Position numbers and translations under genes: made by a program | From: a virus | Taxonomy: Duplodnaviria > Heunggongvirae > Uroviricota > Caudoviricetes | Length of the DNA stretch: 42,138 nt | Strand: one strand, 5' to 3' | Virus record (IMG/VR): IMGVR_UViG_2737471818_000002 | Coordinates: 1 to 42,138 of that record | Shown: positions 1-42,138 of the stretch, in pieces | How positions within the stretch are numbered: the first letter of the stretch is position 1 | How the letters are laid out: every line of letters starts with the position of its first letter | The notes under the pieces: model-generated | What the model was told of the DNA's origin: nothing | What the model saw: the letters and a program-made list of their open reading frames with translations, nothing else | The model's database searches: none

Positions 1-8546: not shown

Positions 8547-10664
8547 CTATTCATATTCATTCATACCGCTTAACGAGGCGACAATACCAGCTCTCGACAA
8601 GCGATTGAATTCATCGCTACCAATAGCATCGCGTATTGCTTTTACGGCGGCTTTATTTGCCATAAATCTGCGTTCCGCCGCCGCTAATGCTTCTTTACTT
8701 CCGCCAGCTCTTACTGCTTTCGTGGCTTCCTGAACTGCTTTCTCTATCGCATATCGGCCGCTACGCGTGGTGGCAATTTTAGATACAGCACCTTTTAACC
8801 CGGCGCCAACTAAAGCACCTGCGGCAGCGCCTGCAATGCCCCCTCCTGCTCCACCAACAATGGCACCTGATGTTGAGTTGGCAATTGCATTTAACACTGT
8901 TGATGTGACGTTGGATAAACCGGCATCCAGATCGCGTAGTACATTGGCAGTTCTCCCTGTTCTTTCAATATACTGCTGAGGTTTCACTGCTGCTCTTGCA
9001 AGAGTGCCATATGCATCAGCAATTCTTCCGAGTTCTGAGGAATATCTGCTAATGGCTTTTACATTTTGTGGGGTAAGTATCCCTGCGATATGGTTAATTC
9101 CTGCTGCATCAGCTTTGCCACCACGTACACCATGCGAGATAGCATCTTGCAACATTGATGATATAGCAGGAACACGCTCTGATTCTGGCAGCGCGCGGAT
9201 CATAGAATGGAACCCAGCAGGACCATTAAGACCTTTAGCTGACGATGATTGAAGGGATTTTACTCCATTCGTAATCAGTGCATCTGTTGCCAAATCACGC
9301 CCGAAAACAGACTCTGCACTCTCTTGTGCTGATAACCTCGCTTTAGACAGATCATTAGCTTTCTGCCAGTCATCAAGAAATCCGCCGTTTTCCGCCATTG
9401 TGCGCATATCATCAGTAATTGCCCGGCGTATTTCCCCTGCTCTCCTTGCCGCATTTGCCTCTCCGCTACGCTTATATTTTTGCTCCGCATCAGCAAATTT
9501 CGCTCTCCATGCTTTCATGCCATCAAATGTTACTCCACCTTGATTGTTTGCCTGAACAAACTGTTTCATTTCAGGAGTAAGCGGTATGCCAGCAGATCGC
9601 TCTGCCTGAATAACGGCATTACCATTTAGCATTCTTGCTTTTTGATTTGGCATTGTTGACCGCACGTCATCCCATGCCGCGCGCTCGGCATCCTTCATCT
9701 GATCAAGATTTTGAAGAATCCTTTGTTTTATAGCCGCACTTTTTTCTGATGCCGTTCCAGATGCGGCCCCAAATTCATCAAGGTTTCGACTTAACTTTGA
9801 TGATATTTCGTTAAATGCTGCCTGATGGGCGTCCTGAACAATTCCTGGTGTTGATGCCAATGCGCCTTCGGCTTGTGCAATTCCACGACTTCCAGATCGC
9901 ATTCCTGGTGTTAATGCGTTTATATCAATTCCAGCAGACTCAGCCGCTTTTGCTACATCTTCGGACACATTAGCGGCCTGACTGGCAATTGACTGACGCC
10001 CAGCACCTGACTTTGCCATCCTGGAAACATCATTAGCAGAATTCAGTGCTGCACCACCAAGAGCCTGTGAAACCCTTGGCGCAATAACGCGCCCGACACC
10101 TGAAAGAACGCCTTGAGCACCAATATTGATACCACCGTTAATGGCAGCATTTTGTGCAAAGTCGCCATCCTGATTTGCAGCATCAGCAAGAGAACCTGCA
10201 ATCATGTTTCCTGCGGAACCGATATCTCCAGCGAGTTTTGCTGGCGCTCCAGCAGCTTTTGCCGCTGTGCCAATTGGCAGGAGATACCCACCAATTGTTT
10301 CACCGGCTTGCGCATAAGGGTCTGTCGGTCGATCGACTGGACGATAGACATCATCCAAAACCTTTGGGCCACCAAGCCCCTGGCTGATTGCATTAATCAG
10401 ACTTGCGCCACCCTGCAATACGTCAAATGGTATGTTTACCAGACCACGACCAGCCTGTTCTGCAATTTGCCCTGCGCTTTGACCACCAGTGAGCCAGTCA
10501 GTGGCTTTTCCTACCAGAGATTGTTCTTCTGGCTGCGATTGGTTTTGAGTGGATTGATCACCAGAAGACAGCATCTGAGCAATGCGACGTGCTCCTTCTG
10601 TATCGCCTGCCGCATCAGCGTTCCTTAATGCTGTCATCAACTGTTCACGACTATAGGCCATCAC
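8547..10664 (-). CDS. Internal virion/DNA-ejection protein (P22 gp16-like)
   Basis: 705-aa Ala/Gly-rich protein in the conserved P22 order position after the gp20-like gene. Confidence 0.55.
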
Positions 10665-11932
10665 TGCCCTCCGAGATATTTATTAATCAGGTCATCATCA
10701 GAAAGCTGCTGTTGAGACGGTTGTATGTCCTTCCCGTATTTCTGTTGCATACGTTTCTGAGCCATCTCAGTGGTTTTTATGATTGTTTTGATAGCTGCTC
10801 TGGCTGATTTTTCAGACTGATTTGGGGACAAACTACCAATAGCATCCATTACCTTTTGCCCCTCGGCATTACTTAAAGCCCCCATCCCTTTCATCTGCTG
10901 AATGCCAGATAAGAATCCCTGAGATTTCAGTGTGTCAACCAGAGTTTCTGTATCAGCAGCCTCTGTTCCTGGAATGAATCTACTCGATAGTGGGTTTAGG
11001 TTTGTTCCGAAATATCCCGTGAATCCTGGGCTATTAAGAACTTTTGTAGCCGTCTCTATCGTTCTGGAGAGATTATCCATTCCAGAGTTGTACGCATCGG
11101 CCTTATCTCGCTTTGCCTGCTCCATAGCTTGCTGATTCTGCAATCTCTTGTCCTGCAATTCAGCAAGTTTTAAGGCATTAGTTTCATTTGCGATGAGTCT
11201 GTCGTATTTCTTGTCCTCTAATTCCATCCGACGAAGATTGACATTTTGTTGCGCAATATTGTTGCTTGCCCACCCTCTGGCATTTGTCATGTCATTATTA
11301 CGGATTGTTTCGTTAATTCTTTGCTGATCCTGCTGGCGACCAACCATCTTGTCCTGAACATTGAAGTAATCAATCGGACCAAGAGCAGCCATTCCAAGGT
11401 GATCAACAAACTCACCAAATCCTGAAGGGTTCTGCTGATACATCTGAGCAACGTTATTAGGGTCAACACCGACGCGCGCCAGTTCCTTGGCGTTGTTTTG
11501 CAGCCATGATTGCATTGCTTCTGGAGACGAGGCCGCAAGGCGTGCGCCAGCCGCTAAAGTGCCGATAGAATTGCGCTGGTCTTCGTCTGCCCACTTCATA
11601 CCAGACTGAATCTTCTCTAATTGACCAGGATATTTGGTCATCAGATCTCGAACCTGCTGTCGATCACCGGACTGGATGGCTGCCGCATATTCTTTTTGGA
11701 ATGCAGCATCCGCTTCCTGTTGCTTTGCGGCTTGATATGTTTGAGCGACACTACCAAGTCCCTGCAACGCCTGAAGGCCGATGTTATTGCGACCTGAACG
11801 CTCCATTTCGTTATTCTGGCGAATATAGGCCAACGCCTCACTTACATCACTTGCCTTTGGCGCATTTGAGTTTTGCCCACCGATACCAGCAAGAAAGCCG
11901 CCTGAGTTGATTCCTTGTTGCCAAGTAGCCAT
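10661..11932 (-). CDS. DNA-ejection protein (P22 gp20-like)
   Basis: 423-aa ORF, overlapping neighbours, in the gp7-gp20-gp16 order. Confidence 0.55.
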
Positions 11933-11941
11933 ATTCCCACC

Positions 11942-12622
11942 TTAAAACAATGATCCAAGAGCACCGATAATGCCGCCACCAATAGCGCCAACAGCCGTAC
12001 CTATTCCTGGCACCACAGAGCCAATCATCGCCCCTGATGCCGCACCGCTCATGGCACCTCCCAAGGCTGATTGCAGTCCTGATGGTCGGTTAGCATTCGC
12101 CGCAGATGCTGCCGCCTGCTGTTGATACAATTGGCTGACATTGTTAGCGTAGTTCTGTCCGGCGTTTGCCTGACCTGTAAGAGCACCAAGGCCAATGTTT
12201 GCCAGATTGTTGTAGTTGTTCATCTGACCTGACAGCCAGTTTTGACCGAGTGTAGGTGCGATTGCTGCTAACTGGTTTCCTGTTGCTGTAGAGCCTAATC
12301 CACCCGTTGCCTCTGCTGCTGCCAGACTCTGATAGCGCGCCTGCCCTGCAAGGTCTTTATACTGCTGAGAGTTGTAATACTGGTTAAGCGCCTGACCTTG
12401 CCCCTGAAGAGAGGAAAGATTTTGCAACTGTGATACGTACTGCTGAGCGAGTGGTGTGAACGGTGCAAGGTTCTGCATGTTCGTTTGCCACATTTCACGC
12501 TGCAATTCGATGCCCTTTTCAGTTGCGCGTGCCTGGGCTTTAGAACCGGAGTCGCTGCCGCCTTTCATATACCCATTCATGGGAAGCAATTTATTCTTGA
12601 AGCTTTCGCTAAGTACTAACAT
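11942..12622 (-). CDS. DNA-ejection protein (P22 gp7-like)
   Basis: 226-aa ORF (P22 gp7 is about 229 aa) with Gly/Ala-rich C-terminus, in conserved position. Confidence 0.5.
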   Translation of the reverse strand: MLVLSESFKNKLLPMNGYMKGGSDSGSKAQARATEKGIELQREMWQTNMQNLAPFTPLAQQYVSQLQNLSSLQGQGQALNQYYNSQQYKDLAGQARYQSLAAAEATGGLGSTATGNQLAAIAPTLGQNWLSGQMNNYNNLANIGLGALTGQANAGQNYANNVSQLYQQQAAASAANANRPSGLQSALGGAMSGAASGAMIGSVVPGIGTAVGAIGGGIIGALGSLF

Positions 12623-13079
12623 TTATTAGCTCCTCATATTTCGAACGAGGTAATTGATAGAGGGTGATTCCTACCGGTTTTCCGTTACTCATGTACGCAT
12701 CATCAAGGTGACCAACACGGGTAGCGCCAAGCAAACGGATAATTGCCCGTCCGTATTTCGTGGTGTCAGGAACCATGGTAATGCTGTTAAGGAATGGTGA
12801 GTTTTCGAGAAGCCATTTGCAGAATAATCGATGCCCTTGCAGTGCATATTCACCACGGAATCCGGGGTCGTACACCGCATGGCATTCAACAACGCTATGC
12901 CAGAAGTTACGCACTTCATGAACGCCAGCCAGCACTAATCCTTCGTAGATGCCGAGGTATACCGCATCAGGCTTGATGTAGTATTTATCTCCACTGTCTA
13001 CGATATTTCCCGTGTTTGCCGGGTTGTTAAGGAATTCTGCAAGCTTCACTGGGTTATCGATGAGCTTTATTTCCATCAC
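12609..13079 (-). CDS. Virion protein in the P22 gp14 position (head completion / ejection associated)
   Basis: 156-aa ORF between the tail needle and gp7-like genes; assignment by position only. Confidence 0.4.
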
Positions 13080-13924
13080 TGCTCCGCAATGATTTTGATG
13101 GTTGTGGCAGTAAACGCCGCACCATTTGACTGAATGGTTAACGTACTGCCATTTGTGGCAAGAAAGCCGTCTTTATCCACGCTGAAGAACGTAGCTAACA
13201 GGATGTTGTCGGTTGTTGTCGCCGCATTACGACTGCTAACCAGTGTGTCAGGAACAGAGCCGGAAAAGGTTAGCTGCATTGACCTGTTGGCGGTTCCGCT
13301 GGGCCACGTCCCGACAATCGACAGCTTGAAGAACAAGGTTTTGTTCTCGTTGAACACAACCATCTTGTTGTTAGCAGTGTCGAAGAATGGTGCCAACGTC
13401 CCGGATGACGGCGTGAGCGTTTTCAGCAGGCTAACAAGGTTGGTCGGCGCTGTCGGGATGGTTACAGATACGCCAGAGTAAACAACCTCTGACTTCTTGC
13501 GAGTAGTGGCATACTCCAGAGCATCGATGCGCGTTTCATGGTCTGAAAGCGTGTTTTGAATGGCGACAACTTCATCCGTCAGATAATCAATATCGTTTTC
13601 TGCTGTCGTTAATCGTGAATCAAGGCCGACTATCGCCGATTCTGCGTTAGTGATCCTTGTTTCGTGGTCCTGAATCTTCGCTTCAGCTGATGCCAGTCGA
13701 ATTTCGTGATCGACCAGAATCACATCCTGCTCATCGTTCCTGACTTGTGCGTCATAAGCGCCCTGCCCTGCTTCATTGGCCTTGTTCGCCACGTTACCAA
13801 CATCTGTACCTTGCGCGATAACGTAAAGCAGATACGACTGCGAGAAGATATTGCGTGGAAGAACTGATGTATCGAGCCGCGTAGCCTGAATGATTACCGG
13901 CACATTGAGATTCGAATCCGCCAT
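13076..13924 (-). CDS. Tail needle protein (P22 gp26-like) with C-terminal knob extension
   Basis: N-terminus [43 protein letters not shown] matches recalled P22 gp26; 282 aa versus 233 aa in P22. Confidence 0.85.
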
Positions 13925-15342
13925 TACTCAATCCTTATCTGGCAGCCAGACAGAGTGACAGGTGACTTCGTGATAACGCGCAATTTGAAGCCAATGTTTT
14001 TCCTGATGCGCCCTACTTTCTTCCACAAAACGCGTTTGTCGTAAACGAACGGTTCATTCTGCTCAATCATCTGCTCACGACCATAATTTATGCCGTCAGT
14101 GGTTGCAGAGAGGAACAGGCGGTCAGCATACTGCGCAACTCCAGTTGACGATTCAACTTCAAGGTCGAAAACTCTGGCGTTATCCGCTTTGAACAGAGGA
14201 GTAAACAGCAGATGTTCCTGTTGCTTGTCGTACTGGCTGCTGATATCGAACTGCAATTTCCCGGTAACCGATTCCAGCTTATCGCCGCACGTTATCTGAT
14301 TGCCTTCGTAAATGAAGTCGATAGCGCGGTACACATCGTCATACAGACCTGTTTTCAGCACACACCATTGTGGGCCATTGACGCTTGAAGATGCGTCGTA
14401 CACGAGGACGTGACGCGGAAGGTGGATAATCAGCAACTCATGAGCATCAAATCGCAGCGATTCCATCACACCATCAGCCAGTTCATCAGCAGTGTAGGAG
14501 CGGAGGATTTTCTCAATGCTCGCGCTGGCAATTGGTGACACCTGACCGGAGCCGATGATATACACAGACGGCGCACCCGTTGCCGGATTGCTGATGAACG
14601 CATACGAATCAGCAAACGGCGTTTTGCAGTAAGTCCCGGCAATACCTTTCTGTACCATCAGCGATGGCTGTGCGACATACAAAGCAGCACCAACGGTGGT
14701 TGCACCAGTCAGGGAGAAATATTCAATCGTCGATGAACCAAAGCAGACGATGAAGTCTCGCCATGTTCCTATGCCGATGATGCCATCAGGCTGAGACTCG
14801 GCACGATATTGTGCACTGTAGCGGTCAGGATGCGATTCGTCTTCAAGGTCAGTGATAAACCATGAATCAGTGCCGTCTTTTGACCACGCATAACGCCCAC
14901 GTAAGCGCGTAATGTCACGAACCGAACCTAACTCATACTGCGTAAACCCGCTGTCTGCAGGCCAGTTTGAGACGGTTTTAACCGTGCCATCATAGCGGTA
15001 TTCGACCAGTTGCCCGTTAACGCCTACCGCCTGTGATGTTCGACCATGCGCCATTGATACGCGACCACTTCCGGCAACATCACCGACTTCACTTTCGCCT
15101 TTGTACAGCTTGCCACCACACACGCGATAAACAGCACTCTGCGCCATGTTGTACTCGACGCCGCGAGATACACCGTTCACATCAGATCGTTTGGCAATGC
15201 CCGGGAATGAGCGAAGATATCCGCTGCTGTTAAGGATTTCTTTTGGTGTAGCCAGCATATTCACTGGCAGATAGTCGATATAGTCGGCGTTTCGAAAGTC
15301 TTTGCCGACACCTTTCATAAGCGGAAGTTGCTGAATCGGCAT
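13924..15342 (-). CDS. Tail hub protein (P22 gp10-like)
   Basis: 472-aa ORF, the same length as P22 gp10, in conserved order between gp4 and gp26. Confidence 0.7.
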
Positions 15343-15842
15343 TATTCGCTCCCGTTATCGCAAGGTTCCTTTCGGTGGAAGTAATTCCAACCATTCCACT
15401 TCGCCAACTGGTTACCGCTACCAACAGGCATACGGTTTGGATAACCGGACTTACATTTAGCGGCTTTTGCTCTGTCCATTGCAGACAGTTTGACGAGTCG
15501 CTCTTTCCCGTATCTGGCAGTGGTTATAAGTTTTGCAGACGCTTCCAGCGCATAATCCGGAGCAATGCGGCAGGCAAGGTTGAAAATGACGGCATTGATA
15601 GCGTTATTTGATAAACCGTGCTCATCGCCCGGATCTGGAGCGACATCTGCATCAGCAAAAATGTAGCCAACGTTGATACCAGGTGACGCATCACCGCCAA
15701 GCCATTCAGCCATCATCATTTCAAGGTCGTTGACGCCGTCTTCCATAGACTGCGGTTCGACATCTGTTAACGTGGCATTTGATGCCACACCGAGCTTACG
15801 TAATGCCGCAAGGACTAAATCACCCTTCGTTGTCAGGTTCAT
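15342..15842 (-). CDS. Tail adaptor protein (P22 gp4-like)
   Basis: From internal Met ([21 protein letters not shown]...) the 166-aa product matches recalled P22 gp4. Confidence 0.8.
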
Positions 15843-16413
15843 CTGCTGCCGCCTTAGGTTTTCGACCAGGCTTTTTACGCTGTTTTTCTTCTGGCTCTGG
15901 CTCTGCAATAGCCGGACGCAAACTCAGGAGTCGTCCAAGAACATCATTTGCTTCATGACCATCCCACTCTTTCCCGAACTCAAGCTCAGTACCTTCAGGA
16001 AGGAACTCGATTTCTTCAACAGGTAGGTGATAAGTGATTTCGCCTTCTGGAGTGGTGATACCAGCAATGATCCAGCCATCCCACTCTTCACCGTCACTGT
16101 GTTTGCGAGACCACCACGAAAGCTCAGCGTAAGCATGCATCAGCGATGAGAAGAGGCGCACTCGGTGAGCGTAAAGCTCGTTAAAAGTGTGATAACCGTC
16201 GGACACTTCGCCCATATCAACTGGGGAAGTTTCACCTCCGCCAACACTCCAAATTTGATCACCAACAAGAGGATCATCAGGAACATCGTCAGGGTGCTTA
16301 TACCAGCCATTTGCTAAGTGCACAGCTACATCATCAGGATCAACGGTTTTCGTTTTCAGCTTGCGCCCCCAGATTTTGGTATCTCCGCCAGCCTGAAAAA
16401 TCATTACGCTCAT
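15820..16413 (-). CDS. Hypothetical acidic protein encoded between coat and tail-adaptor genes
   Basis: 197-aa ORF from ATG at 16413 with GGAG RBS, directly downstream of the coat-gene terminator; Asp/Glu-rich with basic C-terminal tail. Confidence 0.45.
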
Positions 16414-16426
16414 TGGTATCTCCAAT

Positions 16427-16448
16427 AGAAAAGGGAGCCGAAGCTCCC
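16427..16448 (-). terminator. Intrinsic terminator after the coat gene
   Basis: GGGAGC-TTCG-GCTCCC hairpin followed by UUUU on the minus strand, just after the coat stop codon. Confidence 0.55.
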
Positions 16449-16456
16449 TCTGGTTA

Positions 16457-17752
16457 TCACGCGGTCTGGTTAGGCAGACCAACACCAATTGCCTCTGGTC
16501 GTACAGCACATGCTGAATACCACACAGCAATACGGCACTTACCAGACAGAGTGTTGATATCACCCTGCGTTGCGAAGATGCCGTTAACACCAATACCAGG
16601 AATGCTGAAGGAAGACGTTTTCATGCCAGCAAACAGTTCATGGGTTACCGGGATCGGCTGAGACAGCAGACGGATTGAGTCATCAGCCCAGAACACGTTA
16701 GCGGTGGTTGTTGCCACGTTCAGAACGTTTACCGGAGTGGTATCAGCAAGAGAGGTGTTTACGTTAGCGTAAGCCTTCTCTTCTTTTGTCAGTGACGCGT
16801 CATCCAGCGCAATCGGCTTCGGCGTGATTTCGATGTGAGTACTATCGATCACACGGGTGATTGAGAAAGTTGCATCATCAGTCAGCACGTTCTTCGCCAT
16901 CTGAGACAGGAATTTCACACCAGTGAAACTGATTTTGTCGCCGCGCTTAAATCCGGTGGTGGAGGATACGGTCACCGTTGCAACACGGTTGTCGACGTTC
17001 TCTTTGTTACCATCGGTATCAAGGGTGTATGCCTGCGGCTTAAACTTCTGCGCACCAGAAACAGTTACACCAGTAGCGGTTGACTTGGTAACTGCCGGAA
17101 GTTTCGGTGAGCGAAGAATTTCATCAAAGCCAGCAATCTGACGCTGAATAGTACCGTTGCGATACGCGTCTTCAGGAACGCGCCCAAAGATGTCACCATC
17201 TACCAGGTTGCGGCCTGCTTTGCGGTAATCGTCAGGGTTCAGGAAGTAACTGATGCCCATATCGCGGTTTAGCTCACGGGAGAACATCAGGCGCTCTGCA
17301 TCAGACACAAAATCCCAGCCAGACAGGCCAGTAGATGGACCAATTGCGCGGGTATCGTGAACAACAAGTGAGCCCATTTCGGTTGCCTGTTTGGCAATTG
17401 CTGACTCAATGTTATTCGCCAGTTTTTTGGCGGATGCCTGGATGCGGCGACGGTAAGAACGCTCATCACGCAGGTCATCTGCACGAAGCTCGAAGAAATC
17501 GTTATCCGGATCGCCCATGTTGCATTTCACGGAGAGTTCCAGAATCCCGGTTGCGTTGCCAGTTAAATCCCAGCCAGTCTGGGTTGGCGCTTCCTGCTCA
17601 ACAGGCATCCACACGGTGTTGCTTGAACGCTGCATGGATTCTGCCGGAGGGGTGTATTTTGTCACTTTGGACGCCATTGGCGTCAGGTTCTGGACGGTTT
17701 CGATGATTTCATCCAGAGCATACGTGACCAGTTGACCTTCATTTAATGCCAT
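16457..17752 (-). CDS. Major capsid (coat) protein, P22 gp5 family
   Basis: 431-aa ORF; sequence highly similar over its length to recalled P22 coat protein (MALNEGQ...[14 protein letters not shown]...). Confidence 0.95.
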
Positions 17753-18663
17753 TATCGAATTCCTTTATTCAGTTGCGCCTTGAGCTTGCGGTATGTCTCT
17801 ACATCCCCTTTGTTTGCTGCCGCTTCCATCTGCTTTTCAATCGCAGATATATTTGCAGCAACAGCGTGTCCCTGAATGGGTTCATCAGGTAGCGGGGCTT
17901 CTGAAACAGGTTTGGCTCGAGGCTTGAGAGTTAAACGTTCTGACAGTCGAGTGAGTTCAATTAGCGCGGATTGCCCGTCCATCGCCAGCAACTGGCGTGT
18001 TTTCTCAGGATTAGCACCAAGGTGATACATGAGAGCGGCGGATTTCTCCGGGAAGAGGCGCATGATGTCGGCACCGACTGCTGGCGGCACCAGTTGCATG
18101 AATGCATCCTCTTTCTCCTGATAGTCAGGGATATTGAGCTTTTCCGCTGCGTCGTAGTGCTTACGGGCTGCCTCGACGTATTGCGCTGATTGCTGGGTGA
18201 ACTCCTGAGTTTTGCGACCCTGCTCGGCGACAGCCTGGCTTCGTGCGTCCATAGCCTTAATCTGCCATTCACTGTTTGCCTGCTGGAAGGCAGCCAGTGC
18301 GCGGCTCTGGTCATAGTCGTACTTAGCCAGTGCATCTTCGGAAAGATAATCGTTAGGGTCTGGTTGTTTTGGTAACTCAGGGTTCACCCGCAGGTGCTCC
18401 GGCAACTCTCCACGCTTAACCGCTTCCATCTGCTGCTCAATCTCACGCTGGCGTTTGCGTTCGATGCGGCGACGGGCAAATTCAGCATTAGTTGCCGGGT
18501 CTTGTTTTGGTTTCTCATCGTCTTTCAGGACAATCTCGAAGCCTTCTTCCTGACCTGCGTTGTCGTTGGCATTATCGACAACTAAGCCATCAGCAGATGC
18601 CGCTGCATGATTGCCGGGCAGGGTTAATTCTTCAGAAGCCTGAATGTCGGTGGTTTGGTCCAT
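17752..18663 (-). CDS. Scaffolding protein (P22 gp8-like)
   Basis: 303-aa acidic helical protein, the same length as P22 gp8, directly upstream of coat. Confidence 0.8.
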
Positions 18664-18676
18664 GGTTAACTCTCTC

Positions 18677-20842
18677 TTATTGAGGTGTCTCGGCTACTCC
18701 GCCGGAGGGGATTTGAACTTGACGCATAAGATTTGCGAAATCCATGCGTTGTGAATGAGTCTGGTCTGCATCTTTAAGAAGCAGCTCAGCGTTAGCACGA
18801 GCATCTTTGCTGCGCTGTTGCTGGAATTGACCTACGAGCTTGAGGTACTCACGCAGTTCTGCCTGCTTGTCGAGGTCCATATTGTTGAAGATTTCTGCAA
18901 TCTTCGCGGCGTTGAGTTGGTTTTGAGCTTCAACCTTGGCAGCTTCAACCTGAATCTGCGCCTGTTGGTTCTCTGCCTTAAGCAATTCAGCCTGACCTTG
19001 CAGAAGGATACCCTGCGCCTGAATTTGCTCTGCTGATGGCTGCTGCGGCTGTTGTTGTGCCTGCTGCACCATCTCCATCTCTTCAGGTGTTTCTGGTTTC
19101 TTCAGCCCCATCATCACCAGTTGCTTGTTCGCGTACTCTCGCATCATCTCGACGCCTTTACCGTCAAGCAACGTGAAGTATTGCAGCATCAGCATCTGGA
19201 ACTCTGGAGTACCTTGCGGAACCTTGGTTAGCAACTCCTGAATCTCTGCGCGATTCTGTTCCTTCATGCTCTGGAAGGATGGTCCGACGTCTGTATAGCA
19301 CTCATAGCGACCGCGAATGTCGTTGAGTGTGACCACATTGCCGGACTGGTAATCGACAACTTGCGCATAAAGTTGAACGTCTTTCTCGCTTCCATCTTCA
19401 AGTGTCAGCGTTACATGACGAGGAACGTCATAAATATCGTTGACCATTGAGGCATAAATCTCGCCATCGCGTCGCATTGCGGTAGCCAGGTTATCCTGAA
19501 ACACGTATGTCTCAAGGTCTGCCCGCATGTTCAGTTGATTGACGGTATCGAAAGCGACCTGAGAGTTTGCTGCCTGCGCATCCACACCAAGACTAGCCAC
19601 CTCTTTCACTGCGTTGGTGGCAGCCTCAAGCATGTAAGCGTTGGCTTGCGGCACTTCAGGGTTTTCCATGTAGGAGATTGGACCAATCGGCAGGTCGTTA
19701 CCGTTTTCATCGGTCCTGTTCTGCAGATAGTACGGATAGTCATCATTTCCACCGTACATGTATTCGTAGCCGTCGATTTGCTCAGGGAAGAAGGTCGGTT
19801 TCTTCTTCGGTGAACGAGCAACAATATCGGCGTTGAACGACATGATCATGTTACGAAGGCGTTGACCGTCTTTCGTCAGCCTTACCACGCCCTCGTAGCA
19901 CTCCTTGTCACCAGCGAATGACCATTCGCCGTACACAGGAACGATTGGGATATGCTCTCCAGCTATCTTCTCGCGGTCTTTCAGTATCTGCGTGCAGGTG
20001 ATGATCGACTTATACACACGCCGACGCTTGACCTTACGCTCTGCTACCTTAATGAATCCACGATTAGCCAGGTCGTCGATGACGTCTTTGATATCCTGCT
20101 GGTAATAGCTGACCGGCTCACCTGTCAGCGGGTCGCGGTAGATGAAGACTTTCTCCTTCTTCTCTTCTACCTCGTAATACTCAGCGACGTAGACGACATC
20201 ATTCGATACCCACGGAAACAGCCATGTATCGTTCGGATTCTGGAAAGATGGCAAGGTATCCGGATCAATACCGTAATCCTCTGCGAACTCTTTCCAGCCA
20301 TTGCGTGACAAGGCGTTAATCACCGTGCAGTGCTTAGCGTCGCTCTTATCCATCTGCTTGCTGTTGGCGTCCCATATGACGTGTGAGCAGGCTTCATGGA
20401 TTGGAAGGCGTCGGATTACCTGATTGTTGCTTGTTGGGTCGTTGTCTTCGTACTGCGTGACCAGACGCCATGCGCCAACGCCAGACTCTATCTGCTCACG
20501 AACGCCAACGTTAACGGCAATTTTTGCCGTGTTATGGCGCATATCAGTACGATACATCCCCATCAGCACATCGGCAGCATCAGGATTAGCTCCGTCTTTT
20601 GGTCTGAATAGAACGTCGATAGGGTTCCGGCGCATCTCTGCGACCAGCTTCCTGACCACCGGGCGAACAACATCAAATTGTCCGCGATATTGCAGGGTGG
20701 TGTAGTTTGATAGCCAGTCATCCCATTGCGACACTCGGCTAAAATACAGGTCATTTGTCGCCTCGGTTCTGGCTTCATCGCTCGCCATCCAGTCTGCGTC
20801 AAACTTACACAGAATGGAATTGAGTCTGTTTTCGTCGGCCAT
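18677..20842 (-). CDS. Portal protein (P22 gp1-like)
   Basis: 721-aa ORF (P22 portal about 725 aa) between terminase and scaffold; Gln-rich C-terminal barrel region. Confidence 0.85.
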
Positions 20843-22342
20843 TTAAGTTCTCCGTGCGATGGGCCTGATTGGGGCTGGTATCTTTTTCTCTTTTGGTTTT
20901 TTGATGTCGCGCATCATTTTTGCGAAGCGGCGCATCATGTATGCATAGCGAACGGCGGATAGCACGTCGTCGTTAAGCTTGACGATTTTCCCGTTTTCAT
21001 CACGGTGATAGAGGCGGAACTCCTCAAAGAATGGCTCACAGGTGTTGAATACTTTGAAGCGACCATCAAGCATCATGTCGCGCAATTCAGTGATTCCAGG
21101 CTCAACAGCATTACCGCCATCAGGCCATGTCGCATGATCCTGCAACATCATAAATCCAGCGTCTGCATACTGCCCTTTGAGCTGCTCACCGCCGCCCTTC
21201 TCGTGCTGGTTTCCGTCATGAGGCCATGCGGTTGGCACTTTATGCGCCCATGATTTAACAGCTCCCCATGCCTGAACAGCTGTTTTTTCTTTCGCCTTCC
21301 ACACGCGTGAAACGTAGATTGTGTCTGCGTCCTTATCCCACCAAAGCTGAACCTGCGCCTGTGGGTGATCCCATCCGAAATCCATCCCGCCAATTACGTA
21401 GAAGTGATCAGGGCACTCGAACGGCTGACACTTAATCGTCTCTTCCGGTATCTGGAAGATTCGACCACTACCCATCGTAGGAATACCGCGAGCACGCGCC
21501 TCTCTCTCATGCTCAGGATAAGATGCGATGATTTGCTCTTTCTGCTCGTCGGTATAGTGCTCAGCGTCGTAGATGGTCATGTTGACCACTTTCTGCGACT
21601 TGCTGGGATTCTTCAGGAACTTGGTAACAACGTCAGACATCCCCATCAGAGGGGTAAACGTCAGAATTGAGAATTGCCCGTATTTGTTGGTACGGGTAAG
21701 GCCTTCGCCATAAATGCTATATGGTGGTTCTTCGTCAAACCACACGCCGTGGATTGTGTCACCCTGCCAGCGAGCACGGCCTTGCGAGTATGGTTTGAAG
21801 TAGCAGATTGAAATGCCATCTTCAACGCCATCAGCCGTGTGATGCTTAACCAGAAGATGATCAACAAGGTTCGGAAAGAAAGGAGACTTCTTCCAGCTAA
21901 TGATGTCTTCTTTCGGTATGGAACCGTAGCCAGGCTCATCATTCTCTTCGATACGACCGCACAGGATGCGTTGAGTCGTTTTGGTTACAGTCTCGTTTGT
22001 CTCGCCACCAATCCAGAAGACAACGGGCTCATAGAAACGCTTACCTTTCCACTCACCGCCATATTTACCATCAGCAGGATAGCCTTTTGTGCCCGGATAA
22101 CGCCCTGTAAGGTGAAACGCGACTTCAGCAGCACCAGTAAATGACTTACCAAGCTGGTTACCAGCCATAAAACATCGCTCTGGATAGTCATGCCCGGCGT
22201 CGATGAACTCACGCTGTTTGCTGTATGGCGTAAATTCATATAGCAGGTGTGTGTTCCGGTAGTTCTCTTCTTCTTCGAGTAGCTCGAGCAATTCGATTTG
22301 CTCTTCGTCGCTCAGGTTATCAAGAATCGCGTCCAGTTCCAC
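20843..22342 (-). CDS. Terminase large subunit (P22 gp2-like)
   Basis: 499-aa ORF, the same length as P22 gp2; ATPase and nuclease domain organisation; position after the small subunit. Confidence 0.9.
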
Positions 22343-22808
22343 GGTTGAATAGCTCCTTGATACGAGAGCGTCGCTTATCGCGATCTCCCTTATCAGGTGT
22401 CACGTCTTCAACTTGCGACTGCTCTTTGAGGCCCAAATCACGGGCGATGATGTTAGCGTTGAGAAGGTCAGCGGCTGCGCCAGAGAATTTCTGGTCGTAG
22501 ATGATGTCTTCCGCTCGTGATGTGACGTCAGAAAAACCTTCCATTGACCGGAAGGTTCCCCATGTTTGCCTGGTGATATCAAGGAAGGTACACAATCCTG
22601 AAATAGTCATGGCTCGCATCTTAGGGACATTAGCCTTAATTATTTCTCCCTGATATGAAAATACCTTACCCTCCCATAGCGGGTTATCATCAGCCCACTC
22701 GAAGTATTCACAACAAGCAGCCCACAGCGCCTCAGGCGATTCGAATTTAGGGTTTCGCCCATGACTACTGCGGGCCTCCCAGAATCGGTTGCCCTTTGGT
22801 GCTGCCAT
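22320..22808 (-). CDS. Terminase small subunit (P22 gp3-like)
   Basis: 162 aa from [38 protein letters not shown], matching recalled P22 gp3 N-terminus. Confidence 0.8.
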
Positions 22809-22843
22809 ATTCATCTCACTTAATCGTTATTTCAGGTTGAGCA

Positions 22844-23086
22844 TCATGCTCCGGTGGTGAACAGGTCTAACGCTTCCTTCGATTTACGCACCGCTTCGAT
22901 AGTGCGGGTCGTGATATCTGAATTAGCGCCGCCTGACTGGAAGTGAATTTTGAATAGCTCAAGCTTCAACTCGTCAGTGCCAATGAACTGAAATGCTTCT
23001 TCTGCGGCTGCGTTCTGGTTCATGACCAGTTTGTAAATCTCTAACTGGAATTTCTGTTCTTCAGTCATGGGAATAATCTCTGCCAT
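22844..23086 (-). CDS. Hypothetical small acidic protein upstream of the terminase genes
   Basis: 80-aa ORF in the late operon; no motif recognised. Confidence 0.4.
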   Translation of the reverse strand: MAEIIPMTEEQKFQLEIYKLVMNQNAAAEEAFQFIGTDELKLELFKIHFQSGGANSDITTRTIEAVRKSKEALDLFTTGA

Positions 23087-23342
23087 TGTTGGCTCCGTTT
23101 ATCCGTTAAAAGGGATATCAGTTAAGTTATCCCGTGTAGGGTATAAGCCATTGTCGAGACCACTCATTGAATGGCCTCTGCAATAACCGATGTCTTTCCA
23201 TCAGTCCGCCACCACAAAGAATCTTTTTTGCCATAAGGCAGGAGGTTCATCTTTCAGTGGCTGCCAGTGTTATTTCCCCACTTACTGGCTTGGGTTGTTT
23301 CGCTGTACTGCCGTAATGCAAAAACTGGATTAACCTGCGAAA

Positions 23343-23873
23343 TCACACCATTCCGGGCAAATACATTTGCACTTCATTTGCCGCTCTCTCACGTGCAACA
23401 TGAAGCAATCTTTTTCGCCCACCAACGCCCCACTTAGCCATTTGGCTTGCGCACTGGCTTATCGCTTTGGTTTCAGTATTGATGATGTGATCGATTCTAT
23501 TCAGACGGGACATTGCGCCAACGCCGAGACGGACAACCGTTTTGAAAACTTCATAAACTTCGATTTCAAATTCCGGCTTAATCCATGCTGCATATCTGAT
23601 TGCCAGAAGCTCAACACCCCACACACCTGGTTCTGCACCACCTTTGATTATTTTAAGTGGTTGAATTTGTTCCAAAGTGCTTTTTTGCACTTTGGCCTCC
23701 AGTGCTTTTATGAAGCGTTTTATCTGCGCGCTACGCAAAAACTGGCTTGGGCGCTGTTGCTCTGTAGCCTCTCCATTTGCAACTGCTGCTGCATGGAGAT
23801 CGTTTAAGTTGTAGCGTCCATCCTCATCAACACGAACGGACACACCATTGACAATAACTGTTGGGTACTTCAT
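23343..23873 (-). CDS. KilA-N domain-containing protein
   Basis: 176-aa ORF; N-terminal pattern (NLNDLH...FLRS...IKGG...GVWG...LAIRYAAWIKPEF) typical of the KilA-N DNA-binding domain. Confidence 0.5.
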   Translation of the reverse strand: MKYPTVIVNGVSVRVDEDGRYNLNDLHAAAVANGEATEQQRPSQFLRSAQIKRFIKALEAKVQKSTLEQIQPLKIIKGGAEPGVWGVELLAIRYAAWIKPEFEIEVYEVFKTVVRLGVGAMSRLNRIDHIINTETKAISQCASQMAKWGVGGRKRLLHVARERAANEVQMYLPGMV

Positions 23874-24020
23874 CAGTGATTACCTTTTAGTGATGAACCT
23901 TGTCACACAGGATTCCGGCCCACAGAAAGGCACCGATCACCAAACCGGCATCCTCAAGGGTCATCCTGAAAGGTTCTGTGTTCAGAAGTCGCGCGTGTGA
24001 AGCGCGTTTGTTGCAGATAT

Positions 24021-24044
24021 AAAAAAGCCCCGCGAATGCGAGGC
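24021..24044 (-). terminator. Intrinsic terminator downstream of the lysis cassette
   Basis: GCCTCGC-ATTC-GCGGGGC hairpin followed by 6-7 U on the minus strand. Confidence 0.5.
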
Positions 24045-24219
24045 TAAATCCTGGTATTTGTAATGAACTGGCTCTTATCTCAACGCAGCCCCTTACCGCG
24101 CGCCAGATGCTCAATATCAAGCATCAGCAATGAGATGTTTAATCTGGATTCACTCCAGAAGTGATCACCATCCTGTCTACAGAGCCAGATGTGAAGAATG
24201 ATGAGTAAAATTATCGCTA

Positions 24220-24657
24220 TCATCGAAGGCATTGCGTCCTGATGTATTCCTGCAGGTAGTTAACCTGCGCGGTTATCTTGTCGATTCCACTTCGGAGACG
24301 GTAATAATTGAGTTCAGCATCTGCTGTAAGTCCTGGGCTTTCTCCATCGCCCATGCCGCTGGCTCCGGTCTTTGACTTTGCACATGAGGCGGCGACTTGC
24401 AGCCGCTTACGCCCAGCAGAAACATCATCACGGAGACTTTCGATAGTCGCGTTAGCATCAGCAAGCTCCTTTGTGTATCTTGCGTCGAGTTCTGCTACAT
24501 CACGTTGACGCTTCCGCATGTCAGCGATGGTGGATGTGGCTTTGTCGCGCTGGGCTTTGTAGGTAATCGCGTTATCGCGGTAATGATTAACAGCCCATGA
24601 CAGGCAGACGATGACGCAGATAACCAGAGCGGAGATAATCGCGGTTACTCTGCTCAT
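24220..24657 (-). CDS. rz: Spanin inner-membrane subunit Rz (i-spanin); N-terminus lambda-like, C-terminus divergent
   Basis: 145-aa ORF; N-terminal TM helix [39 protein letters not shown] matches recalled lambda Rz; overlaps R stop. Confidence 0.85.
24273..24464 (-). CDS. rz1: Spanin outer-membrane lipoprotein Rz1 (o-spanin), embedded in the +1 frame of rz
   Basis: 63-aa ORF inside rz; signal peptide with lipobox (LLGVSGC) followed by Pro-rich segment. Confidence 0.65.
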
Positions 24658-25130
24658 ACCTCAATCTCTCTGACAGTTCCGCCTGCTTCCTTGAATTTTG
24701 CAATCAGGCTGTCAGCCTTATGCTCGAACTGACCATAACCAGCGCCCGGAAGTGAAGCCCAGATATTGCTGCAACGGTCAATTGCCTGACGAATATCACC
24801 GCGATCAATCATCGGCAAAGCGCCACGTTCCTTAATCTGCTGCAATGCCACAGCGTCCTGGCTTTTCGGAGAGAAATCTTTCAGGCCAAGCTGCTTACGG
24901 TAGGCATCCCACCAACGGGAAAGAAGCTGGTAACGTCCGGCTGCTGTTGATTTGAGTTTTGGGTTTAGCGTGACAAGTTTGCGAGGGTGATCGGAGTAAT
25001 CAGTGAATAGCTCTCCGCCTACAATGACGTCATAACCATGATTTCTGGTTTTCTGACGTCCGTTATCAGTTCCCTCTGACCACGCCAGCATATCGAGGAA
25101 CGCCTTACGTTGATTATTGATTTCCACCAT
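24654..25130 (-). CDS. R: Endolysin, lambda R-type lytic transglycosylase
   Basis: 158-aa ORF nearly identical to recalled lambda R ([35 protein letters not shown]...). Confidence 0.9.
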
Positions 25131-25437
25131 CTTCTACTCCGGCTTTTTTAGCAGCGAAGCGTTTGATAAGCGAGCCAATCGAGTCAGTACCGATGTAGCC
25201 GATGAACACGCTCGTTATATAAGCGAGATTGCTACTTAGTCCGGCGAAGTCGAGAAGGTCACGAATGAACCAGGCGATAATGGCGCACATCGTTGCGTCG
25301 ATTACTGTTTTTGTAAACGCACCGCCATTATATCTGCCGCGAAGGTACGCCATTGCAAACGCAAGGATTGCCCCGATGCCTTGTTCCTTTGCCGCGAGAA
25401 TGGCGGCTAACAGGTCATGTTTTTCTGGCATCTTCAT
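25114..25437 (-). CDS. S: Holin, lambda S-type with dual-start MKM motif
   Basis: 107-aa ORF nearly identical to recalled lambda S107; three TM segments; the upstream region also matches the lambda S leader. Confidence 0.9.
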
Positions 25438-25969
25438 GTCTTACCCCCAATAAGGGGATTTGCTCTATTTAATTAGGAATAAGGTCGATTACTGATAGAA
25501 CAAATCCAGGCTACTGTGTTTAGTAATCAGATTTGTTCGTGACCGATATGCACGGGCAAAACGGCATGAGGTTGTTAGCGCGACCTCCTGTCACCCGCTT
25601 TCACGAAGATCATGTGTAGAATGCCGCAGCGTAACTATCACTGATGAATTCAGGACAGCCAGTGGCTACGGCTCAGTTTGGGTGTGGCGGTCGGTGCTGA
25701 ACTCCGACTTAATGACGATAGGCGTGTACCGACGCCTCGTTTTACTTCCTCCGCTTTCACGGCTTCACCCTAGACCAGCTTTACGAAATCCTCGTAAACC
25801 TAACCGCGGCAGATATGACCGGCACGGTGTGCCATATCACGGACCGGCGGGTGTCTCGTTCACCTGATTAACGCATCAGCCTGCGTATTCACCACAACGA
25901 TAAGAGCACTGCGCGGCACCTTTCACCAATTCCGCGAGGTCTGCGGGTTCAATGCTCTTACCTGTTGTG

Positions 25970-26015
25970 CAAACAAAAAAGCCACCGTTGCAACTTAAGA
26001 GTCACTAACGGCAGC
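25970..26015 (-). terminator. Candidate tR'-type terminator of the short late leader transcript
   Basis: GC-rich inverted repeat followed by UUUUUUGUUUG on the minus strand; downstream sequence matches the lambda post-tR' region as recalled. Confidence 0.4.
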
Positions 26016-26025
26016 TTACCCTCTA

Positions 26026-26055
26026 ATTATGGCTAAATGGCTAATTGCATGTCAA
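26026..26055 (-). promoter_or_regulatory. Candidate late promoter PR' (and qut region) overlapping the end of the Q gene
   Basis: Minus strand reads TTGACA, 18-bp spacer, CATAAT; the -35 lies in the last Q codons and the -10 just after the stop. Confidence 0.4.
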
Positions 26056-26551
26056 GGTTTTTAACAGCAACATGCTTAATTTTCTCAACACGTTTACGCA
26101 TTTTGAAAGCATTTTGCATTGGTTGGTACAAAACAAATAATGACGCTTTCAGGATGTCGTCAATTTCGTTTCTACAGGTTGCCAGTGAAGGTTTTCTCCA
26201 TCCCTCGCCACCACGTCCACACATCTTGCGTGGCTTTGCAGTCGCGTGATAGTAGGATGCAATTGCTCGCTTAGATGAACCATGAGCGTAGTAGCTGAGG
26301 AGGATGCCAAAGGCTTTCTTGTCAATGCACATGACGGAATCGACGACCTGAGAAATCAACATTCCATCATCATCATTGCACATTGGCCTTGTCATAACTC
26401 TTCCCGGCTCTACGCTCTCCATGAACTTCGCTATTACGCTGCTCATGCGCTTTTCCAGACGACCTGAATAAACCCATGCGCCCCACAGTTCAAGCCAGCC
26501 ATTCAGCCACTCATGCTGTTCTTTGGTGAGGTTTAGTTCTCTTATGCTCAT
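26033..26551 (-). CDS. Late-gene antitermination protein Q (QuuD-like)
   Basis: 172-aa ORF directly upstream of the lysis cassette; recalled similarity to DLP12 QuuD (SSVIAKFM...RPMC.DDDGMLISQVVDSV). Confidence 0.7.
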   Translation of the reverse strand: MSIRELNLTKEQHEWLNGWLELWGAWVYSGRLEKRMSSVIAKFMESVEPGRVMTRPMCNDDDGMLISQVVDSVMCIDKKAFGILLSYYAHGSSKRAIASYYHATAKPRKMCGRGGEGWRKPSLATCRNEIDDILKASLFVLYQPMQNAFKMRKRVEKIKHVAVKNLDMQLAI

Positions 26552-26736
26552 CGCCTTCCCTTTTTGCCTGGCGTTACCATCAGGACGCCGTTAACTATTA
26601 CGTGACGCTCACCTTTGCTGTCTCGGTTGTACTTGAGCACTGTTCCTCTTGCGCAGGAAAGCATCCTCGCCACTTCGGTCTGATTGCCTCGTGTCTGGAT
26701 AAGAAGCTCTGGTATCGTTTGAATTGTGGCGTTCAT
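26548..26736 (-). CDS. ninH: NinH-like protein
   Basis: 62-aa ORF; motif GNQTEVARML.C.RGTV.KY matches recalled lambda NinH. Confidence 0.65.
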   Translation of the reverse strand: MNATIQTIPELLIQTRGNQTEVARMLSCARGTVLKYNRDSKGERHVIVNGVLMVTPGKKGRR

Positions 26737-27095
26737 ACGTTCTCCAGTTCGGTGATTTTTATTCCAAGCCTTCCGCCTGGTACTTTCACACCACGAATTA
26801 CGCGAATGTCATCGAATTGCTCGTCGTCTTCCGCAAATCCGGCGTGGATAAGTGAGTCGAGTAAACCTTTCAGGATGTTATCGAGGTCGCGGCGGCGGGA
26901 GTCTGGAACGTCTGCGATGACTTTGATGCGGAGTCGTGATTTGGTGAAAATGTCTAACTTAAGTTGGCGGATGATTTGCTGAACGTCTTTTCGGTATTTC
27001 TGGCCTTTATCGCTGATGTAGTATTGACTTCCCCGTCTTCGCCAGTAGGTATTCACCGACGGCGGGTATGGAAGCACAAACTGATATTCGTTCAT
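26733..27095 (-). CDS. rusA: Holliday junction resolvase RusA
   Basis: 120-aa ORF; conserved RusA pattern (LPYPPSVNTYWRRR...RRRDLDN...K...D). Confidence 0.85.
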   Translation of the reverse strand: MNEYQFVLPYPPSVNTYWRRRGSQYYISDKGQKYRKDVQQIIRQLKLDIFTKSRLRIKVIADVPDSRRRDLDNILKGLLDSLIHAGFAEDDEQFDDIRVIRGVKVPGGRLGIKITELENV

Positions 27096-27382
27096 GACTT
27101 AATCTTCCCCTCCTTCAGCAGTATCGCCTGCGTCCTGATCACGCCTTCGAGGTGGTAAAGTCTGGCGTCTTTGTTGTCGAGGTTATGGGTGCGTCGGTCG
27201 ATTTCATCGTGACACGCGCTACAAGCCCATGCGCCGATCATGTCGTCAGGTTTCATTCCCGTTCCGCAAATTCCAGCCATCCGGTAATGTGCCAGAACTG
27301 TAGTTTCAGGATTTCCATTGCATATGCCGTAAATACGTACCTGGCATTCTCTTCCGCGCGCTTCTTTGCGTAGGTTAGCCAT
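27092..27382 (-). CDS. YbcO-like (DUF1364) nin-region protein
   Basis: 96-aa ORF; MANLRKEARGRECQVRI.G.CNGNPETTVLAH...CSACHDEIDRRTH matches recalled DLP12 YbcO. Confidence 0.6.
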   Translation of the reverse strand: MANLRKEARGRECQVRIYGICNGNPETTVLAHYRMAGICGTGMKPDDMIGAWACSACHDEIDRRTHNLDNKDARLYHLEGVIRTQAILLKEGKIKS

Positions 27383-27767
27383 GACTTCTCCCCCATTTCT
27401 CTTGGCATCTCCTCAACCACACTCGCATATTTTGGCTGGTAATATCGGTATGCTCTCCGCTGTATTCATTTTGTGAGTGCTTGCATCTCACATAAACAAA
27501 TACGGCAAGCAATGGATATGCGAATAACAAAATAAATAACAGAGCTGTAGCAACAGATACTTTCACAAAAAATGCAGGCAACTCTCTGACCTGATAGTCT
27601 GGAAAATCCAAGAATTCATCGATTATGTTGTTAGCAACATTGGTAGTTGCTATACATGCGACTGACAGACAATCAAAATAATTAAAGTCATATCCAGCCG
27701 CAGCAGCCCATGTTGGATTGTCTTGAAAATGTTTAAACGTTATTTGTCCGTATCGGCTAATCACCAT
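27375..27767 (-). CDS. Hypothetical membrane protein in AT-rich nin-region segment
   Basis: 130-aa ORF; one strongly hydrophobic helix (VKVSVATALLFILLFAYPLLAVFVYV); clearly lower GC than neighbours. Confidence 0.4.
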   Translation of the reverse strand: MVISRYGQITFKHFQDNPTWAAAAGYDFNYFDCLSVACIATTNVANNIIDEFLDFPDYQVRELPAFFVKVSVATALLFILLFAYPLLAVFVYVRCKHSQNEYSGEHTDITSQNMRVWLRRCQEKWGRSHG

Positions 27768-27942
27768 CGTCTTCTTCCTCGTACATTGAGCTATTCGGAT
27801 CGCTCATCAGTTCTGCACAGCAGTGCTCACACACGTGAACTTCCAGCACACGCAGCTTCTGACCGCAGTTAGCGCACGTTAAAGCTCGCTCGACGCTTTC
27901 TTTCTGGTATTGGAGGTATTGGGATAGGCTAAGCATTAACAA
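27757..27942 (-). CDS. ninF: NinF-like protein
   Basis: ESVERALTCANCGQKLRVLEVHVCEHCCAELMSDPNSSM matches recalled lambda NinF. Confidence 0.7.
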   Translation of the reverse strand: MLMLSLSQYLQYQKESVERALTCANCGQKLRVLEVHVCEHCCAELMSDPNSSMYEEEDDGD

Positions 27943-28873
27943 CCTCCATACAAACTTTCACGAATGCCGTTGCTACTTCTGCATTGATTGCGTTTCCATA
28001 TCCAATAATTCGCTGATCTTGATTGCGCTTTGCCATTCCTCCCAGTGTGGACTTGCCTCGTCCCAAGCTTTTGGCAATGCCATTAACCATCGGGAATGAG
28101 CCGGGTCTAACTGGACGATATTTTTCATCTCTACAGTAAAGCCAGTCTGCATCTCTCCAGAAGCCGTTAACCGGTAATGGGTACATAGCTTCACCGTCCC
28201 GGGAAGTTTCAAGCAGATTCTTGGGGTTCCGCTCTTGTCTTTTCCGCTGTAGCAATGCGTTGAACCTGTTGCATCGTTCGCTAAAGGAGTTTGCCATCCA
28301 GCTAGTCTCACGCATCCAGATAGGTTCTGAATTCCCCTGCGCGTTTCTGGCTGAAAGTTGATATTTGTCGTTGGAGTAGGCCACCCAATACAATCGCTGC
28401 CTGATGTGCGGAGAACCGAAGCCCGCAGCGCAAATATCGGTACCTGCAGAGGTGTAGTTCGCACCTTCCAAGTCAGTTTGTACAAGGTCGAGCCAAGCGA
28501 GGCCGTCTGCGCTTGCAACCTGTTCGCCAATAACGATGCCAGGATTGCATTTTTCAATAAGCCAGAAGAATGCCGGCCATAAGTGCCGCTCGTCATCAAC
28601 CCCTTTTCCTTTGCCTGCCGAGCTGAAAGGTTGGCATGGGCAACTTCCTGTCCAGACACTCTTGTTGTCTGGCCATCCTGCTTTTCTAAGTGCATAGCTC
28701 CAAACTCCGATTCCTGCAAAAAAGTGGTGCTGGGTAAATCCTCGCAAATCACCTGGTGTGACATCTTCAATACTCCTTTCATCTACATAACCGGGGGCAA
28801 TTTCTCCAGCGTCAATTAAGTTACGCAGCCATTGCGCTGCATACGGATCTATTTCGTTGTAATACGCAGTCAT
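27929..28873 (-). CDS. Orphan DNA (cytosine-5) methyltransferase
   Basis: C5-MTase motifs in canonical order: FAGIG (I), PCQPFS (IV), GEQV (VI), RQR (VIII), GYGNAI (X); start placed at the Met with GAGGA RBS; no adjacent restriction gene. Confidence 0.7.
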   Translation of the reverse strand: MTAYYNEIDPYAAQWLRNLIDAGEIAPGYVDERSIEDVTPGDLRGFTQHHFFAGIGVWSYALRKAGWPDNKSVWTGSCPCQPFSSAGKGKGVDDERHLWPAFFWLIEKCNPGIVIGEQVASADGLAWLDLVQTDLEGANYTSAGTDICAAGFGSPHIRQRLYWVAYSNDKYQLSARNAQGNSEPIWMRETSWMANSFSERCNRFNALLQRKRQERNPKNLLETSRDGEAMYPLPVNGFWRDADWLYCRDEKYRPVRPGSFPMVNGIAKSLGRGKSTLGGMAKRNQDQRIIGYGNAINAEVATAFVKVCMEVVNA

Positions 28874-28875
28874 CG

Positions 28876-29052
28876 TCATTTCCTCGCACGATGTCTTAGC
28901 CACCGGATATCCCACAGGTGAGCCGTGTAGTTGAAGGTTTTTACGTCAGATTCTTTTGGGATTGGCTTGCGTTTATTTCTGGAGCGTTTCGTTGGAAGGT
29001 ATTTGCAGTTTTCGCAGATTATGTCGGTGATACTTCGTCGCTGTCGTCTCAT
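28876..29052 (-). CDS. ninD: NinD-like protein
   Basis: [30 protein letters not shown] matches recalled lambda NinD; start overlaps the ninB stop. Confidence 0.6.
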
Positions 29053-29486
29053 GCCGCCCTGTCTCCCCATCGCGCTCTCCACTCCAGAGCCAGTCGCGCT
29101 TCGTCTGACCACTTAACGCCACGCTCTGTACCGAATGCCTGTATAAGCTCTAATAGCTCCGCAAATTCGCTTACACGCATCCTGCTGGTTGACTGGCCTA
29201 TTACCACAAAGCCATTCCCGGCAAGGTTAGGAACAACGTCCTGCTGCTTTAATGCTGCGGTAAACACACACTTCCAGCTTTCTGCATCCAGCCAGCGCCC
29301 ATGCCATTCAACCTGACGAGAGACGTCACCAAGGCAAGCCCAAAGCTTTCGATTCTGGTCTAAGCTGCGGTTGCGTTCCTGAATGGTTACTACGATTGGT
29401 TTGGTTGGGTCTGGAAGGATTTGCTGTACTGCGTGAATAGCGTTTTGCTGATGTGCTGGAGATCGAATTTCAAAGGTTAGCTTTTT
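29049..29486 (-). CDS. ninB: NinB (recombination-associated ssDNA-binding) protein
   Basis: 146 aa from [34 protein letters not shown]; near-identical to recalled lambda NinB. Confidence 0.8.
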
Positions 29487-29565
29487 CATGACTTCCCTCT
29501 CCCCCAAATAAAAAGGCCTGCGATTACCAGCAGGCCTGTTATTAGCTCAGTGATGTAGATGGTCA

Positions 29566-31017
29566 TCAGAATCCTCCTTTCTTCTTGGATTGCGGTTCCT
29601 CGCGTTCACGGCGGCGCATTTCAGCAGACTGTTGGTCTGTGTCATAAATAGCGCCATTTGCCTGAATGCAATACACCGTGCCGGTATTGCCATGACGGTT
29701 GAGACGAAGGATTAGTTCGGTTTCACCAGGTGGAACACTGTCATCAAAAGCACCTTCCCGATGGATCCCCACCCAATAATCGCAATCCTGTTCAATCTGC
29801 CCTGTATCGCGCGAGTCACTTGGTAATGGGCGTTTATTGGTTCGGCTTTCCAATGCGCGGTTAAGCTGTGTCAGAAGCACAACAACGCAATCAAGCTCTT
29901 TGGCAAGGTTCTTCAGTCCTTTGGTGATCATGCCGTATGCAAGGTCGTTGCGATCGGCCTTTTCAGCGGTCATTAGCGTCAGGTAATCGACCAGAATCAT
30001 GCCAACGCATCCTTTTTCTCGTTTGATTCGACGGCTTTCGCTGACGATTTGAGCCAGAGATAATCCCGGCGTGTCGTCGATGTAAAGCAGGTCGATTTCA
30101 CTCAAGCGATTGGCTGTTTCGATCGCCCTGTTGAAGTCACCATCGTAATCACCCTGATAGCCGTCATCAGCGTCATTTGTCGCCGGAAGGTAAAAAATAT
30201 TTGGGTTAACACCTGACTTCTGCCCTACCAGTTTTTCCAGTATCTGGTCACCTGGCATTTCAAGGCTGAACATCAGAGCGGGCTTTTTCTCATGCACTGC
30301 GCAGTTGATTGCCATCTGGCTGTATAGCGTCGTTTTCCCCATCTTAGGGCGAGCGCCAATGACAAACAGAGAGCCTTTCACCAGACCTTTCGGTGACAGC
30401 ATCCTGTCCAGCGATGGGATCCCTGTGCTCATTCCTCGTTGTTCGCCTGACGGGTCAAATCGCTTCTCAAGGTCGCTAACCCAGTCTTCCATGACCTCAC
30501 CAAATGAGCGAAGGCCGCGACGCGATCCGGTTTTTGCATGGTCTGTCAGTTGCGTGAAAATCGCCTGAATAGCTTCGTACTTCTGCGTCGCAGTCATTCC
30601 GTTGCGGGAATAGAGCAATTCCGTCGCTTCAGTCATGCGGTTGATGGCGTAGCGTTCCATTGCGGTTTCACGAACCTGCATTGCATAGGCAACGATGTTT
30701 GCTGCGCTTGGCGTGTTCTTTGCGATCTCAGCGATATAAGCAAAACCGCCAACAGACACCGTTAACGATTTGCGCTCCAGTTCATCGAAAAGCGTCAGGC
30801 CATCTACTGGCTTTTGCTCCCGGTGCATTCTGGTTATTTCTTCGAAAAGGATTTTGTGTGGTCGGCTGTAAAATGAATCGGGCTTCAGCATCGCCAGAAC
30901 TTTCTGGACGCGCTCACTGCTGTCATCATCCAGAAGCAATCCACCAATCACCGCCTGCTCTGCCTCGATGCTATGGGGCGGCGCATAAAAATTATCGGTC
31001 ATCGTGTTCACCCTCAC
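29566..31017 (-). CDS. Replicative DNA helicase, DnaB-like (P22 gene 12 type)
   Basis: 483-aa ORF; Walker A (GARPKMGKTT) and DnaB-family architecture; follows the initiator gene. Confidence 0.9.
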   Translation of the reverse strand: MRVNTMTDNFYAPPHSIEAEQAVIGGLLLDDDSSERVQKVLAMLKPDSFYSRPHKILFEEITRMHREQKPVDGLTLFDELERKSLTVSVGGFAYIAEIAKNTPSAANIVAYAMQVRETAMERYAINRMTEATELLYSRNGMTATQKYEAIQAIFTQLTDHAKTGSRRGLRSFGEVMEDWVSDLEKRFDPSGEQRGMSTGIPSLDRMLSPKGLVKGSLFVIGARPKMGKTTLYSQMAINCAVHEKKPALMFSLEMPGDQILEKLVGQKSGVNPNIFYLPATNDADDGYQGDYDGDFNRAIETANRLSEIDLLYIDDTPGLSLAQIVSESRRIKREKGCVGMILVDYLTLMTAEKADRNDLAYGMITKGLKNLAKELDCVVVLLTQLNRALESRTNKRPLPSDSRDTGQIEQDCDYWVGIHREGAFDDSVPPGETELILRLNRHGNTGTVYCIQANGAIYDTDQQSAEMRRREREEPQSKKKGGF

Positions 31018-31882
31018 GAACTTTCAGGTAGGTATTATCGTTAAGCAGGAAATCAAATCCCTTTTTGTGCCAGACGGTTCCGCGTTGATGGTTTGGACGC
31101 TCTTCGAACATCCATCGGCAATTTTCGCCTACGTAGCTCAAATAATTTCTCCAGTCCTGCATCGTGAACCCATGCCCGTCAAGCTGGCGGGTTATCACTC
31201 CGGCTTTGCGCCAGAACGTTCGGATCTGGTTTTTACGCTTGTCATTCAGTGCGCGGATTTTTGGCGCTTCAGGAAGGATTTCGTGGTAAGCATCGACAAC
31301 ATCCTGACAGCTAACGGAAGGTTTTTTCTTGTCAGACTTTTTGTCTGCTGCGGTACTCTCTAATACGTCAGTATTAGAGATATTATTTATATTATTGTTT
31401 ATGGACAACCGTTGGACAACCGTTGGACAATCTCCGCTGAGAGGCGCGCCATTACTGGTGTTTGCGTTGGACAACCGTTGGACAACTGTTGGACAATTTT
31501 TTGCCTGAAAATCGTCATATTTAACGATTGTAAACAGGCTAAATTTCTTCCCCATCGAGCAAATATTAAGCATCCCTTTCGACTCAAAAGTCCGTAATAA
31601 GCTCCGAACTTTGTTGTCTGGGATGAATGTTTCTCTGACCAGCGACGGGCGTCCAGTTATCATCTGACCGCGATCAACAGTTATCGGACCGATATCCGTA
31701 TTGACGACAGTAGATTCGTGATTAGCCTTGAGGATTAAGTGAAGCCAAAGATGTACTGCCTGAGAGTCCTTATAGAGCCTGCTGTCCATAAACTGGCGGT
31801 GTATAGAGACATACCCCATACTGGATGCCTCCTGATGTTGTACAGGGTTATGCCTGTAATCAGCTAACTTAACGACGCCCAT
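30992..31882 (-). CDS. Replication initiator protein (lambda O / P22 gene 18 analogue) containing ori iterons
   Basis: 296-aa ORF with AGGAG RBS; internal direct repeats encode CPTVVQRLS repeats; position between cII and helicase. Confidence 0.75.
   Translation of the reverse strand: MGVVKLADYRHNPVQHQEASSMGYVSIHRQFMDSRLYKDSQAVHLWLHLILKANHESTVVNTDIGPITVDRGQMITGRPSLVRETFIPDNKVRSLLRTFESKGMLNICSMGKKFSLFTIVKYDDFQAKNCPTVVQRLSNANTSNGAPLSGDCPTVVQRLSINNNINNISNTDVLESTAADKKSDKKKPSVSCQDVVDAYHEILPEAPKIRALNDKRKNQIRTFWRKAGVITRQLDGHGFTMQDWRNYLSYVGENCRWMFEERPNHQRGTVWHKKGFDFLLNDNTYLKVREGEHDDR
31370..31496. repeat. Origin of replication: six 11-bp iterons (GTTGGACAACC-like) in two clusters, next to an AT-rich tract
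   Basis: GGACAACCGTTGGACAACCGTTGGACAA (31403-31430) and GTTGGACAACCGTTGGACAACTGTTGGACAA (31466-31496) inside the initiator gene; AT-rich 31370-31402. Confidence 0.65.
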
Positions 31883-32030
31883 GTTTCACTCCTGCTTTGG
31901 CTAGTCTGTAAACACCAACAAGGCGCTCTGCGAACGCCCTGTTATTTGCTGCGGCTACCACTAATCCCTCAGGTGAATCAGGGTGTCGAATCTCTTCTTT
32001 TTCCTGGTATTTCTTACGACGTTTTGTCAT
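31868..32030 (-). CDS. Hypothetical small basic protein between cII and the initiator gene
   Basis: 54-aa ORF (MTKRRKKYQEKEEIRHPDSPEG...) with AGGAG RBS 5 nt upstream; its end overlaps the initiator start. Confidence 0.35.
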
Positions 32031-32064
32031 AATTACTCCTGTGGATTGATCCAGTCTTTCTACA

Positions 32065-32343
32065 TCAGGCCTCGAAGAATTCGCCGTTCTTCGGGGCTTT
32101 TTCTTTTGTCAGCATTCTGGCTACTTTCTTAGCCAGTTCAGCCAACTCCTCGTCTTCAACACCCCATTCAAGAACAGCCAGAAGCATGGCCATCTTTGGG
32201 ATAAAGCTGTCTTTCCATCGCGAAATTTGCGATTCATTGATCCCTAATGCATCAGCAACCTTTCGCTGACCACGTACAGCAATTCGATTCAGGATGTTGC
32301 TTGTAATTGCATTCGCTTTCTTGCGACTACTTGTAAGTTCCAT
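32065..32343 (-). CDS. cII: CII / P22 C1-type transcriptional activator
   Basis: 92 aa from the Met at 32343 (AAGGA RBS); motif GINESQISRWK...IPKMAMLLAVLEWGV matches recalled lambda CII; the longer 32430 start would span the nutR site. Confidence 0.8.
   Translation of the reverse strand: MELTSSRKKANAITSNILNRIAVRGQRKVADALGINESQISRWKDSFIPKMAMLLAVLEWGVEDEELAELAKKVARMLTKEKAPKNGEFFEA
32297..32310 (+). promoter_or_regulatory. Candidate CII-binding site of a PRE-type promoter
   Basis: TTGC-N6-TTGC (TTGCTTGTAATTGC) antisense within the 5' part of cII; neighbouring sequence CCATATGTAAGTATTTCCTTA matches the lambda cII start region as recalled. Confidence 0.4.
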
Positions 32344-32401
32344 ATGTAAGTATTTCCTTAACAAATAATAAGTTATGCGCATCAACTTATGCGCGTTGTA
32401 T

Positions 32402-32444
32402 TCCCGCATTTCGGCGGGAATGAGGACCATGACTGTTAAAGAGC
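32402..32444 (-). promoter_or_regulatory. nutR: boxA (GCTCTTTAACA) and boxB hairpin (UCCCGCCGAAAUGCGGGA) on the rightward transcript
   Basis: BoxA consensus-like sequence after the cro stop, followed by a 6-bp stem / 6-nt loop hairpin identical to the one downstream of PL. Confidence 0.5.
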
Positions 32445-32451
32445 AATTTGC

Positions 32452-32637
32452 TTATGCCGCTTTGCGGTAAGCGCTTTCTTGATACTTCAGGGCGCCAGCT
32501 GTAACGACTTCCAGTCGATAGGCGTCTTTCTCTGGGATGACTTCCTTCCACTGAGAGACTGCTGCGTCGCTAATGCCTAACGCTTTAGCTACAGCACGCT
32601 GGGTTCCGAAGTGGTCGATAACATCTTTCTTGTACAT
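32452..32637 (-). CDS. cro: Cro repressor, P22 type
   Basis: 61-aa ORF near-identical to recalled P22 Cro (MYKKDVIDHFGTQRAVAKALGISDAAVSQWKEVIPEKDAYRLE). Confidence 0.9.
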   Translation of the reverse strand: MYKKDVIDHFGTQRAVAKALGISDAAVSQWKEVIPEKDAYRLEVVTAGALKYQESAYRKAA

Positions 32638-32651
32638 AGACTCGCTCCGAA

Positions 32652-32717
32652 ATTAAAGAACACTTAAATTATCCACTAAAGGAATCTTAAGTCAAGTTTA
32701 TTTAAGATGTCTTAACT
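32652..32717. promoter_or_regulatory. Right operator region: three 18-bp P22-type operators with divergent PR (for cro) and PRM (for c2)
   Basis: Sites at 32652-32669, 32675-32692 and 32700-32717 each fit AnTnAAGnnnnCTTnAnT; PR on minus strand with TTGACT (32690-32695), 17-bp spacer, ATAATT (32667-32672). Confidence 0.6.
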
Positions 32718-33368
32718 ATGAAAACTCAATTGATGGGAGAGCGCATTCGCGCTCGGAGAAAAGAACTCAAGATCAGGCAGGCCGCACTTGGAAAGATGGT
32801 CGGCGTGTCTAATGTTGCCATATCTCAGTGGGAACGCTCTGAGACAGAGCCAAATGGAGAGAATCTTCTCGCCCTGGCTAATGCGTTGAAGTGTTCCCCT
32901 GACTATCTGATGAAAGGAGAGGAAAGTCTTTCAAACATTGCCTATCACAGTAGGCATGATCCAAGAGGGTCATTCCCTCTGATTAGCTGGGTGAGCGCAG
33001 GATGCTGGATGGAAGCTGTAGAACCATATCATAAGCGTGCAATAGATAACTGGTACGATACAACCGTAGATTGTTCAGAAGATTCGTTTTGGCTGGACGT
33101 AAAGGGTGATTCGATGACGGCTCCAGCCGGTCTTAGCATCCCTGAAGGAATGATAATACTCGTCGATCCTGAAGTAGAGCCGCGTAACGGGAAACTGGTA
33201 GTTGCAAAGCTCGAAGGAGAAAACGAGGCAACTTTCAAGAAGTTAGTTATTGATGCAGGCAGGAAGTTTCTAAAACCACTTAACCCACAATATCCGATGA
33301 TCGAGATCAACGGAAACTGCAAAATCATCGGCGTAGTTGTCGATGCAAAACTAGCAAACCTTCCATAA
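32718..33368 (+). CDS. c2: C2 (CI-type) prophage repressor with LexA-like autocleavage domain, P22 immunity
   Basis: 216-aa ORF highly similar to recalled P22 C2; N-terminal HTH and C-terminal S24 peptidase region (GDSM...K). Confidence 0.95.
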   Translation: MKTQLMGERIRARRKELKIRQAALGKMVGVSNVAISQWERSETEPNGENLLALANALKCSPDYLMKGEESLSNIAYHSRHDPRGSFPLISWVSAGCWMEAVEPYHKRAIDNWYDTTVDCSEDSFWLDVKGDSMTAPAGLSIPEGMIILVDPEVEPRNGKLVVAKLEGENEATFKKLVIDAGRKFLKPLNPQYPMIEINGNCKIIGVVVDAKLANLP

Positions 33369-33391
33369 GGGGGCATTCGCCCCTTTTTTTT
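33369..33391 (+). terminator. Intrinsic terminator after the repressor gene
   Basis: GGGGC-ATTC-GCCCC hairpin followed by eight T immediately after the c2 stop. Confidence 0.6.
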
Positions 33392-33434
33392 ATTTCCTTT
33401 AAAAATCAAAGCCAAACTTAAGTTACGAAAGAAA

Positions 33435-33488
33435 ATTTAAGTTTTCTTCAAAAATACTCTTGACCATTAATTAAAGAGATCTTAAATT
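33435..33488 (+). promoter_or_regulatory. PL promoter with overlapping OL operators
   Basis: TTGACC (33460-33465), 17-bp spacer, TAAATT (33483-33488); operator-consensus sites at 33470-33487 and 33435-33452. Confidence 0.5.
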
Positions 33489-33534
33489 TAAGCCATCAGC
33501 AGGACGCTGGAAGCCAAACGGAACAGATTGGCAG

Positions 33535-33575
33535 GCTCTTTAACATTGATGGGATTGTCCCGCCGAAATGCGGGA
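33535..33575 (+). promoter_or_regulatory. nutL: boxA (GCTCTTTAACA) and boxB hairpin identical to nutR
   Basis: BoxA at 33535-33545 and TCCCGCCGAAATGCGGGA at 33558-33575 downstream of PL; same two elements occur in transcript sense at nutR. Confidence 0.5.
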
Positions 33576-33888
33576 ACCAAAGAGTAGTTGGCTTTGGGGT
33601 GGCGTGAAGTGCAGCTGCACGACGGCAACCGGAAGATAAGCACCCGGCGCGTCACCGCCAAAGTCAATTCCATAGGCGTTATGCAGCCGCCACCATATTC
33701 AAGAAAGCTGCACAAGAGGTAGGAGGATTTATGTGAATACTTACATTCAATTGAGAGATTAATTAAATAGAACTGATCGAGCAGAGTCCATAAAGGCTCA
33801 TAAATGCTCTTCCATCCCCGTCTAATTGGCGGGGAAGGAAACCACTTTGTAATAAAAAAATTCCAAAGTTGTTTCATCGGAGGTCAAC

Positions 33889-34188
33889 ATGACAGTAGTC
33901 ATTACATATCTGGCTGACGATAACGCCAGAAATCGCCGCAGAGCACGCAGACAGGCTCAACGTGAACAGGCAATGCAAGAGCAGCGACTGGCGCGAAAGA
34001 TTGCGCTAAAGCTCTCTGGTTGCGTCAGAGCAGATAAAGCAGCATCACTCGGAAGCCTTCGCTGCAAGAAGGCAGAAGAAGTCGAGCGTAAACAGAACCG
34101 TATTTACTACCGCAAGCCACGCAGTGAAATGGGTGTGACTTGTGTTGGTCGCCAGAAAATGAAATTAGGCAGCAAACCACTTATTTGA
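33889..34188 (+). CDS. N: Antitermination protein N
   Basis: 99-aa ORF with GGAGGT RBS; N-terminal arginine-rich motif (NARNRRRARRQAQREQA); C-terminus YYRKPRSEMGVTCVGRQKMKLGSKPLI resembles recalled lambda N. Confidence 0.75.
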   Translation: MTVVITYLADDNARNRRRARRQAQREQAMQEQRLARKIALKLSGCVRADKAASLGSLRCKKAEEVERKQNRIYYRKPRSEMGVTCVGRQKMKLGSKPLI

Positions 34189-34198
34189 GGGGTGAATT

Positions 34199-34513
34199 AT
34201 GGCGTCGAACGGAATTAGCTTTAAAGACAATAATCTTTTAAGTCTCCGAGTTGATGAGATAATTTCCATTGTTACAACCTTTCCGACAAAAAAGGAAGCG
34301 TTAAAAGCTGGTTCTAAATATGGATGGTCATCAGCTTTCCTTATAGAGCGTAGATTTGAAAAGGTTTGGTTGGTGGGGAAAAAGGATTTCCAAAACGACC
34401 ATATCGGGAATGTGGAGTTCGAAGTATTCCGCATTCCATTGTTGAGATGGGAAAAGACTGCTGGAATTACACACTGCCCAATTATTTCAGTGCGCAGATA
34501 TAAAGCCGCATAG
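34199..34513 (+). CDS. Hypothetical protein A of AT-rich early-left accessory module
   Basis: 104-aa ORF with GAGGGG RBS, 10 bp after the N stop; about 40% GC by eye; no recognisable motif. Confidence 0.5.
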   Translation: MASNGISFKDNNLLSLRVDEIISIVTTFPTKKEALKAGSKYGWSSAFLIERRFEKVWLVGKKDFQNDHIGNVEFEVFRIPLLRWEKTAGITHCPIISVRRYKAA

Positions 34514-34576
34514 TCGGCCTTTATTTTTGGCATAAACAAGAGAATAAACACTGCACTTAATTATTTGAGGTTAGAT

Positions 34577-35047
34577 ATGACAAAATCATGGAGCGTACCT
34601 TTTCCTGAATCAGAAACTGAACATGAGGGAATGCCTGTTTTCTGGAGATTCCAGGCGACAGTTGAAGAAGATGGAATCAAAATATTCGCACTTCAATATA
34701 TAGCTTTTCATCAGACAGAGCATTATGCATGGTTGGTTCCTGCGCATTGGATTGTTGATTTTAAACCAGCACCAAATCAGTGGTTACAGGAATGGAAACA
34801 AAAGAGAAATAGATATGCAATTAAGAAAGTAGCAAAAAATGCAGAAAGATCTTTTGCATTCCCAACGAAGAAACTTGCCATTGAGAGTTTATTGCGCCGG
34901 AAGAAATACCATTTAATGAGAATCAAACAAGATTTGGCTGTTGTATCAACTCTTGTTGATGGGATGAAGAATATTGATACATCAACACCAGATATTGAAT
35001 ATAACTTTGGGCACAACCAAGAAACAGAAAATTGGGTATTTTATTAG
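34577..35047 (+). CDS. Hypothetical protein B of AT-rich early-left accessory module
   Basis: 156-aa ORF from ATG at 34577 with GAGG RBS; AT-rich; Trp/His-rich N-terminal half and basic central segment; no recognisable motif. Confidence 0.5.
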   Translation: MTKSWSVPFPESETEHEGMPVFWRFQATVEEDGIKIFALQYIAFHQTEHYAWLVPAHWIVDFKPAPNQWLQEWKQKRNRYAIKKVAKNAERSFAFPTKKLAIESLLRRKKYHLMRIKQDLAVVSTLVDGMKNIDTSTPDIEYNFGHNQETENWVFY

Positions 35048-35152
35048 TACGAGTAAGCACTATGTATTCATTCCAACGAGTGAATACACGGAGCAATGTC
35101 GCTCGTAACTAAACAGGAGCCGACTTGTTCTGATTATTGGAAATCTTCTTTG

Positions 35153-35178
35153 CCCTCCGATGTGAGGGCAATTTTTTT
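35153..35178 (+). terminator. Intrinsic terminator after the AT-rich accessory module
   Basis: GCCCTC-CGATGT-GAGGGC hairpin followed by seven T, ending 13 bp before the next start codon. Confidence 0.55.
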
Positions 35179-35190
35179 GACGGAGGATAT

Positions 35191-36159
35191 ATGAGTGAAG
35201 TAACAGATTTAGTTGTTATTGAAAAAGCAAATGCAATGACTGTATTTCAGTCTGCCGACCAGATTGAAGAAATCCTTCAAAAGGTTGAACGTGAAGTTAT
35301 GTCCTTTGTGCCTGATATCACAACGGCAAAGGGCAGAAAGGAGATCGCTTCTCTGGCGTATAAAGTTGCGCAGACGAAAACATATCTCGATGGTCTTGGC
35401 AAAGACCTTGTTGCTGAACTGAAGGAAATTCCAAAGCTAATTGATGCCAACCGCAAGACAGTGCGCGATCGCCTTGATGAACTGAAAGCCAAGGCGCGCC
35501 AGCCTCTTACTGATTATGAGGAAGAACAGGCGCGGATTAAAGCCGAAGAAGAAGCTAAGGCAGCAGCTGAAGCTCTCGCAAAGCAAATTGAGTCTGACCA
35601 TGAAATAGCGATTTTGATGGATCGCGAATTTGACCGCCAAAGAGAAGAGGCAAGACTCAAAGCGGAGCAGGAAAAGCGAGAGCATGAAGAACGCTTAAAA
35701 AGAGAAGCTGAAGAGAAAGCCAGAGCTGAAGCCGAAGCAAAGACAAAAGCCGAAATTGAAGCAGCAGCAAGGCGAGAAGCAGAAGCTAAGGCCGCAGCGG
35801 AACGTGCAGAGCGTGAACGCATTGAAGCCGAGCAACGAGCACAGCGCGAAGCAAAAGAGGCAGCAGAACGAGCTGAAAGAGAAAAGCAGGCGGCAATTGA
35901 AGCAGAACGCCGAAAAGCACAGGAGGAGGCTGAACGAATCAGGCGCGAGGCTGAAGCAAAAGAGCAAGCCAGAATAGCAGAAGAAAAAAGAATCAAGGAA
36001 GAAGAAGAGCGTAGAGCAAAGGATAAAGCTCACCGGAAAGAAGTAAATAACAAAATACTTGCTGACCTTATCAAGGTTGGCGCATCAGAAGATGTTGCTA
36101 AAAATATCATAACAGCCATCGTAAAAGGCGAAGTATTCGCAACAAAAATAACCTACTAA
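35191..36159 (+). CDS. Hypothetical coiled-coil protein with Ala/Glu/Lys/Arg-rich repetitive central region
   Basis: 322 aa from ATG at 35191 with GGAGGA RBS; about 200 aa of repetitive charged coiled coil; ordered N- and C-terminal regions. Confidence 0.5.
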   Translation: MSEVTDLVVIEKANAMTVFQSADQIEEILQKVEREVMSFVPDITTAKGRKEIASLAYKVAQTKTYLDGLGKDLVAELKEIPKLIDANRKTVRDRLDELKAKARQPLTDYEEEQARIKAEEEAKAAAEALAKQIESDHEIAILMDREFDRQREEARLKAEQEKREHEERLKREAEEKARAEAEAKTKAEIEAAARREAEAKAAAERAERERIEAEQRAQREAKEAAERAEREKQAAIEAERRKAQEEAERIRREAEAKEQARIAEEKRIKEEEERRAKDKAHRKEVNNKILADLIKVGASEDVAKNIITAIVKGEVFATKITY

Positions 36160-36183
36160 TAAAACCAACATAAGGAACCACCC

Positions 36184-36315
36184 ATGATTTACGCAATCGC
36201 GGGAGGCGCTCGCATGGGTGCCTTCCAACTAAATGAATCTTTACTTGAACGAATCACCCGTAAATTACGTGACGGATGGAAAAGAGTTGAGGTCTTATTA
36301 TGCGCAATGAAATAG
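36184..36315 (+). CDS. cIII: CIII-like protein (protects CII from FtsH)
   Basis: 43-aa ORF with AAGGA RBS; core ESLLERITRKLRDGWKR is the conserved CIII region as recalled from lambda. Confidence 0.7.
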   Translation: MIYAIAGGARMGAFQLNESLLERITRKLRDGWKRVEVLLCAMK

Positions 36316-36452
36316 CCATCAATCACCAGATGCTTCGTGCTGCACAAAACAAAGCAGTAATAGCCAGATTTATTGGTGATTCCAAGATGTGGCTTGAAGC
36401 AAATAAAGCGATGAAATCAGCTATCAACCTTCCGTGGTATCGCAGGAAATGA
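36300..36452 (+). CDS. kil: Kil-like host-division inhibitor
   Basis: 50-aa ORF overlapping cIII; motif IARFIGDSKMW.EA resembles recalled lambda Kil (ATFIGDEKMFREA). Confidence 0.5.
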   Translation: MRNEIAINHQMLRAAQNKAVIARFIGDSKMWLEANKAMKSAINLPWYRRK

Positions 36453-36708
36453 GTTTTACAGATAACTGGTCAGACGAAGAATTCATTCGTCAGATGAAAG
36501 ATTTAATCGGTAACGAAGGAGATATTCATGTCACTTGCAACCACAGTGAAGGAGAGCAAGTTACAGAGACGCATGTACACGCAGAAAGCTCTCTGGTATC
36601 GCCATAATGGTGACCGCGAAGGAATGCGGGTATGCCTTAATTTGTCCCGAGTCGAAGTATTAAATCAGCGTTATTTCCTTGGGCCGTGTCCATTCTGAGA
36701 ACAATCAT

Positions 36709-37314
36709 ATGAGCAAAGAATTTTACGCAAGACTGGCAGCTATTCAGGAGAATCTGAACGCGCCAAAGAATCAGTACAACTCATTCGGCAAATATAAATA
36801 CAGAAGCTGCGAAGATATTCTTGAAGGCGTTAAGCCGTTACTGAATGGTCTGTTTTTATCAATCAGCGATGAAGTTGTGTTGATTGGTGATCGGTATTAC
36901 GTGAAAGCCACGGCAACTATTACCGATGGCGAAAACAGTCATACGGCAACCGCTCTTGCACGAGAGGAAGAAAGCAAGAAAGGAATGGATTCTGCACAAG
37001 TTACGGGAGCTACAAGCTCTTATGCACGCAAGTATTGCCTCAATGGTTTGTTCGGCATTGATGATGCGAAAGATGCAGATACCGACGAGCATAAACATCA
37101 GCAGAACGCAGCAGCAAAGCAGTCAAAACCATCACCTACACCTGAACAGGTTCTAAAAGCATTCACTGACGCAGCAATGCAGAAAAACACCGTAGAAGAG
37201 CTTAAACAGGCGTTCGCCAAAGCATGGAAGATGCTCGAAGGCACACCGGAGCAGCACAAAGCGCAGGACGTTTACAACATCAGACGAGACGAATTAGAAG
37301 GAGCGGCTGCTTAA
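36709..37314 (+). CDS. erf: Erf family ssDNA-annealing recombinase
   Basis: 201 aa from MSKEFYARLAAIQENLNAPKNQYNSFGKYKYRSCEDILEGVKPLL; near-identical N-terminal domain to recalled P22 Erf. Confidence 0.9.
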   Translation: MSKEFYARLAAIQENLNAPKNQYNSFGKYKYRSCEDILEGVKPLLNGLFLSISDEVVLIGDRYYVKATATITDGENSHTATALAREEESKKGMDSAQVTGATSSYARKYCLNGLFGIDDAKDADTDEHKHQQNAAAKQSKPSPTPEQVLKAFTDAAMQKNTVEELKQAFAKAWKMLEGTPEQHKAQDVYNIRRDELEGAAA

Positions 37315-37697
37315 TGGCACATTCGATTACTGTAAGACTAAACAAGCCCGCAAGAGAGTTTCAGGCCGGGGAAAATATCGGATTCAACATCCGTGCTGGC
37401 GTTCAGTATTACGATCGCCAGACAAAAAAGAAAGAATGGACAAACTACAGCGCCGTTGTATTTGCCAAGCCGGGAGCGCAAGCGGATTACTACCGTAGCG
37501 TTCTTGTTGAAGGTGGCATTGTTGAAATTACCGGAGAAAACATCAGGGTTGATGTTTATCAGGGGCAAAATGGTCAATCAATCACTCTTGAATTACTGAA
37601 TTCAAAGATTGGATTTGCAACTTCAGGAAACAGCCAACAGCAACAAAGCAGTAACCAGCAGAACACTCCTGTATACGACGATTCCATCCCATTCTGA
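37314..37697 (+). CDS. Single-stranded DNA-binding protein-like protein
   Basis: 127-aa ORF from the ATG overlapping the erf stop (AAGGAG RBS); Gln-rich linker and SSB-type C-terminal tail DDSIPF. Confidence 0.6.
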   Translation: MAHSITVRLNKPAREFQAGENIGFNIRAGVQYYDRQTKKKEWTNYSAVVFAKPGAQADYYRSVLVEGGIVEITGENIRVDVYQGQNGQSITLELLNSKIGFATSGNSQQQQSSNQQNTPVYDDSIPF

Positions 37698-37720
37698 TTT
37701 AGAAAAATAAGGATTCCATT

Positions 37721-38014
37721 ATGCCAGCGCCTCTGTATGGTGCGGATGACGCGCGCCGCTGTTCCGGCAATTCCGTATCGGAGGTGCTGGATAAATTCAG
37801 AAAAAACTACGACCTGATAATGTCGCTACCGCAGGAAACGAAAGAGGAAAAGGAATTTCGCCACTGTATATGGCTTGCAGAGAAAGAAGAACGAGAGCGA
37901 ATTTACCAGACATCAATCCGACCATTCCGCAAAGCCACATATACCCACTTCCCTGAAATTGACCCGCGCCTGCGTAATTACCGCTCACGCTATGGCGCTA
38001 TCAGTAATGACTGA
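37721..38014 (+). CDS. Hypothetical early-left protein
   Basis: 97-aa ORF in operon context; no motif recognised. Confidence 0.4.
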
Positions 38015-38026
38015 GGAATTTACCAT

Positions 38027-38192
38027 GAGAGGACTTGCATACAATCCCGGCATTCTTCCGGCAGAAATGATTATTCGCCAGCGCGTAAAGCCAATGCCAT
38101 CGAGAGAGGAATTACTTAAGCGAGAGAGTTTCGGTTCTGTTAATGACAACAAATATCTGAATGCGATGTTGCGCAAAGGAGGCAACCAATGA
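38027..38192 (+). CDS. Hypothetical small protein
   Basis: 55-aa ORF with GAGGAA RBS, overlapping the next gene start. Confidence 0.3.
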
Positions 38193-38827
38193 GCAAGATT
38201 GACTATCAGGCACTGCGTGAAAAGGCAGAGAAAGCAACGTGTGGTGTGTGGTCGCTCGAATATGGAGAGGAGAGATTTGATGCTGATGATGCGCTAATTC
38301 ATCGTGAAGTTGCTGGATATATTCCCATTTGCAGAATTGAAGGAGCGCATCCTGAAAGCGGTTTCGATGAAGATTTCCAAATGGAACAGCAGGCCAATGC
38401 TGAATTCATCGCCGCAGCCAATCCGGCTACCGTCTTGGCGCTGCTTGGCGAGCTGGAAGCAGAGCCGGTGGCGTGGAAGGTAACCTTCACGCAAATTGAC
38501 CATGAATATAATACGTTCACCGCTATGTATTCTGACAAAGCAGAAGCCGAACGGTGGGTGCGACTGCATAAAGTCGGTGATTTTCTGGCAGAAATAACAC
38601 CGCTTTACGCAGCGCCGCCAGCGCCAGTAGTGCCAGATGATTGGCAACTCGTACCTAAGAAAATAACACTGGAAATGGAATGTGCTCTATCAAAAGCTGA
38701 TAGCTATGAAATTGGTTGGCTATGGGCATTGGCGGCCGCACCTAAATACGAAGTACAGAACGCTAAACGCATGCAAAACGCGCTTAACGCCTGCCGCGCC
38801 GCCATGCTTAAGGGAGATAAATCATGA
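38189..38827 (+). CDS. Ead/Ea22-like protein
   Basis: 212-aa ORF; N-terminus [21 protein letters not shown] typical of the Ead/Ea22-like family. Confidence 0.6.

Positions 38828-42138: not shown

Follow-up and report, generated by a model that had tools for sequence, protein, structure and literature searches.

Gene content of the locus

The window (the whole stretch of DNA analysed, 42,138 nucleotides) was found to be an entire P22-like prophage integrated beside a tRNA-Arg(CCT) gene (1009-1083), with its morphogenetic genes on the minus strand. Between the genes for the coat protein and the gp4 tail adaptor lies an ATG-initiated ORF that runs from 16413 to 15820 and whose translation gives a product of 197 amino acids followed by a stop codon, with a mass of 22.1 kDa and a pI of 4.68 (Table 1). 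The original prediction had placed here a 197-aa acidic ORF with its own ribosome-binding site, just past a coat terminator. This description was borne out, as the coordinates, the low pI and a GGAG motif are all present and a strong hairpin was found 3' of the coat stop codon.

Judged from its sequence, the ORF is a genuine gene rather than a chance reading frame, since its product matches the WDGH family (Pfam PF25311) with 134.8 bits against a gathering cut-off of 27 (E 1e-39, with model positions 1-97 of 97 aligned to residues 68-165) and phrog_3769 over its full length (E of about 1e-100; Table 1). In alignments, the equivalent methionine was the start of all homologues. A longer 257-aa version of the ORF with a TTG start codon (16593) was considered and rejected, as it overlaps the coat gene, the homologues begin at the ATG and it is the ATG that the ribosome-binding site precedes. 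At its other end, the ORF was seen to contain the ATG of the gp4 gene (15842) within its final 23 nt. The gene is already known and has been annotated under two names, WDGH domain-containing protein and epsilon34 gene 6.

Table 1. Features at the junction of the coat and gp4 genes, with their positions in the window, strand and supporting evidence
Feature	Position	Strand	Evidence
P22-type coat (major capsid) gene, 431 aa, upstream neighbour of the ORF	16457..17752	-	PF11651 P22_CoatProtein, E 3.4e-165
Hairpin, 9 bp, AGAGGGAGC-UUCG-GCUCCCUUU then UCUAUU, between coat stop codon and ribosome-binding site	16430..16451	-	RNA fold
GGAG ribosome-binding site, 6 nt 5' of the ATG at 16413	16420..16423	-	Sequence reading
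ORF, orf69 / epsilon34 gene 6 family, long form with WDGH domain	15820..16413	-	phrog_3769 full length, E 1.2e-100
N-terminal domain, aa 1-45, beta-hairpin and helix	16279..16413	-	pLDDT 88-97; common to P22 orf69 and short forms
Acidic linker, aa 46-66, poorly conserved	16216..16278	-	pI 4.05; length varies among homologues
WDGH domain, aa 68-165	15919..16212	-	Absent from P22 orf69 and IME10/Louie short forms
C-terminal segment, aa 166-197, Glu-Pro linker and then basic-then-acidic tail KKPGRKPKA	15823..15918	-	Tail conserved in P22 orf69, ST64T and the IME10 short form
gp4 tail-adaptor (head-tail adaptor Ad3) gene	15342..15842	-	PF11650 P22_Tail-4, E 1.1e-58; phrog_637

Hairpin of the coat gene and expected expression

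The 66-nt stretch carrying the hairpin (16405-16470) was calculated to fold with -20.9 kcal/mol (z = -2.45), with equally good folds obtained in 0 of 200 shuffled sequences. The hairpin is identical in phages IME10 and Louie, and has counterparts in the P22 record, where a stem-loop is annotated, and in the Sf6 record, where it is annotated as the terminator 't coat'. It can be categorized as a 't coat'-like terminator or an mRNA-stabilising stem-loop. A simple terminator scan missed it because its stem absorbs part of the T run. The hairpin is an element of the coat gene, and phages that do not possess the WDGH domain have it as well.

A crude consensus scan of positions 15200-17000 identified no sigma-70-like promoter on either strand, and no terminator lies between the 197-aa ORF and gene 4, as these two genes overlap. 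The gene would be expressed as part of a late operon under Q antitermination, being transcribed by read-through of the post-coat hairpin, with translation of the 197-aa protein driven by its own GGAG site. Because its stop codon is located 23 nt within gene 4, ribosomes that finish translating it would probably pass on to gene 4, so that the translation of the two genes would be coupled.

Architecture of the protein

The protein is modular. Every allele has an N-terminal domain of 45 aa and the tail KKPGRKPKA, and a WDGH domain of 100 aa is an optional part between them. Two linkers flank the WDGH domain, one acidic and the other composed of Glu-Pro, both being flexible. An AlphaFold2 model built from an alignment of 55 sequences (mean pLDDT 85) showed residues 49-63 of the acidic linker (pLDDT < 50) and the C-terminal tail to be disordered, with residues 66-165 forming a well-defined alpha/beta fold (pLDDT > 95).

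Both ends of the protein are related to P22-like protein families, with residues 1-48 matching phrog_1175 (E 8.3e-9) and phrog_3769 (E 1.3e-19), and the last 46 aa matching phrog_1175 (E 1.6e-6). The N-terminal domain follows the pattern M..I/L.....G......G...................GW..HP, with M1, G9, G16, G36, W37, H40 and P41 conserved in the alignments. The tail follows the pattern K/R-K-x-G-R/P-K-P-K-A..D, with K177, R179, K180, G183, K185, P186, K187, A188 and D191 invariant.

The WDGH domain possesses both signature motifs of its family, namely SDGYHTFxELYxHR (S71-R84) and WDGH (W150-H153), which are invariant or nearly so in alignments of 55, 42 and 65 homologues. Approximately 15 polar or aromatic residues within its 100 aa were found to be invariant or nearly so, this set comprising S71, D72, G73, H75, E79, Y81, H83, R84, H105-x-D107, Y128, H129, W150, D151, G152, H153, D157 and R161. 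Residues H75, E79 and H83 are spaced i, i+4 and i+8 and lie on one face at the start of a long helix. This pattern of conserved polar and aromatic residues suggests a putative ligand or metal site.

A sequence search of the PDB with the 197-aa protein returned chance matches only (E > 0.2), and all significant Foldseek matches in BFVD were to WDGH-type or unnamed proteins, with none of known function. PADLOC and NCBIfam returned no match for the protein. A 2H phosphoesterase (H-x-T/S-x twice) was rejected by inspection, with the corresponding motifs here reading H-T-F and H-L-P.

Comparison with P22-like relatives

It had been predicted that the ORF was an extra gene, as gene 4 was held to follow gene 5 directly in P22. 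The P22 genome (NC_002371) is annotated differently, with a stem-loop (6102-6119) and orf69 (6135-6344) lying between these two genes. P22 orf69, of 69 codons, overlaps gene 4 exactly as the ORF of the window does, and alignment showed its product, a member of phrog_1175, to align with the first ~50 and the last ~17 residues of the window protein, the part in between being absent. As orf69 is homologous to both ends of the ORF, only the internal WDGH segment is extra. It had also been allowed that the ORF might turn out to be an unannotated conserved gene of P22; a conserved P22 gene is essentially what was found, although orf69 is annotated in that phage. According to Villafane et al. 2008 (PMC2629481), the P22 copy has an internal deletion, has no known role and is not essential under laboratory conditions, with its dispensability for plaque formation attributed to earlier work (Eppler et al. 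1991, cited in PMC2629481).

Full-length homologues of 186 aa occupy the same slot in Salmonella phages, these being epsilon34 gene 6, ST64T Orf-186 (ST64Tp56), ST104 ORF54 and SE1 orf56, which share 60-63% identity with the window protein over their full length (60% for epsilon34 gp6 and 63% for ST64T Orf-186). All share with it the coat-hairpin-gene-gp4 slot, the three-part architecture and membership of phrog_3769. The layout of the slot, after the coat-gene hairpin, on the same strand and with the 3' end overlapping gene 4, is the same in P22, ST64T and epsilon34. In contrast to these Salmonella long forms, the gene of the window represents an E. coli allele whose linker is longer (197 versus 186 aa in total) and whose neighbouring coat and gp4 genes are of the type of E. 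coli phage IME10. It is with near certainty that the gene can be assigned, in both identity and architecture, as a full-length allele of this P22-like family.

The short forms of phrog_1175, which are found in P22 (orf69), in IME10 and Louie and in many E. coli prophages, share the slot, the N-terminal domain and the KKPGRKPKA tail but differ in having no WDGH domain. They range from 69 to 98 aa, the chief difference among them being how many Glu-Pro (GAGCCA) repeats they contain. A profile of the short form gave 462 matches, of which the best 120 were all of 74-98 aa and derived from enterobacterial genomes and metagenomes, with E. coli as the main source; Salmonella, Klebsiella and further Escherichia species contributed some, and a large number came from unnamed assemblies. 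No other cargo domain was found on the orf69 scaffold among these best 120 of 462 matches. The number of GAGCCA repeats accounts for the spread in length from 74 to 98 aa.

The long and short alleles occur within otherwise very similar genomes. Phages IME10, HZ41, APC_JM3.2, CurroJimenez, Louie and Dewey, whose coat and gp4 genes are the most similar ones, share 97-98% DNA identity with the window on both flanks of the ORF but not across it, and the coat and gp4 genes of IME10 and Louie are 98% identical to those of the window. IME10 and Louie carry an 88-aa short form, which in IME10 is unannotated and consists of the N-terminal domain, (Glu-Pro)n and an identical tail, the DNA for the tail being nearly identical to that of the window. 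When the DNA of the window is aligned with IME10 and Louie, identity extends across the coat hairpin, disappears, and is restored exactly at the GAGCCA repeats, of which there are 2 copies in the window (~15890-15906) and 8.7 in IME10 (L002, 2092-2143). This array, forming the right-hand boundary of the long/short identity, may be a hotspot for recombination or slippage. The long form with these flanks was identified, identical or nearly so, in 42 of 5426 complete E. coli genomes.

It was observed that the IME10 annotation of 'gene 4' begins too far upstream, so that the GAGCCA repeat is read in another frame as SQSQSQ (L002, 1544-2149 and 2022-2336). This mis-started gene leaves the real short orf69-like gene without annotation, and a 188-aa TTG ORF in the window (15342-15908) is the same artefact.

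The original prediction had offered an accessory moron as one of its readings. The accessory nature of the gene stands, as the P22 version is reported to be non-essential and the WDGH segment is present or absent between 98% identical flanks, but the gene is not a moron in the classical sense, as no promoter-like site was found and the slot is always filled by the same gene family. Presence in some close relatives and absence from others, as would be expected of a moron, was seen for the WDGH-containing segment only (IME10, Louie and others being without it), and a promoter and terminator belonging to the gene itself were not found.

Sf6 gene 6 and HKbT of HK620 are likewise small ORFs situated between an annotated 't coat' terminator and a homologue of gp4, but they encode proteins of 61 aa of the unrelated family phrog_3251, with no WDGH domain. 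A small gene thus fills the slot in every case, that of the orf69 type coming either with an inserted WDGH domain or without one. As a genome feature the gene is ordinary, being a member of a known, annotated and dispensable P22-like family, and dozens of sequenced E. coli genomes have copies nearly identical to this one.

Distribution of the WDGH domain

An exhaustive profile search with WDGH identified 4594 clusters at 50% identity (E <= 0.001), with proteins ranging from 109 to 570 aa. Among annotated phage records, 198 were found to carry the domain, these being of phages of Listeria (54), Bacillus (45) and Salmonella (35), with the rest infecting Streptococcus, Lactococcus, Klebsiella, Arthrobacter and other hosts. 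These included myo-, sipho- and podoviruses with unrelated capsids, and in the contexts examined the genes were mostly outside structural modules. In Klebsiella phage SJM3, Bacillus phage Nate (where it adjoins a NADAR gene) and Listeria phage LP-064, the WDGH gene lies within an array of small early or accessory genes, and in Staphylococcus phage phiSP119-3 (near a methylase and a dUTPase) and Streptococcus phage Javan272 it lies in a post-replication accessory region. A WDGH gene was also found in the head module of Streptococcus phage phiARI0378. In the literature, no biological use of the term 'WDGH', no mention of PF25311 and no experiment on any WDGH protein was found.

Domains fused to WDGH

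When 107 multi-domain WDGH proteins were scanned against Pfam, the sole partners identified were Sequestin / crAss001_48 (PF21825, seven proteins), Tad2-like (PF11195), Lar restriction alleviation (PF14354) and DUF551 (one protein each). Recognisable partners were confined to ~9 of the 107 proteins, and evidence from fusion is circumstantial. One of these proteins, P0101 (265 aa; L008, 8001-8798), has the order Tad2-WDGH-Sequestin, and its gene is flanked in a prophage by the lysis cassette on one side and the terminase-portal genes on the other; from its domain order, it looks like a multi-target counter-defence fusion.

Tad2 and Sequestin have both been shown experimentally to be sponges for Thoeris signals, with proteins of PF21825 sequestering 3'cADPR, and Sequestin was itself discovered by way of unknown domains fused to known sponges (Tal et al., bioRxiv 10.1101/2025.07.12.664507). 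As WDGH is fused to validated sponges in the same manner in which Sequestin was found, it can by analogy be regarded as a candidate counter-defence domain. WDGH, a small, phage-specific and modular domain, is found within fusions of the multi-sponge kind described in that study (Tad2-Acb4 and Tad2-Sequestin; Tal et al. 2025), in the arrangements Tad2-WDGH-Sequestin and X-WDGH-Sequestin. The window protein differs from these fusions in possessing neither Tad2 nor Sequestin, and the conservation of WDGH, with its many His and Asp residues, is more enzyme-like than that of the helical Sequestin sponge. The window protein has no homology to a validated family of signal sponges or degraders (Tad1/2, Acb1-5, Sequestin or Lockin), its only Pfam match being to WDGH. 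Identity of WDGH with Lockin or Acb5 was considered and rejected on the grounds of fold and distribution; Lockin was not found by its authors in complete phage genomes, and Acb5 occurs mainly in actinophages (bioRxiv 10.1101/2025.07.12.664507).

The value of the gene is as a pointer to WDGH, a large (~4600 clusters at 50% identity), strongly conserved and uncharacterised domain that has been found sandwiched between two proven anti-Thoeris sponges. The interest of the gene rests on this concrete lead, namely WDGH as a candidate new anti-defence module. The long and short alleles that occur naturally in near-identical P22-like phages offer a ready isogenic test bed for its function.

Proposed role and alternative explanations

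The reading preferred here, to which a probability of roughly 45% is assigned, is that the ORF is the full-length allele of a resident, dispensable P22-like gene, encoding a late-expressed, non-structural accessory protein whose WDGH domain probably acts against host defence. The WDGH domain would most plausibly do so by binding an immune signal derived from nucleotides, such as those of Thoeris or CBASS, or by hydrolysing it in a metal-dependent manner, hydrolysis being considered because of the dense invariant His, Asp and Glu residues of the domain. Taken by itself, an anti-defence function of the WDGH-containing protein, proposed by analogy with its fusion partners, is tentative and has somewhat less than an even chance of being correct, and the more specific proposal that WDGH binds or hydrolyses an immune signal is doubtful. 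The N-terminal domain and the tail, which are conserved even in proteins that have no WDGH domain, fall outside what this model explains.

Anti-defence genes are typically expressed early, and late expression is unusual for them. The protein of the window would be made during the accumulation of structural proteins, known triggers of such systems. Structural proteins have been described to trigger signalling defences, as with tail fibres for type II Thoeris (bioRxiv 10.64898/2026.06.04.730250), so that, speculatively, co-expression of an anti-defence protein with late proteins would not be absurd. A bolder form of this proposal is that WDGH (PF25311) represents a previously unrecognised and very widespread family of phage counter-defence proteins, either enzymes that destroy or sponges that sequester nucleotide signals derived from TIR or CD-NTase proteins, which has been slotted into a small late gene beside the coat gene so as to be made together with the triggers, or even delivered with the virion; in this full form it is considered unlikely, at something under one chance in three.

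A role for WDGH that has no relation to immunity is a less likely alternative, in which the domain would be an enzyme or binding module of nucleotide or nucleic-acid metabolism or of host takeover, carried as a dispensable accessory of the late operon. The dense invariant His, Asp and Glu residues (H75, E79 and H83; H105-x-D107; H129; D151-G-H153) would suit such a module, the neighbours of WDGH genes elsewhere include dUTPase, methylase, nucleotidyltransferase and NADAR genes, and most of the fusion partners of WDGH are unknown domains. However, every fusion partner that could be recognised, with the exception of DUF551, is an anti-defence domain.

The preferred reading also takes the protein to be non-structural, which is very likely in view of where WDGH genes lie in other phages and of what is reported for epsilon34. 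This phage carries the long form of the gene (60% identity to the window protein), and gels of its virions differ from those of P22 only in gp13, the tailspike and a 15-kDa band of Dec (PMC2629481), Dec being encoded elsewhere, by gene 71 (PMC2629481). It is improbable, although less so than a decorating role, that the protein is a low-copy factor associated with the virion or its assembly, with the N-terminal domain and basic tail tethering it to the portal/gp4 vertex or to DNA and with the protein serving either as an assembly helper or, with WDGH as its cargo domain, as cargo delivered into the next host together with the DNA. Such a factor would be in keeping with the location of the gene, which in all P22-type phages is fixed between the coat gene and those for head completion, its translational overlap with gene 4 and the conservation of the N-terminal domain and tail regardless of WDGH; KKPGRKPKA appears to resemble basic nucleic-acid-binding peptides, the WDGH gene of phiARI0378 lies in a head module, and late timing would suit a packaged anti-defence cargo. 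The P22 version is nonetheless reported to be non-essential and the epsilon34 gels have no additional band (PMC2629481), although a few copies per virion would escape such a gel; furthermore, most WDGH genes elsewhere lie in non-structural regions, and the best 120 orf69-like proteins carry no alternative cargo domain.

A decoration or head-stabilising protein, the first suggestion of the original prediction, has in its favour only the position beside the coat gene and the acidic composition, and is very improbable given that no sequence link and no fold match to decorators of the gpD, Soc, Hoc, Dec or Psu type was found, that the known decorator Dec, encoded elsewhere, is the only extra band in virions of the long-form phage epsilon34, that the segment does not co-vary with capsid type, 98% identical coat genes occurring with and without WDGH, and that WDGH occurs in phages whose capsids are unrelated, for the most part away from structural modules.

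Additional features of the prophage

The ends of the window (1-2402 and 40891-42138) were found to contain a host gene of the formate/nitrite-transporter family (1-933) and the integrase gene (1209-2402), with a host permease gene of the LacY family at the far end. A cassette for O-antigen conversion, consisting of gtrA, gtrB and a serotype-specific glucosyltransferase gene (2556-5295), adjoins the integrase gene, with the gene for a 630-aa tailspike beside it (5327-7219). This tailspike possesses the P22 head-binding domain (PF09008) and a receptor-binding part that has no assignment. Two ORFs of 121 and 178 aa (7659-8544), with no Pfam match, lie between the genes for the tailspike and the ejection proteins, at the 'ant moron' position of P22-like phages, and a 705-aa ORF with no Pfam match is situated at the position of gp16 (8547-10664). 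In the relatives Louie and Dewey, the scaffold and coat genes are separated by a gene for an HNH endonuclease that is encoded on the opposite strand (L003, Louie 3671-4198), and its location represents a second site of variable insertion in a head module that is otherwise 97-98% identical.

Follow-up and report, generated by a model that had tools for sequence, protein, structure and literature searches.

The earlier note on this DNA described a 130-aa ORF between NinF and a YbcO-like gene. The ORF listing and Pfam assignments for the window (the whole 42,138-nt stretch that was analysed) agree, and place this gene, hereafter ORF130, on the minus strand (Table 1). Beyond ybcO, Pfam identifies RusA, NinH, and then Q. 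By coordinates, the final 11 nt of ninF overlap the start of ORF130, and the first 8 nt of ybcO overlap its end; the ORF130 stop codon, TAA, is contained in ATGGCTAA. Such overlaps, together with a Shine-Dalgarno (SD) sequence inside each upstream gene, form the layout expected for translational coupling, which we predict from the sequence here.

Table 1. Coordinates of ORF130, its neighbours, and associated sequence features in the window
Feature	Position	Strand	Basis or remark
ORF130 CDS, 130 aa, ATG start	27375..27767	minus	ORF listing; phrog_2638 member, predicted single-pass membrane protein
ninF, 5′ neighbour	27757..27942	minus	Pfam NinF, E 2.4e-12
ybcO/DUF1364 (hkbD-like), 3′ neighbour	27092..27382	minus	Pfam YbcO, E 1.8e-44
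Insert, 385 bp relative to the lambda/Sf6 ninF-ninG junction, ATGG at either side	27379..27763	minus	Junction comparison
SD GAGGAAG within the ninF 3′ end, for ATG 27765-27767	27774..27780	minus	Sequence reading
SD GGGGGAG within the ORF130 3′ end, for ybcO ATG 27380-27382	27388..27394	minus	Sequence reading
Codons for aa 9-35, most conserved block of the family	27663..27743	minus	Alignment of 45 sequences
Codons for aa 64-93, transmembrane (TM) helix with central aromatic-Pro motif	27489..27578	minus	Hydropathy, AlphaFold2, alignment
Codons for aa 94-130, basic C-terminal tail, predicted cytoplasmic	27375..27488	minus	Charge counts, hydrophobic moment
tR2-like intrinsic terminator, between the helicase gene and ninB	29514..29537	minus	Terminator scan

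We compared the junction in the window with those of L002, lambda, Sf6, CUS-3, and 611R6. In lambda and Sf6, ninG directly follows ninF, and relative to these phages the aligned sequences delimit ORF130 as a precise 385-bp cassette at the ninF-ninG junction, in keeping with the earlier description of an inserted gene. BLASTN homology to CUS-3 and 611R6 ends at 27382 and restarts at 27759-27765. The cassette reuses the ATG and SD inside ninF, which in other phages are used for ninG, roi, or an 89-aa ORF, and equips the gene after it with a new SD and ATG; in other prophages, the SD at the ORF130 end precedes the ninG ATG instead of that of ybcO. Since the cassette takes the start signals of the displaced gene and supplies replacements, translational coupling along the operon is predicted to be preserved.

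The slot between ninF and ybcO is occupied by roi in CUS-3 and HK620, and by the 89-aa ORF in 611R6. The 3′ partner of the ORF130 cassette is ybcO here and in E2348/69, and ninG in other E. coli prophages. Of 50,697 phage records searched by tblastn, 16 contained the protein; lambda, P22, and Sf6 were not among these, which upholds the earlier claim that the lambda nin region has no counterpart and answers the comparison with lambda, P22, and Sf6 that the note had proposed. The gene is carried by 37 of 5426 complete E. coli genomes and by one of the 224 phage records that have the flanking nin genes. ORF130 thus falls outside the nin core and is a rare accessory gene of a P22-like prophage in a polymorphic slot between ninF and ybcO/ninG.

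The low GC of the gene had also been pointed out, and we measured 0.397 for ORF130 against 0.48-0.52 for the flanking nin genes, with GC3 values of 0.366 and 0.47-0.57, respectively. ORF130 falls within the lowest 4.5-7.5% of 393-bp windows by GC across the whole 42-kb sequence, and because its GC3 is low, the bias goes beyond the hydrophobic amino-acid content of the protein. The other low-GC islands of the prophage are the gtrABC conversion module (Pfam) and immunity/early-left ORFs without an assigned function. Inside the Buttiauxella-type clade, dN/dS was 0.08-0.23; between the E. coli clade and the Buttiauxella-type homologues, pS was saturated at 0.78-0.90 while pN was 0.28-0.30. These substitution patterns indicate that ORF130 is under purifying selection.

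Protein architecture and predicted topology

Hydropathy analysis identified a sole strongly hydrophobic segment, aa 64-93, with Kyte-Doolittle 19-mer values of up to 2.61 and a Hessa-type dG of -1.9 kcal/mol for aa 75-93 (family mean TM dG -0.15, 45 sequences), matching the single hydrophobic helix that the note had seen. The second-best hydrophobic segment, aa 33-49, has a dG of +5.1 and is too polar for spanning. We also considered a two-TM hairpin with the helix at aa 30-53 as TM1, and set it aside: the family mean dG is +7.9 kcal/mol, and the value drops below 2 in just four of the 45 members. An AlphaFold2 model built from the 45-sequence alignment (pLDDT 85.6, pTM 0.69) contains an uninterrupted helix from aa 60 to 101. 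One insertable segment and a charge bias mark ORF130 computationally as a bitopic inner-membrane protein, a predicted localisation. We are highly confident that ORF130 is a real gene and encodes a membrane protein.

Conservation across the 45-sequence alignment peaks in two places, aa 9-35 and aa 57-64. The former carries the motif I-T-F-K-H-F-x-D-x-P-x-W-A-A-A-A-G-Y-D-F-N-x-x-D-C-x-S and has the highest mean information of all segments (2.68 bits per column); within it, P18 and G25 are invariant, and F14, A21, Y26, and D32 are conserved in at least 90% of sequences. At the DNA level, this block keeps 77-78% identity to the Buttiauxella and SJ46 loci. A juxtamembrane block, E-V-R-E-L-P, is also conserved, and the centre of the TM helix reads AYPLL in ORF130 and YPF or WPF in its relatives. 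The C-terminal tail, with seven K/R against four D/E, ends in a moderately amphipathic helix (aa 108-129, hydrophobic moment 0.45-0.47) and shows the lowest conservation in the protein (1.1-1.45 bits). A few prophage copies carry premature stops, Q112* and C121*, and these fall only in this tail.

Over the 45 sequences, the 20 residues after the TM helix contain on average 4.4 K/R and 1.5 D/E, and the stretch before it 2.4 K/R and 4.0 D/E. Given this charge bias and the positive-inside rule, we moderately favour an N-out/C-in topology, in which the acidic N-terminal domain would be periplasmic and the basic tail cytoplasmic; the opposite topology is possible. About half of the family members have a single Cys in the N-terminal domain. 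Two observations count against N-out: a lone Cys would be unusual in a periplasmic domain, and N-tails of 63 residues are not commonly translocated unless a signal peptide is present.

The phrog_2638 family and its genomic contexts

ORF130 matched phrog_2638 with an E value of 6.8e-55, aa 9-127 aligning to positions 2-120 of the 120-position profile, and all 45 aligned family members, ORF130 included, match the same profile. Among 1.84 billion proteins, the family forms about 45 clusters at 50% identity in which length and architecture are kept; full-length homologues share 34-58% identity. In PHROGs v4, phrog_2638 bears no functional annotation, and RefSeq labels ORF130 "hypothetical protein". 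The libraries that we searched were Pfam, PHROGs, NCBIfam, PADLOC, PDB sequences, PDB folds, and BFVD, none of them dedicated to anti-defence. Pfam returned no hit for ORF130 at E ≤ 0.01, and its neighbours matched NinF, YbcO, RusA, NinH, NinB, and NinE; a Pfam scan of 45 relatives gave nothing meaningful, hits to LapA_dom, ATP-synt_C, and Kinocilin being sub-threshold TM-helix noise. No NCBIfam model matched ORF130, and PADLOC-DB v2 gave no hit to it at E ≤ 0.1. The sole PADLOC hit among the 45 family members, to a generic 4TM effector, had an E value of 0.03, which is at chance level. A profile search of PDB sequences found no homologue or solved structure, a ryanodine-receptor match at E 1.7 being due to chance, and fold searches of PDB and BFVD gave no specific match. 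An Rfam scan of positions 25500-30000 detected no RNA family at E ≤ 1. No paper on this gene emerged from a literature search that covered the PHROG identifier, the RefSeq accession, and membrane or defence topics in the nin region. The label "conotoxin" on the homologue of Yersinia phage P840 was treated as an annotation artefact.

Homologues with 55-58% identity lie in the nin region, directly upstream of YbcO or NinG, on three further prophage or viral contigs, one of them from Buttiauxella. On two of these three contigs, a 56-57-aa ORF at the NinF position, for which the Pfam NinF hit is weak or absent, overlaps the start of the homologue by 11 nt; on the third, about 140 nt separate the end of the upstream ORF from the homologue. 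Further afield, in Yersinia phage P840, the P1-like SJ46, contig L010, and Proteus phage PM-CJR, the gene belongs to densely packed clusters of early, replication, or recombination genes on one strand; it neighbours a recombinase and exonuclease VIII in P840, shares its surroundings with RdgC, Lar, and Dam on L010, and lies among helicase, exonuclease, nuclease, and primase genes in PM-CJR. The annotation of PM-CJR contains no integrase and no repressor, and this phage appears to be virulent. When we clustered the neighbours at 73 loci by BLASTP, no partner gene was conserved over the three genomic contexts; the recurrent neighbours were NinF/NinX/NinE/YbcO/NinG in lambdoid phages and, elsewhere, P1-like hypotheticals, Dam, an exonuclease, and DUF551-like proteins. 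The phrog_2638 module is common to lambdoid, P1-like, and apparently virulent siphophages. ORF130 is at present a hypothetical phage gene of the ordinary kind whose anatomy is well defined, and it represents a compact family with a confidently predicted structure and a striking invariant motif that spans temperate and apparently virulent phages of Enterobacterales, prophages of EPEC E2348/69 among them.

Expression and candidate roles

A consensus scan, which could miss weak promoters, detected no minus-strand sigma-70-like site and no intrinsic terminator beside ORF130. A promoter-like plus-strand site at 27402-27431, antisense in ORF130, was discounted, the scan having returned six sites in total against 6.0 expected by chance. 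Because the tR2-like terminator lies upstream, we assign ORF130 to the nin segment of the early-right operon, which depends on N; the Sf6 annotation has tR2 at the equivalent position, and the window encodes an N-like arginine-rich ORF at 33889-34188. We infer that ORF130 would be transcribed only within the N-antiterminated early-right (pR) operon, so that the protein would be made after induction or infection and not in a quiescent lysogen. The absence of an own promoter and terminator, the overlaps, the position of the tR2-like element, and the homologues in early or replication modules all point to lytic rather than lysogenic expression, and we regard delayed-early lytic expression as probable. 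A weak internal or upstream promoter that is active in lysogens is possible; a candidate is the site at 29047-29018, before ninE and the methylase, which scored 9/12 in the scan.

We propose that ORF130 would insert in the inner membrane as a single-pass protein, that its conserved N-terminal motif and kinked TM helix would bind an envelope component of the host or of an incoming phage, and that it would thereby block DNA entry or a membrane machine used by a competitor while the cell commits to lysis. The two peaks of conservation and the Pro motif inside the TM helix speak for a specific interaction surface. Our confidence in the explanation as a whole, a functional accessory plug-in cassette that encodes an early lytic inner-membrane protein, is evenly balanced. 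The role within it is put forward with considerable doubt: early superinfection exclusion or envelope takeover, like T4 Imm/Sp, is suggested solely by analogy, from early expression, membrane location, and accessory status, and no homology in the searched libraries ties the family to a function. Nothing in PDB or BFVD matched the N-terminal motif F-x3-P-x2-A-x3-G-Y-x5-D-C-x-S together with the Pro-kinked TM helix. Tentatively, phrog_2638 may represent a new class of phage effectors that are made early and act on the envelope by binding a conserved inner-membrane machine of Enterobacterales. If true, this would add a new mechanism of superinfection exclusion or a new inhibitor of membrane-based defence; a membrane target, if found, could bring to light a new mechanism of exclusion, takeover, or counter-defence.

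Other roles have to be weighed against this proposal. ORF130 might instead be expressed in the lysogen as a protective gene, whether an Abi effector, a membrane toxin, or a prophage exclusion factor, and depolarise or block the membrane upon infection. Such a role would suit a small membrane protein encoded by a low-GC accessory gene in a variable slot; its rarity among E. coli genomes fits that of conflict genes, and the prophage has its remaining low-GC islands in the conversion module and the unassigned immunity/early-left ORFs. Against it, ORF130 is without its own promoter and terminator and overlaps both neighbours in an N-dependent operon, PADLOC is empty for ORF130 and 44 relatives bar the one chance-level match, and lysogen protection makes no sense in a Proteus phage without an annotated integrase, where relatives occupy early modules. 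A toxin in particular would have to account for a conserved 60-aa extramembrane domain that is unlike type I toxins. We consider this explanation improbable. Exclusion of secondary phages during the lytic cycle is possible, and an Abi protein or toxin that protects the lysogen is less likely. Counter-defence, in which an early protein neutralises a membrane-embedded defence effector, for example of an ion-channel or TM-effector system, also strikes us as improbable. Its occurrence in temperate phages and in one apparently virulent phage would fit, and the conserved intramembrane motif suggests, as a prediction, helix-helix binding. However, the methylases and Lar nearby are common to any nin or early region, which makes their association weak, no neighbour is conserved over the three contexts, and Pfam, PHROGs, NCBIfam, PADLOC, PDB, and BFVD revealed no similarity to a protein of known function.

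The consistent replication and recombination surroundings (NinB, YbcO/NinG, and RusA here, and those in PM-CJR, P840, and L010) and the basic, amphipathic C-tail would be compatible with a protein that, like phi29 p16.7 in function, tethers or organises phage DNA replication or recombination at the membrane, the tail binding DNA or the replication or recombination proteins. Yet that tail is the least conserved part of the protein and is cut by stops in some prophage copies, conservation is highest in the N-terminal domain, on the predicted non-cytoplasmic side of the membrane, and the gene is a dispensable, rare allele in a slot that otherwise has unrelated genes; a tether is quite unlikely. 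We give slightly less credence still to an early takeover inhibitor of an envelope process such as division or peptidoglycan or lipid synthesis, which would resemble lambda Kil or the bitopic SPO1 gp56 in function and be toxic on over-expression. Inhibition of division is common among small early prophage proteins, and single-gene lysis proteins, of which the conserved Pro in the ORF130 TM helix is reminiscent, bind membrane enzymes; a membrane protein from the early operon whose TM motif and ectodomain are conserved would fit this pattern. Pfam, PHROGs, PDB, and BFVD gave no homology to such inhibitors, however, and the sequence offers no target. Finally, the premature stops in a few prophage copies and the RefSeq label might suggest a chance ORF or a decaying remnant. 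The conservation data effectively refute a non-functional ORF130: length and architecture are maintained over the clusters of the family and purifying selection is strong. The confident AlphaFold2 model and the precise translational-coupling signals read at both ends argue in the same direction.

Comparison with known systems

Several familiar classes of small phage and bacterial proteins are a poor fit to ORF130. Type I toxins such as Hok, TisB, and Ldr are shorter than about 60 aa and have their own promoter and a cis or trans antisense RNA as antitoxin, whereas ORF130 has 130 aa, no promoter, and no Rfam family. As for a holin or antiholin, ORF130 lies in the nin region upstream of Q and has no holin match in Pfam or PHROGs; downstream of Q are ORFs of 145 and 158 aa (24220-25130), where close relatives have lysis genes. 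By Pfam, ORF130 matches none of the named lambdoid nin families (NinA-H, NinX, YbcO, RusA, and others).

Lambdoid morons, as defined by Hendrix and colleagues and exemplified by HK97 gp15 and lambda bor and lom, bring along a promoter and a terminator, and the prophage expresses them. ORF130 is moron-like in being a low-GC extra gene between genes that are adjacent in related phages; in contrast to morons, it showed neither element in the consensus scan and sits in an early lytic operon, overlapping its neighbours. The early membrane protein p16.7 of phi29, which organises phage DNA replication, has an N-terminal TM segment and a conserved, C-terminal DNA-binding domain. ORF130 resembles it in size (about 130 aa), single TM helix, early position among replication genes, and a basic region for possible nucleic-acid contact, but conservation is lowest in its C-tail, and no homology between the two was detected. 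T4 Imm and Sp are small, dispensable inner-membrane superinfection-exclusion proteins that are produced early in lytic infection; their topology and size are unlike those of ORF130, and the likeness is a functional analogy only, no sequence or fold similarity having been detected. Nor did we find homology to the characterised Sie proteins (T4 Imm/Sp, P22 SieA, and HK97 gp15), phrog_2638 being the sole PHROG match and the BFVD and PDB fold searches giving nothing specific.

The nin region is a classic mosaic of mostly unexplained accessory genes, and ORF130 shows the addition of a gene unusually cleanly. In position, in the ATG and SD embedded in ninF, and in the ATGGCTAA start of ybcO/hkbD, it is like roi (HK022, HK620, and CUS-3) and the 89-aa ORF of 611R6. 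Roi itself differs, being a soluble DNA-binding/antirepressor-like protein of about 240 aa with an unrelated sequence, whereas ORF130 is a membrane protein; all three genes are dispensable and form cassettes in the mosaic of the lambdoid nin region.

The ninF-ybcO slot and its cassette

The window is a P22/Sf6-like (Lederbergvirus-type) prophage, with IME10, CUS-3, Sf6 and HK620-type phages as the nearest phage matches over 20000-42138. Region 1009-5295 looks like an argU-type attachment site and a serotype-conversion module. The early-right operon occupies the minus strand in the order helicase, terminator, NinB, NinE, methylase, NinF, ORF130 (the 130-aa ORF under study), YbcO, RusA, NinH and Q, with ORF130 overlapping ninF by 11 nt and ybcO by 8 nt.

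Positions of features in the window, in the ORF130 protein model (aa) and in related loci
Feature	Position	Strand	Remark
tRNA-Arg(CCT)	1009-1083
Integrase-sized ORF	1209-2402		after tRNA-Arg(CCT)
gtrA/gtrB/gtrC O-antigen glucosylation module	2556-5295		low GC
P22-type tailspike	5327-7219		head-binding domain; after gtr module
RusA, NinH, Q	downstream of YbcO	-
YbcO/DUF1364	27092-27382	-
ORF130	27375-27767	-	ATG start, 130 aa
NinF	27757-27942	-
C5-cytosine methylase	27929-28915	-	328 aa; Pfam DNA_methylase, phrog_363, PADLOC DruM/MTase_II-like
NinE	28876-29112	-
NinB	29049-29507	-
tR2-like terminator	29537-29514	-	terminator scan
DnaB-type helicase	29566-31017	-
cI-like repressor	32718-33368		upstream of N-like ORF
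N-like ORF	33889-34188	+	99 aa; arginine-rich motif NARNRRRARRQAQREQ
Early-left ORFs	34565-35047; 35137-36159	+ / +	low GC; downstream of N-like gene
Model: short beta-hairpin	aa 2-9
Model: two short helices	aa 11-16, 18-23
Model: helix	aa 30-53
Model: long helix including hydrophobic segment	aa 60-101
Model: C-terminal helix	aa 108-129
Stop-bearing copies, loci L033 and L034	5001-5390
Stop-bearing copy, locus L038	513-902

An earlier note had proposed comparing the nin region with lambda and Sf6; in both, ninG directly follows ninF and ORF130 is absent. Junction alignment of ORF130-bearing prophages with ...GAAGAAGACGATGG|CTAAACCAGCG... gave an exact 385-bp insert (window 27379-27763) bordered by ATGG at either end, and BLASTN homology to CUS-3 and 611R6 stopped exactly at 27382 and restarted at 27759-27765. 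The ORF130 start is the same ATG used by ninG (lambda, Sf6), roi (CUS-3) and an 89-aa ORF (611R6); it sits within the last ninF codons, and its Shine-Dalgarno (SD) sequence is the ninF-internal GAGGAAG. The 3' end of ORF130 (...TGG GGG AGA AGT CAT GGC TAA) holds the SD GGGGGAG and the ATGGCTAA that opens ybcO or ninG. The partner gene is ybcO in the window and E2348/69, ninG in other E. coli prophages and roi in Klebsiella phage phiKp_30. Given the junction alignment and these alternative partners and occupants, the earlier note was right to call the gene inserted, and more precisely ORF130 is one allele of a polymorphic slot. In three further contigs an ORF130 homologue (55-58% protein identity) directly precedes YbcO or NinG within the nin region, and in two of them the NinF-position ORF overlaps its start by 11 nt, as in the window. 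ORF130 is rare, being present in 37 of 5426 complete E. coli genomes and in 1 of 224 phage records having the flanking genes.

What the earlier note had observed in this ORF between NinF and the YbcO-like gene proved right on every point, the lower GC included: GC was 0.397 and GC3 0.366, against 0.48-0.52 and 0.47-0.57 in the flanking nin genes, within the lowest 4.5-7.5% of the window's 393-bp windows. Further low-GC islands coincide with the gtr/tailspike and immunity/early-left regions, places where accessory genes are expected.

We made several other observations around the slot. All alternative genes after ninF use one ATG within its last codons, and ybcO and ninG alike open with ATGGCTAA (lambda, L105 2030-2040; Sf6, L104 4279-4286; L015 and L014 junctions); these short stretches in common resemble the recombination "boundary sequences" of mosaic lambdoid genomes. 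Upstream of the cassette in the EPEC E2348/69 prophage (L001, NC_011601.1 735687-737423) stand a short NinF copy, the remnant of an HNH endonuclease and another NinF, and RusA downstream has an internal stop, all signs of rearrangement and decay near the slot. Between ninE and ninF, where the window has the methylase, CUS-3 and 611R6 carry a NinX-like ORF, and window homology to both is broken at 27939-28870. The methylase, probably an orphan enzyme serving anti-restriction, is a second cassette replacement, independent of that of ORF130.

A family of predicted single-pass membrane proteins

ORF130 is a real gene, already listed in RefSeq as a hypothetical protein (WP_000237093.1 in EPEC E2348/69) and belonging to an existing PHROG of unassigned function, phrog_2638, which 45/45 aligned family members matched. 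A search of 5.8 billion proteins found homologues in only 12 clusters, and when 1.84 billion cluster representatives were searched exhaustively by HMM, 45 matched at E <= 1e-3, nearly all 99-134 aa and aligned end to end. Against 55-58%-identical homologues from other prophage or viral contigs (one a Buttiauxella genome), pS was 0.78-0.90, with synonymous sites saturated, and pN 0.28-0.30; inside this Buttiauxella-type clade, dN/dS was 0.08-0.23. Among species-representative genomes, the close family is restricted to Enterobacterales (Dryocola, Pseudocitrobacter, Xenorhabdus, Escherichia, Morganella). Three IMG/VR E. coli prophage copies carry premature stops (Q112* twice, C121* once) that remove the C-terminal helix alone, leaving the N-domain and hydrophobic segment intact. 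The 41%-identical ORF53 of Yersinia phage vB_YenS-P840 (L003 3998-4357) is labelled "conotoxin" in GenBank, almost certainly a spurious annotation transfer to a small Cys-containing protein.

The AlphaFold2 model improved from pLDDT 69 with 10 sequences to pLDDT 85.6 and pTM 0.69 with 45. Conservation is focused at four sites. The aa 9-35 block, I-T-F-K-H-F-x-D-x-P-x-W-A-A-A-A-G-Y-D-F-N-x-x-D-C-x-S, averages 2.68 bits per column, with P18 and G25 invariant and F14, A21, Y26 and D32 at least 90% conserved (45 sequences); the juxtamembrane block aa 57-64, E-V-R-E-L-P, reaches 2.25 bits; the membrane helix has a central aromatic-Pro motif (YPL/YPF/WPF) followed by F-W; and the C-tail conserves basic character, not sequence. 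The single strongly hydrophobic helix expected from the earlier reading was recovered at aa 64-93. Helix 30-53 has a mean dG of +7.9 kcal/mol, against -0.15 for the hydrophobic segment, and in most members is too polar for a membrane crossing, so the family is predicted to be single-pass. The 20 residues after the hydrophobic segment average 4.4 K/R and 1.5 D/E and the stretch before it 2.4 and 4.0 (45 sequences), so the positive-inside rule predicts a cytoplasmic C-tail and a periplasmic, conserved acidic N-domain. An N-tail of 63 residues is seldom translocated unless it has a signal peptide, which counts against the latter.

Expression timing and wider contexts

A consensus scan of the region found no promoter-like site or terminator flanking ORF130 on the minus strand, and the total of sigma-70-like sites equalled chance expectation; one, TTGGCA-18-CATATT (9/12; 27402-27431, plus strand), lies antisense within the 3' end of ORF130. 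Because ORF130 has this layout, overlaps both neighbours with SDs inside the upstream genes as expected for translational coupling, and follows the tR2-like terminator in a prophage with an N-like gene, probably an N-type antiterminator, we infer a delayed-early gene, silent in the repressed prophage. The two early-left ORFs match phrog_1636 and phrog_1376, both without assigned function, and had no Pfam match; the 340-aa protein contains a very long, TolA-like charged E/K/R/A-rich stretch.

Wider contexts agree with delayed-early expression. Among 135 IMG/VR loci, 80 of them fetched, three recurred: the lambdoid nin slot; in P1-like plasmid-prophages (SJ46, RCS47), a conserved early block of genes for hypothetical proteins; and varied siphophage early, replication or recombination clusters. 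The family gene adjoins Dam in P840, shares one contig with RdgC, Lar and Dam, and is flanked by an exoribonuclease and a nuclease/primase in Proteus phage PM-CJR, whose annotation includes no integrase or repressor. As no neighbour was conserved across the three contexts among 73 loci, the protein seems to work alone.

Candidate roles

Pfam, NCBIfam and PADLOC models gave no match for ORF130 and none meaningful for its 45 relatives, PDB sequences none for the family, and literature searches no paper on ORF130 or phrog_2638. With nothing known matching, we turned to anatomy, which describes a dispensable, compositionally foreign protein, predicted to be an early product with an inner-membrane anchor. 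Constraint on it is strongest in the extramembrane motif and in the helix within the membrane, a pattern that suggests specific binding to another protein at the envelope. We tentatively rank first early superinfection exclusion or envelope takeover, functionally like T4 Imm/Sp. Counter-defence against a membrane-based immunity system is less likely, and to the same degree so is a lysogen-expressed Abi, toxin or exclusion factor of the kind raised earlier, against which stands the anatomy of a gene probably silent in the repressed prophage. We consider it unlikely that ORF130 resembles phi29 p16.7 in tethering replication or recombination to the membrane, since the basic tail shows the weakest conservation in the protein and is cut short by stops in some copies. 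Inhibition of cell division or envelope synthesis is slightly more doubtful still, and a non-functional ORF highly improbable.

The likenesses to T4, phi29, SPO1 and HK97 proteins are functional analogies; where testable (PHROGs, fold search), homology was negative. What our work contributes is a precise layout of the cassette, a definition of the family with its motif, a confidently predicted structural model with no match in the structural libraries searched, and an argument for a lytic-cycle rather than a lysogen-expressed gene. The anatomy of ORF130 is not that of a moron; it belongs with the mosaic accessory genes of the lambdoid nin region and the small early phage membrane proteins.

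What the first reader, a model, noticed from the sequence alone, without database searches (positions are those of the whole stretch)
27929..28873. Orphan C5 cytosine methyltransferase in the nin region
The protein carries the full canonical C5-MTase motif series, but no restriction endonuclease gene is adjacent. Phage-encoded orphan methyltransferases can protect phage DNA from host restriction or alter host gene expression in lysogens. A second long ORF in another frame on the same strand (27973-28782) overlaps it and is probably an artefact, though it could mark a frameshift.
Basis: partly seen in the sequence, partly recalled or inferred. Interest (0 to 1): 0.4.

Follow-up and report, generated by a model that had tools for sequence, protein, structure and literature searches.

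The report
Phage methyltransferase gene hiding second gene
The prophage cytosine-methyltransferase gene is real, but the overlapping reading frame dismissed as an artefact is a second, strongly conserved gene embedded in it. It probably encodes the enzyme's missing DNA-recognition subunit, which standard annotation overlooks.

Summary
Both observations are confirmed, on the minus strand. Frame A (27929-28873, 314 aa) is a C5-methyltransferase-like gene between ninE and ninF, with no nuclease gene beside it. Frame B is a +1-frame ORF (27973-28782).

Frame A does not carry the full canonical motif series: motif I lies after motifs II/III, and no motif IX was recognised.

Frame B is not an artefact.
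- It is open in about 170 homologous loci, whether they were retrieved through A or through B. The third frame is always closed.
- It keeps 40-56% protein identity to the window's B in phages of Vibrio, Pseudomonas and Xanthomonas. A weaker +1-frame match, with the frame open, occurs in Rhodobacter phages.
- It has a conserved Shine-Dalgarno plus ATG (start at 28764, 263 aa).
- It fixes many synonymous codons of A.

B is basic. It carries GWxTP repeats and a motif-IX-like LDPAHSRWLMALPKAW, and it matches no curated family.

My best reading is a two-polypeptide methyltransferase like M.EcoHK31I. A would be the catalytic core plus motif X, and B the embedded subunit with recognition repeats and motif IX. 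Partnership between A and B is inferred, not shown.

The parts
27929..28873 (-). Frame A: C5 cytosine methyltransferase-like gene, 314 aa. It comprises a catalytic large domain, a poorly conserved linker and a C-terminal motif X helix. An alternative start at 28879 would give 316 aa.
   Evidence: ORF list. PF00145 at 52.7 bits. phrog_363, E 5.5e-91. Annotated by PGAP in E. coli YP3. AF2 model: residues 1-168 in 10-residue blocks of mean pLDDT 72-92, apart from lower blocks at 81-100 and 151-160; 170-294 about 30; C-terminal helix about 86. Foldseek best hits are M.HaeIII and M.HhaI.
27973..28764 (-). Frame B: embedded +1-frame gene, 263 aa, basic (pI 8.9). The ORF is open from an upstream ATG at 28782 (269 aa). 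It is the proposed second subunit of the methyltransferase.
   Evidence: The same 263-aa protein is cluster P0121 (99% identity, assemblies only, not in NCBI). tblastn gives E values down to 1e-79 in 246 phage records, always under an MTase CDS. The +1 offset was confirmed in every locus whose annotation was read. Open in 81 of 83 unique homologues. B identity to the window is 40-56%, against 27-32% for synonymous-shuffle nulls.
28773..28778 (-). Shine-Dalgarno AAGGAG for frame B, lying 8 nt upstream of the ATG at 28762-28764. It is built from the A-frame codons E32-R33-S34 (GAA AGG AGT).
   Evidence: Sequence. An SD-like element (AAGGA or GGAG at 8-9 nt, or AGGA at 11 nt from an ATG four codons downstream) plus an ATG is present in nearly all 83 unique homologues. 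E32 is GAA in 95% and D37 is GAT in 97% of 42 divergent sequences.
28847..28864 (-). Frame A motif II-like element YYNEID, at the extreme N-terminus.
   Evidence: Invariant in alignments A1 and A3. TIGR00675 aligns the N-terminus to profile position 23 onward, that is, after motif I.
28700..28723 (-). Frame A motif I-like element FFAGIGVW (FxGxG loop), displaced to between motif III and motif IV.
   Evidence: The AF2 secondary-structure order is strand 3-6, helix, strand 28-31, strand 48-51 (this motif), helix 55-64, strand 73-76 (PCQ).
28622..28645 (-). Frame A motif IV, SCPCQPFS, with the catalytic cysteine (C80). The same DNA reads ANLSARQ in frame B.
   Evidence: invariant. The synonymous codons here are almost fixed: P82 CCT 0.98, F83 TTC 1.00, S84 AGC 0.88.
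28517..28528 (-). Frame A motif VI, GEQV (the ENV equivalent; Glu kept, Asn replaced by Gln).
28394..28408 (-). Frame A motif VIII, HIRQR (RxR).
27998..28369 (-). Frame A linker and small region (residues about 169-292). It is poorly conserved and indel-rich except for NGFWRDADWLYCRDEKYRPV, and is predicted with low confidence. Here frame B is the better conserved frame.
   Evidence: Window conservation over nt 495-675 of the gene is A 0.27-0.34 against B 0.42-0.54. AF2 pLDDT is about 30. The indels in A coincide with gain or loss of GWxTP modules in B.
27986..28003 (-). Frame A motif X, GYGNAI, followed by the C-terminal helix.
28468..28497 (-). Frame B conserved segment LGSTLYKLTW, part of a predicted helix-plus-hairpin. 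It overlaps WLDLVQTDLE in frame A.
   Evidence: AF2 hairpin at residues 96-116, 10-residue blocks of mean pLDDT 62-77. The A codons here are fixed: D129 GAC 0.98, L130 CTT 1.00, V131 GTA 0.93, E136 GAA 1.00.
28372..28386 (-). Frame B first GWPTP repeat module.
   Evidence: W128, P129, T130 and P131 are nearly invariant in alignment A2.
28285..28299 (-). Frame B second repeat module, GWQTP (followed by LANDATGSTHCYSG).
   Evidence: Homologues carry one to four such modules.
28063..28110 (-). Frame B motif IX-like element, LDPAHSRWLMALPKAW.
   Evidence: This is the most conserved part of B: 0.86 against 0.74 for A over the same DNA. The B profile aligns it to motif IX of the single-frame actinophage MTase ShiLan gp70 (RLAPAFSEWMMGWPAGW, 11.7 bits), and weakly to M.HhaI motif IX.

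Best explanation
The locus encodes two proteins from one stretch of DNA.

**Frame A** is the large, catalytic part of a C5 cytosine methyltransferase. It carries motifs II, I, IV, VI and VIII, a passenger linker, and the motif X helix.

**Frame B** is translated from its own Shine-Dalgarno and ATG, which lie inside A in the +1 frame. It is a basic 263-aa protein with a conserved N-terminal segment, GWxTP repeat modules and a motif-IX-like element. In one-chain enzymes those parts form the small, DNA-recognition domain.

I propose that A and B assemble into one orphan methyltransferase, as the alpha and beta polypeptides of M.EcoHK31I do. The enzyme would be made from the nin-region transcript during lytic growth and would methylate phage DNA, protecting it from host restriction.

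**Shown here:**
- both ORFs are intact
- B is under purifying selection as a coding frame
- B has conserved start signals
- B was found only inside an A-type (C5-MTase) gene in every locus examined

**Inferred:**
- B is translated
- A and B interact
- both are needed for activity
- the product is 5-methylcytosine and the biological role is anti-restriction
For: 1. **The +1 frame is kept open.** It spans 235-338 codons in 81 of 83 unique homologues retrieved through A, while the +2 frame spans 34-96. Two loci missed by my motif pattern (L040, L050) also have both frames intact.
2. **Retrieval through B finds A.** In 80 bacterial genome loci retrieved through B alone, the A frame is open in 79. 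The taxa include Enterobacterales, Burkholderiales, Rhizobiales, Rhodobacterales, Sphingomonas, Xanthomonadales and Desulfovibrionales. The third frame has a median of 23 codons.
3. **B is conserved as protein.** It keeps 40-56% identity to the window where A keeps 55-64%. Synonymous-shuffle nulls give 27-32%, and observed alignment scores lie well above every shuffle (roughly 6-15 SD by my reading).
4. **Codon level.** Among 42 sequences less than 80% identical, many synonymous codons of A are fixed exactly where B has motifs (for example F83 TTC, P111 CCT, V119 GTT, L130 CTT, A150 GCG, V255 GTT and P257 CCC, all 1.00). In the part of A upstream of B, four-fold codons vary freely. Mean codon entropy is 1.64 against 0.98 bits, Mann-Whitney p = 0.005.
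5. **B beats A in the linker.** Where A is a variable linker, B is the better conserved frame. The indels there follow B's repeat modules.
6. **Start signals.** An SD-like element plus an ATG is conserved in nearly all homologues.
7. **Size of the B family.** The B profile finds 15,856 cluster representatives at E <= 1e-3. The top 150 are all stand-alone proteins of 244-487 aa.
8. **Complementary parts.** No motif IX was recognised in A. B has a motif-IX-like element that aligns to motif IX of a single-chain phage MTase. A is acidic to neutral (median pI 5.8) and B is basic (9.7).
9. **Natural splits.**
   - In Gordonia phages GordDuk1 and Gmala1 (5% divergent), the catalytic ORF stops after motif VIII. 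A +1 ORF starting inside it, behind an SD, carries LLPTP, motif IX and motif X.
   - Mycobacteriophage ShiLan gp70 has the same modules in one frame.
10. **Other phyla.** The +1 ORF also occurs in MTase genes of phages of Paenibacillus, Lactobacillus, Bacillus and Bacteroides.
11. **Precedent.** M.EcoHK31I consists of two polypeptides. The larger has motifs I-VIII and X, and the smaller has motif IX (PMC3404938, read).
Against: - No direct evidence of translation of B (no ribosome profiling or mass spectrometry).
- AF2 predicts B alone as mostly disordered (mean pLDDT 45.5). That fits either a partner-dependent fold or a non-globular protein.
- B matches no Pfam, NCBIfam, PADLOC or PDB entry.
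- The motif IX assignment rests on a short alignment (11.7 bits). That DNA is also constrained by frame A.
- Part of B's similarity between distant phages is forced by conservation of A. The shuffle null is already 27-32% identity.
- The +2 frame also aligns better than shuffles, as expected if all three codon positions are constrained. Frame assignment therefore rests on openness and start signals.
- A keeps a conserved C-terminal region (NGFWRDADWLxCRDGKWRPVEPG...RVGxLRxYGNAI) and could be active alone.
- Two of 87 viral loci carry a single nonsense codon in B while A is intact.
- Homology to M.EcoHK31I itself could not be tested.
Confidence: 0.6

Rival explanations
1. B is a real embedded gene, but it works independently of the methyltransferase. 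It might be a basic DNA-binding regulator, an anti-restriction or anti-defence factor, or a modulator that inhibits or times A rather than completing it.
For: - B is conserved, basic and largely predicted disordered.
- It has a conserved N-terminal segment of about 125 aa with no counterpart in one-chain MTases.
- A has its own conserved C-terminal region ending in motif X.
- Overprinted viral genes often encode accessory proteins (established knowledge about overprinting).
Against: - B was found only inside an A-type (C5-MTase) gene, and every full-length A-type gene examined carried it.
- B carries the modules (xPTP repeats and a motif-IX-like element) that sit in frame in the single-chain actinophage MTase.
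- In GordDuk1 and Gmala1 the +1 ORF carries motifs IX and X, which the catalytic ORF lacks.
Confidence: 0.22
2. One polypeptide is made by programmed frameshifting. Ribosomes would start in A, shift +1 after motif VIII into the B frame (repeats plus motif IX), then shift -1 back into A before motif X. That would recreate the order of a one-chain enzyme.
For: Read along the DNA, the order is catalytic motifs (frame 0), xPTP repeats plus a motif-IX-like element (frame +1), then motif X (frame 0). This equals the linear order in ShiLan gp70.
Against: - Both complete ORFs are kept open. A stays open through a linker of more than 100 codons with little conservation, and B stays open for about 125 codons upstream of the putative shift site.
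- Those 125 codons are themselves under constraint.
- A conserved SD plus ATG marks independent initiation.
- By eye I saw no slippery heptamer or stop-codon-stimulated shift site at the junctions (sequence; no systematic scan was run).
- Hybrid A-B-A sequences did not improve the Pfam score (46.3 against 52.7 bits).
- Two programmed shifts in one gene are unprecedented, to my knowledge.
Confidence: 0.05
3. One reading: an ordinary monomeric orphan C5 methyltransferase. The long +1 ORF would be a non-coding by-product of amino-acid composition, codon bias or nucleotide-level constraint.
For: - The A protein sequence itself lowers the expected number of +1 stops. Shuffles give a mean of about 8 stops and a longest open run of about 124 codons.
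- In 21 of 83 genes at least one of 200 shuffles reached the observed length.
- B has no known domain and low AF2 confidence.
Against: - The frame is open in about 170 independently diverged loci while +2 is closed.
- SD plus ATG is conserved.
- Motif-level protein conservation occurs with substitutions typical of proteins.
- B is better conserved than A in the linker.
- Wobble positions are fixed only at B motifs.
- Whole repeat modules are gained and lost in the B frame.
Confidence: 0.05
4. The A/B enzyme transfers a group other than methyl, or acts on a substrate other than phage double-stranded DNA. It would then be a hypermodification enzyme rather than a protective 5mC methylase.
For: The natural DNA cytosine C5-carboxymethyltransferase CmoX (PDB 8yf3) is among the Foldseek hits for A, and such enzymes exist in phages (abstract of PMC12783734, listed). 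The ENV motif is EQV here.
Against: CmoX ranks no higher than M.HhaI or M.HaeIII and shares only the common fold. I did not look for a Cx-SAM synthase (CmoA-like) gene in the window. The nine neighbours scanned against Pfam include none.
Confidence: 0.05

Closest known systems
M.EcoHK31I (two-polypeptide C5-MTase, YGGCCR; Lee, Kam & Shaw 1995, as summarised in PMC3404938)
   Same: The enzyme consists of two polypeptides. The larger holds motifs I-VIII and X, and the smaller holds motif IX (PMC3404938). Here A has motifs I-like, II, IV, VI, VIII and X, and B has the motif-IX-like element. From my own memory, not verifiable with these tools, the beta ORF of EcoHK31I lies within the alpha ORF in another reading frame and both are needed in vitro.
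   Different: - EcoHK31I belongs to a restriction-modification system, whereas this gene is an orphan in a prophage nin region.
- The target-recognition domain was predicted in EcoHK31I's large subunit. Here the repeat modules lie in B.
- B (263 aa) is larger than beta (176 aa, from memory) and has a conserved N-terminal segment.
- A has a displaced motif I.
M.AquI (alpha/beta C5-MTase, CYCGRG)
   Same: It is a split C5-MTase. [quoted passage not shown] The small subunit has the distal variable region plus motifs IX and X (PMC3404938). The Gordonia phage GordDuk1/Gmala1 relatives follow this pattern.
   Different: In the window, motif X stays on the catalytic polypeptide. The overlap is almost complete: 792 of 945 nt, rather than a short junction overlap (the latter is from memory).
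Single-chain phage C5-MTases such as Mycobacterium phage ShiLan gp70
   Same: The module order along the DNA is the same: catalytic motifs, then xPTPxAxD repeats, then L-x-P-x-F/H-S-x-W-(L/M)-M-G-x-P-x-x-W (motif IX), then GNxV/I (motif X).
   Different: In ShiLan all of these lie in one frame on one polypeptide. Here the repeats and motif IX lie in the +1 frame as a separate ORF. ShiLan nevertheless keeps a 153-codon +1 ORF with an xPTP motif.
Embedded phage genes such as lambda Rz1 inside Rz (+1 frame)
   Same: A gene lies wholly inside another on the same strand in the +1 frame, has its own start, and its product works with the product of the host gene (established knowledge; mentioned in PMC9409062).
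   Different: Rz1 is about 60 codons, whereas B is 263 codons and overlaps an enzyme's catalytic core. B's distribution spans phages of several bacterial phyla.
Canonical monomeric orphan or R-M C5-MTases (M.HhaI, Dcm; PF00145)
   Same: The catalytic fold and residues are shared: the PCQ cysteine, the Glu of motif VI, RxR of motif VIII and GNAI of motif X.
   Different: - The motif order is not canonical.
- No motif IX is recognisable in this chain.
- The region between motifs VIII and X is predicted with low confidence (pLDDT about 30).
- NCBIfam's dcm model scores below its cut-off.

Membership tests
C5 cytosine DNA methyltransferase (PF00145 / dcm) | Pfam DNA_methylase score above the gathering threshold | tested here: met
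   52.7 bits against a cut-off of 22, but only profile positions 64-202 of 324 are aligned.
C5 cytosine DNA methyltransferase (PF00145 / dcm) | NCBIfam TIGR00675 (dcm) score above its cut-off | tested here: not met
   42.9 bits against a cut-off of 100.65. The alignment starts at profile position 23, after motif I.
C5 cytosine DNA methyltransferase (PF00145 / dcm) | Catalytic residues: the Cys of the PCQ motif IV, the Glu of motif VI, and RxR of motif VIII | tested here: met
   SCPCQPFS, GEQV (Glu kept, Asn replaced by Gln) and HIRQR. The catalytic positions (C80, E117, R158, R160) are invariant in 16- and 54-sequence alignments.
C5 cytosine DNA methyltransferase (PF00145 / dcm) | Canonical linear order of motifs I to X on one polypeptide | tested here: not met
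   The protein starts at motif II (YYNEID). The FxGxG element (FFAGIGVW) follows motif III. No motif IX was recognised in frame A.
C5 cytosine DNA methyltransferase (PF00145 / dcm) | Transfers methyl from SAM to cytosine C5 in DNA | not testable with these tools
   Needs bisulfite, EM-seq or LC-MS analysis of DNA from cells expressing the locus.
Two-polypeptide C5-MTase of the M.EcoHK31I type | The large polypeptide carries motifs I-VIII and X | tested here: met
   Frame A has motifs I-like, II, IV, VI, VIII and X. The definition is taken from PMC3404938.
Two-polypeptide C5-MTase of the M.EcoHK31I type | Motif IX lies on a second, smaller polypeptide | tested here: inconclusive
   B carries LDPAHSRWLMALPKAW. 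The B profile aligns it to motif IX of ShiLan gp70 (11.7 bits) and weakly to M.HhaI. The motif is short and its DNA is also constrained by frame A. Pfam does not detect it.
Two-polypeptide C5-MTase of the M.EcoHK31I type | The second polypeptide is encoded in another reading frame overlapping the first (this feature is recalled from memory of Lee et al. 1995) | tested here: met
   B is in the +1 frame and lies entirely inside A. The literature basis for this feature could not be re-read, because the paper is not held.
Two-polypeptide C5-MTase of the M.EcoHK31I type | Both polypeptides are required for methylation | not testable with these tools
   Needs expression of A alone, B alone and A plus B.
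Two-polypeptide C5-MTase of the M.EcoHK31I type | Sequence homology to M.EcoHK31I alpha and beta | not tested
   The sequences could not be obtained through the tools. No hit to B among plasmid records was recognisably named as such.
M.AquI-type split C5-MTase | The small subunit carries both motifs IX and X | tested here: not met
   In the window motif X (GYGNAI) is in frame A. The feature is met in the Gordonia phage relatives GordDuk1 and Gmala1.
Restriction-modification system methyltransferase | A cognate restriction endonuclease gene is adjacent | tested here: not met
   The neighbours are NinB, NinE, NinF, an unknown 130-aa ORF, YbcO, RusA, NinH, Q and DnaB. Homologues sit in many unrelated phage contexts.
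Embedded (overprinted) phage gene | The ORF lies wholly inside another gene in a different frame, with its own start signal | tested here: met
   B runs 27973-28764 inside A. AAGGAG lies 8 nt upstream of the ATG, and this arrangement is conserved in nearly all 83 homologues.
Embedded (overprinted) phage gene | Purifying selection acts on the embedded frame | tested here: met
   Supported by frame openness, identity above shuffle nulls, fixation of synonymous codons, and higher conservation than A in the linker.
Embedded (overprinted) phage gene | The protein product has been detected | not testable with these tools
   No proteomic or ribosome-profiling data were available.

The most novel reading that the evidence does not exclude
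The +1-frame gene would be an ancient, nearly universal and largely unannotated second subunit of a very large superfamily of phage and prophage C5-methyltransferases. The superfamily has about 15,900 protein clusters, in phages of Proteobacteria, Firmicutes, Bacteroidota and Actinobacteria. On this reading the variable number of xPTP repeat modules sets target specificity. B would be one of the longest and most widespread same-strand embedded genes in prokaryotic viruses. The different architectures seen in different lineages would be alternative resolutions of one ancestral dual-coding gene: fully embedded (this prophage), split alpha/beta (GordDuk1) and fused single-chain (ShiLan).
Probability: 0.4. 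Interest if true: 0.85.

Novelty: new variant of a known kind. Interest (0 to 1): 0.66.

Why it matters
1. **Annotation.** A conserved 263-codon gene is missing from the RefSeq (PGAP) annotation of the one near-identical E. coli prophage record I inspected. Most phage records list only the MTase CDS over this DNA. Where B is called, it is labelled 'hypothetical', 'Mte8-like' or simply 'DNA methyltransferase'.

2. **Experiments.** If B is the recognition/motif IX subunit, frame A alone should be inactive. Codon-optimised synthetic copies of such 'orphan methyltransferases' would silently destroy B. This bears on any attempt to define their target motifs or to use them as tools.

3. **Evolution.** About 790 nt encode two conserved proteins at once, including an enzyme's catalytic core. 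That makes the locus a strong natural case for studying evolution under dual-coding constraint. It also bears on how split, fused and embedded enzyme architectures interconvert.

4. **Phage biology.** The locus would still be an anti-restriction device, expressed in lytic growth, that protects phage DNA.

Tried and rejected
- **Domain and family searches for B.** Pfam, NCBIfam, PADLOC and PDB sequence searches, by single sequence and by profile, found nothing. PHROGs gives only phrog_1008 and phrog_31772, both labelled 'DNA methyltransferase' without a stated basis.
- **AF2 of B alone.** Mean pLDDT was 45.5, too poor for fold searches, so none was run on it.
- **Hybrid A-B-A sequences against Pfam.** This tested the double-frameshift reading. 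Scores did not improve (46.3 against 52.7 bits for the window; 61.6 against 61.8 for K1ind1).
- **A non-methyl transfer chemistry.** CmoX (8yf3) appears among the structural hits but only at the level of the shared fold. The carbamoylmethyl literature lead proved unrelated.
- **Literature.** Ten full-text searches found no paper describing this dual coding. The original papers on M.EcoHK31I and M.AquI, and a review of MTase permutations, are not held.
- **'Mte8-like'.** This is only an annotation label on K1 phage ORFs, with no description behind it.
- **Plasmid search with B.** It gave only phage-like plasmids and megaplasmids, and no recognisable EcoHK31I system.
- **Truncation of A.** I rejected the idea that A is an N-terminally truncated canonical enzyme. 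All aligned homologues (16- and 54-sequence alignments) start at AYYNEID, and ninE ends immediately upstream.
Full report
**1. Observation check**

- Frame A runs 27929-28873 (314 aa).
- A second ORF runs 27973-28782 (269 aa), in the +1 frame relative to A.

A's ATG at 28873 lies 8 nt after GAGG. An upstream ATG at 28879 overlaps the ninE stop codon as ATGA. PGAP annotates exactly the 945-nt version as 'DNA cytosine methyltransferase' in the near-identical prophage of E. coli YP3, and does not annotate the second ORF there. This exact gene is rare: 11 of 5,426 complete E. coli genomes hold it.

The second ORF is far longer than chance predicts.
- None of 200 synonymous shuffles of this gene reached 269 open codons (mean 103, maximum 195).
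- The other 23 long ORFs of the window have +1 open runs of only 27-140 codons.

**2. Context**

The gene sits in the nin region of a lambdoid prophage. Read in the direction of transcription, the order is DnaB, NinB, NinE, the methyltransferase, NinF, an unknown 130-aa ORF, YbcO (DUF1364), RusA, NinH and antiterminator Q. No endonuclease gene is adjacent, so 'orphan' is correct. Relatives lie in many unrelated phage contexts, beside replication genes, integrases, terminases and nucleotide-metabolism genes.

**3. What frame A is**

A belongs to the C5-MTase superfamily.
- PF00145 scores 52.7 bits and phrog_363 gives E 5.5e-91.
- By sequence it matches M.HhaI over motifs IV-VIII.
- The AF2 model of residues 1-168 is reasonably confident, and Foldseek returns M.HaeIII, M.HhaI, DNMT2 and others.

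The catalytic residues are intact and invariant: the PCQ cysteine, the Glu of GEQV and RxR of HIRQR. The GNAI motif X is invariant too.

The series is not canonical, however.
- Every aligned family member starts at AYYNEID, which aligns to motif II. TIGR00675 aligns it from profile position 23.
- The FxGxG element (HFFAGIGVW) comes after motif III, immediately before motif IV.
- The predicted strand and helix order agrees with a transposed beta1-alphaA unit.
- Between motif VIII and motif X, A is poorly conserved, rich in indels and predicted at pLDDT about 30, apart from one conserved stretch (NGFWRDADWLxCRDGKWRPVEPG).
- No motif IX is recognisable.

**4. Frame B is a conserved coding frame**

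- *Hits in phages.* A tblastn search with B finds 246 phage records. E values reach 1e-79 in the nearest relatives and about 1e-34 to 1e-39 in Vibrio, Pseudomonas and Xanthomonas phages. Every hit lies under an annotated methyltransferase gene. In every locus whose annotation I read, the match is offset +1 from the A frame, that is, the frame bearing the catalytic motifs. In Xanthomonas phage PhiXhv-2 the annotated CDS is itself the B-frame ORF.
- *Openness, retrieved through A.* In 83 unique genes the +1 frame is open for 235-338 codons in 81, while +2 never exceeds 96. The two exceptions carry one nonsense codon each.
- *Openness, retrieved through B.* In 80 loci from bacterial genomes of many orders, the A frame is open in 79 and the third frame has a median of 23 codons. 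B was therefore never found outside an A-type gene.
- *Record counts agree.* Phage records with a full-length A-type N-terminus number 244, and those with B number 252.
- *Protein identity.* B keeps 40-56% identity to the window where A keeps 55-64%. Reshuffling synonymous codons of A lowers B identity to 27-32% and drops alignment scores far below the observed values.
- *Codon level.* Among 42 sequences less than 80% identical, many four-fold codons of A are fixed exactly under B's motifs. The same codon classes vary freely upstream of B. Mean entropy is 0.98 against 1.64 bits, p = 0.005; 19 of 41 against 0 of 8 are nearly fixed, p = 0.016.
- *B is better conserved than A in the linker.* In A's linker, B scores 0.42-0.54 against 0.27-0.34. 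B's LDPAHSRWLMALPKA reaches 0.86.
- *Indels.* The length differences in A's linker correspond to whole GWxTP modules gained or lost in B.

**5. Start signals**

In the window AAGGAG (28773-28778) lies 8 nt upstream of the ATG at 28762-28764. Both are written in A's invariant ERSIEDV, through the codons GAA AGG AGT ... GAT GTC. Nearly all 83 homologues keep an SD-like element and an ATG here, or an ATG four codons downstream. E32 GAA and D37 GAT are 95-97% fixed.

This start gives a 263-aa product, identical in length to cluster P0121. That cluster is 99% identical and is seen only in raw assemblies, not in NCBI. A further in-frame ATG with an SD-like AAGGAAAAGGGG lies at 28594-28596. It corresponds to the start position of the +1 ORF in Gordonia phages.

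**6. What B looks like**

B is basic (median pI 9.7, against 5.8 for A). It has four parts:
- a variable first 45 residues or so
- a conserved segment (ANLSARQAKE..., helix, GSTLYKLTWK hairpin, LRASVxRTS)
- one to four GWxTPxxxD modules
- a C-terminal RLTxxGE...QLNPAHSRWLMGLPxxWD element

It matches no curated family and no solved structure. Alone it is predicted as mostly disordered. A profile search finds 15,856 cluster representatives, and the best 150 are all stand-alone proteins. Some GenBank and RefSeq records do annotate it, for example K1G ORF30 'putative Mte8-like protein', K1ind1 'DNA methyltransferase' and several Paenibacillus phages. I found no paper that analyses it.

**7. Wider comparison**

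The same +1 ORF occurs in methyltransferase genes with a normal N-terminal motif I:
- Paenibacillus phage Fitz: 236 codons, B-profile score 53.9 bits, ending GQLNPEWVECLMGFPIGWTD
- Lactobacillus phage Lc-Nu, Bacillus phage yong1 and Bacteroides phage BS-TP4
- Vequintavirus and Krischvirus coliphages

Mycobacteriophage ShiLan gp70 carries the equivalent modules in a single frame. After the catalytic motifs come LLPTPxAxDGxGG three times, RLAPAFSEWMMGWPAGW (motif IX) and GNGVVPQQ (motif X). The B profile aligns to its motif IX.

Gordonia phages GordDuk1 and Gmala1 differ at 46 of 874 nt. In both, the catalytic ORF ends just after motif VIII. A +1 ORF beginning inside it, behind AGGAAGGG, runs 191 codons through LLPTP, motif IX and motif X. 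Annotators call only its last 69 codons. In that lineage the +1 ORF must be translated for the enzyme to have motifs IX and X at all.

A caveat applies to the most distant comparisons. Part of the +1 similarity over motifs IV-VIII is imposed by conservation of A, so I treat the actinophage links as supporting leads rather than proof of homology.

**8. Mechanism proposed**

The locus makes two polypeptides.
- A is the large domain, with the SAM pocket, the catalytic loop and the motif X helix, which is tethered by a passenger linker.
- B supplies what one-chain enzymes place in the small domain: recognition modules plus motif IX.

Together they would form an orphan C5-methyltransferase.

A close precedent is known. 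M.EcoHK31I consists of two polypeptides. The larger holds motifs I-VIII and X and the smaller holds motif IX. M.AquI is split into alpha (I-VIII) and beta (IX-X). Inactive fragments of other C5-MTases can reassemble into active enzyme (PMC3404938). From memory, the EcoHK31I beta ORF lies inside the alpha ORF in another frame. I could not re-read that paper.

Expression from the nin-region transcript during lytic growth, and protection of progeny DNA from restriction, are inferences from lambda biology and from what is generally held for phage orphan methyltransferases.

**9. Rivals**

- *An independent function for B* cannot be excluded (0.22). B has an N-terminal segment without counterpart in one-chain enzymes, and A has its own conserved C-terminal region.
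- *A double programmed frameshift* would recreate the canonical order. It is disfavoured because both full ORFs are kept open, because SD plus ATG is conserved, and because B is under constraint upstream of any plausible shift site (0.05).
- *The 'artefact' reading* is contradicted by sections 4 and 5 (0.05).
- *A chemistry other than methylation* has no specific support (0.05).

**10. Novelty and limits**

The kind of system is known from M.EcoHK31I and M.AquI (split C5-MTases) and from Rz/Rz1 (embedded phage genes). Membership in the EcoHK31I family by sequence was not testable.

The following appear not to have been described, as far as ten full-text searches show:
- the near-complete embedding (792 of 945 nt)
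- the displaced motif I
- the modular repeat-bearing partner
- the very wide distribution
- its absence from standard annotation

Everything about translation, complex formation, activity and target sequence remains inference. The experiments listed under the next steps would settle it.

Noticed in passing
window 28700-28864 (-): The whole A family has a non-canonical motif order. The protein begins at motif II (YYNEID), and the FxGxG motif I unit (FFAGIGVW plus helix) is inserted between motif III and motif IV. This looks like a transposed beta1-alphaA unit of the Rossmann fold. I know of no description of this permutation for C5-MTases.
   Followed up: partly
L174 1288-2161 (Gordonia phage GordDuk1) and L181 988-1861 (Gmala1): The methyltransferase is split. 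gp28 ends after motif VIII. A +1 ORF of 191 codons starts inside gp28, behind AGGAAGGG, and carries LLPTP, motif IX and motif X. Only its last 69 codons are annotated, as gp29 (a 'hypothetical protein' in Gmala1).
   Followed up: yes
L173 1321-2490 (Mycobacterium phage ShiLan gp70); L179 1084-2469 (Gordonia phage Gudmit gp58): These single-chain MTases carry the repeats, motif IX and motif X in frame 0. They still keep long +1 ORFs (153 and 245 codons) that themselves contain LLPTP repeats. The repeat modules are thus distributed over two frames. These may be intermediate or fused states of the dual-coding arrangement.
   Followed up: partly
L175 1267-2304 (Paenibacillus phage Fitz gp54); also L177, L178, L180: MTase genes with a normal N-terminal motif I in phages of Firmicutes and Bacteroidota also carry a B-like +1 ORF ending in (L/I)NPxxxxx(L/M)MGFPxxWT. 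The dual coding is therefore wider than the permuted family of the window.
   Followed up: partly
window 27375-27767 (-): A 130-aa ORF between ninF and ybcO has a hydrophobic stretch by eye and no Pfam or PADLOC match. In E. coli YP3 the same position holds a KilAC antirepressor gene instead.
   Followed up: no
window 28876-28879 (-): The ninE stop (TGA) overlaps an ATG (ATGA) that would add two residues (MT) to frame A. The downstream ATG at 28873 has the better SD spacing. Cluster P0001 uses the longer form (316 aa).
   Followed up: partly
L032 and L078 (IMG/VR contigs): Each has a single nonsense codon in frame B (for example STH*YSG, where relatives have STHCYSG) while frame A is intact. 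These could be recent inactivation, sequencing error, or evidence that B is dispensable in some settings.
   Followed up: partly
L125 (Type-B symbiont of Plautia stali): This was the only locus retrieved through B in which the A frame is broken (161 codons) while B is still open (266). It probably reflects gene decay in a symbiont genome.
   Followed up: no
L001 2553-4946 (E. coli YP3 prophage): The otherwise near-identical prophage in E. coli YP3 has its DnaB-like helicase gene broken into three pseudogene pieces. The window's copy (29566-31017) is intact.
   Followed up: no
window 28063-28110 (-) and homologues: The same DNA encodes B's motif-IX-like SRWLMGxPxxW and A's conserved PLVxGxxxRVGxLRxYGNAI type of C-terminus. 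Each C-terminal style also occurs in single-frame phage C5-MTases (ShiLan type and Fitz type). The two styles may therefore be related through this dual-coding segment. This is speculative.
   Followed up: no

What the first reader, a model, noticed from the sequence alone, without database searches (positions are those of the whole stretch)
32402..33575. Identical boxA and boxB elements on both sides of the immunity region define the nut sites
The sequence GCTCTTTAACA followed by the hairpin TCCCGCCGAAATGCGGGA occurs in transcript sense both downstream of PL (33535-33575, plus strand) and downstream of cro (32402-32444, minus strand). An exact 18-nt hairpin repeat in this arrangement is very unlikely by chance and matches N-utilisation site organisation. 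The boxB is a 6-bp stem with a 6-nt loop, which differs from the 5-bp/5-nt lambda and P22 boxB forms I recall, and may indicate a distinct N specificity.
Basis: seen in the sequence. Interest (0 to 1): 0.35.

Follow-up and report, generated by a model that had tools for sequence, protein, structure and literature searches.

The report
HK620-type nutL and nutR antitermination sites
The two identical boxA-plus-hairpin elements are the N-utilisation (nut) sites of a P22-like E. coli prophage, base-for-base the same as the putative nut sites already annotated in phage HK620, so the reading is correct but ordinary.

Summary
GCTCTTTAACA followed by the hairpin TCCCGC-CGAAAT-GCGGGA occurs exactly twice. 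One copy lies about 40 nt downstream of PL (33535-33575, +). The other starts 7 nt after the cro stop codon (32402-32444, -). Both are in transcript sense.

The interpretation as nutL and nutR holds. These sites are identical to the "putative N-utilization" features in the phage HK620 GenBank record (AF335538).

The N gene downstream (33889-34188) is a mosaic. Residues 1-64, including the arginine-rich motif DNARNRRRARRQAQREQ, are HK620-type. Residues 37-99 are phage-21-type.

In about 200 IMG/VR stretches (the two sets overlap), this boxB and this motif always occur together. They do so on either side of at least eight unrelated cI/cro cassettes. Lambda-, P22- and 21-type motifs each keep their own boxB.

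The "6-nt loop" is not a new format. It parallels phage 21 boxB (a C·C pair closing UAAC) and P22 nutR (CCGC-C-GACAA-C-GCGG). Here a C·U mismatch would close a plain GAAA tetraloop.

No binding or antitermination data for this pair turned up in the paper library I could search. The pair is common: 291 of 5,426 complete E. coli genomes carry this N. Novelty: already known. Interest: low.

The parts
33535..33545 (+). nutL boxA (GCTCTTTAACA), the rrn-consensus type with CUUUA
   Evidence: Exact match. Identical to the boxA of HK620, phage 21 and mEpX1 nutL. The rrn boxA-spacer oligonucleotide is ugcucuuuaacaauuua and lambda boxA is cgcucuua (PMC2724277).
33546..33557 (+). nutL spacer (TTGATGGGATTG, 12 nt)
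   Evidence: Read from the sequence. A few single-base variants occur among related loci, while boxA and boxB do not vary.
33558..33575 (+). nutL boxB hairpin: UCCCGC / CGAAAU / GCGGGA
   Evidence: Identical in HK620 nutL (record positions 7753-7794), HK630, CUS-3 and all N-anchored IMG/VR loci that retain this region.
32434..32444 (-). nutR boxA (GCTCTTTAACA), starting 7 nt after the cro stop codon
   Evidence: Sequence conservation among loci drops immediately upstream of it, so it sits at a mosaic joint.
32400..32421 (-). nutR boxB hairpin: the 18-mer at 32402-32419, with the stem extended to 8 bp (AUUCCCGC / CGAAAU / GCGGGAAU)
   Evidence: Identical to the annotated HK620 nutR (record positions 9423-9468).
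33889..34188 (+). N antiterminator gene (99 aa; GGAGG ribosome-binding site at 33879-33883). The arginine-rich motif is about residues 11-27, DNARNRRRARRQAQREQ.
   Evidence: ORF list and sequence. Residues 1-64 are 98-100% identical to N of HK620, HK630 and mEp213. Residues 37-99 are 97% identical to phage 21 N. Residues 62-99 align to lambda N residues 74-110 in PDB 6GOV, E = 2.5e-4. Pfam N_peptide scores 20.2 bits, below its cut-off of 27.9.
33460..33488 (+). PL-like promoter (TTGACC, 17-nt spacer, TAAATT). The nutL boxA begins about 40 nt after the predicted start.
   Evidence: Consensus scan. This is the same position as pL in the phage 21 and HK620 annotations.
32668..32695 (-). PR-like promoter (TTGACT, 16-nt spacer, GATAAT) driving cro, then nutR, then cII
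   Evidence: Consensus scan, 10 of 12 matches.
32452..32637 (-). cro (61 aa, P22_Cro family)
   Evidence: Pfam PF14549, E = 8.7e-28.
32718..33368 (+). cI/C2-type repressor (HTH_3 plus Peptidase_S24 domains), followed by its terminator at 33367-33386
   Evidence: Pfam. Terminator scan. The window segment containing it is 85% identical to the phage 21 immunity region and 82% to the P22 immunity region.
32065..32343 (-). cII (92 aa), the first gene downstream of nutR
   Evidence: Pfam Phage_CII covers positions 1-91 of 91, E = 1e-41.
33587..33668 (+). Long basal stem in the nutL-N leader (TTGGCTTTGGGGTGGCG...CGTCACCGCCAAAGTCAA), homologous to the lambda N-leader stem that contains boxC
   Evidence: Folds of the window and of variant loci show compensatory stem variants. 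The lambda leader folds the same way using GGCTTTGGGGTGTGTG...CACACACCACCAAAGC.
35150..35171 (+). Strong intrinsic-terminator-like hairpin in the PL operon downstream of N (TTGCCCTCCGATGTGAGGGCAA followed by T7), a candidate target of N-modified polymerase
   Evidence: Consensus scans.
29514..29537 (-). Strong intrinsic-terminator-like hairpin in the PR operon just after the helicase gene, at a position like lambda tR2. A candidate target of antitermination from nutR.
   Evidence: Consensus scan. The helicase ORF is 29566-31017 on the minus strand.

Best explanation
These are the nutL and nutR sites of a P22-like (Lederbergvirus-type) E. coli prophage, of the HK620 N/nut specificity class.

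Proposed mechanism. Transcripts from PL (+ strand) and PR (- strand) each carry an rrn-consensus boxA (GCUCUUUAACA). After a 12-14-nt spacer comes the boxB hairpin UCCCGC-CGAAAU-GCGGGA. The arginine-rich N terminus of N (DNARNRRRARRQAQREQ), encoded just downstream of nutL, binds boxB. NusB and NusE (S10) bind boxA. The C-terminal part of N, which is homologous to that of phage 21 and lambda N, contacts NusA and RNA polymerase. The modified polymerase then reads through downstream terminators, for example the hairpins at 35150-35171 (+) and 29537-29514 (-), to express the delayed-early genes.

The loop is best read as a C·U mismatch closing a GAAA tetraloop. That is the same layout as phage 21 boxB, where a C·C pair closes UAAC. 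It is also P22 nutR boxB without its looped-out C.

What is shown here: the sequences, their positions and orientation, their identity to the annotated HK620 nut sites, the homology of N, and the co-occurrence of motif type with boxB type.

What is inferred: the binding itself, the Nus-factor contacts, the loop geometry, and which terminators are overridden.
For: 1. The repeat is exact and placed in transcript sense behind both early promoters.
2. Both sites are identical to the nutL and nutR annotated in HK620.
3. N lies downstream of nutL. Its motif keeps the residues that were invariant in the four-N alignment (window, HK620, phage 21 and the lambda-type mEp213 N): A13, R16, R20, R21. Its C terminus aligns with lambda N in the antitermination complex structure 6GOV.
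4. Forward co-occurrence: 80 IMG/VR loci were retrieved through N. Every one that retains the region upstream of N has this boxB, with no variants among the hairpins detected (82 nutL-type and 81 nutR-type counts; those counts also include the window, HK620, HK630 and CUS-3).
5. Reverse co-occurrence: 119 stretches were retrieved through the boxB 18-mer. Every boxA-linked site with enough downstream sequence is followed either by an HK620-type N or by cII. The N group includes one nonsense allele and one R16S allele. Only one hit (L096) is an unrelated chance match without boxA.
6. The same nut pair brackets at least eight cassette length classes. The nutR-nutL distance ranges from 1152 to 3398 nt, and in the non-window classes only 4-26% of the interval aligns to the window.
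7. A natural swap exists. The window and phage 21 share cro, boxA, the PL leader and the C-terminal part of N, but both boxBs and the arginine-rich motif differ together.
8. Lambda-, P22- and 21-type motifs each go with their own boxB in independent phages: HK542 and mEp213, SH2026Stx1, and mEpX1.
9. Terminator-like hairpins lie downstream in both operons.
10. In the phage 21 complex structure, the hexaloop forms a GNRA-like fold flanked by a C-C pair (PMC12550061).
Against: There is no experimental evidence for this N/boxB pair. The HK620 record itself says "putative", and the paper library gave nothing on it.

boxB is invariant in all related loci, so stem covariation cannot support the hairpin.

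Folding energies of the nut contexts are not significantly better than those of shuffled sequences.

Rfam gave no match in the region.

The Pfam N_peptide hit is below its threshold.

The two IMG/VR sets overlap and consist largely of closely related E. coli prophages. The roughly 200 co-occurrences are therefore not independent events. The independent evidence is the number of different cassettes and of different N C-terminal modules.
Confidence: 0.9

Rival explanations
1. The elements are real nut sites, but the specificity is not distinct. This boxB would be recognised interchangeably by P22-type or lambda-type N proteins, so the different loop format has little functional consequence.
For: The boxB stem and loop start (CCGCC-GA) are the same as in P22 nutR (CCGC-C-GACAA-C-GCGG). 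The four motif types keep four residues invariant in the alignment, plus P22 by eye. A cited title (Cocozaki et al. 2008) states that P22 boxB requirements overlap with those of lambda (seen in the reference list; the paper itself is not held).
Against: Motif type and boxB type are paired without exception across mosaic backgrounds. When this immunity region and phage 21 are compared, both boxBs and the motif changed together while the flanks stayed. If recognition were promiscuous, mixed combinations should be seen, and none were.
Confidence: 0.2
2. The identical 40-nt blocks are mainly conserved recombination joints ("boundary sequences") between mosaic modules. They would be kept by recent common descent and have no RNA function of their own.
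For: Conservation among loci breaks exactly at boxA of nutR, and different cro genes abut it. The CUS-3 record labels the cI-N interval, which includes nutL, as "bsq5; boundary sequence". boxA is shared by phage 21, HK620 and the window and lies at the homology switch point.
Against: This does not explain why the non-palindromic loop is in transcript sense at both sites. It does not explain why boxB always travels with one N motif, nor why the layout matches experimentally defined nut sites of lambda, P22 and phage 21. Acting as a joint is compatible with being a nut site and is probably an added consequence of it.
Confidence: 0.04
3. The hairpins are DNA-level protein-binding palindromes (operators) or intrinsic terminators.
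For: The stem is a perfect 6-bp inverted repeat rich in G+C.
Against: No T-run follows either hairpin (AACCAAAG and ATACAACG), and neither was called by the terminator scan. The operator-like repeats of this immunity region are AT-rich TTAAGT/TTTAAG motifs located at the promoters (phage 21 annotation). The loop orientation follows the direction of transcription.
Confidence: 0.02

Closest known systems
Phage HK620 nutL/nutR and N (GenBank AF335538; same pair in HK630 and CUS-3)
   Same: boxA, spacer and boxB are identical at both sites, and N residues 1-64 are 98% identical. This is the same N/nut specificity class.
   Different: The immunity cassette between the sites differs. HK620's cI is noted in its record as similar to those of phages 434 and L, and HK620 also carries hkaS there, whereas the window has a cassette like those of phage 21 and P22. 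The C terminus of N is P22-like in HK620 and 21-like here. The window has about 205 extra nt (33671-33875) between the leader stem and the N ribosome-binding site.
Phage 21 nut sites and N (OL657228; N peptide-boxB structure PDB 1NYB)
   Same: boxA is identical, spacers are 12 and 14 nt, and cro, the PL leader and the C-terminal two-thirds of N are homologous. boxB also has a 6-nt loop. In the phage 21 complex, two pyrimidines (C·C) flank a GNRA-like tetraloop.
   Different: The loop is CUAACC in phage 21 and CGAAAU here. The stems are unrelated. The motif is GTAKSRYKARRAELIAERR in phage 21 and DNARNRRRARRQAQREQ here.
Phage P22 nut sites and gp24
   Same: P22 nutR boxB is CCGC-C-GACAA-C-GCGG, with the same stem and a pyrimidine·pyrimidine closure. 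The protein starts MTVITY..., and HK620 N shares the P22-type C terminus. The immunity region is 82% identical up to the nutL spacer.
   Different: The P22 loop is the pentaloop GACAA, whose C is looped out and contacts the peptide (PMC12550061). Here that base is absent, leaving a plain GAAA. The motif has H21 and E22 and ends RRRKLAIER in P22, against RRRARRQAQRE here.
Phage lambda nutL/nutR and N
   Same: The layout is the same (boxA, spacer, boxB, then a boxC-containing leader stem), and the positions after PL and after cro match. The loop is purine-rich and starts GAA. The C terminus of N is homologous.
   Different: Lambda boxA lacks one U (CGCUCUUA). Its boxB is a 5-bp stem with the pentaloop GAAAA or GAAGA closed by U-A. 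From my own knowledge, lambda N uses Trp18 to stack on the loop; the aligned position here is Ala.

Membership tests
Lambdoid nut site (boxA-spacer-boxB) | boxA matching GCUCUU(U)A upstream of the hairpin | tested here: met
   GCTCTTTAACA at both sites. This equals the rrn-type boxA plus the first spacer bases quoted in PMC2724277.
Lambdoid nut site (boxA-spacer-boxB) | A short spacer followed by a small stem-loop with a purine-rich, GNRA-like loop | tested here: met
   Spacers of 12 and 14 nt. Stems of 6 and 8 bp. The loop CGAAAU contains GAAA. The GNRA fold itself is inferred, not tested.
Lambdoid nut site (boxA-spacer-boxB) | One copy promoter-proximal in the PL transcript and one after cro in the PR transcript, both in transcript sense | tested here: met
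   Promoter scan and ORF map. Loop orientation.
Lambdoid nut site (boxA-spacer-boxB) | A cognate N gene downstream of nutL whose arginine-rich motif co-varies with boxB among phages | tested here: met
   Four motif classes go with four boxB classes, and no mixed combination was seen.
Lambdoid nut site (boxA-spacer-boxB) | Terminators downstream that need to be overridden | tested here: met
   Consensus-level hairpins followed by T-runs at 35150-35171 (+) and 29537-29514 (-), with further ones at 39738-40110 (+). Their function was not tested.
Lambdoid nut site (boxA-spacer-boxB) | N- and Nus-dependent antitermination that requires the site | not testable with these tools
   This needs genetics or biochemistry. 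No published data on this pair were found.
N antiterminator protein family | An N-terminal arginine-rich motif with the conserved A-x-x-R-x-x-x-R-R pattern | tested here: met
   A13, R16, R20 and R21 are invariant in the alignment with the 21-, HK620- and lambda-type N proteins. P22 fits the pattern by eye.
N antiterminator protein family | A C-terminal region homologous to the polymerase-contacting end of lambda N | tested here: met
   Residues 62-99 align to lambda N residues 74-110 (6GOV chain N), E = 2.5e-4.
N antiterminator protein family | A match to the curated family profile (Pfam N_peptide PF25694) | tested here: inconclusive
   20.2 bits against a cut-off of 27.9, E = 8.4e-4.

The most novel reading that the evidence does not exclude
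The HK620-type pair may be a fourth, functionally orthogonal N-peptide/boxB specificity class. Its boxB would present an unembellished GAAA tetraloop closed by a C·U mismatch, with no looped-out base. It would be read by a motif that lacks the lambda Trp18 and the P22 His21. If the looped-out base of lambda boxB is what engages NusA (this is from my own memory and was not checked here), this class might assemble its complex with a different NusA dependence. It would also offer an extra orthogonal RNA-tethering pair.
Probability: 0.45. Interest if true: 0.35.

Novelty: already known. Interest (0 to 1): 0.15.

Why it matters
Practically, the result fixes the annotation of this region: nutL, nutR, the N gene, the true cII start and the leader stem. 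PGAP labels this N "hypothetical protein" in the top E. coli genome matches listed. The CUS-3 record has no nut features and starts cII inside nutR.

Biologically, this is a clean natural example of an arginine-rich motif and both of its RNA targets being exchanged as a set while the repressor cassette between them is swapped freely.

The pair itself is uncharacterised biochemically as far as I could find. It would be an easy addition to the lambda, P22 and phage 21 set used to study peptide-RNA recognition. It does not open a new question.

Tried and rejected
- Rfam scan of 31500-35500 at E <= 1: no match in the region.
- Stem covariation for boxB: not possible, because boxB is invariant in all N-anchored loci.
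- Thermodynamic significance: the z-scores are not significant, so they were not used as evidence.
- Full-text searches for HK620 with boxB or nutL, for the boxB sequence itself, and for HK620 with antitermination: nothing on this pair.
- Key subscription papers could not be read: Cocozaki 2008 (PMC2446750) and Cilley & Williamson 2003 (PMC1370434). Clark et al. 2001 on HK620 was not located. What I say about them rests on a secondary source, on the GenBank annotation, or on memory, and is marked as such.
- Intrinsic terminator reading: rejected, because there is no T-run.
- Operator reading: rejected, because the sequence is unlike the AT-rich operator repeats and lies outside the promoter regions.
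- The long minus-strand ORF across nutL (33488-33877, 129 aa) and the 121-aa extended cII ORF that starts inside nutR (32430): treated as spurious. Pfam Phage_CII fits the 92-aa form end to end.
- A 37-aa ORF at 33804-33917: rejected as coding, because the conserved nucleotides are read in different frames in the two sequence variants of the module.
Full report
OBSERVATION

The 18-mer TCCCGCCGAAATGCGGGA is present exactly twice in the 42-kb window, at 33558-33575 (+) and 32402-32419 (-). No further copies appear even with three mismatches allowed. None of 100 dinucleotide-preserving shuffles gave two matches.

GCTCTTTAACA also occurs twice, at 33535-33545 (+) and 32434-32444 (-). An 11-mer pair at one mismatch is not rare by itself, since 22 of 100 shuffles reached it. 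Each copy, however, sits 12 or 14 nt upstream of a hairpin copy on the same strand.

The stem is palindromic and the loop is not. The loop reads CGAAAT in the sense of the local transcript at both sites. That is what an RNA signal predicts and what a DNA palindrome does not.

Folding gives a 6-bp stem and a 6-nt loop at the PL-side site. At the cro-side site the stem is 8 bp with the same loop. The energies are not significantly better than those of shuffles, so I do not use them as evidence.

CONTEXT

| Feature | Coordinates | Evidence |
|---|---|---|
| cro (P22_Cro family) | 32452-32637 (-) | |
| Repressor (HTH + S24 peptidase) | 32718-33368 (+) | |
| cII (full-length Phage_CII, 92 aa) | 32065-32343 (-) | |
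| N (99 aa, GGAGG ribosome-binding site) | 33889-34188 (+) | |
| PR-like promoter | 32695-32668 (-) | |
| PL-like promoter | 33460-33488 (+) | |

One site therefore starts about 40 nt into the PL transcript. The other starts 7 nt after the cro stop codon.

Strong hairpin-plus-T-run terminators lie downstream in both directions. They are at 35150-35171 (+), after N, and at 29537-29514 (-), after the helicase gene.

The window as a whole is a mosaic P22-like E. coli phage or prophage. Its closest relatives in the phage collection are IME10, CUS-3, N7, Louie and vB_EcoP-683R2.

WHAT IT IS

The GenBank record of phage HK620 (AF335538) annotates "nutL; putative N-utilization leftward" and "nutR; putative N-utilization rightward". 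Reading those features shows that they match the window's sites base for base from boxA through boxB. HK630 and CUS-3 carry the same sequences. CUS-3 does not annotate them.

Phage 21 has an immunity region 85% identical to this one. It has the same boxA and spacer lengths but different hairpins:
- nutL: UCUCAAC-CUAACC-GUUGAGA
- nutR: CACCU-CUAACC-GGGUG

THE N PROTEIN IS A MOSAIC

- Residues 1-64 are 98-100% identical to the N of HK620, HK630 and mEp213.
- Residues 37-99 are 97% identical to phage 21 N.
- The motif is DNARNRRRARRQAQREQ, against GTAKSRYKARRAELIAERR in phage 21, GNAKTRRHERRRKLAIER in P22 and DAQTRRRERRAEKQAQW in lambda.
- A13, R16, R20 and R21 were invariant in the alignment of the window, HK620, phage 21 and lambda-type mEp213 N proteins.
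- The C terminus aligns with lambda N residues 74-110 in the antitermination-complex structure 6GOV.
- The Pfam N_peptide hit is sub-threshold.

A breakpoint map shows the following:

| Window segment | Content | Closest match |
|---|---|---|
| 32021-32444 | cII to nutR boxA | HK620, 97.6% |
| 32432-33669 | cro, repressor, PL, leader | phage 21, 85.4% |
| 33488-33668 | PL start, nutL, leader stem | HK620, 98.3% |
| 33874-34080 | N ribosome-binding site and residues 1-64 | HK620, 99.0% |
| 33987-34202 | N residues 33-99 | phage 21, 96.8% |

Relative to phage 21, both boxBs and the arginine-rich motif have been replaced together, while boxA, cro, the leader and the rest of N stayed.

CO-OCCURRENCE TEST

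Forward direction. Eighty IMG/VR loci were retrieved through N. All loci that still have the upstream region carry this exact boxB at both sites, with no variant. One exception, L033, is a rearranged remnant whose homology ends at the N ribosome-binding site.

The distance between the two sites falls into several classes: 1152-1157, 1696-1698, 1740, 2009, about 2290, about 2850, 2990 and 3398 nt. In the non-window classes only 4-26% of the interval aligns to the window. The same nut pair and N therefore bracket at least eight different immunity cassettes.

Reverse direction. I scanned for the 18-mer alone and obtained 119 stretches. Every boxA-linked occurrence with enough downstream sequence is followed by one of two things. 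One is an N with the motif core A-(R/K)-N-R-R-R-x-R-R, including one nonsense allele and one R16S allele. The other is cII. Only one hit (L096) is an unrelated chance match without boxA.

Other motif classes. In independent phages each class keeps its own boxB:
- Lambda-type: HK542 and mEp213, with GCCCU-GAAGA-AGGGC.
- P22-type: SH2026Stx1, with GCGCU-GACAA-AGCGC and CCGCC-GACAA-CGCGG.
- 21-type: mEpX1, with CUAACC loops.

Caveat. The two IMG/VR sets overlap and are dominated by related E. coli prophages. The meaningful count is the number of distinct genetic backgrounds, not the roughly 200 sites.

MECHANISM

The best-supported model is the standard one:
- boxA RNA is bound by NusB and NusE.
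- The spacer is contacted by NusA.
- boxB is bound by the arginine-rich helix of N.
- The rest of N holds NusA and RNA polymerase in a termination-resistant state (background: PMC2724277).

boxA here is the rrn-consensus form with CUUUA, which that paper says enhances antitermination.

For the loop I propose a C·U mismatch closing a GAAA tetraloop. The basis is a structural survey. It reports that in the phage 21 complex (PDB 1NYB) the CUAACC hexaloop forms a GNRA-like UAAC fold flanked by a C-C pair. It also reports that in P22 the C of GACAA is looped out and contacts the peptide.

The window's boxB has the stem of P22 nutR and lacks only that looped-out C. This geometry, and any consequence for NusA dependence, is inference.

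COMPARISON AND NOVELTY

The inference of a separate specificity is well supported by comparison.

The element is nonetheless already in the public record as the putative HK620 nut sites. The loop format has precedents in phage 21 and P22 nutR.

The pair is also common. The exact mosaic N gene is found at 80% coverage or more in 291 of 5,426 complete E. coli genomes.

I found no experimental work on this pair in the searchable library. The original HK620 paper and two key boxB papers are not held. Some characterisation may therefore exist that I could not see.

SIDE OBSERVATIONS

The nutL-N leader is strikingly modular among phages with identical nutL and N. Its length ranges from 108 to 565 nt.
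- It has a conserved basal stem with compensatory variants. This stem is the homologue of the lambda N-leader stem that contains boxC.
- The window carries a roughly 205-nt module (33671-33875) that HK620 lacks. The module holds a conserved ribosome-binding site followed directly by ATG-TGA.

mEp213 carries a second, HK620-type N behind a hybrid hairpin. That hairpin was formed by a join between a terminator like the window's 35150 hairpin and boxB, and it has no boxA.

VERDICT

The element is already known and ordinary. A modest open point remains: the biochemical specificity of the HK620-type N/boxB pair.

Noticed in passing
window 33576-33888; loci L003, L021, L031, L036, L055, L079, L008, L073: The leader between nutL boxB and the N start codon varies from 108 to 565 nt among phages that share identical nutL and N. 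There are at least three insertion slots: directly after boxB, in the apical part of the leader stem, and between the stem and the N ribosome-binding site.
   Followed up: partly
window 33587-33668 (+): There is a long basal stem, TTGGCTTTGGGGTGGCG...CGTCACCGCCAAAGTCAA. Other loci carry compensatory variants (ATTGGATG/CATCCAAT and GGTGTGGTG/CACCACACC). Lambda has the same stem (GGCTTTGGGGTGTGTG...CACACACCACCAAAGC), so this is the boxC-containing N-leader stem. From memory, that stem is the RNase III site in lambda.
   Followed up: partly
window 33671-33875 (+): A roughly 205-nt module is absent from HK620. It is present in CUS-3, inside the feature labelled 'bsq5', and in HK140 at 72% identity. 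Both sequence variants keep a strong ribosome-binding site followed by a start-stop pair (AGGAGGATTTATGTGA, 33721-33737). Both also keep a hairpin whose arms differ compensatorily (33816-33834). No conserved reading frame is present, and the function is unknown.
   Followed up: partly
L021 and L031 (IMG/VR), between nutL and N: In place of the window's module, these loci carry a 39-aa hydrophobic ORF (MLDIMTNPILGGLVTTFAICFGFTIWSEVDDWMWERKNK) with its own ribosome-binding site.
   Followed up: no
L079 (IMG/VR), leader stem: A pentanucleotide repeat (GTCAC)n is expanded many-fold inside the 3' arm of the leader stem. L007 has a one-unit duplication on the 5' arm.
   Followed up: no
L005/L211 (phage mEp213, NC_019720, record positions 30879-31700): mEp213 has two N genes in its PL operon: a lambda-type N with lambda-type nutL and nutR, and 1.1 kb downstream an HK620-type N. 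Upstream of the second N is a hybrid hairpin, TTTGCCCTCCGAAATGCGGGAAC. It was formed by a join between a terminator like the window's 35150-35171 hairpin and boxB. It has no boxA and a stem mismatch, which makes the second N an orphan.
   Followed up: partly
window 32065-32430 (-); L002 (CUS-3) 1711-2091: The CUS-3 record starts cII at an upstream ATG, so the CDS runs through nutR boxB. Pfam Phage_CII fits the 92-aa form (32065-32343) end to end. RefSeq/PGAP labels this N gene 'hypothetical protein' in the top E. coli genome matches listed.
   Followed up: yes
window 32067-32099 (+): A strong terminator-like hairpin (14 pairs followed by a T-run) lies antisense to the 3' end of cII. This is the position where the P22 record annotates the oop terminator, so it is probably an OOP-type antisense RNA.
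   Followed up: no
window 33889-34188; L003, L001, L088, L090: N proteins are built from at least three exchangeable modules. The motif module comes in lambda, P22, 21 and HK620 types. The central segment ARKIALKLSGCVRADKAASLG is shared by the 21 and HK620 types. The C terminus is either 21/lambda-like (...GRQKMKLGSKPLI) or P22-like (...YAAGYRKSKQLTAR). These modules occur in several combinations.
   Followed up: partly
L188, L033 and L087 (IMG/VR and Stx2c phage): Defective copies exist. L188 has a nonsense codon at N codon 8. In L033 the region upstream of the N ribosome-binding site has been replaced. In the Stx2c phage Stx2_EH1904 the N reading frame diverges and ends early, at about residue 75.
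   Followed up: no

What the first reader, a model, noticed from the sequence alone, without database searches (positions are those of the whole stretch)
34199..35178. AT-rich two-gene module of unknown function directly after N, in the sieB/ral/gene-17 position
Two consecutive plus-strand ORFs (104 aa and 156 aa) sit between the N gene and the cIII-kil-erf block. In P22 and lambda this slot holds superinfection-exclusion and anti-restriction morons (sieB/esc, ral, gene 17). Both ORFs have good RBSs with a shared upstream motif (ACTTATTTGAGG), are visibly more AT-rich than the flanking phage genes, and are closed off by a strong intrinsic terminator at 35153-35178. Neither protein shows a motif I can assign. 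The layout is what one expects for a horizontally acquired defence, exclusion or anti-defence cassette.
Basis: partly seen in the sequence, partly recalled or inferred. Interest (0 to 1): 0.7.

Follow-up and report, generated by a model that had tools for sequence, protein, structure and literature searches.

The report
Two independent accessory genes after N
The two small genes are real and were acquired horizontally, but they are unrelated single-gene cassettes of unknown function stacked by chance in a known variable spot right after the phage N gene, not a two-gene defence module.

Summary
Both ORFs (34199-34513 and 34577-35047), their ribosome-binding sites, the shared TTATTTGAGG motif, the low GC (37.5% against 46.9%) and the terminator at 35150-35178 are all present.

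The two-gene module reading fails. ORF1 (PHROG 16670, rare) and ORF2 (PHROG 1636, which includes HK97 gp45 and the H-19B/Stx-phage gene; found in 598 of 5426 E. coli genomes) are never adjacent elsewhere. That covers 23 other ORF1 loci, 30 other ORF2 loci and all complete E. coli genomes. Each is a separate insertion bracketed by short direct repeats. The "shared motif" is part of a recurring linker made of the 3' end of N and a GGCCGCATAGTCGGCC hairpin with a T-run. This linker bounds at least 29 unrelated gene families, including ral, Nmad5 and orf184. The strong terminator belongs to the conserved backbone, not to these genes.

Neither gene has its own promoter. Both lie in the c2-repressed pL operon, so expression is probably early lytic rather than lysogenic. 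Both proteins are soluble and under purifying selection, with no sequence or fold relative of known function. ORF1 has a confident model (pLDDT 89) that matches nothing.

The slot is the published "Ral" accessory region. The most likely role is early counter-defence or host takeover, and this is untested.

The parts
33460..33488 (+). Candidate pL promoter (TTGACC-17-TAAATT), flanked by P22 c2-type operator half-sites (CTTAAGT / ATTTAAG)
   Evidence: Promoter scan. The same half-sites appear at oR upstream of c2. Operator assignment is by inspection and by memory of P22 operators.
33805..33836 (+). Candidate nutL: boxA-like GCTCTTC followed by a boxB-like hairpin CCCCG-N9-CGGGG
   Evidence: Read from the sequence. 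This is inference and was not tested.
33889..34188 (+). Antitermination protein N (99 aa, HK97/H-19B type)
   Evidence: phrog_271 at E 4.8e-37. PF25694 at 8.4e-4. Annotated as N in 98%-identical phages.
34181..34190 (+). Left copy of the direct repeat TTATTTGAGG. It contains the N stop codon and the Shine-Dalgarno sequence of the next gene.
   Evidence: In phage 611R6 a single copy joins N directly to ORF2.
34191..34570 (+). ORF1 cassette: a 380-nt insertion relative to N-ORF2 phages such as 611R6, HK97 and L020
   Evidence: Comparison of junction sequences.
34199..34513 (+). ORF1, 104 aa, pI 9.7, soluble. PHROG 16670, function unknown. Confident predicted fold with no relative found.
34505..34557 (+). 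Conserved cassette linker: hairpin (G)GCCGCATAGTCGGCC with the ORF1 stop codon TAG in its loop, a T-run, and the spacer GGCATAAACAAGAGAATAAACACTGCACT. Weak terminator-like element.
   Evidence: Fold energy -6.7 kcal/mol here against -10.9 for the canonical copy. The same element follows ORF1 homologues, Nmad5, ral, orf184 and others. The exact 18-mer occurs in more than 120 IMG/VR contigs.
34561..34570 (+). Right copy of the direct repeat TTATTTGAGG, which supplies the Shine-Dalgarno sequence of ORF2
34558..35061 (+). ORF2 cassette: a 504-nt insertion relative to backbones in which the linker runs straight into the terminator region. Bracketed by GCACT at 34553-34557 and 35057-35061.
   Evidence: Side-by-side comparison with L024 (E. 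coli K56-43-un), L083 and HK97.
34577..35047 (+). ORF2, 156 aa, pI 8.7, soluble. PHROG 1636, which includes HK97 gp45 and the H-19B/Stx-phage hypothetical protein. Function unknown.
35062..35149 (+). Conserved structured non-coding stretch with two predicted hairpins upstream of the terminator. Part of the backbone.
   Evidence: Fold z-score -4.9 for 35040-35200. 95-99% identical in 91 loci whatever the preceding gene. No Rfam family.
35150..35178 (+). Strong intrinsic terminator (8-bp stem plus T7). A backbone element that precedes the coiled-coil gene here and cIII in HK97.
35191..36159 (+). 322-aa coiled-coil protein (RefSeq calls it 'TolA'; similar to Sf6 gene 33 by record annotation). The next, separately assorting gene before cIII.
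   Evidence: phrog_1376 at E 1.2e-109. Annotations.

Best explanation
ORF1 and ORF2 are two unrelated single-gene accessory cassettes that move independently. They happen to be stacked in the hypervariable slot immediately downstream of N, in the early-left (pL) operon of a P22-like prophage.

**Shown.**
- Each gene is a discrete insertion bracketed by short direct repeats: TTATTTGAGG for ORF1 and GCACT for ORF2.
- The repeats belong to conserved linkers (the 3' end of N; a GGCCGCATAGTCGGCC hairpin with a T-run; a 136-nt terminator region) that recur between many unrelated genes in lambdoid and P22-like phages.
- The pair is not found together in any other sequence examined.

**Inferred: assembly.** The cassettes are shuffled by homologous recombination at these short boundary sequences.

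**Inferred: expression.**
- Neither gene has its own promoter, so both are transcribed from pL and are silent while c2 represses pL in the lysogen.
- ORF1 is co-transcribed with N, upstream of the first (weak) hairpin.
- ORF2 lies between that hairpin and the strong terminator.
- Both proteins would therefore be made at the very start of infection or induction.

**Inferred, weakest step: function.** Both are small, basic, soluble proteins without catalytic motifs. They most likely act by binding a host or competitor macromolecule, as counter-defence or host-takeover factors. Other occupants of this operon work this way (Ral, Abc2, Gam, Kil, cIII).
For: **Independence.**
- No complete E. coli genome covers more than 71% of 34100-35200, although ORF2 is in 598 of 5426 genomes and ORF1 in 17.
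- None of 23 other ORF1 loci and none of 30 other ORF2 loci carries both genes.
- The neighbours of ORF1 differ from locus to locus.
- The gene upstream of ORF2 also varies: none, an 87-aa ORF, Nmad5 or ral.
- The two proteins are not homologous (hhalign probability 8.8%).

**Boundaries.** Junction comparisons are.

**Linker promiscuity.**
- There are 131 hairpin occurrences.
- At least 29 gene families lie upstream of it and at least 21 downstream.
- In 59 of the 127 occurrences with enough flanking sequence to score, a frame open for at least 50 codons ends at the TAG in the hairpin loop.
- Ral is among these families, as is orf184.

**Operon and expression.**
- The pL candidate is flanked by c2-type operator half-sites.
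- No plus-strand promoter-like site lies between 33500 and 36300.
- The ORF1 ATG is 10 nt after the N stop codon.

**Lytic-phase role.**
- ORF2 relatives lie in early regions of the non-lambdoid phages NX263, PvVp04 and LIET2.
- The close relative of LIET2 is described as lytic, and LIET2 forms clear plaques (PMC9915841).

**Real proteins.** Purifying selection, conserved columns, and no membrane segment.

**Published context.**
- The "Ral" accessory region is the second-highest-scoring of the roughly 200 manually inspected accessory regions, out of about 2000 non-redundant ones.
- orf184 triggers the gop-beta-cII abortive-infection system (bioRxiv 10.1101/2023.04.06.535777).
- In mEp213, orf184 occupies the same N-to-coiled-coil slot.
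Against: - No functional evidence exists for either protein.
- There is no homology or fold match to any known anti-defence protein.
- The ORF2 model has low confidence (pLDDT 65).
- Promoter absence rests on a simple sigma-70 consensus scan, and AT-rich DNA can hide weak or unusual promoters. sieB in lambda and P22 shows that genes in this operon can have their own lysogenic promoter (from memory).
- The weak hairpin after ORF1 (4-5 bp) may not terminate at all, so the immediate-early versus delayed-early distinction is speculative.
- Guilt by location is weak, because most cassettes in this slot are themselves uncharacterised.
Confidence: 0.55

Rival explanations
1. Defence or superinfection exclusion expressed in the lysogen, as for sieB, rex or gp17. 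One or both genes would be transcribed in the repressed prophage from an internal promoter and would block other phages.
For: - The slot holds sieB/esc and gene 17 in lambda and P22 (from memory). gp17-family genes sit nearby in relatives.
- The genes are AT-rich, moron-like and followed by terminator-like elements.
- Prophage accessory slots often carry defence genes.
Against: - No plus-strand sigma-70-like promoter lies in or before the genes.
- The ORF1 start is 10 nt after the N stop codon.
- There is no PADLOC match and no SieB or GP17 Pfam match.
- Neither protein has a membrane segment.
- ORF2 relatives occur in early regions of phages of lytic type.
- In HK97, 611R6 and L020, ORF2 directly follows N inside the pL transcript.
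Confidence: 0.15
2. Phage-internal helper functions that are not directed at host immunity. Examples would be modulators of the lysis-lysogeny decision, replication, recombination or transcription, or nucleic-acid-binding regulators.
For: - Both proteins are basic (pI 9.7 and 8.7).
- ORF2 has a predicted three-strand sheet followed by a long basic helix.
- In NX263-type phages ORF2 heads a small operon with a ParB-like HTH protein and other DNA-related genes.
- The pL operon also carries cIII, kil and the recombination module.
Against: - There is no detectable DNA-binding family or fold.
- Both genes are dispensable in closely related phages.
- Their sporadic distribution fits accessory rather than core regulatory roles.
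Confidence: 0.22
3. A cooperating two-gene module, such as a toxin-antitoxin pair, a sensor-effector pair or a heterodimer. This is what the first reader implied.
For: The genes are adjacent, on the same strand, similar in composition and share an upstream motif.
Against: - They never co-occur elsewhere.
- Each occurs alone in many phages.
- Each has separate insertion boundaries.
- The shared motif is a generic linker.
Confidence: 0.03
4. Selfish or neutral filler. On this view the cassettes persist only because the linkers make them easy to recombine, with no benefit to the phage.
For: - The distribution is highly sporadic.
- No function is detectable.
- The closest ORF1 pair shows more non-synonymous than synonymous change (dN/dS 1.9), though on very few substitutions.
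Against: - Purifying selection is strong at larger distances: dN/dS 0.11, and dS is saturated at dN 0.2-0.28.
- Many columns are invariant.
- ORF2 is kept at 97-99% identity across many phage lineages and in 11% of E. coli genomes.
Confidence: 0.05

Closest known systems
The 'Ral' accessory region of enterobacterial lambdoid phages, with its accessory genes ral and orf184 (Silas et al., bioRxiv 10.1101/2023.04.06.535777)
   Same: - The location is the same. In mEp213 the order is N, a 74-aa gene, orf184, the 322-aa coiled-coil gene, then cIII. Here it is N, ORF1, ORF2, the 322-aa coiled-coil gene, then cIII.
- ral and orf184 end in the same hairpin linker as ORF1, with C-termini ...KAA*.
- In both cases a run of small, unrelated, rapidly exchanged genes is involved.
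   Different: - ORF1 and ORF2 are not homologous to Ral (PF11058) or to orf184.
- Conserved motifs of both families are absent from the 200-gene library of that screen, so they have no measured phenotype.
HK97 gp45 and the orthologous hypothetical proteins of H-19B, BP-4795, Min27 and the EDL933 Stx phage (PHROG 1636)
   Same: - ORF2 is 97-99% identical over its full length.
- It has the same position after N and the same downstream terminator region.
   Different: Nothing differs at the sequence level; ORF2 is a member of this family. The family has no assigned function. A full-text search for HK97 gp45 found no paper on it, and an accession search returned nothing.
Morons, as defined for HK97 and HK022 (Juhala et al. 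2000, from memory)
   Same: - An extra gene is inserted between genes that are adjacent in relatives.
- Its base composition is atypical.
- A terminator-like hairpin lies downstream.
   Different: No promoter of their own was detected. They are therefore operon-embedded cassettes rather than autonomous transcription units expressed from the prophage.
Short conserved boundary sequences at mosaic joints of lambdoid phages (Clark et al. 2001, HK620; Susskind and Botstein 1978; cited in PMC3029335)
   Same: Short conserved sequences at gene boundaries flank exchangeable units and could serve as sites for homologous recombination.
   Different: I could not read Clark et al., so I cannot say whether this particular hairpin linker is one of theirs. 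Here the linker also supplies a stop codon, a terminator-like hairpin and the next gene's Shine-Dalgarno sequence.
   Same: They occupy the same general region of the pL operon, between N and cIII.
   Different: - There is no sequence match to Ral or GP17, and no hit to any other Pfam family.
- Neither protein has a membrane segment, unlike SieB, which I recall as a membrane protein.
- No internal promoter was detected.

Membership tests
PHROG 16670 (ORF1) | Full-length match to the family profile | tested here: met
   E 6.8e-40, residues 4-103 against profile positions 3-102 of 109. 63 homologous clusters of about 100 aa.
PHROG 1636 / HK97 gp45 family (ORF2) | Full-length match to the family profile and near-identity to HK97 gp45 | tested here: met
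   E 3.8e-111 over 1-156 of 156. 97.4% identical to HK97 Gp45. All 69 distant relatives in alignment A4 also match phrog_1636.
Two-gene defence or toxin-antitoxin module | The two genes co-occur and stay adjacent across unrelated genomes | tested here: not met
   None of 23 other ORF1 loci and none of 30 other ORF2 loci carries both. No complete E. coli genome holds the pair.
Known anti-phage defence systems (PADLOC-DB v2) | Significant match to a defence protein model | tested here: not met
   ORF1 has no match. The best ORF2 match is Cas1_II at E 0.01 over 45 residues, which is noise.
Ral anti-restriction protein (PF11058) | Match to the Ral profile | tested here: not met
   No Pfam match at E up to 1. 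A genuine Ral from the same slot scores 5e-41.
P22 gp17 (PF17420) and SieB-type exclusion proteins | Sequence match to the family | tested here: not met
   Neither ORF matches GP17 or any other Pfam family above noise.
P22 gp17 (PF17420) and SieB-type exclusion proteins | For SieB: membrane segments | tested here: not met
   Maximum Kyte-Doolittle 19-residue hydropathy is 0.83 for ORF1 and 0.56 for ORF2.
P22 gp17 (PF17420) and SieB-type exclusion proteins | For SieB: its own promoter active in the lysogen | tested here: not met
   No plus-strand promoter-like site was found in or before the genes. This is only a consensus scan.
Moron (autonomous promoter-gene-terminator unit) | Inserted between genes that are adjacent in related phages | tested here: met
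   N abuts ORF2 in 611R6. The linker abuts the terminator region in L024 and L083.
Moron (autonomous promoter-gene-terminator unit) | Own promoter upstream of the gene | tested here: not met
   No sigma-70-like site on the plus strand within 33500-36300. This is a consensus scan, not an expression test.
Moron (autonomous promoter-gene-terminator unit) | Own terminator downstream | tested here: inconclusive
   ORF1 is followed by a weak hairpin with a T-run (-6.7 kcal/mol). The strong terminator after ORF2 belongs to the backbone.
Phage accessory gene in an accessory region (sense of Silas et al.) | A variable gene set between conserved anchor genes in otherwise related phages | tested here: met
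   The anchors are N and the coiled-coil gene or cIII. At least 29 alternative gene families occur next to the same linker.
Phage accessory gene in an accessory region (sense of Silas et al.) | Counter-defence or abortive-infection-triggering phenotype | not testable with these tools
   Neither family is in the published 200-gene screen.

The most novel reading that the evidence does not exclude
At least one of the two proteins is a new early-expressed inhibitor, or an abortive-infection trigger, of a bacterial immune system. ORF1 is the stronger candidate, given its confident predicted fold with no PDB or BFVD relative. ORF2 would matter more: it is carried by HK97, H-19B, many Stx-converting phages and 11% of complete E. 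coli genomes, so a result would explain a widespread phage gene. Separately, the hairpin linker could act as a dedicated cassette-exchange site that gives the post-N slot an integron-like capacity to collect such genes.
Probability: 0.3. Interest if true: 0.6.

Novelty: new member of a known kind. Interest (0 to 1): 0.35.

Why it matters
The post-N slot is one of the most variable accessory regions of enterobacterial temperate phages, and it already holds Ral and an abortive-infection trigger. ORF2 is among its commonest occupants. It is present in HK97, in many Stx-converting phages and in about one complete E. coli genome in nine, yet it has no known function and was not in the published accessory-gene screen. 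ORF1 is rare but has a confident fold with no detectable relative. Both are therefore reasonable single-gene candidates for counter-defence screens. Treating them as a pair would misdirect such experiments. The linker anatomy also gives a concrete sequence-level picture of how this slot gains and loses genes.

Tried and rejected
**Searches on both proteins that gave nothing above noise.**
- Pfam, NCBIfam and PADLOC scans.
- Sequence and profile searches of the PDB with alignments A2, A3 and A4.
- A Pfam scan of 69 distant ORF2 relatives.

**Other negative results.**
- Rfam on 33300-36300 gave no match.
- ORF1 against ORF2 by profile-profile comparison shared only an 11-residue F-x-T-K-K-x-A strand-to-helix motif, at probability 8.8%. 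I rejected this as homology.
- Literature searches for HK97 gp45, for the RefSeq accession and for the early-left operon found no functional study.
- I suspected that orf184 of Silas et al. might be ORF2. I read its sequence from the deposited model and the gene table. It is a different 107-aa cassette from the same slot.
- The 129-aa minus-strand ORF at 33488-33877, between pL and N, and the 128-aa antisense ORF over ORF1 were both rejected. The first lies in the pL leader and has only a 20-residue PHROG match. The second is not conserved.

Full report
**1. What is in the sequence**

The window is a P22-like prophage. It carries a c2-type repressor (32718-33368), a tailspike, portal and terminase genes, and gtr-like genes.

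Downstream of c2 lies a terminator (33367-33386) and then a promoter-like site at 33460-33488. That site is flanked by the same CTTAAG/ATTTAAG half-sites seen at oR, so I take it to be pL. A boxA/boxB-like nutL follows at about 33805-33836.

The genes then run N (33889-34188), ORF1 (34199-34513), ORF2 (34577-35047), a strong terminator (35150-35178) and a 322-aa coiled-coil gene (35191-36159). After these come cIII, kil and erf.

- Both ORFs have good Shine-Dalgarno sequences.
- ACTTATTTGAGG occurs at 34179 (exact) and 34559 (one mismatch).
- GC is 37.5% against 46.9% for the window, the 3.5th percentile.
- The terminator has an 8-bp stem and a T7 run, at -13.2 kcal/mol.

One is a weaker hairpin with a T-run at 34505-34530, between the ORFs. 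The other is the coiled-coil gene ahead of cIII.

**2. The ORFs are real genes of catalogued but uncharacterised families**

ORF1 matches PHROG 16670 (E 7e-40) and ORF2 matches PHROG 1636 (E 4e-111).

ORF2 is 97-99% identical to HK97 gp45 and to the equivalent gene of H-19B, BP-4795, Min27, the EDL933 Stx phage and dozens of other Stx phages. It is present in 598 of 5426 complete E. coli genomes. An exhaustive profile search finds 88 representatives at 50% identity. All are proteins of about 140-160 aa with no extra domains.

ORF1 is rare. It occurs in 17 of 5426 E. coli genomes and in one Klebsiella phage among 50,697 phage records. A profile search finds 63 clusters of proteins of about 100 aa in enterobacterial prophages.

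Several results show that both are functional proteins.
- Purifying selection is clear. dN/dS is 0.11 for ORF1 at 80% identity. Synonymous sites are saturated at dN 0.2-0.28 for distant ORF2 pairs.
- The antisense ORFs are not conserved.
- Neither protein has a membrane segment.

**3. They are not a module**

No complete E. coli genome covers more than 71% of 34100-35200. Among all loci fetched, none of 23 other ORF1 loci and none of 30 other ORF2 loci carries both genes.

Close ORF1 homologues almost always sit directly after N. What follows them varies: DUF7446, Y8K6 and gp17-family genes, a 108-aa ORF, or the coiled-coil gene directly.

ORF2 follows N directly in 611R6, HK97 and L020. Elsewhere it follows an 87-aa ORF, Nmad5 or ral. 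More distant members of both families sit in other early or accessory regions.

The two proteins are not homologous.

**4. How the arrangement arose**

Junction comparison shows two nested insertions.

Relative to 611R6, where the join reads ...CCACTTATTTGAGG|TGAGATATG-ORF2, the window carries 380 extra bases (34191-34570). These hold ORF1 and are bracketed by TTATTTGAGG.

Relative to E. coli K56-43-un and IMG/VR locus L083, the window carries 504 extra bases (34558-35061). These hold ORF2 and are bracketed by GCACT. In those two backbones the post-ORF1 linker runs straight into the terminator region.

The "shared motif" is therefore one end of a recurring linker. The linker has three parts:
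- the 3' end of N (GGCAGCAAaCCACTTATTTGAGG);
- a hairpin, GGCCGCATAGTCGGCC, with a T-run;
- a spacer of about 30 nt.

Across 131 occurrences it is preceded by at least 29 unrelated gene families and followed by at least 21. Of the 127 occurrences with enough flanking sequence to score, 59 have a frame open for at least 50 codons that ends at the TAG in the hairpin loop. This is why so many of these proteins end in ...AA.

The upstream families include Ral, Nmad5 and orf184.

The 136-nt region with the strong terminator is 95-99% identical in 91 loci. In 76 of these it was not scored as adjacent to ORF2 by a simple distance test. It is a backbone element, and HK97 annotates it as a putative terminator.

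This matches the idea of short conserved boundary sequences at lambdoid mosaic joints (Clark et al. 2001 and Susskind and Botstein 1978, as cited in PMC3029335). I could not read Clark et al. to check whether this hairpin is one of theirs.

**5. Most likely mode of action**

*Expression (inferred).* No plus-strand promoter-like site lies between pL and the coiled-coil gene. The ORF1 ATG is 10 nt after the N stop codon. Both genes should therefore be silent in the c2-repressed lysogen and transcribed from pL at infection or induction. ORF1 lies upstream of the first, weak hairpin (-6.7 kcal/mol here, -10.9 in the canonical copy). ORF2 lies upstream of the strong terminator. In HK97-type phages ORF2 shares the pre-terminator segment with N.

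*Function (inferred, weak).* Several points bear on function.
- Both are small, basic, soluble proteins with no catalytic signature.
- The slot is the "Ral" accessory region of Silas et al. It is the second-highest-scoring of the roughly 200 manually inspected accessory regions, out of about 2000 non-redundant ones. It contains the anti-restriction gene ral, and also orf184, which triggers the gop-beta-cII abortive-infection system.
- In mEp213, orf184 lies between N and the same coiled-coil gene.
- ORF2 relatives also occur in early regions of non-lambdoid phages, including the Lietduovirus LIET2. Its close relative is called lytic, and LIET2 forms clear plaques.

Together these favour an early-lytic counter-defence or host-takeover role that works by binding a target. 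Defence expressed in the lysogen is less likely. Neither family is in the published 200-gene screen, so nothing has been measured.

**6. Rivals**

| Rival | Weight | Main point |
|---|---|---|
| Phage-internal regulatory or DNA-handling helpers | 0.22 | Both proteins are basic, and ORF2 sits next to ParB-like genes in NX263-type phages. No DNA-binding fold is detectable. |
| Lysogenic defence or exclusion | 0.15 | This would need an undetected internal promoter. |
| Neutral filler | 0.05 | Purifying selection argues against it. |
| True two-gene module | 0.03 | The distribution data contradict it. |

**7. Novelty and verdict**

The genes belong to catalogued families of unknown function, and the slot is a published accessory region. 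I therefore rate the finding as a new member of a known kind. The particular ORF1-ORF2 stacking appears to be unique to this window, but it is best read as chance.

The useful outcomes are three:
- The module reading is corrected.
- The cassette boundaries and their promiscuous hairpin linker are mapped precisely.
- Two single-gene candidates for counter-defence screens are identified: ORF2 because it is so widespread, and ORF1 because its confident fold has no relative.

I score interest at 0.35.

Noticed in passing
window 34505-34557; also L004-L011 and more than 120 IMG/VR loci (L025-L144): A 16-nt hairpin, GGCCGCATAGTCGGCC, with a T-run and a conserved spacer recurs as a boundary between at least 29 upstream and at least 21 downstream unrelated gene families in lambdoid and P22-like phages. 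In 59 of 127 copies a frame open for at least 50 codons ends at the TAG in the hairpin loop, so unrelated proteins share a ...AA C-terminus. It looks like a combined weak terminator, stop codon and recombination linker.
   Followed up: partly
window 35050-35185: A 136-nt non-coding stretch (two predicted hairpins plus the strong terminator; fold z-score -4.9) is 95-99% identical in 91 fetched loci, whatever gene precedes it. It matches no Rfam family. The sequences are too similar to test covariation. It could be an RNA processing or regulatory element rather than only a terminator.
   Followed up: partly
window 35191-36159: A 322-aa Glu/Lys/Ala-rich coiled-coil protein (phrog_1376). RefSeq labels it 'TolA' or 'coiled-coil domain-containing', and a phage record notes similarity to Sf6 gene 33. 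It sits just before cIII in many phages, assorts independently of ORF1 and ORF2, and has no known function.
   Followed up: no
L005 3093-3716 (E. coli 2023CK-01687) and 27 IMG/VR loci: In many E. coli prophages the slot between N and ORF2 holds a 207-aa 'Nmad5 family putative nucleotide modification protein'. It ends in the same hairpin (...EAA*).
   Followed up: no
L009 3678-5315: One metagenomic prophage carries N, then three further small genes, then the ORF1 homologue, with two copies of the hairpin linker. The 118-aa gene just before ORF1 ends with the same 3' sequence as N, which suggests a duplicated or chimeric N 3' end used as a linker.
   Followed up: no
window 36528-36698: This 56-aa ORF (MSLATTVKESKLQRRMYTQ...) is a close relative of orf168 (AFH20475.1) in the Silas et al. 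accessory-gene library. That places a second screened accessory region just downstream of kil in this window.
   Followed up: no
window 33488-33877 (minus strand) and 33490-33800: The leader of about 400 nt between pL and N is GC-rich relative to its surroundings. It contains a 129-aa minus-strand ORF with only a 20-residue PHROG match, which is probably spurious. Related phages annotate assorted small plus-strand ORFs here.
   Followed up: partly
window ORF1 versus L007 (Salmonella, 94% aa identity): The closest ORF1 pair shows more non-synonymous than synonymous change (dN 0.029, dS 0.015). The counts are too small to call diversifying selection, but this would fit an arms-race gene.
   Followed up: no
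window 3400-5750: This is the only other stretch of the window below 40% GC, with a minimum of 30.5% near 4200. It overlaps the gtr-like O-antigen modification genes and the start of the tailspike gene, so it is another horizontally acquired accessory block.
   Followed up: no
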